Of a DNA stretch of 37,434 nucleotides, positions 1 to 37,434 are shown in pieces (within the stretch, counting starts at the first letter, position 1; every line of letters starts with the position of its first letter). Source of the stretch: Verrucomicrobiota bacterium (GTDB taxonomy: Bacteria > Verrucomicrobiota > Kiritimatiellia > RFP12 > UBA1067). The notes beneath the pieces are model-generated. The model was not told the DNA's origin, did not search any database, and was given only the letters and a program-made list of their open reading frames with translations. Position numbers and translations under genes: made by a program. The stretch lies in the NCBI GenBank assembly GCA_016288465.1, contig JAEEZC010000162.1:1-37434 (forward strand). Direction: 5' to 3'.

Positions 1-275
1 GCCTTCTTGCCGCCGGCCGTCCTGCCGGACGCCGCAAGGTCCTGCTCCTGCATCGCTGCCCCGCGCATGTCCGCCTCGCCGAGCACGATGAAGTGGCCCG
101 ACTGGACGAGCTGGTCGGTGAGGATCGTGCCCCACGCGTCGCCAAGCTCCCACTGCCCGCGCCAGTTCGCCTTGTTCTCGAACTTGTTGACCATTATGGA
201 ATAGCGCAGACCGCTCCCGCCCGCGAAAGACGCCATCGCCGCCATGGCGAAGGCCGCTACTAACAGTTTCTTCAT
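1..275 (-). CDS. CsgG/HfaB-family protein, N-terminal part (runs off window)
   Basis: Not in ORF track. Manual translation from ATG 275: MKKLLVAAFAMAAMASFAGGSGLRYSIMVNKFENKANWRGQWELGDAWGTILTDQLVQSGHFIVLGEADMRGAAMQEQDLAASGR. Signal peptide, CsgG-like FEN...LVQSGHFIVL...EQDL pattern, AAGGAG SD at 285-290. Confidence 0.75.
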   Translation of the reverse strand, partial: MKKLLVAAFAMAAMASFAGGSGLRYSIMVNKFENKANWRGQWELGDAWGTILTDQLVQSGHFIVLGEADMRGAAMQEQDLAASGRTAGGKK

Positions 276-331
276 GTCTTGGTGCTCCTTTGTTGTTATG
301 TTTCCGTTTTAAAAGCGCCTCGCCCCGCGCG

Positions 332-1687
332 TCACTTGACGTCCTGCGCGCCCTTGCCGGAGACCGCGCCGAACAGCTTCAGCGCGTCCTCGAGCGGATA
401 GCGGTTGCAGAACATGTCGCACTTCGTGGTAATCGTGCCCTGAAGCGGAAGCCCGAGGACGCTCCTCAGCCCGTTGCACTTGCCCTCGTCGAGCTTCGTC
501 GACTCGGAGTACTTCATCGAGAGGAACGAGTTCAGGTACTTCGCGTTGATGCGGCCCTTGAACGCCGCAGGGTCCTTGAGGTCCTCGTTGTCCTCTATGG
601 ACTCGATGCCGTCGGTCCCCTCAAGGTCCTCGAACCCGTCGACGCGCACCTTCGCGATGGAGGGCGAGACCGTCATCTGGATGTCGCTCTCGCGGTTCAG
701 GAAGAAGACGTTCCCGTCGATGGACTGCCTCTTGAGCCCGCCCGCGCCCTTCGTGTTGTCGTAGCCGGTCAGAACGTTGAGGCCAATCACGTTGTCCTTG
801 ATCGTGGCGTTGACGCCAGTGTTGTTCCTGACGCCGAAGCCCATGTCGGCGAGGTCGTTGAGGCGGCTCCAGGTGAAGAGGACCGTGTTGTTCTTGAAAA
901 GCCAGTTGACCTCGGGCTTCCAGCCCGCCTTCGCCTTGTTCGGGCCGTCCTGCGGAATAGCCTTCGAGCACAGCACGTTCGCGCCGATCATGCGGTTGTT
1001 GCAGAAGACGCAGTTCTCCACGACGACGTCGCCCTGGTACCACGTTACGTTGAACGCGATGTTGCCCGAGTTGACGAACGCGCAGTTCGTGAACGAGAGC
1101 TTGCCGGTCGCGCGATTGGCCGTCGCCGAGTAGACGAGGTAGCGGTTGGGGGACGGGAACTTGTCGCGCGTCCTGTTCATCGCAGGTCCCTCGAGCCACA
1201 TGCCCGTGTCGAAGCCCTCGGGCTTGCCCTTCGTCTCGTGGTACGAGTTCGCAAAGCCCTCGTCGAATATGAGTCCGTCGAACTTCATGTCCACGCCGTC
1301 GGGATGCTTCGGACGCTTCGTGAAGTCGATCGTGAAGACGCCGAGCCCCGCCCCCTTCTTGTCGTTGTTCTCGTTCAGGGCCTGGAACATCGTCTTGTGC
1401 TCGAGGGGCTTGCGCGCAGCGAAGTCCTTGGAATAGCCGCCGATGACGGACACGGCCTTGTCGATGAGGAACCAGTTCTGCTTCATCTTGCCGGGATACA
1501 CGCCCTCGGCGAGATGGATCGTGTCGCCGTCCTCGGCCTTCTCAAGCGCCTTCCAGAGGTTTTTGAGCGGAGACTCCTTCGTCCCCTCGTTCTTGTTCTT
1601 GCCGGTCTCGACAGACACGTATATATCCGCAGCCCCCGCTGCAAACGCCGAAGCAGCGGCGACAAGGGCGACAATAGACTTGCTCAT
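332..1687 (-). CDS. Secreted right-handed parallel beta-helix protein (DUF1565-like N-terminus)
   Basis: Signal peptide, then IYVS..G...NEGTKESPLKNLWKALEKAEDGDTIHLAEGVY and Asn-ladder strands (VVENCVFCNN, FKNNTV, IKDNV, IDGNVF). GGGAGG SD. Confidence 0.8.
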   Translation of the reverse strand: MSKSIVALVAAASAFAAGAADIYVSVETGKNKNEGTKESPLKNLWKALEKAEDGDTIHLAEGVYPGKMKQNWFLIDKAVSVIGGYSKDFAARKPLEHKTMFQALNENNDKKGAGLGVFTIDFTKRPKHPDGVDMKFDGLIFDEGFANSYHETKGKPEGFDTGMWLEGPAMNRTRDKFPSPNRYLVYSATANRATGKLSFTNCAFVNSGNIAFNVTWYQGDVVVENCVFCNNRMIGANVLCSKAIPQDGPNKAKAGWKPEVNWLFKNNTVLFTWSRLNDLADMGFGVRNNTGVNATIKDNVIGLNVLTGYDNTKGAGGLKRQSIDGNVFFLNRESDIQMTVSPSIAKVRVDGFEDLEGTDGIESIEDNEDLKDPAAFKGRINAKYLNSFLSMKYSESTKLDEGKCNGLRSVLGLPLQGTITTKCDMFCNRYPLEDALKLFGAVSGKGAQDVK

Positions 1688-1726
1688 CTGGACAAAACCT
1701 CCCTTTGTGTTTTACGTTGCCCCTAT

Positions 1727-1735
1727 ATTCTACCA
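1727..1735 (-). promoter_or_regulatory. Extended -10 (TGGTAGAAT) for beta-helix/CsgG genes
   Basis: TGnTAnnnT match 40 bp upstream of the ATG, followed by an SD-bearing leader. Confidence 0.55.
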
Positions 1736-1893
1736 AAACATGGAGCCGTATGGCAATACGAATCGCGTCAGGAAACTGGCCGAATTCCTCTTCTTGGCGG
1801 CCAAATTCGCTCTGCTACGCGGACTGCCTTCTGTCCACAAGAGACGCGCGGTTCCGGCACACTAGCGTCGCACGACGCGACCGCTTTGTCGTT

Positions 1894-1968
1894 TGGCTTG
1901 GGTGGCGGGACTCGAACCTGCAACAGTCGCATTAACAGTGCGATGCACTACCATTGTGCTACACCCAA
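1894..1968 (-). tRNA. tRNA-Asn (GTT)
   Basis: Cloverleaf: acceptor TTGGGTG/CACCCAA, anticodon arm TCGCA-CTGTTAA-TGCGA, TTCGAGT loop, G73, encoded CCA. One A-C mismatch in the T-stem. Confidence 0.92.
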
Positions 1969-1972
1969 TCAC

Positions 1973-2046
1973 TGGAAGTCCGGACGGGATTCGAACCCGT
2001 GTACACGGTTTTGCAGACCGCGACCTGGCCACTCGGTCACCGGACT
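1973..2046 (-). tRNA. tRNA-Cys (GCA)
   Basis: Acceptor AGTCCGG/CCGGACT, anticodon arm GCGGT-CTGCAAA-ACCGT, T-arm ACGGG-TTCGAAT-CCCGT, U73, encoded CCA. Confidence 0.93.
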
Positions 2047-2054
2047 GCCGAAAT

Positions 2055-2441
2055 TCACGAAATCGCCTTCATTCCATGTTCATGCAGCCTTTCGCTGACG
2101 CGCTGCAAGTCGCCAATGCCCTCTTCAATCGCCTCTGCGAATATCACATCCTCCGGAATAGCCGGCGAAAGCGCAAAGCCAGCCGACCTGAGCAGCTCGT
2201 CCGCGTCCTCCCTCCCGAGCCGCAGGGCCAGCGCGAACTGGATCGCTGTGCGCTTGGCGACGGGACGGAATGGATGCGAGACGATCGAACTGTACGTGCG
2301 CCGGTCGATCCGCGCGGCAGAGTAGACGGCGGGCGCGTCGCCTCCTCGGGAACGCACATGGCGCACCAGCAGATCGGCGAACGTGCCGCTGCGGGAGAAC
2401 TGCCTTGACTTAGTCTTGGAACTTGTGAAGCTGCTGTACAT
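2055..2441 (-). CDS. XRE-like HTH protein (type often seen C-terminal to macro domains)
   Basis: TFADLL...DAPAVYSAARIDRRTYSSI...KRTAIQFALALRL..EDADELLRSAGFALS....EDVIF pattern. GAGG SD 7 nt before ATG 2441. Start could lie further upstream. Confidence 0.7.
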   Translation of the reverse strand: MYSSFTSSKTKSRQFSRSGTFADLLVRHVRSRGGDAPAVYSAARIDRRTYSSIVSHPFRPVAKRTAIQFALALRLGREDADELLRSAGFALSPAIPEDVIFAEAIEEGIGDLQRVSERLHEHGMKAIS

Positions 2442-2508
2442 CGTTGGACCTCTTGAAGTGGATTGCGGAACGGGACGCGGCATTCCGGACAATCCGAGGT
2501 CCGGAACG

Positions 2509-2559
2509 TCATGCGGGATTATTGACCCGCGAATTTCTATTACAGAGCTGATGTCTCAT
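2509..2559 (-). CDS. Putative 16-aa uORF MRHQLCNRNSRVNNPA
   Basis: ATG 10 nt downstream of TGGTATAAT; 4 AAT (Asn) and 1 TGT (Cys) codons. Confidence 0.35.
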   Translation of the reverse strand: MRHQLCNRNSRVNNPA

Positions 2560-2569
2560 AACGCCGCGT

Positions 2570-2578
2570 ATTATACCA
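2570..2578 (-). promoter_or_regulatory. Extended -10 (TGGTATAAT) upstream of the uORF-HTH-tRNA unit
   Basis: Perfect TGnTATAAT. Confidence 0.65.
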
Positions 2579-3194
2579 TAACTTCCGCTCGCCCGTGGTC
2601 TCTCAACAAGAGATAATTTGTGAGACGTACGACGGAGCCGGCATCCTTCGCAGACAGCTCGCCATCGCACATCAACGACTCCTCATTGCAAGTCCACATG
2701 GTCAAGCCATCGCCAGAGATTGTAAGCGCCTCCAGACTATAATTTTCAGCGCTTTGATTCAATATGACAGGAACAGGAGCGGAGCGGAGCTCTGCTCCAT
2801 TGGCAGGGTTGAATTCGCGAATAAGCGAGCGTGTTGTTTTCGAGAGACACTCTTGCGAGACCCACACATTACCCGAAGCGGGATCAAACGCGCAGCCTTC
2901 CACGTCAACGCCTTTGGAATTTTCAAGCGCAACTTCATCCCCTGCCCAAGCATCCCCGTCGATCCTTCCATCATCATAGAACTTAATGTAGAGACGGCAA
3001 AGCGCATCCTGTTTGTCGTCCACCGCGTAAAACAGGTCTCTTTCGTAAGAGTCTACATAGGTAACGCCACTAAGTTCTGATGCTGGGCCATATCTATCCG
3101 CCTCATCAATTTTGATGACATTCAATTCCGCCGACGCCGAAAGAGCGGCAAGCGCCGCCGCGGCGAGAACCGCCGCACAACATTTTCCGTTCAT
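2571..3194 (-). pseudogene. Esterase-like activity of phytase family (beta-propeller), apparently C-terminally truncated
   Basis: Signal peptide; ELSGVTY, YAVDD, DVEGCAFDP...VWVSQE, NYSLEALTISGDGLTMWTCNEESL..DG...GSVVRL motifs. Ends shortly after VVRLT, where such proteins normally continue. Confidence 0.65.
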
Positions 3195-3316
3195 TTGACT
3201 CCCTTTCCTTATTGTCAACGCTTACCCTCCATACGTGTTCAACGAGTGAATCGAAAATCGCGTTGGGTCGAAAATGCGAAGGCAGCAGGCTAGGACCCGC
3301 CGGCGCAGCCGCGAAG

Positions 3317-3345
3317 TTGCCCTTTTCCGCCGCGTGTGCTATACT
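3317..3345 (+). promoter_or_regulatory. Sigma70 promoter TTGCCC-17-TATACT (extended TG), leaderless
   Basis: -10 ends 6 nt before ATG 3352; no SD. Confidence 0.7.
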
Positions 3346-3351
3346 TCCAGC

Positions 3352-4542
3352 ATGAAAAGGGCGTTACGAATAGCGGTACAAGTGGAAACCAACCGAGCGC
3401 ACGGGCGGGCCCTGCTTGAGGGGATCGCCGACTACGCGCTCGCACACACGGACTGGCGGCTCGAACCCGTTGAGCCTGGCCTGCTCACCGACCCTTCGCG
3501 CGCAGGCGGCTTCGACGGCCTCATCGTGCGCGTGATGGACGACACGACCGCCGACGCGCTCGTCGCCGCCAAGCGTCCGACTGTCGACGTATACGGACGG
3601 CTGGACAAAAGCCCTATTCCATACATCCGCCTTGACGACGACGCCATCGGCGCATGCGCCGCTCGCTGCTTCGCCGAGCACCGATACTCGCGCTGCGCCT
3701 ACTGCGGATTCTCCGGGCTGCGGTTCTCGGACGCCCGAGGAGAGTCCTTCGCCCGCAACATCGCGCTCGGCGGCGGAACCTGCACGACCTACGACGGAGG
3801 GCTTGCCCGTCTAAAGGAGACGTTCGTCCGGGAGGAGCGAATGGACCGCATAATGGACGATGAGAGCCTCCGCAGCTGGCTCCGCGCGCTGCCCAAGCCC
3901 GTTGCCGTGTTCTGCTGCAACGACATAAGGGCGTTCCAGCTGCTGAAGGCGTGCTCAGACGAGAGAATCGAAGTGCCGCAAGAAGTGGCCGTGCTGGGCG
4001 TCGACAACGACCGCGTGCTGTGCACCTTCGCAAATCCGCCTCTTTCCAGCATCGAGACGAACCCCTTCTCGCTGGGCATGCGCGCCGCAGAAATGCTTAA
4101 CGCGCAGATCTCGTCGCCGGACGAACAGCCTCCCATGGCAGTCCTCCACGCGCCGCGCCGCGTCGTCGAACGGACGTCCACGGAGTTCTATCCGACGAAG
4201 ACGCCCTGGCTTTCCGACGCGCTCGTGTACATTAGGCGCAATCTGGGCAAGGGCGTCTCGGCTGCGGACGTCACGGCCCATATTGGCTATTCGCACACGA
4301 CGGTCGGCAAGGTCTTCAAGGAGGAGCTCGGCACAAGCGTCCAGCAGGTGATCATTCGTCTGCGCCGTGAAATGGCATGCAGACTGCTCAAGGAGACGAA
4401 GCGCACGGCCGCCGACATTGCGGCGGACTGCGGATACCCGTCTGCGCAGTACTTCGCGCACCAGTTCTCGGCGCACTTCGGGACGACGCCGGACGTCTGG
4501 CGCAAGCGCGCCCGTCAGACGGACGCCGCAAAGCCGACGTAG
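3352..4542 (+). CDS. XylR-type transcriptional regulator (periplasmic-binding-like domain + AraC HTH)
   Basis: LPKPVAVFCCNDIRA, VPQEVAVLGVDND, PPLSSI, VVERTST, AraC tail IAADCGYPSAQYFAHQF...GTTPDVWR. Confidence 0.92.
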   Translation: MKRALRIAVQVETNRAHGRALLEGIADYALAHTDWRLEPVEPGLLTDPSRAGGFDGLIVRVMDDTTADALVAAKRPTVDVYGRLDKSPIPYIRLDDDAIGACAARCFAEHRYSRCAYCGFSGLRFSDARGESFARNIALGGGTCTTYDGGLARLKETFVREERMDRIMDDESLRSWLRALPKPVAVFCCNDIRAFQLLKACSDERIEVPQEVAVLGVDNDRVLCTFANPPLSSIETNPFSLGMRAAEMLNAQISSPDEQPPMAVLHAPRRVVERTSTEFYPTKTPWLSDALVYIRRNLGKGVSAADVTAHIGYSHTTVGKVFKEELGTSVQQVIIRLRREMACRLLKETKRTAADIAADCGYPSAQYFAHQFSAHFGTTPDVWRKRARQTDAAKPT

Positions 4543-5672
4543 GCCGGGTATATCGCCTCGGCCCTGAGGCAGTCCGGCAACGAGACCGCGCCATGCCTCG
4601 CGAGGATGCGGATTGCCGCAGCCGCCGACTCGGGCGAGCCGAAGTCGTATGTCGCCCCAAGCCCGAACTCGCTGATCAACGCGCCGCATTCGCCGTGCAG
4701 CGAGCTGACGACGGGAAGCGCCGCCGCAAGATAGTCGCCCAGCTTGTAGGGCAGTCCAACCCAGCTGTCGTCCCTCATCGGGATCACCCCGATGTCGCAG
4801 TCCGCCAGGAGCCTCCGAAGCTCGTCCGCGCCAAGATAGCCGTGGAACCTCACCCTTCCGCCTAGGCCAAGCCGCCCGACAGTCTGCCTGAAGGACGCCT
4901 CGCGCGGCCCCGAGCCCGCGACATCGAGCGTAAGGCGAGAGTCCAGCGCCAGCGCTCCCGCGACTGTGTCGAGATCATAGCCTTCGCCAATGTTCCCGAT
5001 GTAGACGAGCCGAGTACGCTCGCGGTCCGGCCGAGGGCGCACGTCGGAAGGACGCGCGGATTCAATGCCGTGGTAGAAAAGCCTATAGTCCTCGCGACCG
5101 CATACGCCGCGGTATCTCTCGCTCACGCCCGTCACGGCGTCCGCCTCCCGGTAAAGGCGCCGCGCCGCAATGCGCATCGGGGCGAGAAGAGCGTCGCCGG
5201 CGCGTCCAAGGCATTTGGGCAGAAGCCGCCCGAAGGTTTCCGGCCACGCGTCCTGCACGTCCAAGACGAACTTCGCGCCAAACCGCCGCGCAAGGCCCAT
5301 CATCGACGAGGCGGCGCCAAGCGTGGGCGTCGCGGAGACGACAAGGCCCGGACGCGCCGCCGGCTCGGAGGCGGCAAGCTCCAGCGCAGCCGACTTCAGC
5401 CTGCGCGCGTAGACTGCATGGGAAAACGCGCGCCTGACGGAGACGTTTGCGGAGTAGGCGGGAACCGGCACCACAACAGTGGAGATGCCCGAAGCCTCCG
5501 CGCTTTCGGCCAGCAGCGCTCTTGGCGCCTTTGCGACGTGATTGAAGCCGGCGGTGAAGTAGACAACCCTGTACCCTGCGGCGGCAAACGCCTCCGCCAT
5601 CAGCCAATAGCGCTGCTTTCTGTACCCTTCGGCCGGAAGGTTGTCGAACGGAGACTGTATCCAGACCGTCAT
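4515..5672 (-). CDS. Glycosyltransferase family 4 (WbuB-like)
   Basis: VLDVQDAWPE, LVYIGNIG, LPYKLGDYLAAALPVV. ATGA-coupled to dus. Confidence 0.85.
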   Translation of the reverse strand: MTVWIQSPFDNLPAEGYRKQRYWLMAEAFAAAGYRVVYFTAGFNHVAKAPRALLAESAEASGISTVVVPVPAYSANVSVRRAFSHAVYARRLKSAALELAASEPAARPGLVVSATPTLGAASSMMGLARRFGAKFVLDVQDAWPETFGRLLPKCLGRAGDALLAPMRIAARRLYREADAVTGVSERYRGVCGREDYRLFYHGIESARPSDVRPRPDRERTRLVYIGNIGEGYDLDTVAGALALDSRLTLDVAGSGPREASFRQTVGRLGLGGRVRFHGYLGADELRRLLADCDIGVIPMRDDSWVGLPYKLGDYLAAALPVVSSLHGECGALISEFGLGATYDFGSPESAAAAIRILARHGAVSLPDCLRAEAIYPAYVGFAASV

Positions 5673-6625
5673 GCGACAGCGTCTCCCCTGCGGCAGGCCG
5701 CAATGACCGACTCTATCTCGGCAATGGTGCGCACTGTGTTGAGGCGGGCGCGAAGAGCCGCCGCGCCCGGACGCCCGCTGAAATAGCGGAAGAGGTGCGT
5801 GTGCATCTTCACCGAGGCGTATCCGTCAGGAGACGGAAGGCGTGCACCAGGATAGCGGCTCACGAGCAGTTCGCGGAACTGGAGGATGTAGGAAAGATGG
5901 CGTTCCGCCACATCTACCGACGGAGTCGGCGTGACCGGCGCGCCCTTCAGCTTCGCGAATATTGCGGGGTCGCCAAGCGCCGCGCGGCCGATCATTATCG
6001 CGGCTACGCCTGTGCGGGCCATCGCATCGGCCGTGGCGCGACTGACGACGGATCCGTTGCCGGTAACGGGGATGCGGGAGCGAGCGACGACCTCGGCAAG
6101 CGTGTCCAGATGGACCTCGCCTCCGTGCATCTGCGACGTATAGCGGGCGTGAACCGCGACGCCCTTTGCGCCGGCCTTTTCAGCCGCATCCACGATCTCG
6201 AAGACCGTTGTCCAGCCCGGGCGCGGCCCAAGGCGCGTCTTGAGCGTCACCGGGAGCGGCGTGTTTTCGGTCATCGCCTTCAGCAGACGGTATATCTTCT
6301 CAGGATCCTCCACAAGCTTCGCGCCGGCTCCCTCGCGCGTGACCTTCGTCATCGGACAGCCCGCGTTCAGGCCAATCTCGGCAAAGCCGGAAGGAATCGT
6401 CCTAACTGAATACGCAAGCTCATCCTCCTTGGCGCCGAACAGCTGCACGGCGGTCGGGCCCTCGCCAGGCATGGTCTCCATCAGCCGCCGAGTGGGCTCC
6501 GAGCCGTGGGCCAGCCCAGCCGCCGAGACCATCTCGGTGTACACGAGGTCCGCGCCGCCCTCTCGGCACAGGCGGCGGAACGGCGCGTCGGTGAACCCGG
6601 CGAGAGGCGCGAGAACGAACTTCAT
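5669..6625 (-). CDS. dus: tRNA-dihydrouridine synthase (DusB-like)
   Basis: LAPLAGFTDAPFR, YTEMVS, VQLFG, LNAGCP, VTLKTRLG, AVHAR, GNG, IMIGRAALGDP. True start ATG 6625 (ATGA overlap). Confidence 0.93.
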   Translation of the reverse strand: MKFVLAPLAGFTDAPFRRLCREGGADLVYTEMVSAAGLAHGSEPTRRLMETMPGEGPTAVQLFGAKEDELAYSVRTIPSGFAEIGLNAGCPMTKVTREGAGAKLVEDPEKIYRLLKAMTENTPLPVTLKTRLGPRPGWTTVFEIVDAAEKAGAKGVAVHARYTSQMHGGEVHLDTLAEVVARSRIPVTGNGSVVSRATADAMARTGVAAIMIGRAALGDPAIFAKLKGAPVTPTPSVDVAERHLSYILQFRELLVSRYPGARLPSPDGYASVKMHTHLFRYFSGRPGAAALRARLNTVRTIAEIESVIAACRRGDAVA

Positions 6626-8211
6626 CGGCCCTTGCCAGAGACCGGCTTCAGACCCGCCGGAGGCGTCAGCGCCGGATCGGAGTAGGGCGCGGAGCGATCC
6701 ATGCGGGCAAACGACACATAGCTCGGCACACCCCAGCCAGTGCCGTCTGCGCGGCCGAAGACCGCGATGTCCACACGGTTGACGGGCGACATGCGGGTGC
6801 GGTCGATCGTGACGCGCGCGGCGTCCGCGCCGACAGGCTCTATCCTGACGTCCACGTCGGCGCCGTGCGTCTTCACGAAACGGTACTCCGCGGCCCCTGT
6901 CGCCCGTATCGTGAACACGCGCTTCACGTCGTCGGACCGCAGCACATAGGCCCACGCACAGCTGGAGCGGTACGTGAGCTCGGGCAGAGGAGGCGCTTCC
7001 TGAGGGGGCTGCACCTCAACCGTGATCGGCACGATCGGCGGAATCGCCGAGACCTGCAGCTCGGCGGCCGCCTTCATGAGCCTGTTGGTGTCCACGCCGT
7101 CCCTGGGCATCGCCGTCGGATGCGCGCGGACGGACGTGTACTCGTCCTCCGACGAAACGCCGCGCAGGCTCTTTCGCAGAAGCGTCATGATCGTCGGAGC
7201 GAGAAGGCCCCGCCTGACGGCCTCGCGCTTCACTTCCTTTCGAAGTGAGGCCGACGCCAGAAGGGACGCCCTAAGGTACGGCAGGTCGGACCAGCTGCGG
7301 CCAGCGGTCGTAAGCCAGTACGGCGCGATGGACGCGAACACGTCGCCGTTCGTCCCCACAGGCGGAGTGTCGGCGTTCGACGGGAACACCCACACCTGGT
7401 TCGAAAGGTACAGCCGCTCCATCGCCTTGAGCCTGTTCACCTCCGTCGTGAGAATCGCCCTCGGTATCGAACGCCAGAACGGCTTCTGCACAAACGCCAT
7501 CGACGAATTGCCGAACGTGGGGTACGGGAATATCACGTTAGGCACGTTAAGGTCGAGTCCGCGGCCCTGGCCGTCCGGATCGAACTTCACCTCCGTTATC
7601 CCCGGAAACTCCGACAGGAACTTCTTCTTCGCCTCGGGCCCCTTCGGCGAGTGGCCGCCGTCGCGGTTCATGTAGAGATCGCCCGTCCAGCGATCCGCGC
7701 CGCCTTCGGCGAGCTTCAGCCTCGCAATGAAGCAGCCGACATCGAAGTCCCACATGAGATTCTGCTCGCCGAGCGCCACGACGGAGCCGAATACGCCAGT
7801 CGCGTCGACAGTGGAAAGAGGACCGGATATCATCGGCCGCGGCCGCATGTACTTCGCGTACTCCACGAGCTCCTTGAAGCGCTTCTCGGAGGACAGCCGC
7901 TTGAGGTCGGTGTCGGCCGCTATCGCCTCGGGATTTCTGAAGCCGAGGTCTATCGCGAGCTCCAGCTCGTCCAGGGCCTCGTTCTTCCTCTTCGGAAAGT
8001 ACGCAAGCGCGCAGGCGAGGTTGAAATGCCACGTCGGATCGTCCGGCAGAAGCTTGACGCCGCTGCGGCATATGGCCTCCATGTCGGCGGTCTTCCCGCG
8101 TCTCACGGCAAGGACGAACTGATCGCGCAGCCGCTCGTGCTGCGGCTGACGCGCGGGATAGTCCCAAATGGAAAGGACCGCCAGTATCGCTGCAAACAGA
8201 TTCATTGTCAT
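6622..8211 (-). CDS. Hypothetical exported protein with N-terminal TPR-like repeat
   Basis: Hydrophobic N-terminus, then PDDPTWHFNLACALA...EALDELELAIDLGF......DTDL TPR/TPR-end motif. ATGA overlaps at both ends. Confidence 0.75.
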   Translation of the reverse strand: MTMNLFAAILAVLSIWDYPARQPQHERLRDQFVLAVRRGKTADMEAICRSGVKLLPDDPTWHFNLACALAYFPKRKNEALDELELAIDLGFRNPEAIAADTDLKRLSSEKRFKELVEYAKYMRPRPMISGPLSTVDATGVFGSVVALGEQNLMWDFDVGCFIARLKLAEGGADRWTGDLYMNRDGGHSPKGPEAKKKFLSEFPGITEVKFDPDGQGRGLDLNVPNVIFPYPTFGNSSMAFVQKPFWRSIPRAILTTEVNRLKAMERLYLSNQVWVFPSNADTPPVGTNGDVFASIAPYWLTTAGRSWSDLPYLRASLLASASLRKEVKREAVRRGLLAPTIMTLLRKSLRGVSSEDEYTSVRAHPTAMPRDGVDTNRLMKAAAELQVSAIPPIVPITVEVQPPQEAPPLPELTYRSSCAWAYVLRSDDVKRVFTIRATGAAEYRFVKTHGADVDVRIEPVGADAARVTIDRTRMSPVNRVDIAVFGRADGTGWGVPSYVSFARMDRSAPYSDPALTPPAGLKPVSGKGR

Positions 8212-9821
8212 CGCCTCAGCTTCATCCAACTCGGCAGCTTGACCATCTTGGCCTCGCGGCTCTGGTTCGTCTCCATCGAAGACACAGTGCCGATCGACGG
8301 AGACTCGAGCGACGCAAGCCGCGCCATGAGCGCCTGCTTGCCCATCGCCTCCCGCTGGCGGAGCTCCTCGCTGCGCTGGCGCTCCGACAGAAGGTCCTTC
8401 TCGGCGCGCTGCAGCGCCTCGCGAAGCCTCTCGGCCTCCGCGCGAAGCTGCGTCACGTCCCTCATGCTCTCGCCGAGGCGAAGGCACTCGGCGCGGCTTT
8501 CGCGCACCTGGTCGGAGAGCTGGCGCATTCTGGCGTCGTTGTCGAGCATGGCCTTCTCGTGCACGCGCTGGAGCTCCTCGTAGTCCCGCCTCAGTCTCGT
8601 GGTGCGCGGGTCCTCCGGCCTTTCGACAAGAGCCCTTCTCGTCATGTCCTCGAGGTCTCGTCCGCTCATCTTGAGTATGCCGCGGCGGCACTCCTGCAGA
8701 TAAGCCTCCCGCACCTGATAGCGCTTGCGGCACTCGTCGAACTCGGCCTTCTCGCGCTCCAGCGTCGCCGCTATCACCGCGGCTTCGTCCTGCATGATCT
8801 TGAAGACCGCGGCCTGGATGTCTGCGACCTCGCTCGCCGCCGCAGGAAGCCTCTTCAGCTCGTCCTCCAGCGCCACGACCTGCTCGGAGAGCTTCGCCGA
8901 CCTCGCCTCCGCATCCTTGAGCGCCGCGTCGCGTTCGGCGATTATCCCGTCCTTTTCGGCCGACTCCGCCGTCCTGACCTTGAGCTCCGCGTCGCGCTCG
9001 GCCACAAGACGCTCCTTTTCGGCCAGCTCCGCCTTCTTCGCCTCGATCTCCGCGTCTCTCTCGGCGATAATCCGGTCCTTCCCCGCGAGCTCGGCGACCC
9101 GGGACCTAAGCTCGGCGTCGCGCTCGGCAAGAGTCCTTTCCCTGTCGGCGATCTCGGCCGTCTTGGCCTTCAGCTCCGCGTCGGACTCGTAGAACAGCTT
9201 CTCGTTCTCTGCGGCCTCCGCCTCCTTGGCCTTCAGCTGCGCATCGCGCTCGACAAGCGTCGCCTTCAGCGCGGACGCCGTCTTCATCGCGTCGTCCATT
9301 CGCTGCTGCAGATCGACCGTATGCCGCCGCTCCTCCTCGAGAAGGCCCTCCAGCTCCTTTACGCGCGTATCGTCCACGACGACCTTCTCCACGACGCGCA
9401 CCTCCGGCTTCTCGGCGGCATCCGGCCTTTTCTCTTCGTCTTTCCCTTTGTCTTCCTTCTTGTCGTCGGAAGGCTGCGGCCCCTCCGCCTTCACGGGCGC
9501 TTCGGGCGTCTCCGGCTCAGGCGGCTCAAAAGGAGGGCGCACCTCCACCAGGCTAGCCGTCTTCGGCAGCCGCCCGCTCGCAAGAAGAGCGTCCGCGGCC
9601 GCCTTGTTGAACGGACCGCGTGGATTGCCGTCGCCTATGTCGATCGAGAAGCGCATGTCGAGAAACGGGACCTCCTCGACACGCGTCCAGACGACGTTGT
9701 CGTCCGACACCTCCTGCCCCGGCTGCACGCGGCCGAGCTTCGCCCACTCGACGAGCTTCGCCTCGGTCTCGGGGCCGAATGTCTCGTCCTGCGTCCGCAA
9801 ATACCACTTAGCTTCGCCCAT
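8208..9821 (-). CDS. Tandem GYF_2-like domains + long coiled coil with 21-aa repeats
   Basis: WYLR...TFGP....LVEWAKLGRV and RGPFN motifs, Pro/Glu/Lys linker, long heptad coiled coil. Confidence 0.8.
   Translation of the reverse strand: MGEAKWYLRTQDETFGPETEAKLVEWAKLGRVQPGQEVSDDNVVWTRVEEVPFLDMRFSIDIGDGNPRGPFNKAAADALLASGRLPKTASLVEVRPPFEPPEPETPEAPVKAEGPQPSDDKKEDKGKDEEKRPDAAEKPEVRVVEKVVVDDTRVKELEGLLEEERRHTVDLQQRMDDAMKTASALKATLVERDAQLKAKEAEAAENEKLFYESDAELKAKTAEIADRERTLAERDAELRSRVAELAGKDRIIAERDAEIEAKKAELAEKERLVAERDAELKVRTAESAEKDGIIAERDAALKDAEARSAKLSEQVVALEDELKRLPAAASEVADIQAAVFKIMQDEAAVIAATLEREKAEFDECRKRYQVREAYLQECRRGILKMSGRDLEDMTRRALVERPEDPRTTRLRRDYEELQRVHEKAMLDNDARMRQLSDQVRESRAECLRLGESMRDVTQLRAEAERLREALQRAEKDLLSERQRSEELRQREAMGKQALMARLASLESPSIGTVSSMETNQSREAKMVKLPSWMKLRR
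8910..9251 (-). repeat. 63-bp (21-aa, three-heptad) coding repeat, 5 full copies plus a partial sixth
   Basis: ERDAQLKAKEAEAAENEKLFY / ESDAELKAKTAEIADRERTLA / ERDAELRSRVAELAGKDRIIA / ERDAEIEAKKAELAEKERLVA / ERDAELKVRTAESAEKDGIIA / ERDAALKDAE. Confidence 0.9.
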
Positions 9822-10540
9822 CAGTGTTTCCTCCCGAAGAGACTGCCGACAAGACCGAACCGACGACGTTTCGCAAGCTCCTGCTGGGCAGCGGCCTCAA
9901 GGGCCATCAGCCTGGCGCGGTTGAGGCCGGCGAATATCCCGCCGGGCATCTTCGCAAGGGGCCGACGAGCCGCCGGCGCGAGCACCTCCGGCACTACGGC
10001 CAGGGCGGACTGGGCCCGCGGACGCGGCGCAGGGACCTCCACCACCTTCTCGACGACCCGCTCCACGACCTTCTCGACCGGCACCTCGACGCGGACTTCT
10101 TTCTCGACCACCCGCTCAACCACCTTCTCTACAGGCACTTCGACGATCTTCTCGACGACCCGCTCGACCGGCACCTCTACGCGGACCTCCTTCTCGACCA
10201 CCCGCTCGACGACCTTCGGCGGCGGATCCTCGTCCACAGGCAGCTCGTGCAGGGAATAGACCTTTGCGTCAGGCGACGCCGACCCGTCCTTGAAAAGGCG
10301 TATCACGAACGCGCGGTTGAACGGACCGAAGACGCGGCCGGGCTCCGGCTCGACGAGCCACTTCATCTCGAGCTCGGGCATGGCCGGCGCCGGAAACCAC
10401 TTGACGCGATCGCGGGAAAGCGAGCTTGTGGGCTGGATGCGGCCCTCCTTGGCCCATTCGGCAAGGGATGCAACGCAAGCCGGACCGTAGACGTTGCCGT
10501 CCTCGGCCTTCACATACCATTCGGCGCTTTCTCTCATCAC
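9821..10540 (-). CDS. Tandem GYF_2-like domains + VEKVVEVP repeat region + amphipathic C-terminus
   Basis: WYVK..DGNVYGP....LAEWAKEGRI and VFGPFN; repeat block KVVERVVEKEVRVEVPVE; ends KRRRFGLVGSLFGRKH. Start GTG 10540 or ATG 10537. Confidence 0.8.
   Translation of the reverse strand: MMRESAEWYVKAEDGNVYGPACVASLAEWAKEGRIQPTSSLSRDRVKWFPAPAMPELEMKWLVEPEPGRVFGPFNRAFVIRLFKDGSASPDAKVYSLHELPVDEDPPPKVVERVVEKEVRVEVPVERVVEKIVEVPVEKVVERVVEKEVRVEVPVEKVVERVVEKVVEVPAPRPRAQSALAVVPEVLAPAARRPLAKMPGGIFAGLNRARLMALEAAAQQELAKRRRFGLVGSLFGRKH
10033..10216 (-). repeat. Low-complexity V/E/K/R/P coding repeat (alveolin/articulin-like)
   Basis: KVVERVVEKEVRVEVPVERVVEKIVEVPVEKVVERVVEKEVRVEVPVEKVVERVVEKVVEVP. Confidence 0.9.
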
Positions 10541-10545
10541 CCTCT

Positions 10546-10554
10546 ATTATACCA
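10546..10554 (-). promoter_or_regulatory. Extended -10 TGGTATAAT overlapping the RND stop codon
   Basis: Perfect TGnTATAAT, 5 nt before GTG 10540. Confidence 0.65.
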
Positions 10555-13501
10555 AAACGGAGGCCGTCTCGTCAGCCTTTCCCGGACGCCGCCCGCGCAG
10601 AAGGGACGCCAGCAGCCCGCCGAACAGCGCGTATCCCAGATACCCTCCGCAAAGCGCAATGCCAAGCGACCGGCTGCCCGCCGCGCCGGCGCCAGTCGCA
10701 AACGCGAGCGGCAGCGCGGTAAGCGCCGCAAGCAGCGGCAGAAGCGCCCTGGCGCGCGCCCCGGAGCCGCGGACCGGCAGCAGCGACATCGCCGTCGTCG
10801 TAGCGAGAAGCATCACGATCGCGTAGCGCGAATACACCGAAAGCGCCGCGCCCGTAACGCCAAGGGCCAGAAGCGCGCCCAGCACCGCCGTCACCGACGG
10901 CAGAAACGAGCGGAACGCGTTGCGCCAGCTCTCGCGGTACGCCACAAGCACCAGGTAGACGAAAAGGACCGCGAGCACAACCAGCCAGTTCTCCCCGCCG
11001 CTCGTCTTGAGCGACTCGTACGTAAAGCCCGCCCAGTCGTTGCGGAAGCCAGGCGAAAGCTTCTCCCGGCAGATTCTGACGACCTCGGCGACCGCCTCCG
11101 ACGTGGAGACGCCGGGCTTCGGAATGAACTGCTCCGTGCAGTAGAGGTACTGGTCGCAGCGGTAGCACGAGCGCGGCCCAAGCTCCTCCCGGCAGGTGAC
11201 GAGCGTGTCGATCGGCACCATCGCGCCGGTCTTCGACCTGACGTAAAGCCCGCGTATGTCGTCCGGCTTCGCGCGCCCGCTCCACTCGGACATCGCCGTG
11301 ACCCGGTTCACCTGCGTGCCGAGGTTGACGTCGTTGACGTATATCGAGCCCAGATTGTGCTGCAGCGCTGTGTATATGCTTGACATCGGCACCTTCATCA
11401 GCTCGCACTTAGCACGGTCCACCGAGACCCTCAGATGCGGCGTGTCGGTGTAGAACCCGCCCGTCACCGACTCCGCAAGGGGCGACTTCGCAAGCTCCCC
11501 GCGCATCCGAAGCACTTCGCGCGAGAACTTGACCGGGTCGTTGTCGCCGATCGACTGGAACAGCACGCACACTCCGCCCTGCGAGCCCATGCCCTTCACC
11601 GGCGGAATCCTCAGCACGAACAGCTCCGCCTCAGGGATGTCCGCCGCGATCTTCTGGATGCGCTTGCCGATCTCGTACGACGACTCGCCCGCGCCGCGCT
11701 CGCTCCAGTCCTTCAGCACGAGCAGCATCTTCGCCTGGTTCTCGCCGGAGCCGTTGATTATGCTCGTGCCGAGCAGCGTCGCGCACTTCTCGATGCCGCC
11801 AAGCGCGCGCGCCTCGCGGTAGACGCGCTTCATCACTTCGCTCGTGACCTCCATGGACGTGCCTTCGGCCGTCTTGCAGTCTACGTACAGAACGCCCATG
11901 TCCTCGTCCGGCACGAACTCCTGCGGAAGCCGCCCGGCAAGTACGTACGAAACGACAATGCAGAACGCCCCCAGCACCATCGCAACCAGAAAACCTGGTA
12001 AGGCGCCGAAGAAAGGACGATCCGATCTCGCGGTCTCGGGCTCCGCGGCGGGAAACAGCCTCTTCGCCGCGACCGGGACAAGAAGGAGCGAGCAGAACAC
12101 GGACGAGACGGCCATCGCCGCGAACACCGCCGAGAACTGACGGAACAGCACGCCCTGCACGCCTCCGCCGAACGCAAGAGGCAGCGCCGCGAACGCGACT
12201 GCCGCGCCGGCGGCAATCTGCTCAACGCCCGGCAGCCTTCCCCTGCGCACTGCCGCGATAGACCAGGCGGCCGTGCCTGCCGCAAACGCGACGGACGCAA
12301 GAAGCGCATAAAGCGCCAGAAGATTCGCCTGCATCCCGGCGACCAGCAGCGCCGTCGCCGCTATAAGCGTCGCGACAAGCGCGGACGCCGTCGAAAGGAG
12401 CGCCGCCTTGAGCGACCTGAACACGAGCAGAATCGCCGCGAACACGGTCAGCAGCGCTATGGCAAGCGCCATTGCGACGCCTCTCAGCGTCCTCACCATG
12501 TACTCCGTCGTGTCGTACGTCATGTCCCACGTCAGGTCCGCCGGAAAGTACGGCTCGAGCTTCTTCAGCTCGCTCTTCACCTCCGCCATCGCCTCAAGCG
12601 GATTCGCGCCCGGCAGAAGGTAGATGGAGATGTACACGGCCGGAGTCTCCTCGTAGAGGGACGAGTAGGAGAAGCCCTGCGGACCCTTCGCGATTCTCGC
12701 GACGTCCTTGAGGCGGACGAGTCCGCCGTCGGCGTCAGTCGCGACGATGATCTCGCCGAACTCCTCCGGCGACGAAAGGCGGCCCCTGGATATCAGCGAG
12801 ATGACGCGGGCCGTCGGGTCTTCGGAAGGCCGCGCGCCGACGGAGCCGAGCGACGCCTGCACGTTCTGCGCCTTGATCGCCGCGACGACGTCCTCCGTGT
12901 TCAGCCCGAGCGCCGCAAGGCGCTCCGGCTTCATCCACACGCGAACCGCGATCTTGTCGTCCTGCACCGTCGACTTGCCCACGCCGCCGACGCGCAGAAT
13001 CGCGGGGTTGACGACGCCGAACACGTAGTCGGCGACCTGGTCGTGCGTCAGCTTGCCTCCCGGCGAGCGAAGCGTCAGTATGCCGAGCTCCTCCGTCGTG
13101 CCGCTCTCGACCGTGACGCCGGTGTTCTTCACCTCCTGCGGCAGCAGGGACTGCGCCTGCTGCACCTTGCTCTGCACCTTCATCAGCGCGAGGTCGCGGT
13201 CGTAGCCCACCTCGAAGTTGACCGTCAGCGAGTACGCTCCGGAGTCGTAGCAGCTGCTCGTCATTCGGTCCATGCCCTCGACGCCGTTGACCTTCTCCTC
13301 TATCGGCCCCGCGACCGTGTTCATCACCTCCGCCGCGCTCGCGCCCGGATACGAGCACGACACCGATATCGCCGGCCTCGCGAGAGTCGGATAGAGCGCC
13401 ACCGGCAGGAACGGCACCGATATGGCGCCTACAAGCGTCGCCACAAGGGCGATTACCGCGGCAAGGCGCGGACGCGCCACAAGAAATTCCGTCGCTTTCA
13501 C
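10547..13501 (-). CDS. AcrB/HAE1-type RND permease with degenerate transmembrane domain
   Basis: LPVALYP..ARPAISV...YPGASA, PIEEKVNGVEGM, RVWMKPERL, GRL....EFGEII...GGLVRLKDVARI, FVPDEDMG, YVND, GAMVPI. Start GTG 13501 (GTGA overlap with MFP). Confidence 0.9.
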   Translation of the reverse strand: MKATEFLVARPRLAAVIALVATLVGAISVPFLPVALYPTLARPAISVSCSYPGASAAEVMNTVAGPIEEKVNGVEGMDRMTSSCYDSGAYSLTVNFEVGYDRDLALMKVQSKVQQAQSLLPQEVKNTGVTVESGTTEELGILTLRSPGGKLTHDQVADYVFGVVNPAILRVGGVGKSTVQDDKIAVRVWMKPERLAALGLNTEDVVAAIKAQNVQASLGSVGARPSEDPTARVISLISRGRLSSPEEFGEIIVATDADGGLVRLKDVARIAKGPQGFSYSSLYEETPAVYISIYLLPGANPLEAMAEVKSELKKLEPYFPADLTWDMTYDTTEYMVRTLRGVAMALAIALLTVFAAILLVFRSLKAALLSTASALVATLIAATALLVAGMQANLLALYALLASVAFAAGTAAWSIAAVRRGRLPGVEQIAAGAAVAFAALPLAFGGGVQGVLFRQFSAVFAAMAVSSVFCSLLLVPVAAKRLFPAAEPETARSDRPFFGALPGFLVAMVLGAFCIVVSYVLAGRLPQEFVPDEDMGVLYVDCKTAEGTSMEVTSEVMKRVYREARALGGIEKCATLLGTSIINGSGENQAKMLLVLKDWSERGAGESSYEIGKRIQKIAADIPEAELFVLRIPPVKGMGSQGGVCVLFQSIGDNDPVKFSREVLRMRGELAKSPLAESVTGGFYTDTPHLRVSVDRAKCELMKVPMSSIYTALQHNLGSIYVNDVNLGTQVNRVTAMSEWSGRAKPDDIRGLYVRSKTGAMVPIDTLVTCREELGPRSCYRCDQYLYCTEQFIPKPGVSTSEAVAEVVRICREKLSPGFRNDWAGFTYESLKTSGGENWLVVLAVLFVYLVLVAYRESWRNAFRSFLPSVTAVLGALLALGVTGAALSVYSRYAIVMLLATTTAMSLLPVRGSGARARALLPLLAALTALPLAFATGAGAAGSRSLGIALCGGYLGYALFGGLLASLLRGRRPGKADETASVLV

Positions 13502-14706
13502 GGCGAGACGACCTTGACGGCCGCGCCGTCCTTGAGCTTGAACGCACCGAGCCCGACAATCTTGTCTCCGTCGGCAAGGCCCGCGGATATCCGGGAGACG
13601 CCGTTCCACTCCCCGTCAGTCTCGACGGCGACCGGATGCGCCCTGCCTTCGGCGTCGACCTTCCACGCCTGCAGCCCTTCGTCGGTCCGCACAAGCGCCG
13701 CGGTCGGCACCACGAGCGCGGCCGGCGGGTTGCGCTCGTCGGAGAGCACGCGCACGAACGCGTTCGGCACGAGACGGCCTGCCGGATTGTCGAAGCTGAC
13801 GTGCATCTTCAGCGTCGCCGTCTCGCGGCTCATCTCGTTGTCGCCGAAGTCTATCACGCCCTCGCAGCCGTACACCGTCCCGTCGGGAAGCCTCAGCCGC
13901 AGACGGCGCGAGTCCTTGAGCTCGCGGCCGCCCCGCTCCGCCGCCGCCTGCCATGCGTCGTAGTCGCGGTCGCTTATCGGGAAGACCACGCGGATCGGAT
14001 CCGTCTGCACGACGCGCGCAAGGGCGCTCTTGGACGGCGACACGTAGTCGCCGACGTGGTGCAGCGCCTTGCCTATGCGACCGGAGATCGGCGAGTAGAC
14101 CTTCGTGTGCTTGAGGTTGAAGTCGGCGATCGCCGCGGACGCCTTGGCCTGCTCGACCGCCGCGTTCGCCGCGTTGAGCGCGGCCTTGGCCGAGGCCAGC
14201 GTCGTCTCGGCCGTGTCGCGCTCGGTCGCCGTCACGCCGCGCTCGTCTGCGGACGAAAGGCGCTTGAAGTAGCGTTCGGCGCGGTCCACCTCGGAAAGCG
14301 TCACTGTGACCTTCGCCTCCGCGCTGGCGACCTCGGAGTACCGCAGGTTCCTGGCCGCGACATACTGCTCGTCGTCAATCTCGAAGAGGAGGTCGCCCTT
14401 CTCGACCTTCGCGCCCTCTGTGAAGCAGACGCGGCGGATGTACCCGTCGATCTGCGGCAGGATGTCCGTGACCTGCGCGGGCTCGACGTGGCCGACGTAC
14501 TCGGCCGGCGGATTGAACGCCGCGTTCGTCACCGAGACAAGCGTCACGGCCGGCGCCTCTGGAGCGCGCTCCTCCGAAGGCTTCGCCCTGAAGCCAACAG
14601 CGTCTCTCGCAAACCACCCTATCCCAACAAGCGCCGCCGCGACGACAAGCGCCGCACATCTGCCGGCGAAACGGACAGGCCCTCCCTGCATATTAGAACT
14701 AACCAT
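13498..14706 (-). CDS. RND periplasmic adaptor (MFP, AcrA/MexA-like)
   Basis: N-terminal TM; PQIDGYI...FTEGAKVEKGDLLFEID; alpha-hairpin; TKVYSPISGRIG; NPAGRLVP; VVPTAAL; GLADGDKIV. Confidence 0.92.
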   Translation of the reverse strand: MVSSNMQGGPVRFAGRCAALVVAAALVGIGWFARDAVGFRAKPSEERAPEAPAVTLVSVTNAAFNPPAEYVGHVEPAQVTDILPQIDGYIRRVCFTEGAKVEKGDLLFEIDDEQYVAARNLRYSEVASAEAKVTVTLSEVDRAERYFKRLSSADERGVTATERDTAETTLASAKAALNAANAAVEQAKASAAIADFNLKHTKVYSPISGRIGKALHHVGDYVSPSKSALARVVQTDPIRVVFPISDRDYDAWQAAAERGGRELKDSRRLRLRLPDGTVYGCEGVIDFGDNEMSRETATLKMHVSFDNPAGRLVPNAFVRVLSDERNPPAALVVPTAALVRTDEGLQAWKVDAEGRAHPVAVETDGEWNGVSRISAGLADGDKIVGLGAFKLKDGAAVKVVSP

Positions 14707-14713
14707 GCCGCAT

Positions 14714-14722
14714 ATTTTACCA
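14714..14722 (-). promoter_or_regulatory. Extended -10 TGGTAAAAT, leaderless MFP start
   Basis: 7 nt before ATG 14706; no SD. Confidence 0.55.
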
Positions 14723-14812
14723 AATCCTGCGCGCGGAGTGTAGTAGTGTCTAGACAGGTCTTTGAGACAAAGGGCCCTCGAAAGCTCAGCCGTCCCCTTG
14801 AACTTAACCCCT

Positions 14813-15169
14813 CCATAAATATATAGAGACACGTCTTTCTAACCCGACAAGACCCCCTTGAAGAGCTGGGGACGGAATGGCGGTAGGGGCCGAACTCCGG
14901 TCGGCCCGTAGCTCGACGGTGCCCCCTTTGCCTTATAAGCAGACCAGAGTCTTAATGGCCAGCCCGTCAGGGGCTGGCCGTTTGCATATATATATAGCCC
15001 ATAACCATGTGATTTTCATAAACAGGGTTCGCCCCCCTTTATCCCCCCATAAATATATAGAGACATGTCTTTCTTGTTTTACAACATTCGCCGCTTCGGG
15101 GCGATTCCGAACTTCCTCGGCGCTGGAGGACATTTCCGCCGAGGGCTGTCTCTAATATATTATGAGGGG
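14813..15169. repeat. AT-rich site in two direct copies and one degenerate inverted copy
   Basis: CCATAAATATATAGAGACAYGTCTTTCT at 14813-14840 and 15047-15074 (27/28 identical). Inverted variant TGTCTCTAATATATTATGAGGGG at 15147-15169. Confidence 0.85.
14883..14907 (+). repeat. GTAG-type REP-like palindrome
   Basis: GTAG followed by GGGCCGA-actccgg-TCGGCCC. Confidence 0.55.
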
Positions 15170-15527
15170 TGATGCGATTGCGGGAACGGCTCCCGAGCGA
15201 CAGTCGCCCCCTTGCCTGAACAAACACAAGGAGAGCAACGAAATGGAACTGACTTCTATTTGCCGCGGCAATCGCGGCGCTTATGGGCGGATGCTGATCT
15301 CGCTACGGGTGCGACAGCTCGCCCGAACCGCACTTCACGGATACAAATCTCGCTGCGGGCGGATACCGCCCGCAGCTCGTCGTCAACTGAAAGCGCGGAT
15401 GTGGTGCGACCGTTTGACGAAATTTTTCAACCGGCAAGACACCTTCCGTCAACCGGCAAAAATGTTTTTGCCAACTGACGGAGACCCGAGAAACAACCAG
15501 AAAACGAAAGGAACGAAAGGCCATGGC

Positions 15528-15565
15528 GGGGACAAGTCCCCTGGTCATGACGAGGACAGTCCCCC
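15528..15565. repeat. Paired GGGAC-GTCCC short palindromes (REP-like or terminator of the ligase gene)
   Basis: GGGGACAAGTCCCC at 15528-15541 and GGACAGTCC at 15554-15562. Confidence 0.45.
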
Positions 15566-15578
15566 TAAGCCTTTCGCC

Positions 15579-17309
15579 CTATGCGTCGGGCCAGAGCTCG
15601 TGGGCCATCTCCCTGAGCTTGTACTTCTGGATCTTCTGCGACGCCGTCATCGGGAACTCCTTTAGGAAGTGCACGTACTTCGGTATCTTGAACCAGCTTA
15701 TCCGGTCCTTGCAGAACGCCGCGACGTCCTCCTCCCTGAGCTCCGCCCCGTCAGCAGGAATCACGAACGCCGCGGGCTGTTCGCCGTACTTCTTCGACGG
15801 GCACCCGACGACCGCCACGTCCTTCACGCCGGGCATCGTGCCGAGGAAGTCCTCCACCTCCTTCGGGCTGATGTTCTCGCCGCCGCGGATGATCAGGTCC
15901 TTCAGTCGCCCGGTGATGTAGTAGTAGCCGTCGGCGTCCATACGCCCGATGTCGCCGGAGTGGAGCCAGCCGTTCCTGTCGATGCACTTCGCCGTCTGCT
16001 CGGGCATCTTGTAGTAGCCCTTCATCGTGTTGAAGCCGCGGCAGCATATCTCGCCGTCGGTGCCGATCGGCGCGAGGTCGCCGGTCTCGGGGTCGATGAT
16101 CGCGACCTCCACGCCGGGCAGCGCCTGGCCTATCGTCTGGCACTTGCGCTCGACCGACGGCTCGAAGTAGCGCGTCATCGTCATCACGGGACCGGACTCC
16201 GTAAGCCCGTACGGATTCGTGATCTCCTTCATGAACATGCGGTCCTGCGCCTGCTGCATGCGGTGGACGGGGCACGCCGAGCCGGACATTATGCCGGTGC
16301 GGAGGGAGCGGAAGTCGAACTCCCCGAAGCGCGGATGGTCCAGCATCGCGATGTACATCGTCGGCACGCCGTACGTCGCCGTGCACTTCTCGCGCTCGAT
16401 GGAGCGCATCACCTGCAGCGGGTCGAACTTCTCGAGGAACACCATCGTCGAGCCGTGGTTCACGCAGCTCATAACTCCGAGCACGCACCCGAAGCAGTGG
16501 AAGAGCGGAACCGGTATGCACACGCGGTCGCGGGACGAGAGGTTCTGGCACGCGCCGATCCAGAAGCCGTCGTTCGCGATGTTGCGGTGCGTCAGCTGCA
16601 CGCCCTTCGGAAAGCCCGTCGTGCCGCTCGTGTACTGCATGTTCACGACGTCGTTCACGTCCACCTCTGCCTGGCGCGCGAGGTACTCGTCCTGCGTCGT
16701 CTCGCACGCGAGGGACTTCACCTCGTTGAGCGAGTACATGCCGCGGTGCTTCTTCGGCCCGAGGTAGAACATCCGCTTGAGGCACGGATACCTCTTCGAC
16801 TTAAGCGCCCCGCGCGGGCACTCCTTGAGCTCGGGGATGAGCGAGTTTATGACCTCGATGTAGTCGCAGTCGCGGTAGCCGTCTATCACGAACAGGTTCT
16901 CGGCGTCGGACTGCCTGAGCGCGAAGTCGATCTCCTGGCTCTTGTAGTTGATGTTGAGAGGCAGCAGTATCGCGCCTATCTTCGCGGTCGCGAACATAAG
17001 GACCACCCAGTGCGGAACGTTCGTCGCCCAGAGCGCCACCTTCTCGCCGCGCTTGACGCCGAGCGCCATCAGCCCCTTCGCGACGTAGTCCACCTCCTCG
17101 GAGAACTCGAACCACGTAAGCCGGTAGTCGCGGTCGGCGTACACCACCGCGTCGTTCTCGCCGCACCTCGCGACCGTCTGGTCGAGAAGCTGCCCGAGCG
17201 TGTACTCCCTCGTCACGGGCAGGTTGTGCCACGGCACGCCCGTCGACACGCTCTGCGTGAACGGCGCCTCCCTCGGCGCCGTGCCAAAAGGATCTGTCAG
17301 CTTGAACAT
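15579..17309 (-). CDS. AMP-binding acyl-CoA synthetase (ACSF2/YngI-like)
   Basis: MQYTSGTTGFPKG, VPLFHCFG, YGLTES, GWLHSGDIG, ITGRLKDLIIRGGENI, KIQKYKLR. Start ATG 17309 with SD. Confidence 0.95.
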   Translation of the reverse strand: MFKLTDPFGTAPREAPFTQSVSTGVPWHNLPVTREYTLGQLLDQTVARCGENDAVVYADRDYRLTWFEFSEEVDYVAKGLMALGVKRGEKVALWATNVPHWVVLMFATAKIGAILLPLNINYKSQEIDFALRQSDAENLFVIDGYRDCDYIEVINSLIPELKECPRGALKSKRYPCLKRMFYLGPKKHRGMYSLNEVKSLACETTQDEYLARQAEVDVNDVVNMQYTSGTTGFPKGVQLTHRNIANDGFWIGACQNLSSRDRVCIPVPLFHCFGCVLGVMSCVNHGSTMVFLEKFDPLQVMRSIEREKCTATYGVPTMYIAMLDHPRFGEFDFRSLRTGIMSGSACPVHRMQQAQDRMFMKEITNPYGLTESGPVMTMTRYFEPSVERKCQTIGQALPGVEVAIIDPETGDLAPIGTDGEICCRGFNTMKGYYKMPEQTAKCIDRNGWLHSGDIGRMDADGYYYITGRLKDLIIRGGENISPKEVEDFLGTMPGVKDVAVVGCPSKKYGEQPAAFVIPADGAELREEDVAAFCKDRISWFKIPKYVHFLKEFPMTASQKIQKYKLREMAHELWPDA

Positions 17310-17320
17310 GGCCTTCCCCC

Positions 17321-17914
17321 TCACGCCGGCATGAACACTACGCCGTAGACCGACGCGGGCTTGCCGCCAAGCGCCCTGAGGCCGTGCCTGACGCACGAAT
17401 TGTAGTACGCCGTGTCGCCCGCCTTGAGAACGATCTTGTTCGGACCGTAGGTGAGCTCCACTTCTCCCGAGATGCAGATGATGAGCTCCTCGCCCTCGTG
17501 ATGCTGGACCGCGTCGACGCCGTCCGCCTCGAACTCGATCCTGAACGGGTCCATGTGGCGGTCCGGCTTGCCGAGCGCGAGCGAGTGGCTTGCGTAGCCG
17601 AGCGCGTTCATGCCCTCGTCGGCGACCTTCTTCGCCTCGATGTCCTTCGCGCGCGTTATGATCGGGTCGGGCTTGAACTGGTCGTCCATGAACGTGCCGA
17701 TCCTCTGCCCGAGCGCGCGGGAGAGCTTCACGAGAATGCCGAGCGCCGGCATCACGTCGCCCTTCTCTATCGCGTTCACCACGACCGCGTCCACGCCCGA
17801 CTTCTCAGCCAGGTCTGCGACGCTCCACCCGTGCCGCTCCCTGTACGCGCGGATCCTCGCACCCGCCTTGCCGTCCGCACCGGAAACCTCGGTCACTCCA
17901 ATATCCGTACTCAT
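17321..17914 (-). CDS. XRE-family HTH + cupin transcriptional regulator
   Basis: GARIRAYRE...SVADLAEKSG......IEKG...P.LGILVKLSRALG; cupin HEGEELI....GEVE...LKAGDTAYYNSCVRH. GAGGAG SD. Confidence 0.93.
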   Translation of the reverse strand: MSTDIGVTEVSGADGKAGARIRAYRERHGWSVADLAEKSGVDAVVVNAIEKGDVMPALGILVKLSRALGQRIGTFMDDQFKPDPIITRAKDIEAKKVADEGMNALGYASHSLALGKPDRHMDPFRIEFEADGVDAVQHHEGEELIICISGEVELTYGPNKIVLKAGDTAYYNSCVRHGLRALGGKPASVYGVVFMPA

Positions 17915-17973
17915 GTCAAAGACTCCTCGTTGATTGTAAGATGTTTCTGAAAGCTCCAGACCGCCGACGGAAC

Positions 17974-18009
17974 GCAAAAGCGGACCGCCCGCACAAGGTG
18001 ATCCGCTTT
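17974..18009 (-). terminator. Attenuator terminator hairpin
   Basis: AAAGCGGATCACC-TTGTGCG-GGCGGTCCGCTTT followed by TGCGTT, between the leader ORF and the XRE gene. Confidence 0.7.
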
Positions 18010-18039
18010 GTTAAGGGTGCTTTTGAACCGGCTCTTCCG

Positions 18040-18111
18040 TTAAAACCGAACCGACTCAGCGGATCCGCACCCGCTAAGTCCGAGAATAAGTCGAATAAGC
18101 CTAAGTTTCAT
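18040..18111 (-). CDS. Leu/Ile-rich leader peptide MKLRLIRLILGLSGCGSAESVRF
   Basis: 24 codons; 5 Leu (4 CTT) and 2 Ile (ATT) within codons 3-12; 8 nt after TGATATACT; followed by a terminator. Confidence 0.75.
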   Translation of the reverse strand: MKLRLIRLILGLSGCGSAESVRF

Positions 18112-18119
18112 TTGTGCGT

Positions 18120-18128
18120 AGTATATCA
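18120..18128 (-). promoter_or_regulatory. Extended -10 TGATATACT
   Basis: Directly upstream of the leader peptide ATG. Confidence 0.65.
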
Positions 18129-18183
18129 TATTTTAGGCCCGCGTGTCCGTAACTTCGGGTTACATAGCGCACCATCCCCGGCA

Positions 18184-19269
18184 TCACGGCAAAAGCTCCA
18201 GCTTCAGCGCGGCCTCAACGGACTTGTCCATGTCGAGATACCTGTACCCGCCCAGACGTCCGCCGACGACGAGATTGGGGACCGCCTCCGCTTCGCCGCG
18301 GTACCGCGCGAACAGCTCGCGCGACGCGGCGCAGTCCACCGGATAGTACGGCTCGTCGCCCTGCTTCCACGCCGAAGGATACTCGCGCATGACGATCGTC
18401 TTCGGGCGCGACATCACCTCCGCGTTCTCCGGATGGTAGTGCTTGAACTCGTGGATCCGCGTGAACGGCACTTCCGCCTCGGTGTAGTTCACGACCGCCG
18501 TGCCCTGGAAGTCCCTGACGCCAAGCCTCTCGGACTCGAACCTCAGCGTCCGCCAGGGCAGCGCCCCGAACTTGAAGCCGAACAGCTCGTCCAGAGGGCC
18601 CGAATAGTACACCGGAACGTTCGGCAGCACGTCGCCGCCGACCTTGAACGCGCCGCCTTCCAGCCTGACCGCGGCATTGCAGAGGACCGATATGTCCGGA
18701 CTGTCCAGAAGCCTTTCGAAGAGCGAATTGTATCCGGTCAGCGGAATTCCCTGGTTGTAGTCGTTGTAGTAGTTGACGTCGTAGCTGGAGCGGACCGGAA
18801 CGCGCCTTATGACGGACTCGTCGACATCCTCCGGCTGAAGCCCCCACTGCTTGGACGTGTATCCGCGGAAGAACGCGTCGAACACGGCCTTCGAGCGCGT
18901 TTCGTCGGCAAGGAAGCCCGCGACCTCGTCCGGCCTGAGCTCCACGCCGAAGAATTTGTTGATCAGGGCGAGGCCGAACGGCAGAAAGTACATTCTGCCG
19001 CGGTAGGAGGCCAGAACCTTGTGCTGGTAGCCGTTGAACTGCACGAAACGGTTCACGAAGCTCCAGACTTCGGGGACGTGCGTGTGGAATATGTGCGAAC
19101 CGTAAAGATGCACCTCGATGCCGGTCTCGGCGTCCACTTCGCAGCGCACGTTGCCGCCGACCGCTGCGCGCCGCTCCAGCACGAGCACGCGCCGGCCGGC
19201 ATCCGCGAGGCGCCGCGCCACTGTGCAGCCCCAGATGCCGGCGCCCGCGACTATAGCGTCAATCGTCAT
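18184..19269 (-). CDS. glf: UDP-galactopyranose mutase
   Basis: GAGIWG FAD motif, GGN, HLYGSHIFHT, GYTSKQWG, QGIP, TRIHEFKH, EPYYPV, GRLGGYRYLDMD. Confidence 0.95.
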   Translation of the reverse strand: MTIDAIVAGAGIWGCTVARRLADAGRRVLVLERRAAVGGNVRCEVDAETGIEVHLYGSHIFHTHVPEVWSFVNRFVQFNGYQHKVLASYRGRMYFLPFGLALINKFFGVELRPDEVAGFLADETRSKAVFDAFFRGYTSKQWGLQPEDVDESVIRRVPVRSSYDVNYYNDYNQGIPLTGYNSLFERLLDSPDISVLCNAAVRLEGGAFKVGGDVLPNVPVYYSGPLDELFGFKFGALPWRTLRFESERLGVRDFQGTAVVNYTEAEVPFTRIHEFKHYHPENAEVMSRPKTIVMREYPSAWKQGDEPYYPVDCAASRELFARYRGEAEAVPNLVVGGRLGGYRYLDMDKSVEAALKLELLP

Positions 19270-19278
19270 GTGGCCCAC

Positions 19279-19308
19279 AGTATACCCAATCATCCGTCCC
19301 ATTGTCAA
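19279..19308 (-). promoter_or_regulatory. Sigma70 promoter TTGACA-18-TATACT of glf
   Basis: Consensus -35; -10 ends 9 nt before the ATG; no SD. Confidence 0.7.
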
Positions 19309-19397
19309 CGCCATGCCGCAGGACCATCTCCGCACCGCAACCGCCGCGCATATGCCCGGCGGCAGGGCCTTATTGCTCCGACAACAAATGGGGTTGA

Positions 19398-19440
19398 GCC
19401 ACAAAGTGCACAAAGGCCACAAAGCCTATGTGTTCTTTGT
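19398..19440. repeat. 9-bp-period CACAAAG x3 with inverted partial copies
   Basis: CACAAAG at 19400, 19409 and 19418, then CTATGTGTTCTTTGT. Confidence 0.7.
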
Positions 19441-19555
19441 TATCTGGAGGAAGTATCTTCCAGACCTCCTCTGCCGAAGGCAGCTATAAAGACAACAAGT
19501 CGGTTTGAAGAGAATTTGAAAGCGCAAAGCCCTTCAAATTCAGCGGAGCGTTAGC

Positions 19556-19642
19556 GAGAGCCCAACCGCTCGGAGTTAAAACCGAAGCCGAACCCGCAGA
19601 GCGCGCAAGCGTCTGCGGGAGAGCCCAAACCATCGGAGTTAA
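19556..19642. repeat. 24-bp direct repeat pair flanking a GC hairpin
   Basis: GAGAGCCCAA-N4-TCGGAGTTAA at 19556-19579 and 19619-19642. The spacer holds CCCGCAGA-GCGCGCAAGCG-TCTGCGGG. Confidence 0.8.
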
Positions 19643-19671
19643 GCGCAAAAAGCCGACAGGGATATGGCTGC

Positions 19672-19760
19672 AAAGCGAAAGCCCGGGGCACTAGCCTCGG
19701 GCTTGTGAAAGTTGCTGCGCCGGTTCCTCCTTCCGTTTTGGCCGCTCCTCTCGATTCGAC
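19672..19760 (-). ncRNA. Putative ~90-nt small RNA (GGA-rich) with own promoter and terminator
   Basis: TGCTACAAT at 19775-19767; no start codon downstream; hairpin AAGCCCGAGGC-TAGT-GCCCCGGGCTT plus TCGCTTT at 19704-19672. Confidence 0.5.
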
Positions 19761-19830
19761 ACCTATATTGTAGCAGACAATTGTTATCCGATTGTTAATG
19801 GCGACCACATTTCCGGCGCAGGACGGGGGA

Positions 19831-21330
19831 TTATCCGCGAAGCGGACGATACACCGGAGCGAGAGCGTCGTGTATGCGGCGGTAGCAGCTGAAAAGACGC
19901 TCGTACTCTGCGGCCTGCCGCGGATCGGGCTCGACCGTCCGGTCGACGCGAAGGCACTTGGCCACGGCGTCCTTGACGTCCGAGAAGACTCCGGTGCCGA
20001 CACCTGCCAGCAGGCATGCGCCGAAACTGGCGTCGCCAGGCACCGGCACCGCGACAGGACGGTTGAACACGTTGGCGACAATGCCGCTCCAGACCCTCGA
20101 CCTAGCGCCTCCGCCGATGAGGAATATCCGGTTCACGGGCAGACGCATCTCCTCAAGAGTGCGATAGCAGTCCCGAAGCGAAAAGGCAACGCCCTCCATC
20201 AGCGCGCGGCAGAAGTCAGCCCGCGTGGAGGCGATCGAGACGCCTGTGAACGAGGCGCGAAGGCTGGAATCCCAGTACGGGCATCTCTCGCCCTGCAGAT
20301 ACGGATGGAAGAAGGCGCCCCTTGCGCCGACAGGCGAGGACGCCGCCTCGTCGTCGATTCTCGCATAAAGGCCGCGTCCGTCTCCTGCGGACGCGATGTC
20401 GGAGAAGAACGTGTCCCTCAGCCACCTCATGCAGAGCGCGGCGGCGTTCGTAGCCGAGACGGAATACCACATGCCAGGCACGATGTGCGAATAAGTAAGC
20501 GTCTTCGGATGGGGATGCGCAGCGGACGTCATGGAGTTGACGTTGCCGGCGGTCGCGAGCTTGAGAATGAGGTCACCGGGTTCGACTGCGCCCGCGCCAT
20601 AGTCCTCGACGGCGCTGTCGGAAGACCCGCAGACCACTGGCATTCCCGCAGGCAGGCCCGTGAACGCGGCGGCTTCAGGCGTCACGCGTCCGGCGATGTC
20701 GGTCGGCTCGATGAAAGCAGGCAGCTTCTCCAGCGTCAGTCCGGCAAGCTCGACAAGCTCGGGCGACCAGTCGCAGGCCTTCATGTCGTAGAAAAGCGTC
20801 CCCTGCGCCTCTATGCGGTCCGTCGCGGCCTCGCCGGTCAACAGGTACCGGACGTAGTCCTTGACGAAGAGCACATGCCTCGTCTTCGCGAACGTCTCAG
20901 GTTCGTTTGCCTTGAGCCACATCATCTGCGGCAGCGTCCAGGTCGGCGCGGGCATCTGGTAGCAGGTCGAGAATATCTTCTCACCCCAGCCAGCCCTAAG
21001 CGCGTCGCACTCGGCGGTCGAACGCTGGTCGGTCCACATTATCGTGCGTCGGACCGGGCGGAACTCCGCATCAAGAAGAACGGCGTTGTGCGTCGAACCG
21101 TCAAGCGCGCAGGCGACGACCTGCGAGAGATCGACTCCCTTTGCGGAAAGGCTGGAGAGAGACGACTTCAGCGCGTTCCACCAGTCCTGCGGCTCCTGCT
21201 CGCTCCAGCCTGGATGGTCGTGGTGGGTCGGAAACTCCGTTGACGCCTCTCCGACGAACGAGCCGTCCTCTCCGATTGCGGTCACCTTGCAGCCGCCGGT
21301 TCCGTAGTCAATGCCAAGCAGAATCTTCAT
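19831..21330 (-). CDS. xylB: Xylulokinase (FGGY family)
   Basis: GIDYGTGGCK, PGWSEQEPQDWW, IMWTDQRS, KDYVRYLLTG, PYLQGERCP, RALMEGVAF, GGGARS. Substrate is not proven. Confidence 0.85.
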   Translation of the reverse strand: MKILLGIDYGTGGCKVTAIGEDGSFVGEASTEFPTHHDHPGWSEQEPQDWWNALKSSLSSLSAKGVDLSQVVACALDGSTHNAVLLDAEFRPVRRTIMWTDQRSTAECDALRAGWGEKIFSTCYQMPAPTWTLPQMMWLKANEPETFAKTRHVLFVKDYVRYLLTGEAATDRIEAQGTLFYDMKACDWSPELVELAGLTLEKLPAFIEPTDIAGRVTPEAAAFTGLPAGMPVVCGSSDSAVEDYGAGAVEPGDLILKLATAGNVNSMTSAAHPHPKTLTYSHIVPGMWYSVSATNAAALCMRWLRDTFFSDIASAGDGRGLYARIDDEAASSPVGARGAFFHPYLQGERCPYWDSSLRASFTGVSIASTRADFCRALMEGVAFSLRDCYRTLEEMRLPVNRIFLIGGGARSRVWSGIVANVFNRPVAVPVPGDASFGACLLAGVGTGVFSDVKDAVAKCLRVDRTVEPDPRQAAEYERLFSCYRRIHDALAPVYRPLRG

Positions 21331-21373
21331 GTCGAGTCCTCAATAATAAAACAAGTTTCAGACGACGGCCGGC

Positions 21374-23905
21374 CTATTTGCCCGCATGCACTGCGATGCT
21401 TGCGGAGGCCATGGGCAGGCCTTCGGACAACGCCTTCACCGTGATCGTTCCGGACGAGCCGGGGACGGCGCGGACTATCGCCTGCGCCAGGCCGTTGAAG
21501 GTGACACGGTTCGGCGAATGGAAGTCGCCGAAGTCGGTTTCGTCGCCATTGTCCGTCGCGACAATCGTGCCGGGCCCCTCTATCTCGAAGCTCACGGGGA
21601 TCTTCGCGTCCGGCACGGTCAAGCCCGCTTCGTCACATACGCTGAGAGTCACAAAGCAGACGTCCTCGCCATCAGCCATGATCGAATAAGTCTCAGGCTC
21701 AAGGACGAGACATGCGGCGGCGCCGGTCGTACGGACGGTGTCATGCGCCCATTCAACGCCGTTTCTGAAGGCGACGACCTTCAGCTCGCCCGGCTCGTAG
21801 CGCACATCGTCCCAGCGAAGGCGGTAGGCGCGGTCCCAGACTCCGGGAAGCTTGCGCTGACGCCCGAGCGAGCGTCCGTTCAGGAACAGCTCGGCTTCGT
21901 CGCCAGAGGTGAACACGTAGACGGGAGTAACCTCCCCTTCACGTCCCTTCCAGTTCCAGTGCGGCAGTATGTGCGCCATCGGCAGGTCGGGACGCCAGCG
22001 TGCCTGAAAGAGGTAGAAGACGTCCTTCCTGAAGCCGGCCTGATCGAGGAAGCCCGTGTTGCAAGTGTGGATTGCGGCGCGCGTCCTGCCTCTGGCCTTC
22101 ACCTCGGCAAGGGCCTCTGCCTGCTTCGCGGGGTCGCTGAACTTCGGCGTCTTGCGCCAGTCCTCGCACCAGAACGGACCGCCGAGATAGTCGATGCCCG
22201 TCCAGACGAACTCGCCCATGCAAGTGCCGACCTTGTCCATCCAGTACCACTGCGCATCGGGCGAGCAGGCCCACCTCGTGTCCAGCCGAGTCCAGCCCAC
22301 GGCCTCCCAGCAGTAGGACGAGTTGTACGAGTCCTTCAAGGCGACCTTTGGGTTCGCCCAAGTCTGAAGGACCGGAAATCTGTACTCGCCGCGCGTCGAG
22401 CTCATGCACACGGTCTCGGTGCCGAAGAACGGGACGTCGGGATACTTCTTCGCAAGAGCGGGATACTGCCACGGATAGTAGTTGCAGCCCATCAAGGACA
22501 TTACAGTCGGGAAGTCGTTCGTGTAGTTCGCGGCGTTGTTGTTCGCCGTGACGGTCGGCCTTGTCGGGTCCTCCTCGGCGACCGAACGGGCAAGCGACCG
22601 CGCTATCGCGGAGAACTCGGAAAGCGGCGCGATCTTCGCGAAGCCCTCGCATATCTCGTTGCCAACCGAGTACATGATGACGCACGGATGGTTGCGGTCG
22701 GTGCGCACCCACGCGCGCAGATCGCGCTCGTGCCACGTGTCGAAGAGGTTTGTGTAGCCGTTCTTGCGCTTGCCAGACGCGCCCGCCTTGCGCCATTCGT
22801 CAAACACCTCGTCCTTGACCAGCATGCCAAGCTCGTCGCAGAGCTCGAGGAGTCCCTCGTCCGGCGGATTGTGGGAAGAGCGCACGGCGTTCACGCCGGC
22901 CTCCTTGAAGAGCAGCAGCCTGCGGCGCTGCGCCGCACGGTTCCAGGCCGCGCCGAGCACGCCGAAGTCATGGTGCATCGAGACTCCGTTCAGGGGCACC
23001 GTGCGTCCGTTGAGCTGGAAGCGACGCTCGTCCGAGCTGAACGAGCTGGTGCGAATGCCGTACTTGTACGCGTCGCCCTCGACGTCGACCGTGTAGAGAT
23101 ACGGGTCGTCGACATCCCAGAGACGAGGGTTCTCGACGAAGAACACGCGCTCCTTCGCGCCTCCAAGGGACATCTCGTAACGAACGCGCACCTTGGCCCG
23201 CTTCGCAGTAACCTCCGGAGTCGTTATGAAGACGCTGCCGGGCACGACATGGTCTTCAGGGCAGACCAGAAGCCTGCAGTCGCGATAGAGTCCGCCGCCG
23301 GTATACCAGCGGGACGAGTTCTTGACGTTGTGGCAACGTATGGCGATTACGTTTTCGCCATTGAGGTTGAGATGGTCCGTGAGGTCAATGCGCCAGCGAG
23401 TGTAGCCGTATGGCCAGCCGCCGAGGAACTTGCCGTTAAGATAGAGCATCGCATAGCTCATCGCGCCGTCGCACTCGAACAGCACGCGGCCCTTCTGAGG
23501 CACGGCGACGGACCTGCCGCCGGACGTCAGCCTGCCGCCGGAAGCCTTGAGCGCAAGCCTGTACCAGCCGACTCCGGTGACGTCGAGGAAAGCGTCGTAG
23601 AAAGGGAGCGTGCAGTCGAACGTCTTTTCAACGCCCCAGTCATGGGGAACGCGCACCTGCTTCCACGACGAGTCGTCGAAGCCGGCCTCCGCCCAGCCAA
23701 ACGACGGAGCGCCGGACGTGTCGCCGCGGTCGGCGCGGTCGAGAATCGCGCTCATCGCCTGAAGCGTGAGGTTTGTGCCTGCAGACGGATCATCGGCCTT
23801 GACGAAGCGCCACCCTTCCTTCAGCGCCAGCTTCTCGGTGGCGCCCAACGCGGCCGACGCGCAAAGGGCGACAGCCGAACAACATGTCATCAGTCTAGTG
23901 TTCAT
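21374..23905 (-). CDS. Glycoside hydrolase family 2 (beta-galactosidase-like, with DUF4982 and C-terminal Ig domain)
   Basis: VPHDW, GWYR, PYGYT, SRWYTGGGLYR, GVSMHHD, RSSHNPP, DRNHPC..YSVGNE, GTET, FVWTGIDYLG, HILPHWNW. Start 23905 or 23920. Confidence 0.93.
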   Translation of the reverse strand: MNTRLMTCCSAVALCASAALGATEKLALKEGWRFVKADDPSAGTNLTLQAMSAILDRADRGDTSGAPSFGWAEAGFDDSSWKQVRVPHDWGVEKTFDCTLPFYDAFLDVTGVGWYRLALKASGGRLTSGGRSVAVPQKGRVLFECDGAMSYAMLYLNGKFLGGWPYGYTRWRIDLTDHLNLNGENVIAIRCHNVKNSSRWYTGGGLYRDCRLLVCPEDHVVPGSVFITTPEVTAKRAKVRVRYEMSLGGAKERVFFVENPRLWDVDDPYLYTVDVEGDAYKYGIRTSSFSSDERRFQLNGRTVPLNGVSMHHDFGVLGAAWNRAAQRRRLLLFKEAGVNAVRSSHNPPDEGLLELCDELGMLVKDEVFDEWRKAGASGKRKNGYTNLFDTWHERDLRAWVRTDRNHPCVIMYSVGNEICEGFAKIAPLSEFSAIARSLARSVAEEDPTRPTVTANNNAANYTNDFPTVMSLMGCNYYPWQYPALAKKYPDVPFFGTETVCMSSTRGEYRFPVLQTWANPKVALKDSYNSSYCWEAVGWTRLDTRWACSPDAQWYWMDKVGTCMGEFVWTGIDYLGGPFWCEDWRKTPKFSDPAKQAEALAEVKARGRTRAAIHTCNTGFLDQAGFRKDVFYLFQARWRPDLPMAHILPHWNWKGREGEVTPVYVFTSGDEAELFLNGRSLGRQRKLPGVWDRAYRLRWDDVRYEPGELKVVAFRNGVEWAHDTVRTTGAAACLVLEPETYSIMADGEDVCFVTLSVCDEAGLTVPDAKIPVSFEIEGPGTIVATDNGDETDFGDFHSPNRVTFNGLAQAIVRAVPGSSGTITVKALSEGLPMASASIAVHAGK

Positions 23906-23952
23906 ATTTGCCTTGTGCATAATAGAGCCCGCGCTCTGATGTCTCGTCCGCC

Positions 23953-24016
23953 ATTATAGCACAACGCTGACGAGAACTAGGCCAAAAAGAATGAAAAGTC
24001 ATGAGAGGAACTGAGA
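23953..24016 (-). promoter_or_regulatory. Extended -10 TGCTATAAT plus three phased TCTCA-like boxes
   Basis: -10 at 23953-23958; + strand TGAAA/TGAGA/TGAGA at 23992, 24002, 24012. Confidence 0.7.
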
Positions 24017-24022
24017 CGGCGT

Positions 24023-26710
24023 CTACTCGCAGGCAATTTCGTACAGCATGCGCGCTCCGCTGGCTCCGGCGACGGACGCAGTGAACACGAGGCAGCCATC
24101 GCGCTCCCCGGACTCGACGGTTCCCATGCGCCGTCCTGTCGTGGCAAGCTCGTACACGACGCAGCGAGACGGATCGTCCATCTTCACCGCGACTTTCGCC
24201 TCCCCGTTTCTCATGAGAGGGCGAACGCCCCATCTCAGCGTCGTGGTCATGGCTTCGTCGGTGTACTTCGCTCCGTCGCCCTGCACGTCGGTGACGTGCG
24301 TAACCAGAAGACGCCGCGACTTGGGGATGGCCGCGCCGTCGAGAGAGCTGACCCACACCGTCGCAGGCGCGCCGGACACCTCCGCCTTGAGGAATCCGGC
24401 GTCTATCGGGCCCTCGGTCGCGAAACCGCCGCACGTGCGCGGAGTGTCGATTACGAACGTCCCCTTGGCATGATCCAGACGAAGAGACTTGGGGCCTCTT
24501 TCCGCAGCAGACTTCATCTCGGCTTCGAACTCGGCCGCCTCCTCGCGGCGAACGAGACGAAGACCGCCTGCGGACTCCGGCGAGAGGCAGGAGCCTATGC
24601 GAGCGCCCCACGCCACCTGGCGCCACGGCGGCGCGACATGATAGGTCATGTTTGTGGCGGCGGCGCTTTCCTCGGTGAACCAGAACGCGAATCCCTCGGT
24701 CAGCGGCTTCAGGTCGCCGCGAAGAAACAGACAGAGGCAGGCGCGTTCACCGGCCTGGGAGAGAGGATCCGTGGCGAGGTCGAAGTAGCCCGGTCCGCGC
24801 ACATCCGCATCGCCAAGGCCCTTGCGGCCATGCGAATATGCAAAGCGCCAGAGGCCGTCCCAGTCCTGCATAGCCGCCATTGCGCCGGTCAGGATGCCGC
24901 CTACGCCGCGGTAGCGTCCCGGACCCGAGAAGTTCCACTCCGTAATCGTGAACGGCTTGTCGAGCATGCGGACGAAGGCCTGCGTACTTGGCGCAAGACG
25001 CGAACCGTCGAGAATGGGGTTCTTGTTGGGGCAGACGCTCGGGACCGACCAGGGCTTTCCCGGAAAGGTCGGATGGTCGACGTAGAAGTGGTCGTCAATA
25101 TAGTCGTACTCCGCACTTGCCCGCTGGAGAGACGCAAAATGAGGCCCGCAGTTGTCGTTCGTGAGAAGAGCCTTCGAGCCGAGGGAACGGACGTACGCCT
25201 TCATTCTCGCGGCCAACTTGGCCTCAAGCTCGCCGGTCCACTGGGCGATGGCCGGATAAACGCCTCCCTCCCAGAAATTCGACGGAAGCCTGTCCGCGCT
25301 CAGGCCGGACGCGAATGACGGATCGCGCGCCCGCTTCGCCTCCAGCCACTTGCGCCACGAGGCGAGGATGCGTTCGTCGTCCCTGACTCCACGCGACCAG
25401 CCCATGAAGAAGCCGCCCTCGTTGATAAGCGATATCAGTGAAAGCGCGGGCTCGTCGACATAGCGCCGCCCTGTGTACTTGTTCTCGTGGAGCAGGAAAT
25501 TCCTCGCATACGCCGCCCAGTTGTCGAACGCGGGGTCGTATACGGCGCAAAGAGCCTTGTAAAGCTGGCAGTCCACGAGGCCCTTCCTGTCGACGCCTAT
25601 ATGACGCCATTTGACAACTCTGGTGCGCGAGACGAACAGATCGGTCGTGATGTATATTCCCTCGCGAATGGCCGCCGCGACTAGGTAGTCAAGACGATCC
25701 ATGTTGGCATCGCTGAGAGTGAGGCCGTCGTCGCTCCCTGCAACTGTGCCTGCGTCGTGATGGTGTATTCTCAAGGCGTTGTAGCCAAGGCGCTTCAGCC
25801 TTTTGACGAGAGCATCGGCAAGCGCGTGATCAGGGAAGTTCGCGTCACCGCAGAGGTTGACACCATAGAAACGCTGCTTTCTGCCGGGAAGGTTCTCGAA
25901 CTCGAAATGGCCGCCGACGTTTCTGATCCACCCATGCTTGCCAGCGGGAGCGTCAGTGAAGCCCATCTGCGAAAAGTCAAGGGCGCTTCCCTCGACTATG
26001 TCGCGGTGATAGTCGATCGGAATCCACTCTTCGCCCGCAGCGATCACATACGGCCTATGATAGTTCGCGGAAAGGCTCTCGCCTGCCGAGACGACAAGGG
26101 AAAACGACAGAACGTCACCTTTCGAGAACGAGCCCCTGTCAAGCTTTCCCATCCTGACAGTGAAAACCGGATTCCACCGACGGCTGTCTTGTATCAGGTA
26201 CTTGACCTCGTTTGTCGTAGCGAAGGCGACCGAAAGTCCGCTACCGGGAATCGGGAAGGCAAGAGAGCTGAGCCTGCCTTCGGCAATGCGGACTCCGCCG
26301 CCTTTAGGACGATCGAACACTCCCTGACGCGTCCCTGCGCGCCACTCGCGTCCTTCAGTCTTGTCGATCGGGAGGTGCATTGCACAGCCGACGCTTTCTG
26401 CCGCGAAAGACGCTGCCGCGGCGAATTTATAGTCGATGCGGACCTTTCCTTCGCCTATATCTGCAAGCGATACGGTGGCATCAAGTATCTTTTCGCCGCG
26501 GTCTTCTGCCCTGAACCTGGCAAGGTTGTCCTTGCCAAGTTCATAGCCGCCTACCAGCTTCGCGCCCTGCCATCCGGCCAGAGCGACAAAGGGCTTCAAT
26601 TCGCTTCCGCCGACACGCACAGAGCCGTCTGGCTTGAGAGTCACGTCCGCCGCCGCTGCGCACAAAGGCAGCACCAATACGGCCAAGTGGCAGAATTCAC
26701 GCTTTTTCAT
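24023..26710 (-). CDS. Secreted clan GH-A (GH5-like) glycoside hydrolase
   Basis: Signal peptide; RFYGVNL, LGYNALRIHHHD, DRLDYL..AIREGIY, HENKYTG, LINE (acid/base), DDHFYVDHP, PFTITEWN (nucleophile). Confidence 0.8.
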   Translation of the reverse strand: MKKREFCHLAVLVLPLCAAAADVTLKPDGSVRVGGSELKPFVALAGWQGAKLVGGYELGKDNLARFRAEDRGEKILDATVSLADIGEGKVRIDYKFAAAASFAAESVGCAMHLPIDKTEGREWRAGTRQGVFDRPKGGGVRIAEGRLSSLAFPIPGSGLSVAFATTNEVKYLIQDSRRWNPVFTVRMGKLDRGSFSKGDVLSFSLVVSAGESLSANYHRPYVIAAGEEWIPIDYHRDIVEGSALDFSQMGFTDAPAGKHGWIRNVGGHFEFENLPGRKQRFYGVNLCGDANFPDHALADALVKRLKRLGYNALRIHHHDAGTVAGSDDGLTLSDANMDRLDYLVAAAIREGIYITTDLFVSRTRVVKWRHIGVDRKGLVDCQLYKALCAVYDPAFDNWAAYARNFLLHENKYTGRRYVDEPALSLISLINEGGFFMGWSRGVRDDERILASWRKWLEAKRARDPSFASGLSADRLPSNFWEGGVYPAIAQWTGELEAKLAARMKAYVRSLGSKALLTNDNCGPHFASLQRASAEYDYIDDHFYVDHPTFPGKPWSVPSVCPNKNPILDGSRLAPSTQAFVRMLDKPFTITEWNFSGPGRYRGVGGILTGAMAAMQDWDGLWRFAYSHGRKGLGDADVRGPGYFDLATDPLSQAGERACLCLFLRGDLKPLTEGFAFWFTEESAAATNMTYHVAPPWRQVAWGARIGSCLSPESAGGLRLVRREEAAEFEAEMKSAAERGPKSLRLDHAKGTFVIDTPRTCGGFATEGPIDAGFLKAEVSGAPATVWVSSLDGAAIPKSRRLLVTHVTDVQGDGAKYTDEAMTTTLRWGVRPLMRNGEAKVAVKMDDPSRCVVYELATTGRRMGTVESGERDGCLVFTASVAGASGARMLYEIACE

Positions 26711-26713
26711 TCT

Positions 26714-29188
26714 TTAGCGAACTAGAATCATCATGCCGTTCCCGATCCTGCCGAGGAACTTGTCGGGAGTGAGGACGCCCTTGGAGACGCGCACTGCGTC
26801 GAACTTGCCGACGATGTTCGGATGGGTGTTGGAGCCTTCGCCAAGCATAAGGCGGTGGCCGGCAACGCGCTTCGGCAGACGGAAGCCCAGCGTGGCGCCA
26901 TTCATGCTCTGGCCGCCGTACTTGACGTTCTTGTAGTCGTAGAAGAGCTTGACCAGCGTGTTCGTGCCTTCGTTGGCGGGCTCGAACGTGATTGCGTAGT
27001 GATGCCACCTGCCGTCAACAACCAGTTTATTCGACGGAATGGCCCAACCAGGATATTGACCTCCGATCGACATCTGGATGGCGCCTGCATTGTCTTTCAG
27101 TCTGTAGACGTACCAGTCGTAATCGGAACTTTCCATCTGAGAGAGGCGTATGATCGGGACATGGTGGGCAAGGCTCGTCGAGCCTGCGTCAACAGGACCG
27201 TTGCCATCGACAATGCCGTCGAACTTCGCCCAGAACTCGACCGTGTAGGAGTCCTGCTCGAACAACGGGATGCCGGGGGCAACGACGCGGCTTGCGTTCA
27301 GGCTGACCGAATACGCGTTGGCGACGACCTTCGTGCCGTTCGTGCCGTCAAGAATCAGCTTGCCGCGAGACTCGTTCACGAACGTCGGCGCATTGCCGCT
27401 CGTGCGGGCTTCGCCGATGCCTCCAACGGTGAGCGCATCGTTTTCCGGGGAAACGAAATCGTAGTTCTGCTCGAAGAGAGCGATCATCGAGGTGTCGCCA
27501 GTGCCGACAGGATGCGTGGTAAGAAACTCGTCGGGCGTCAGCGCGCGCCGCGTTACGCGGATGTCGTCCATCCAACCGTCAAAACACTGCGTTCCACCAT
27601 CTCTCGCGCCGAAGAAGAGGGATTTTCCGGTTGAGACATCGACGAGAGAGCCGGTTCTTGACTTAGCTAGCACATAGTCAAAATAGAACTTCACGGTTCC
27701 TGCCGTGCCATCGACAACGACAGCGACATGGTGCCACTTGCCGTCGTCCGCGTTTGATGATGCAGTATCGTAATGCGTCACCCCGTCCGTATTGCTCACA
27801 TAGAGCATTTTCGAGCTGATCGCGTCGAAAAGCACATTGAAATACCCGTCCCCGCCGAACTTCATCAGAACCTGGCGGTTGTCCGTCGTGCCGCGCACCG
27901 TCTTCCGCGTCTTGTAGAACATTTCAGTGGTGTAGCTCGCCGCCGCCCCGTCATTTCCACGGATCAACTTCGAGATGTATGGCATCTGGACGTAGTTGGC
28001 CTTGCCGACATCATTCGTTTCCTGATAGAACGACGCGACGTCATCGATCCAGAAATCCGTTTCGGATTTGGCGGCCATGATGGCACCGGCTTTCGTCTCG
28101 GTGTCATAGACGGACGATCCCGCACCGGAAACCTTCCTGAACACCGCAATATCCTGGCAGTTCGGTCGAAGCGCGTCGCCGATATCCGCATAGTCTCTTT
28201 TCAGCAGCACCCTGTATTCGTCGGGCGTAAAAGAAACGCGCGCGATTTCGTCCGGATCCATGTCCAATGGCTGCATCCGCAGGAACTGGTCGGGAGTGAG
28301 CACTGCATCTGAGACACGCACCTCGTCGATCAACCCGGGATACTTGCGGCCACCATTGTTGGCGTCGCCATAGGCGTAGCCACCGATCCAGGTGGCGTTG
28401 TCGTTGGAATAGGCGAGAATGGTTCCTGTCTTGCTATGAACACGGTCGGAATCATCGGAGGACTTCTTGTCAAGGACGTAATCAACGTATATGCGTACTC
28501 TCTCGCCATCGTAAGTGAATGCCACGTGGTGCCAGGCGCCGTCGTTCACCTTGTACTTGCCGCCAGCGCCGTTCCCGCTGTACCAGACGTCAGTCGATTT
28601 ATCTGCCGTCAAGCGCACGGCAACTGTACCGTTGTTTTCCATGTAAATCGCGAAACGCTCGGATGTCCAGCTCGCTCCGTCGACGCTGCCGACGATGGGG
28701 GCGAAGGTATTGTAAACGCCGCCGGTGGTGCAGACGAAAGCCTCGACTGTGAGGGCACTCTTCTCATAGAGCGGCTGGTAGAGATCGTAGCCGCCATCGA
28801 ACTTGAGGCCGCCGCCAAAGCGTGCGCGTCCGTTATTTGAGTCCGGAGTGGATCCGCCGCGATCAACGCGGAATTTCATCGCGGCACTGTTGGTGCGCGT
28901 GATGCCGGAAACCGGATCGTAGACGGCGAGTCCGTGGAATGGCTTGGTGTATGTCGGCAGATAGTCGCCACCGTTCTCAACAGTGGTTGACATGGCATTA
29001 GCGGTGCCGATTGTATACACATGGGCGTACGTCGTCGGCGCCTGGTCGCTCGCAACGGTGTTCGCGGGGGCGGTCGTGCCGGGTTCGCACTCGTCGAAGT
29101 GCCACCAGGCTATGGTATTGGCATGGGCAGACGCCAACGCAGCGAAAGACAACGCCATCGCTGAACTGTAACCGATGAACTTGCTCAT
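26714..29188 (-). CDS. Secreted protein with three LamG/ConA-like domains
   Basis: Three modules, each with DG.WHH.A and ending IDEVRVSDAVLTPDQFL / MDDIRVTRRALTPDEFL / FDAVRVSKGVLTPDKFL. SD AAGGA; C-terminus GNGMMILVR. Confidence 0.88.
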   Translation of the reverse strand: MSKFIGYSSAMALSFAALASAHANTIAWWHFDECEPGTTAPANTVASDQAPTTYAHVYTIGTANAMSTTVENGGDYLPTYTKPFHGLAVYDPVSGITRTNSAAMKFRVDRGGSTPDSNNGRARFGGGLKFDGGYDLYQPLYEKSALTVEAFVCTTGGVYNTFAPIVGSVDGASWTSERFAIYMENNGTVAVRLTADKSTDVWYSGNGAGGKYKVNDGAWHHVAFTYDGERVRIYVDYVLDKKSSDDSDRVHSKTGTILAYSNDNATWIGGYAYGDANNGGRKYPGLIDEVRVSDAVLTPDQFLRMQPLDMDPDEIARVSFTPDEYRVLLKRDYADIGDALRPNCQDIAVFRKVSGAGSSVYDTETKAGAIMAAKSETDFWIDDVASFYQETNDVGKANYVQMPYISKLIRGNDGAAASYTTEMFYKTRKTVRGTTDNRQVLMKFGGDGYFNVLFDAISSKMLYVSNTDGVTHYDTASSNADDGKWHHVAVVVDGTAGTVKFYFDYVLAKSRTGSLVDVSTGKSLFFGARDGGTQCFDGWMDDIRVTRRALTPDEFLTTHPVGTGDTSMIALFEQNYDFVSPENDALTVGGIGEARTSGNAPTFVNESRGKLILDGTNGTKVVANAYSVSLNASRVVAPGIPLFEQDSYTVEFWAKFDGIVDGNGPVDAGSTSLAHHVPIIRLSQMESSDYDWYVYRLKDNAGAIQMSIGGQYPGWAIPSNKLVVDGRWHHYAITFEPANEGTNTLVKLFYDYKNVKYGGQSMNGATLGFRLPKRVAGHRLMLGEGSNTHPNIVGKFDAVRVSKGVLTPDKFLGRIGNGMMILVR

Positions 29189-29236
29189 ATGCGAATCCTT
29201 TCCTTGATGTACGGGAGGAACATCCTTTACACCCAT

Positions 29237-29245
29237 ATTATACCA
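29237..29245 (-). promoter_or_regulatory. Extended -10 TGGTATAAT of the LamG-GH5 operon
   Basis: Perfect TGnTATAAT with a poor -35, followed by an SD-bearing leader. Confidence 0.65.
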
Positions 29246-29307
29246 AACATGAAGACATTAAGCGAACGAATTGCGCAGAAATTATCGAGCTGATTGCGAA
29301 CTTCGCA

Positions 29308-30471
29308 TCACAGACTGTTCTGGCTGCTGCGCCACTCGCGCATAGAGAGCCCGGTGGCGTTCCGAAACGCTCGCCGCATGGACACGGGGCTGTCGTACCC
29401 GCATTCGCAGAATATGGAGTCAATGGGTATGCCGCGATTGAGCAGCAGGCCCTTCGCGCGCTCGATGCGCGTCGCCATGATGGCCTCGCCGATGGACTGG
29501 CCGGTCGCCTTGCGAAAGCGCGACTCCGCATGTCTTCTGCTTCCGCCGATGTCGCGGCACACCTCTGCCGCGGTGAGTCCGTTGCAGGAGTCGAGGCGGA
29601 TGCGGTCGATCGCGCGATGAATGGCGTCGTCGCGCCGCGGAAGGCTGATTGTCGACCCGCGCCTGACGACATGGGTTGCGCCGAACTTTACGACATGCGG
29701 AGCGCCGCGTCCCGACATGGCATCGTCGAGCATCTTCGCAGCCATGTACCCGGAGAGCTCGAAGTCGGGCATGACGCTTGTCAGGCGCGGAGTGGAGTGC
29801 TCGCACACCAGCTCGTCGTTGTCAATGCTGACGACAGATATTTCCTCCGGCACGTCAATGAGCTCCATCCTGCACGCCTGAAGGACGAGGTCGCCGGATA
29901 TGTCGTTCGCGGCCATTATGCCGCACGGCTTGGGCAGGCTTCTGAGCCACGGCCTTATTCTCTCGAAGAACTCAGTAGTGGAACGGTCCCTTTCGACGGC
30001 AAACGCGCAAAACGTCTTTCCCGCCTCGGCGACCGCCTTCGCGAACGCCTCCTGCCTCTGCAGCGACCAGTCGCGCGGACGAATGTTGCCGACGAATGCA
30101 TAGTTCTGGAATCCGAGGGAGAAGAGCTCCTTTGCGGCCAACATCGCCGTCGCCTCCGAGTCGTGTTCGACGCCGAAGTAGCGCCGCGGCATCTTCGCCT
30201 TGTTTGCGTCGCAGAAAACGACCGGCGTGCTGCCGAAGTCGCTGACACTGTTGCCGTAGCGTTCTGTGACTATTCCCTCGGCTATGCATCCGTCAGGACG
30301 CCAGAACGCAAGCTCGCGCCTTATCGGCATCGACGTGAGGCCAAATTCGGCTATCTGCACGTTCCATCCGACCTTCGCGGCGTATCGGTATATCCCGGCG
30401 AGCCTTGTGCGCCACAAACGCCATGGATACTGAAGGAAAAGGACGCTTCTGCGCTTTTTCTCGTTTCCCAT
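29308..30471 (-). CDS. XylR-type transcriptional regulator (AraC C-terminus)
   Basis: LPKPCGIMAAND, VPEEISVVSIDNDE, PRLTSV.PDFE.SGY.AA, RRGST, AraC HTH. Confidence 0.92.
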   Translation of the reverse strand: MGNEKKRRSVLFLQYPWRLWRTRLAGIYRYAAKVGWNVQIAEFGLTSMPIRRELAFWRPDGCIAEGIVTERYGNSVSDFGSTPVVFCDANKAKMPRRYFGVEHDSEATAMLAAKELFSLGFQNYAFVGNIRPRDWSLQRQEAFAKAVAEAGKTFCAFAVERDRSTTEFFERIRPWLRSLPKPCGIMAANDISGDLVLQACRMELIDVPEEISVVSIDNDELVCEHSTPRLTSVMPDFELSGYMAAKMLDDAMSGRGAPHVVKFGATHVVRRGSTISLPRRDDAIHRAIDRIRLDSCNGLTAAEVCRDIGGSRRHAESRFRKATGQSIGEAIMATRIERAKGLLLNRGIPIDSIFCECGYDSPVSMRRAFRNATGLSMREWRSSQNSL

Positions 30472-30533
30472 GGCGTTTCCCCCTTCACTGCGAGCGGCGC
30501 CGGAACATTGGAATCATCTTGGTCCGGCTGTAA

Positions 30534-31928
30534 TCACCTGAAGACCAGCGTCGACACGGACCACTGTCCTCCTGGCATCGGGAGCGTCTTGTAGAGCCCC
30601 TTGTACTTCACGACAAGTCTCCGGCGCTGTATCTTGCGAACGAGAGTGCCGTCGCAGGCCACCACCAGCACATACTGTCCGTCGGGATTCCTGAAGAGAA
30701 TCGTGTTCGTTCCGTCACGAGACCCCGAGACTTCCATCACCCGCGCGCCGCGTTTCACAAACGGGCCTATGTGGCGGAAGAGCCTGTACTGCGGAGAAAA
30801 CGTCACGTCATGCGATTCCGAGTCGACAACTGCGAATCCGCCGCAGAGGTGCGCGCCTGTAGCCGGCGTGCCGAGCTCGTCAAGGCAGAGGTTCCATGTC
30901 GTGAACATCCCGCATCCATTCTGCAGCATGCCGAAGACCCTGGCCGACCACCAGAACTCGGTTCGATCCTTGATCACGACATGCGGACCGTTCTCGGTGT
31001 GGAAGAATCCGAGCTGCGGGTACTTGGCCTTGAGGGGAGGAAGATTCGTCGCCTCGTTGGGATCACAGTAGCAGTGCCACGCAACGCCGTCTATGGCGTC
31101 GACAACGCCAGGCATCTCAAGAAGCTCTTTTGCGCGCGGAAGATCCCTGGCGTTCGGGTTGTGGTCGTGCACCCATATCCTGGAGCCCACACCCGCCTTG
31201 CGAAACGCCGGCGCGAGATGGTCGCGCACAAACGCGCCCTCCTGCGCCGCAGGATACACGCAGCACGGATACTGCCCATGCGTATCGCACATGGTCTCGT
31301 TCTGAGGGCACACGGCGTCTATGGCGACGCCGCGCTCCCCGTAGCCCTGCACGTACTTGACGAAGTAGTTCGCCAGGGCCGGCATGAATTCGTCCTTGAG
31401 GCTTCCGGATATCATCATCCCGGACGTCTTCATCCAGCCGGGCGGACTCCATGGCGCGGCGAAAACGAACACGTCCGGCCTCAGCTCCTTCACGCGCTTC
31501 GCCATCGGAACGAGGAACTCGTCGTCGCGGGCAAGCGAGAAGTTCTTCATCTCCACGTCGCCCGGCGTGTCGTTGTAGCTGTAGAGGCCTGTGGAGTAGT
31601 CGCTCGCTCCGATGTTGAGGCGTATCGCGCCGAGGTTGCATCCCTCCGGCGTGAACAGCTTCCTGAGCAGGCTCTCGCGCTTGTCGGCCGGCATGTTCGC
31701 GAGAACCCACGCCGACGCATCCGTAAGCGACGCGCCGAGGGCGAGGAACTCGTGCCCCGCCTTCGCCGCGTCGACGTCAAGGGCCTCGACAGCCGGATAT
31801 GGATGAATCGTAAAGCCGCTTGTTGCGATTTCGCGGAAGTCCTTCGCCTCCGTCGTCTGGAAGAGCCTCAGCTCCTCCCCGCCTTCCGCGGCCACGAAGG
31901 CCGCCGCCAAAAGTGCAAGTGCGATCAT
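30534..31928 (-). CDS. Glycoside hydrolase family 30
   Basis: GASLTDAS, RLNIGASDYS, APWSPPGWMK, PQNE (acid/base), VAWHCY, HTE (nucleophile), WNLCLD, FRNPDG. Signal peptide. Confidence 0.92.
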   Translation of the reverse strand: MIALALLAAAFVAAEGGEELRLFQTTEAKDFREIATSGFTIHPYPAVEALDVDAAKAGHEFLALGASLTDASAWVLANMPADKRESLLRKLFTPEGCNLGAIRLNIGASDYSTGLYSYNDTPGDVEMKNFSLARDDEFLVPMAKRVKELRPDVFVFAAPWSPPGWMKTSGMMISGSLKDEFMPALANYFVKYVQGYGERGVAIDAVCPQNETMCDTHGQYPCCVYPAAQEGAFVRDHLAPAFRKAGVGSRIWVHDHNPNARDLPRAKELLEMPGVVDAIDGVAWHCYCDPNEATNLPPLKAKYPQLGFFHTENGPHVVIKDRTEFWWSARVFGMLQNGCGMFTTWNLCLDELGTPATGAHLCGGFAVVDSESHDVTFSPQYRLFRHIGPFVKRGARVMEVSGSRDGTNTILFRNPDGQYVLVVACDGTLVRKIQRRRLVVKYKGLYKTLPMPGGQWSVSTLVFR

Positions 31929-31964
31929 TGCGGATTCATCCTCCTCAGCTGACGGTTCGAGCCA

Positions 31965-32759
31965 TTACTTCTTCACCCACGCATGCGCCGGGTCCATCGA
32001 GGAGATGAGACCGCGGCCCTGCGAACCGGCCATCGTCCAGAGATAGTACATCTGGTAGCCTGGCGCGCCGACTAGCGGATGGTATCCCTCGGCAATCGCG
32101 ACGGTGTCGTAGTTCTGCACGCGGTATGCCTCGTTCAGGGAGCCGTCCGGCTTGTACACGCTCTGGAATCCGAAGCCCTGCGGCGGATCGAAGAGGTAGA
32201 AGTACGTCTCCTCCATGTCCAGCTCGTTCGGCGGATTGTTCACGTCGTGGCGGTGGCTAGGGTAGCCGGACCAGTTGCCGCTCGGAATCATCCCCTCGCC
32301 GATGTAGAAGTGCTCCGAGTCGAACTTCTCGTCGAGGATTATCTCCGACGTGCGCGTCCAGTTGTCCTTGCCGAGCGCAATGTGCCGCGTGTCCTCCGGC
32401 CTGATCAGCGTGGGCTTAGCGGTGTCGCGCGTCGCGGGCGAGCCGTTGTACGCGAGCTCCACGTTCGAAAGCGCGGTTATCGCATACTTCGTGTGGCGCG
32501 GCAGATAGAGGCAGTGCGGCTTGCCGGTGAACGGAGACTTGCGCCCGTCGGCCACCTCGAAGGCCCAGCCGTCGCCTTTCGCGGCGAAGTTGCCGCCGAT
32601 CAGCACGAGCGCGACCTCGCTCTCGGCGGTGTCGCCCTCGTACGAGGTGCCCTTGGCGAGCTTGACGAGCCCGAACCTGGTGAGCTTCATCCCGTACTCG
32701 CCGACATCGAATATCTTGTTGTAGCCCTGCTCAGGCTTCAGCGCAATCTTAAGGTTCAT
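31965..32759 (-). CDS. iolB: 5-deoxy-glucuronate isomerase (IolB/KduI family)
   Basis: EVALVLIGG, GRKSPF, LYLP, GNWSGYPSHRHD, EETYFY...PQGFG, GYHP...PGYQMYYLW. Start ATG 32759 with AAGGAG SD. Confidence 0.88.
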   Translation of the reverse strand: MNLKIALKPEQGYNKIFDVGEYGMKLTRFGLVKLAKGTSYEGDTAESEVALVLIGGNFAAKGDGWAFEVADGRKSPFTGKPHCLYLPRHTKYAITALSNVELAYNGSPATRDTAKPTLIRPEDTRHIALGKDNWTRTSEIILDEKFDSEHFYIGEGMIPSGNWSGYPSHRHDVNNPPNELDMEETYFYLFDPPQGFGFQSVYKPDGSLNEAYRVQNYDTVAIAEGYHPLVGAPGYQMYYLWTMAGSQGRGLISSMDPAHAWVKK

Positions 32760-32800
32760 TTTCTTTCTCCTTGATTCCGTTCCCAATTCCCCGTTCCCCA

Positions 32801-34165
32801 TTACTTCACCAAATGCATTTCGATGTTCATGTTGCGGCAGAGCGCCGTGAGCTCGTCTACGCGGTCGCCGTACATGAGCGCATAGTGGTGCTCCCAGCCG
32901 TTCTCCATGACCTCGCGGCGGACAGCCTCGCAGCCGGCGTCGAACTTGATGTTGAGCGGAGTGCCCCTCACGAAGAGGTCGGTGTCGATTCCTGTGCCGG
33001 GGCAGACAAGCATGCGGAAGCCCGTTCCGTCGCGCTTCTCGCCAAGGCGCGCCAGGGTAACGCGGCCGGGCTTCAGCGGGAACTCGCCCGTGCAGCCCTT
33101 CACGCCGCCACCCTCGACCGTCGCCGAGCAGTGCAGCTCGGGCTGGTAGCCCTTCTTGCAGAGAGCGCACGGCGCCGCGCCGCAGTGCCACACTGTCCCG
33201 TGGTCGCCTTCGCAGATGATGAGGTCGCAGAAGAACGGCAGCTCGCCGGAGATGATCTCTCCGATGCGCATCATCACCGCGCCGTAGACGTCGCCCTCGC
33301 ATGCCGTGAGATAGCCGTGGTTCGTGAGGTGTCCGAGCGTCGAGCAGACCGCGATTCCGTAGAACTCGTTGAGTATCACCTCGGGCCAGCAGCGCATCGC
33401 GAACGTGTCGACGTAGAACTTCTCCTTCAGCTTCATGACGGCCGCGATGAGCCGTGCGGACTTCTCCTTCTGGTCGCCGCGCGGTCCGTCCGTGGGATGC
33501 GTCTTGAGGTCGCCGTCGATTATCGCCATGCCCTTCGCGATCTCGTCCTTGGAGAGGTTCTGGGCGACGGTGAAGAGCTCGTGCTCAGTGATTATCTTGA
33601 CCTCGGGGCCAAGCGTGCGGCGAAGCATCATCTCGTCCACGCAGCTCGTGAAGAAGCCGGGCACCCTTCCGCCGATGAGCCCGATGCGCATGCGGCCGAG
33701 CGCCTTCATGGCCTGGGCGACGCGAATCTGCCTCATGAGCCCCTCCTCCGCCTCCTTCGTCCCGGCCTGCGCGTGGACGTAGAAGTAAGGAATGCCCAGG
33801 CGCCACATGTGATGGGCGTTCATGTTCGCCGCGCAGAACGAGTTGTTCTGGAGGCGCCCTCCCTTCGGATCGGGCTCAGGCTGCGACCAGAGCAGAATCG
33901 GAACCTTGAGGCGCTGTGCGAACATCGGCGGCACGACGCCGAGCGAGAACGTCAGGAAATGCGCCACGATCAGGTCAGGGCGGTCCTTCTCCCACTGCTC
34001 GAGGACTTCGATTGCCTCGCCTTCGAGCGCGAGCATGTGGTCGGGCGCAATTACCTCGACGTCGGGGAGCGTCTTGAGGAACTTGATCGCGTCCGCACGC
34101 GCGGCCTCAAGGGTGTCGTTGGTCCAGTTTACCTTGCTGAGAGGCAGATATCCGATTTTGAACAT
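32801..34165 (-). CDS. L-fucose/L-arabinose isomerase-family protein
   Basis: LQNNSFCA, IGGRVPGF, MRCWPE, ACEGDVYG, WHCGAAP, LKPGRVTLARL, GWEHHYALMYGD. Confidence 0.85.
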   Translation of the reverse strand: MFKIGYLPLSKVNWTNDTLEAARADAIKFLKTLPDVEVIAPDHMLALEGEAIEVLEQWEKDRPDLIVAHFLTFSLGVVPPMFAQRLKVPILLWSQPEPDPKGGRLQNNSFCAANMNAHHMWRLGIPYFYVHAQAGTKEAEEGLMRQIRVAQAMKALGRMRIGLIGGRVPGFFTSCVDEMMLRRTLGPEVKIITEHELFTVAQNLSKDEIAKGMAIIDGDLKTHPTDGPRGDQKEKSARLIAAVMKLKEKFYVDTFAMRCWPEVILNEFYGIAVCSTLGHLTNHGYLTACEGDVYGAVMMRIGEIISGELPFFCDLIICEGDHGTVWHCGAAPCALCKKGYQPELHCSATVEGGGVKGCTGEFPLKPGRVTLARLGEKRDGTGFRMLVCPGTGIDTDLFVRGTPLNIKFDAGCEAVRREVMENGWEHHYALMYGDRVDELTALCRNMNIEMHLVK

Positions 34166-34227
34166 GTTGTTCCCTGCTTTCCTTTTTTGTTGGGTTTGAT
34201 GCCTTAAATGTCTCCGCCGGAAGCCCG

Positions 34228-35511
34228 TCACCCCGGCGTCCTCACGTCGGCAACGCGGTCGCGGGCGAAGAACACATACCTCGCCACCAGCACCGCGACG
34301 GCGCCAAGTGCGTAAGTCCCGCCGAAAATGGCGATTCCGTGCTGATACGAGAAGTGCTCCCCTACATATCCGAGCACCGCTGTCGCCGGGCATCCGATCA
34401 GGAACGCGCCGCAGAGATAGACGCCCATCGCGGCGGCGCGGTAGCGAGGCGCCACGACCTCGAAAAGCCCAGAGTAGAGGGAGCAGTCGAAGAGCCCGCC
34501 GCCCACGCCGAACACAAACGTCATCAGACAGCAAAGCCACAGGTTCGGCATATACACCATCGCCGCCATGGCCGGCGCAGATATCGCAAGGCCGATCCAG
34601 AGCATGTTGATGCGAATCGCCGGAAAGCGTCCCACGAACCTGTCGGAAAGCCGCGCGCCAGCGCCTATGCCGATGAAGGAGCCTATATAGAACCAGACGA
34701 CGGAATGCAGCGCGGCGGATGCGGGCGAGAGCGCGAAGCCGCCCAGCTCCGGGCCCTGACGCATGAAGAGCGGCAGAAACGTGCGGAAGCAGTTCGAGCC
34801 GAACACGAGCATGCCGAACGCGACCGTCAGAAGCACCGCGGACGGCTTGGAGACCATGGCAAGCGCGGCCTCCTTGAAGCTCGCCCTCTCGAACTCACCG
34901 GCCCTGTGGCTCTGAAGCAGCGGCGGAGAGTCCCTGAGGAAGAACACGAGCGCGAACGTCCACACCACGCCGATTGCGCCGAACGCCCAGAACGCATACC
35001 GCCAGCCTTCGGTCGAGATGCCTCCCAGCCATCCGGCAAGGGCGCTTGCGACGATTATGCCGAAGTAGAGGCCTGTCTGGTATATCGAGAGCGCCGTCGA
35101 ACGGGTTTCGTGGTGGTACTGCGCTATAAGCGAACTCGCCGAAGCCGGTATCATGCACTGTCCGATGCCGTTCATGAGCCCGTACATGACGAGCATCCCT
35201 ACGAAGCCGTCGACGAACCCCGTCCCGAGCACGCTTGCCGAGAACAGGAACGCCCCGACTATTACGACCCACTTGCGCCGCATCATGTCCGCCGCGATGC
35301 CGGCAAGAGGAACCGCAAGGCCGTATGCGAAGAGGAACGCCGTGCGCGTCAGCCCCCATTGCGTGTCGCTCGTCCCAGGCAGCGACGCCTTGATGTCAGG
35401 CAGCGACGCGTTGAACACCTGCCGCGTCGCGTGCATGAGAAAGTAGGTGAAGGCGAGCAGCGCCAGCATCACCCACTTGTACCTTCTGTCTCTGGCGTTG
35501 CTCTCGTTCAT
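34228..35511 (-). CDS. MFS transporter (ACS-like)
   Basis: About 12 hydrophobic segments; motif A-like GIAADMMRRK; ETRSTALSIY; GWRYAF. ATGA-coupled to PfkB. Confidence 0.9.
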   Translation of the reverse strand: MNESNARDRRYKWVMLALLAFTYFLMHATRQVFNASLPDIKASLPGTSDTQWGLTRTAFLFAYGLAVPLAGIAADMMRRKWVVIVGAFLFSASVLGTGFVDGFVGMLVMYGLMNGIGQCMIPASASSLIAQYHHETRSTALSIYQTGLYFGIIVASALAGWLGGISTEGWRYAFWAFGAIGVVWTFALVFFLRDSPPLLQSHRAGEFERASFKEAALAMVSKPSAVLLTVAFGMLVFGSNCFRTFLPLFMRQGPELGGFALSPASAALHSVVWFYIGSFIGIGAGARLSDRFVGRFPAIRINMLWIGLAISAPAMAAMVYMPNLWLCCLMTFVFGVGGGLFDCSLYSGLFEVVAPRYRAAAMGVYLCGAFLIGCPATAVLGYVGEHFSYQHGIAIFGGTYALGAVAVLVARYVFFARDRVADVRTPG

Positions 35512-36419
35512 TTCAGGAACTCCTCGACTTCCTCCCTGGTGGGCGCGCTGGGCGGACGGCCGGAGAGTCCGCGGCACTTGATGGCCGAGACCGCCGCGCC
35601 GAAGCGCTGGCACTCCATGAGATCGTGCGTCTCGAGCCAGCGCACGGCAAAGCCGGTGTGGAAGAGATCTCCGCATCCCGTAGTGTCCACCACCTTCTCG
35701 ACCTTGAATGCAGGGCATTTCACGAAATCCCGCCCGTCAAAGCACATCGAGCCCCGAACGCCCATAGTCGCCCCGCAGACCTTCGGACGGTACTTCTCCC
35801 ACACCTGGCGAACCGCCGCCTCCGCGTCCTTGAGCCCAGTGAGCTTCAGGATGAACTCCTCGGAGCAGATGAGAAGGTCGGCCAAAGGCAGAAGCTCCTC
35901 CATGCCATCGCGATGGGTGCCTGCGTCGTACATGATGGTGACACCGGCCTCCTTCGCGATCTTCGCGGCGGCTATGGCGCCGACGGCGTTGTGCCCATCC
36001 AGATGAAGCACCTTGGCGCCGCGTATCGCATCCGCAATCGCGGGAGTGATCTCGTCCGCCGTCAGCTCGGTCAGCCCTTCGCGCGTCCATGCGCAGGAGC
36101 GGTTGCCCGTCTTCTCCTCTATCCAGAGATACGCGATGGCGCTCGTCGCGCCCTTGCGGACGGCCACCATCGACGTGTCGACCCCTTCCCGCGCAAACGT
36201 GTCGAGTATCATCCGCCCGTCGGCGTCGTCGCCGACCGTGCCGATGAACGCCGCTCTCTTGCCGAGCGCCGCCGCGCCTGCAGTGGAGTTGCCAGCAGGG
36301 CCGCCGCCAAGGATGGCATGGGAGATCATCTTAACCTTCGTGTCCATCGGGATGAACGGCAGCACCGCGAGATGGTCGTTCGACACGAAGCCCAGTCCTA
36401 TGTATTCAAATGTCATCAC
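35508..36419 (-). CDS. PfkB-family carbohydrate kinase
   Basis: GGGPAGN, FIGTVGDDADG, TMGVRG, VDTTGCGDLF. Start GTG 36419 or ATG 36416. Confidence 0.92.
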   Translation of the reverse strand: MMTFEYIGLGFVSNDHLAVLPFIPMDTKVKMISHAILGGGPAGNSTAGAAALGKRAAFIGTVGDDADGRMILDTFAREGVDTSMVAVRKGATSAIAYLWIEEKTGNRSCAWTREGLTELTADEITPAIADAIRGAKVLHLDGHNAVGAIAAAKIAKEAGVTIMYDAGTHRDGMEELLPLADLLICSEEFILKLTGLKDAEAAVRQVWEKYRPKVCGATMGVRGSMCFDGRDFVKCPAFKVEKVVDTTGCGDLFHTGFAVRWLETHDLMECQRFGAAVSAIKCRGLSGRPPSAPTREEVEEFLK

Positions 36420-36425
36420 GCGACG

Positions 36426-36489
36426 ATTATACCACATGCAACACTACATTTGCACGTCAATCTTTGAGACGCAATGAGAACACATGAGA
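36426..36489 (-). promoter_or_regulatory. Extended -10 TGGTATAAT plus three phased TCTCA boxes
   Basis: -10 at 36426-36431; + strand TGAGA at 36465, 36475, 36485. Confidence 0.72.
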
Positions 36490-36492
36490 ATT

Positions 36493-36521
36493 GCGGCCGG
36501 CCAGTCAGCCGGCCTGGCCGC
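36493..36521 (-). terminator. GC hairpin downstream of the 36548 gene
   Basis: GCGGCC-GGCC...GGCC-T-GGCCGC stem with only a weak U-tract. Confidence 0.4.
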
Positions 36522-36547
36522 GACTAAAAGCGGCAGTTCCCTAGCGT

Positions 36548-37253
36548 TTACGGAGCTTCGCCTTGATTGCCGCTCTCTGGCTTTTCCCGCTCTTCGCGAA
36601 GCGCCCTGCGCTCTTCACGCTTGGCGGCAACGACAGCGTATGCCAGATACATGACAAAGCCCGATGACAGCAAGCTGAAGACTAGTCCGACTATCTGCCG
36701 GAAGCCCAATTCGCCGCCGCCCGCCACGGCTCTACCGACCACAATGACATTGCAGACAAAGTATCCAATCACTCCGAAAATGACAAGCAAACCAATCGTC
36801 GCGCATCCCCATCCAATGCGATGCCTTTTCTGGAGCTCGGCAAGATCCGCTGAACCTTGACGCTCGCGAACGTAGCGAACAAGGTCCCCGAACGTCTTGA
36901 CCGTCTTCCAGACATCCTCGTCGAAGATGAACCTGAACTTTTGTTCAAGATCTTCCAAAGCGTCTTCGAAGCCCTCATCGTCAATGGATGCCACCATCTC
37001 AAGCGGGTCGTCCGCAATTAGCCGTTCGTTTGGCAGACCAAGGCACTCCTTGAAAATCCCTCAGACAGCAAGCAGCGATTTTGCGTTCCGCCTCGTCAGT
37101 CCAGATATCTTCGTGCTTGATGTCTGGACGCAGACGCAGCTGCCGCAGGAGAGTTTTCCTGAGCAATGCGCTTTCGCCACCCAGACGTCTCGCCCATGTT
37201 AGGCGAAACGCCGAATGTCGCTCTGCACAGTCATCTCTCAGCGGTTCAATCAT
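36548..37253 (-). pseudogene. Frameshifted hypothetical protein (acyl-carrier-like helical domain + 2 TM)
   Basis: ORFs 36999-37253 and 36548-36997 join on removing one base near 37058-37060, giving ...ERKIAACCLR-IFKECLGLPNERLIADDPLEMV...LEDLEQKF....KTFGDLVRYV. Confidence 0.6.
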
Positions 37254-37256
37254 TTG

Positions 37257-37433
37257 TTACGGAAGAGAAACCTGAAGTTTGAAGAACCGATCTCCCGATG
37301 TTTTCTTATGCCAGGAGGACAAGTCTATGCTTCCCATAAGGGAATAGACCGAAACTGCGCTGTTGGTGCGATTCCATTCCACTATCGGTTCTTCTCCCTG
37401 CATACGAATCGAAAGACGAAGTTGTTCGTTTGC
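37257..37433 (-). CDS. C-terminal end of a probable secreted protein (partial)
   Basis: Manual translation ANEQLRLSIRMQGEEPIVEWNRTNSAVSVYSLMGSIDLSSWHKKTSGDRFFKLQVSLP*, with a Y..MGS.DL..W...RFFK.V tail. Confidence 0.65.
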   Translation of the reverse strand, partial: ANEQLRLSIRMQGEEPIVEWNRTNSAVSVYSLMGSIDLSSWHKKTSGDRFFKLQVSLP

Positions 37434-37434
37434 A

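Follow-up and report, generated by a model that had tools for sequence, protein, structure and literature searches.

A candidate adaptor module of two GYF-headed rod proteins in rumen Kiritimatiellae, with an alveolin-like repeat exchangeable for a coiled coil

Two coupled genes of an uncultured rumen bacterium (Kiritimatiellae), here called A and B, encode conserved proteins in which a tandem GYF head is succeeded by an extended rod and a basic, hydrophobic C-terminal element, and in A the coiled-coil rod of its relatives has been replaced by a strictly periodic V/E/K/P repeat similar to that of the alveolins of protists. Together, A and B may constitute a conserved two-protein, dimeric, rod-shaped, cytoplasmic and non-enzymatic adaptor or scaffold module, for which the chances are judged to be about even. 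A membrane skeleton of the protist type is not shown by these features. No paper describing the module was found in the literature.

The coupled genes

A and B are read from the minus strand of the window, which is the whole stretch of 37,434 nucleotides analysed.

9821..10540, minus strand: gene A; 238 aa if translated from the ATG at 10537 (the likelier start), 239 aa from the GTG at 10540; built as a tandem GYF head, a V/E/K/P repeat, a linker rich in proline, a conserved helix and a basic, hydrophobic tail
8208..9821, minus strand: gene B, 537 aa; after the tandem GYF head come an acidic linker rich in proline, a coiled coil in segments and a conserved tail
6622..8211, minus strand: third gene of the coupled unit, 529 aa; its ATG overlaps the TGA of B as ATGA
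10546..10578, minus strand: promoter-like site and terminator-like hairpin; CTGACG, 18-nt spacer, TG, TATAAT; 10/12

Translation of A probably starts at the ATG, since a variant changes the GTG to GTA and the database twin P0003 begins one codon later. At the junction, CAC TGA TGG GC, one base is common to the TGA stop of A and the ATG start of B, which bears out the TGATG overlap at 9821 noted in the preliminary description. The third gene, found alongside the pair in the source genus only, encodes a product with a hydrophobic N-terminus (MTMNLFAAILAVLSIW) to which no family was assigned; TPR-like look-alikes (score 0.87) are a lead only. The promoter-like site and the hairpin lie within the last codons of an RND pump gene immediately ahead of A, both calls being consensus matches only (3 promoter-like sites against 0.7 expected).

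The double GYF heads

10370..10519, minus strand: first GYF_2 unit of A, residues 8-57; Pfam 26.1 bits; genome scan match at 10370-10519; AlphaFold2 block pLDDT 96-97
10241..10369, minus strand: second GYF-like unit of A, residues 58-100; AlphaFold2 strands 59-66, 69-75 and 93-96, helix 76-85
9537..9821, minus strand: tandem GYF head of B, residues 1-95; GYF_2 26.4 bits; AlphaFold2 strand-helix order as in A

The common tandem GYF_2 head that had been read from the sequence is borne out by 38% identity between A and B over 81 residues (E 2e-16), and both heads exceed the Pfam GYF_2 cut-off of 25.8 bits by a margin of 0.3-0.6 bits only. AlphaFold2 models each head as two successive beta-beta-alpha-beta units, with a block pLDDT over residues 11-90 of 94-97 in A and 81-90 in B; for the second unit of A it is 94-96 (residues 51-90) and 82 (residues 91-100). 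In the B homolog P0126, the equivalent second unit (residues 64-88) is matched by Pfam GYF_2 with E 5.4e-4, below the cut-off. The best Foldseek matches to the A head are GYF domains, those of GIGYF1/2, GltJ (PDB 7z3c; third-best, E 0.029, probability 1.00) and Smy2, with zero matches at E<=0.001. Domain searches found no enzyme or defence domain in A or B. Proline-rich segments adjoin the heads in both proteins, and the double head would bind proline-rich peptides, as the single bacterial GYF domain studied does.

This domain is that of GltJ in the gliding focal-adhesion platform of Myxococcus xanthus, which binds AglZ, a coiled-coil protein, at a proline-rich segment; in most bacterial GYF proteins the GYF domain is N-terminal and a membrane-associated module comes after it (available portion of PMC11135422). 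As far as that portion describes them, GltJ resembles A and B in its bacterial GYF fold, N-terminal in the cytoplasmic region, and AglZ combines a proline-rich segment with a long coiled coil, as the A/B module does. On the other hand, A and B have no zinc-ribbon domain, transmembrane part or AglZ-type receiver domain, their GYF domain is doubled, head and rod are in one chain, and peptide binding by them is putative.

Conservation of the pair and exchange of the rod

A and B are each matched in 39 of 41 genomes (G000 included), with 24 of 24 in the genus, while two of the order's genomes (completeness 92% and 93%) have no match to A or B. The synteny that had been proposed as a check was found: in per-genome match tables read by hand, A-type and B-type matches are adjacent in 23 of the 24 genus genomes and in 11 of the 16 genomes of the order's other families. 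Across families, nothing else was found to be conserved beside the pair. Behind the heads, the two proteins are built as follows.

10028..10225, minus strand: repeat of A, alveolin type, residues 106-171; VEK[VI]VE..VEVP, 66 residues
9920..10027, minus strand: proline-rich linker of A, residues 172-207; 6 P of 36; holds the VVPEV...P element
9854..9919, minus strand: conserved helix of A, residues 208-229, RARLMALEAAAQQELAKRRRFG; family motif LE.(A/Q)A..EL
9824..9853, minus strand: tail of A, LVGSLFGRKH, residues 230-239; with the preceding RRRF, the basic-hydrophobic C-terminus
9372..9536, minus strand: disordered linker of B, residues 96-150; 10 P within the first 40 residues
9375-9404, minus strand: vestigial repeat of B, EVRVVEKVVV, residues 140-149
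8304..9371, minus strand: coiled-coil rod of B, residues 151-506 (~350 residues); segments 151-320, 331-386, 390-399 and 405-506
8211..8303, minus strand: disordered tail of B, residues 507-537, ending SREAKMVKLPSWMKLRR

The VEKVVEVP/EKIVEVP stretch of A, put at about 60 aa in the preliminary description, comprises 28 V, 16 E, 7 K, 6 R and 7 P among its 66 residues and a single exact EKIVEVP (residues 130-136, 10133-10153), and its DNA holds 1.9 copies of a 90-bp unit (10050-10217). This repeat had been expected to be kept in orthologs, its loss being named beforehand as refuting. Instead, the A-type proteins of other families and of genera g71 and g16 have a coiled coil at its position; in those of other families and of G119, G107 and G156, head and C-terminal helix are as in A and the coiled coil connects them, and G156 is a species of the source genus. 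The alveolin-like repeat of A is not ancestral, and outside two genera a coiled coil stands in its place. The rod of A was ancestrally a coiled coil, for which the repeat was substituted in this lineage, having appeared first in the linker of B, where it is present in G119, G145, G156 and most genus members; full VEKIVEVPVEK repeats of 26-65 residues take the place of the vestigial one in relatives.

In B, the vestigial repeat and the long coiled coil with 21-aa repeats were both recovered as first described, the latter as 4.3 copies of a 63-bp unit (21 aa, three heptads) at 8915-9183; the last ~250 residues of the rod are alignable across the order. The segmented coiled coil is presumably dimeric. 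Crescentin is a bacterial coiled-coil-rich (intermediate-filament-like) protein, and proteins of this type are similar to B in that a rod of several coiled-coil segments lies between head and tail, although the head of B is a folded GYF tandem and filament formation by B is putative. Domain and sequence searches found no sequence relation of A or B to them.

The VVPEV...P element of the A linker is retained across much of the order. The helix that follows is modelled by AlphaFold2, with block pLDDT values of 81 and 91 over residues 201-220; across 36 sequences its L214, E215, A218 and E221 do not vary, and 11 of 12 order-level A-type proteins have its motif. A ends in KRRRFGLVGSLFGRKH and B in KMVKLPSWMKLRR. 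The A tail is not universal in the order (absent from 4 of the 12 A-type proteins), and the W[ML].L[KR] end of B is retained in 10 of 12 B-type proteins of other genomes. As had been stated, neither protein has a membrane-spanning stretch (maximal Kyte-Doolittle 19-residue mean, 0.88 in A and 1.05 in B). MinD and FtsA carry C-terminal membrane-targeting helices, to which the tails of A and B are similar as short C-terminal stretches of basic residues with Phe, Leu or Trp; their net charge is +3 to +4 and their helical moment 0.32-0.46, the quoted MinD motif having 0.41. However, A and B have no ATPase or actin-like domain, and the tail pattern is no better than that of shuffled versions with identical residues, 1417 and 1500 of 2000 of which reach the observed moment. 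Membrane binding is thus plausible from composition and not supported by pattern; the C-terminal element may attach the far end of the rod to the inner membrane face or to a common partner.

Periodicity and modelled pairing of the repeat

Residues of the repeat recur with a frequency of 0.59 at lag 4 and of 0.04-0.06 at all odd lags, and the spacings between prolines are all even: 12 (48 times), 18 (45 times), 14 (39 times), 16 (15 times) and 8 (8 times). Recurrence at even spacings only fits beta structure, and valine would alternate with charged residues on both faces of such a strand, which could allow lateral stacking. The repeat ranges from ~27 to 160 residues across 76 homologs, so that no fixed rod length is kept.

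In the AlphaFold2 monomer model the repeat is unstructured (pLDDT 39-47). The homodimer model of A reaches a score of 0.73, the best of 3 controls being 0.00; at least 75% of contacts agree between runs, and partner pLDDT is at least 69. Its interface comprises residues 61-103 and 108-153 of both copies, with the lowest-error contacts at residues 61-62, 70, 76-83 and 93-103 (second GYF unit). Of 30 proteins solved as pairs of a single chain, 20 attain this mark, as does 1 of 23 solved as single chains. The score is the model's own confidence, and since the alignment was made in this analysis, the calibration is only rough. Modelling therefore supports a homodimer of A in which the repeat and the second GYF unit form the interface, and in which chain would pair against chain in parallel. 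The two-residue periodicity and the modelled pairing suggest that the repeat may function as alveolin domains do, by forming a self-pairing beta ribbon that serves as the rod, which does not make A or B alveolins. A and B may also contact each other, and their cellular role as an adaptor or scaffold is putative.

Comparable repeats in protists and bacteria

Alveolins (IMCp, PF12314; apicomplexans, ciliates and dinoflagellates) and the articulin/epiplastin group have, like A, V/E/K/P repeats with EKIVEVP. Alveolin domains lack structure on their own and, in AlphaFold-Multimer, pair with a partner into a twisted beta ribbon (available portion of PMC12465100), and the A repeat is likewise disordered alone and paired in a multimer model; in both, prolines are often 12 apart. 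In contrast to alveolins, A scores 15 bits against an IMCp cut-off of 21.1, its proline spacings of 12, 14 and 18 are equally common, its host is a bacterium without alveoli, and its repeat took the place of a coiled coil recently and in a limited lineage. Of 36 family members, IMCp matches 21 at E<=1 and 6 at E<=5e-4 (best E 8.1e-9). Articulin-like proteins of Caulobacter are also bacterial with protist-type V/P-rich repeats; they are set apart from A and B by their descriptions, which in the portions available give VYV modules, no GYF head and no link to Kiritimatiellae (PMC4303705, PMC6212826). When genomes were searched with IMCp, the control run also matched Caulobacter vibrioides.

A query with the repeat retrieved 227 cluster representatives at E<=0.001, and the 68 of them that were Pfam-scanned show many unrelated domain contexts. 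The repeat links the head of a ZapA fusion to its terminal helix and, in other proteins, joins HhH domains to a membrane anchor; in an LptA-like periplasmic protein a looser V/E/P form follows the signal peptide. As the same repeat separates an anchor from a functional domain in unrelated bacterial proteins, it appears to be a general rod or spacer module and no mark of a membrane skeleton.

Alternative explanations

The repeat might be a flexible or stiff spacer without self-association, with a role like that of the Glu-Pro/Lys-Pro stretch in TonB, its likeness to alveolins being low-complexity convergence and A and B being simple tethers or adaptors with an oligomeric state set by other parts. 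Its disorder in the monomer model, wide variation in copy number and unrelated domain contexts are all consistent with this, which is nevertheless rather unlikely, given that residues 108-153 of both copies touch at low expected error in the dimer model while controls remain at 0.00, that a mere spacer would not need such strict even-lag periodicity, and that the element replaced was a dimerising coiled coil. Polymerisation of A and B into a continuous submembrane lattice for support or shape, like protist alveolins, articulins and epiplastins, is improbable. The exact EKIVEVP, the IMCp matches in the family, possible lateral stacking of ribbons, self-pairing of A, the segmented rod of B, typical of intermediate-filament-like proteins, and the tails of both proteins speak for such a lattice; but most orthologs in the order lack the repeat, for which a coiled coil can be exchanged; in A and B it is short (66 and 10 residues), elsewhere it occurs as a spacer in unrelated bacterial proteins, self-association is modelled as far as a dimer only, and membrane binding by the tails has no support beyond composition. 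In addition, the genome has two MreB-type proteins and one FtsZ-like protein (below the curated cut-off) for shape and division.

Ciliates are abundant in the ruminant gut, from which the stretch was recovered repeatedly, and the repeat query matches a 1017-residue protein whose only domain is IMCp with E 2e-38, as would be predicted if the repeat had been acquired by gene transfer from a rumen ciliate's alveolin gene, A and B then being partly true alveolin homologs. Such a transfer is very hard to credit: the G+C content of the region (0.66-0.67) is similar to that of its flanks, which have no eukaryote-like features, the repeat arises inside a bacterial gene with bacterial domains on either side, it occurs in other bacterial architectures on contigs of bacterial size (e.g., 1.85 Mb), and low-complexity repeats score high without common descent. 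The adaptor or scaffold module remains the preferred reading. It retains from the two-component, membrane-tethered scaffold first proposed the coupled pair, the head-rod-tail order, the lack of an enzyme domain and, by the model, the self-pairing of A, and gives up the repeat as a sign of a membrane skeleton.

Relatives, variants and expression

Database searches at E<=0.001 matched 1284 proteins with A and 1731 with B, and near-identical, gap-free contigs of two other studies span 8837-10687 (14 differences) and 8809-10574 (18 differences); the features of A and B are therefore not due to chance. Sequencing runs of 11 studies, with samples from the ruminant gut, contain the stretch. Among the 28 coding differences listed across sequencing runs, 21 are synonymous and 7 non-synonymous, which points to purifying selection on the region. 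RNA from the region is hinted at solely by one contig of 257 nt in an RNA library.

Gene organization and sequence support

Genes A and B form an overlapping pair within the following set of features, the third of the coupled genes lying 3' of B.

6622-8211, minus strand: third gene, 529 aa, hydrophobic N-terminus, coupled to B by an ATGA overlap
8208..9821, minus strand: gene B, 537 aa
9821..10540, minus strand: gene A, 239 aa counted from GTG
10546-10578, minus strand: promoter-like site (CTGACG, 18-nt spacer, TG, TATAAT), a consensus match only
10547-14832, minus strand: RND efflux pair directly upstream of A, an AcrB-type protein of 1020 aa and a membrane-fusion protein of 444 aa

At the A/B junction, which reads CAC TGA TGG, the stop codon of A and the start codon of B have one base in common. 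One natural variant has GTA instead of the GTG start of A (position 10538), and the database twin has its start at the ATG one codon downstream; the ATG at 10537, rather than the annotated GTG, is therefore probably the true start of A. The promoter-like site ends about 6-9 nt upstream of the start of A, for which reason a transcript from it would be leaderless or nearly so. A terminator-like hairpin, likewise a consensus match only, overlaps this site within the last codons of the RND pump gene. At no other locus examined does the pump adjoin A, and its upstream position is not conserved.

An assembly artefact is excluded as the source of the repeats in these genes, since the region is spanned by gap-free contigs from two other studies, which match the window at 8837-10687 (14 differences) and 8809-10574 (18 differences). 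Among the coding differences listed, 21 of 28 are synonymous. The stretch is present in runs from 11 studies, the majority labelled bovine or sheep gut metagenome, and the genome holding it comprises 3.5 Mb in 393 contigs and is 82.6% complete. Homologs with a name come from 'Kiritimatiellae bacterium' MAGs and bear the annotation DUF4339 domain-containing or hypothetical. Window 8147-8403, which covers the 3' end of B and the start of the third gene, is identical to a 257-nt contig of a sheep gut RNA library (X19), a kind of library in which DNA is possible. Another RNA library (X20) contains mainly fragments with 90-95% likeness to the window, probably from relatives.

Conservation of the pair

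A and B each match 39 of 41 genomes (that of the window included), namely all 24 of the genus and 13 of 15 genera; the two genomes lacking a match are 92% and 93% complete. According to our reading of the match-position tables, A-type and B-type genes are adjacent in 23 of the 24 genus genomes and lie on two contigs in the other one (G005). The 16 genomes of other families have side-by-side GYF-headed genes in 11 cases, a single match in two, matches on two contigs in one and none in two. The synteny of the pair, which the preliminary description had named as a check on its proposal, is thus borne out. At the 13 loci compared, a Dus gene, present in two lineages, is the only other gene family common across families. 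A search across the class with B matched 52 of 81 genomes; outside the order it recovered hardly more than the GYF head, and it was not used to define the family. Within a large gut and rumen group of the PVC superphylum, mostly uncultured and little known in its cell biology, few unexplained gene modules are as conserved as this pair.

At every one of the 14 loci from other genus members that extend far enough (13 of the short ones and L042), B is followed by the third gene; in genera g71 and g16 of the same family it is not. It belongs to no Pfam or PADLOC family; TPR clusters are its Atlas look-alikes at 0.87, which is a lead only.

Tandem GYF heads

The features of the two proteins that the following argument requires are these, in residues.

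A 8-57: GYF_2 match (Pfam, 26.1 bits)
A 106-171: V/E/K/R/P repeat
B 96-150: linker, disordered, acidic and proline-rich, with a vestigial EVRVVEKVVV at 140-149
B 151-320, 331-386, 390-399 and 405-506: helices (AF2)

The shared tandem head claimed in the preliminary description was confirmed. Both proteins narrowly pass the gathering cut-off of 25.8 bits for GYF_2 (PF14237/DUF4339; 26.4 bits in B), and all 36 family members match it at E<=1, 35 of them at E<=5e-4. In the AlphaFold2 model built from a 36-row alignment, the head of A is two successive beta-beta-alpha-beta units (residues 11-90, block pLDDT 94-97); the head of B is a tandem GYF as in A (38% identity over 81 residues, E 2e-16), and both high-confidence models have the GYF fold. 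The best PDB matches to the A model in Foldseek are GYF domains, those of GIGYF1/2, GltJ (7z3c) and Smy2, with probabilities of 0.98-1.00 and E values of 0.02-0.1, none reaching E<=0.001. Sequence matches of the A profile in the PDB were at E 0.15-0.56 only.

The GYF domain of GltJ is reported to bind AglZ, a coiled-coil protein, at a segment rich in proline (PMC11135422). Peptide binding has been shown for GltJ only, and the heads of A and B would be peptide-binding adaptors by analogy with it. Since both heads adjoin proline-rich segments, a head might contact a linker, either in the same protein or across the pair. The pair differs from the GltJ-type ZnR-GYF switch, which has a zinc ribbon and a membrane-spanning part: A and B have neither a zinc-ribbon match in Pfam nor a hydrophobic, membrane-spanning stretch. 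No enzyme domain was found in either by Pfam and NCBIfam, the latter giving nothing for A and only chance-level coiled-coil matches for B, and PADLOC gave no defence-system match for A, B or the third gene.

The repeat of A and its alveolin likeness

Residues 106-171 of A consist almost entirely of V, E, K, R and P, and the corresponding DNA is a 90-bp unit in 1.9 copies. In the 36-member alignment, residue recurrence is 0.59 at lag 4, high at all even lags and 0.04-0.06 at all odd lags, and Pro-Pro spacings are all even, with 12 (48 times), 18 (45) and 14 (39) commonest. Because recurrence is restricted to even lags, the pattern in the alignment is that of an extended strand with a period of two residues (beta), as opposed to heptads, and valine would alternate with a charged residue on each face of the strand.

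The likeness to alveolins put forward in the preliminary description is partial in pattern and does not extend to the family. Plasmodium alveolins are reported to have the EKIVEVP heptad inside 12-residue repeats, and their domains, which lack structure on their own, to pair with a partner into a twisted beta ribbon in AlphaFold-Multimer models (PMC12465100, PMC4303705). In A there is one exact EKIVEVP with many variants, and the spacing of 12 is accompanied by 14 and 18. The IMCp profile (PF12314) matches A at residues 109-170 with 15 bits, below its gathering cut-off of 21.1; of 36 family members it matches 21 at E<=1, six of them at E<=5e-4 (best E 8.1e-9). Alveolins form a network under the cortical alveoli of alveolates, whereas the host of A and B is a bacterium whose relatives are named Kiritimatiellae by NCBI. 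With the sub-threshold profile match and this difference of setting, membership of A in the alveolin family was rejected.

In the AF2 monomer, residues 105-192 of A are without structure (pLDDT 39-47). A homodimer model of A scored 0.73 (0.72, 0.74 and 0.73 in the individual runs) versus 0.00 for the best of three controls, so that homo-oligomer modelling came out in favour of pairing. Among proteins of solved structure, 20 of 30 pairs of one chain and 1 of 23 single chains attained this mark; for A these counts hold only roughly, since the alignment was our own. At least 75% of contacts are shared among the runs, the partner has a pLDDT of at least 69, and the confident interface consists of the second GYF unit (61-103, with strand 93-98 paired symmetrically) and repeat residues 108-153 of both copies. 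The model supports binding but does not show it.

Exchange of repeat and coiled coil

In other families, A-type proteins agree with A in their head and in their C-terminal module, V..PEV..PP followed by a helix L..LE.QA..EL, and between the two they carry a coiled coil of roughly 120-200 residues and no V/E/K repeat. A coiled coil also takes the place of the repeat in the A-type proteins of g71 (genome G119), g16 (G107) and one species of the same genus (G156). The preliminary description had counted a lack of the repeats in orthologs against its proposal, and on this point it fails. Three genomes (G119, G145 and G156) have the repeat in B, between head and rod, and most genus genomes have it in both proteins, with 28-143 residues in A and 26-51 in B; the window genome has 66 and 10, respectively. 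A database search found it in 76 of 76 non-redundant A homologs, with a length of about 27-160 residues. This range was judged by reading the proteins, profile and sequence searches of genomes being too insensitive to show absence: the IMCp profile matched 1 of 61 genomes and missed the window's own gene, and the 69-residue repeat found a match in only two of four other genus genomes.

From its distribution over A- and B-type relatives, the repeat is a young, expandable element, which most likely arose in the linker of B and then replaced the rod of A, and which has decayed to 10 residues in B of the window genome. Its gain from a ciliate by gene transfer is unlikely. As to what the repeat does, it might be a loose linker or a rod that pairs. 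Since coiled coil and V/E/K/P repeat share one place between the same domains, this position is the strongest argument for a pairing rod. Close relatives with a coiled coil at exactly this place amount to a natural swap experiment, and because the repeat also lies between folded domains, A and its relatives may serve as a small, expressible model for its role in pairing, stiffness or length. In protists, alveolin and articulin repeats count as a hallmark of the membrane skeleton. The question of their structure, which has yet to be solved, would be more tractable with A and its relatives, where the repeat, or a coiled coil in its place, is set between well-folded domains in small proteins.

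The first long helix of B contains four 21-residue repeats (63 bp, 4.3 copies). With a segmented rod between head and tail, B has the architecture of coiled-coil-rich IF-like proteins, a description and not a homology family; an Atlas look-up of residues 300-537 gave only generic coiled-coil look-alikes (best 0.90).

C-terminal tails

A ends in a confident helix (208-229) and a low-confidence tail, and B in a disordered, low-confidence tail whose last residues are VKLPSWMKLRR. Among order-level A-type proteins, the helix motif is kept in 11 of 12 and a hydrophobic-Phe-Gly-basic end in 8 of 12; of 12 B-type proteins taken from other genomes, 10 retain the W[ML].L[KR] end. The helical moment (Fauchere-Pliska scale) is 0.32-0.46 in the tail of A, 0.41-0.45 in the last 8-9 residues of B and 0.41 in the MinD motif, which has a similar charge. 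Shuffles of the last 22 residues reached the observed maximum in 1417 of 2000 and 1500 of 2000 cases, and the case for possible membrane binding by the tails comes from composition, position and conservation, not from the pattern. MinD-type identity was rejected for both proteins, as the deviant Walker A (MinD/ParA) ATPase domain is absent from them. Since defining features of alveolins and of MinD were looked for and are lacking, A and B belong to neither kind; they combine known kinds of element, namely a GYF adaptor, a coiled-coil-rich scaffold and an alveolin-type repeat.

The repeat in other proteins

Searched with the 69-residue repeat, 1.84 billion cluster representatives yielded 227 proteins at E<=0.001, of which 60 also pass E<=1e-10. 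Pfam contexts were read from 68 of the best 150 matches. GYF_2 among them is the A/B family itself; Mcp5_PH, EF-hand, Kelch, PDZ and Filament (the last below cut-off) are contexts of eukaryote type; HHH_5/DUF4332 in six proteins and ZapA in one are of bacterial type. The layout of four sequences was read. In one database match (P0287), about nine VEKIVEVPVEK units separate a ZapA head from a short terminal segment. Two others (P0242 and P0253) have a hydrophobic N-terminus and then long VEKIVEKRVEVPVDR arrays, with helix-hairpin-helix domains in P0242, which is encoded on a 1.85-Mb contig. In G156, positions 2006-3052 of locus L043 (minus strand) encode a 348-aa protein whose start resembles a signal peptide; it contains a V/E/P-rich repeat and a short coiled coil and matches LptA/LptD_N (E 4.3e-9), so that a similar, looser repeat is also used in an LptA-like periplasmic protein. 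Judging from these layouts, the repeat in bacteria is a recurrent module between an anchor or head and another domain.

Possible function and related systems

In the proposed arrangement, the rods of A and B would set distance and dimerise, and the C-terminal elements would fix the far end to the membrane or a partner. The replacement of the coiled coil in A, the ZapA fusion and the anchor-repeat-HhH proteins point, tentatively, to a wider reading, which we consider rather doubtful: the EKIVEVP-type repeat might be a general, independently evolving bacterial building block, a self-pairing beta-ribbon rod able to replace a coiled coil, with the protist alveolin domain as one instance and A/B as a submembrane scaffold built on it. 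The A/B pair itself would also extend the function of bacterial GYF domains, of which GltJ-AglZ is the single studied case, to a doubled head fused directly to a rod.

Judged by title or abstract, none of the papers listed describes A or B; there was likewise none on DUF4339 function, and none relevant by title or abstract on a Kiritimatiellae cytoskeleton. Among the matches listed for EKIVEVP, the literature concerns apicomplexan parasites throughout. Articulin-like proteins of Caulobacter are remarked on, not localised, in two papers (PMC4303705, PMC6212826), and this is the only bacterial lead in print among the literature found. The window's 82.6%-complete genome contains no MinD at cut-off and two MreB-type genes. 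It also has an FtsZ-like gene (contig C241, 3543-5137; 107 bits versus a curated cut-off of 295), which adjoins an actin-like gene of FtsA/MreB type.
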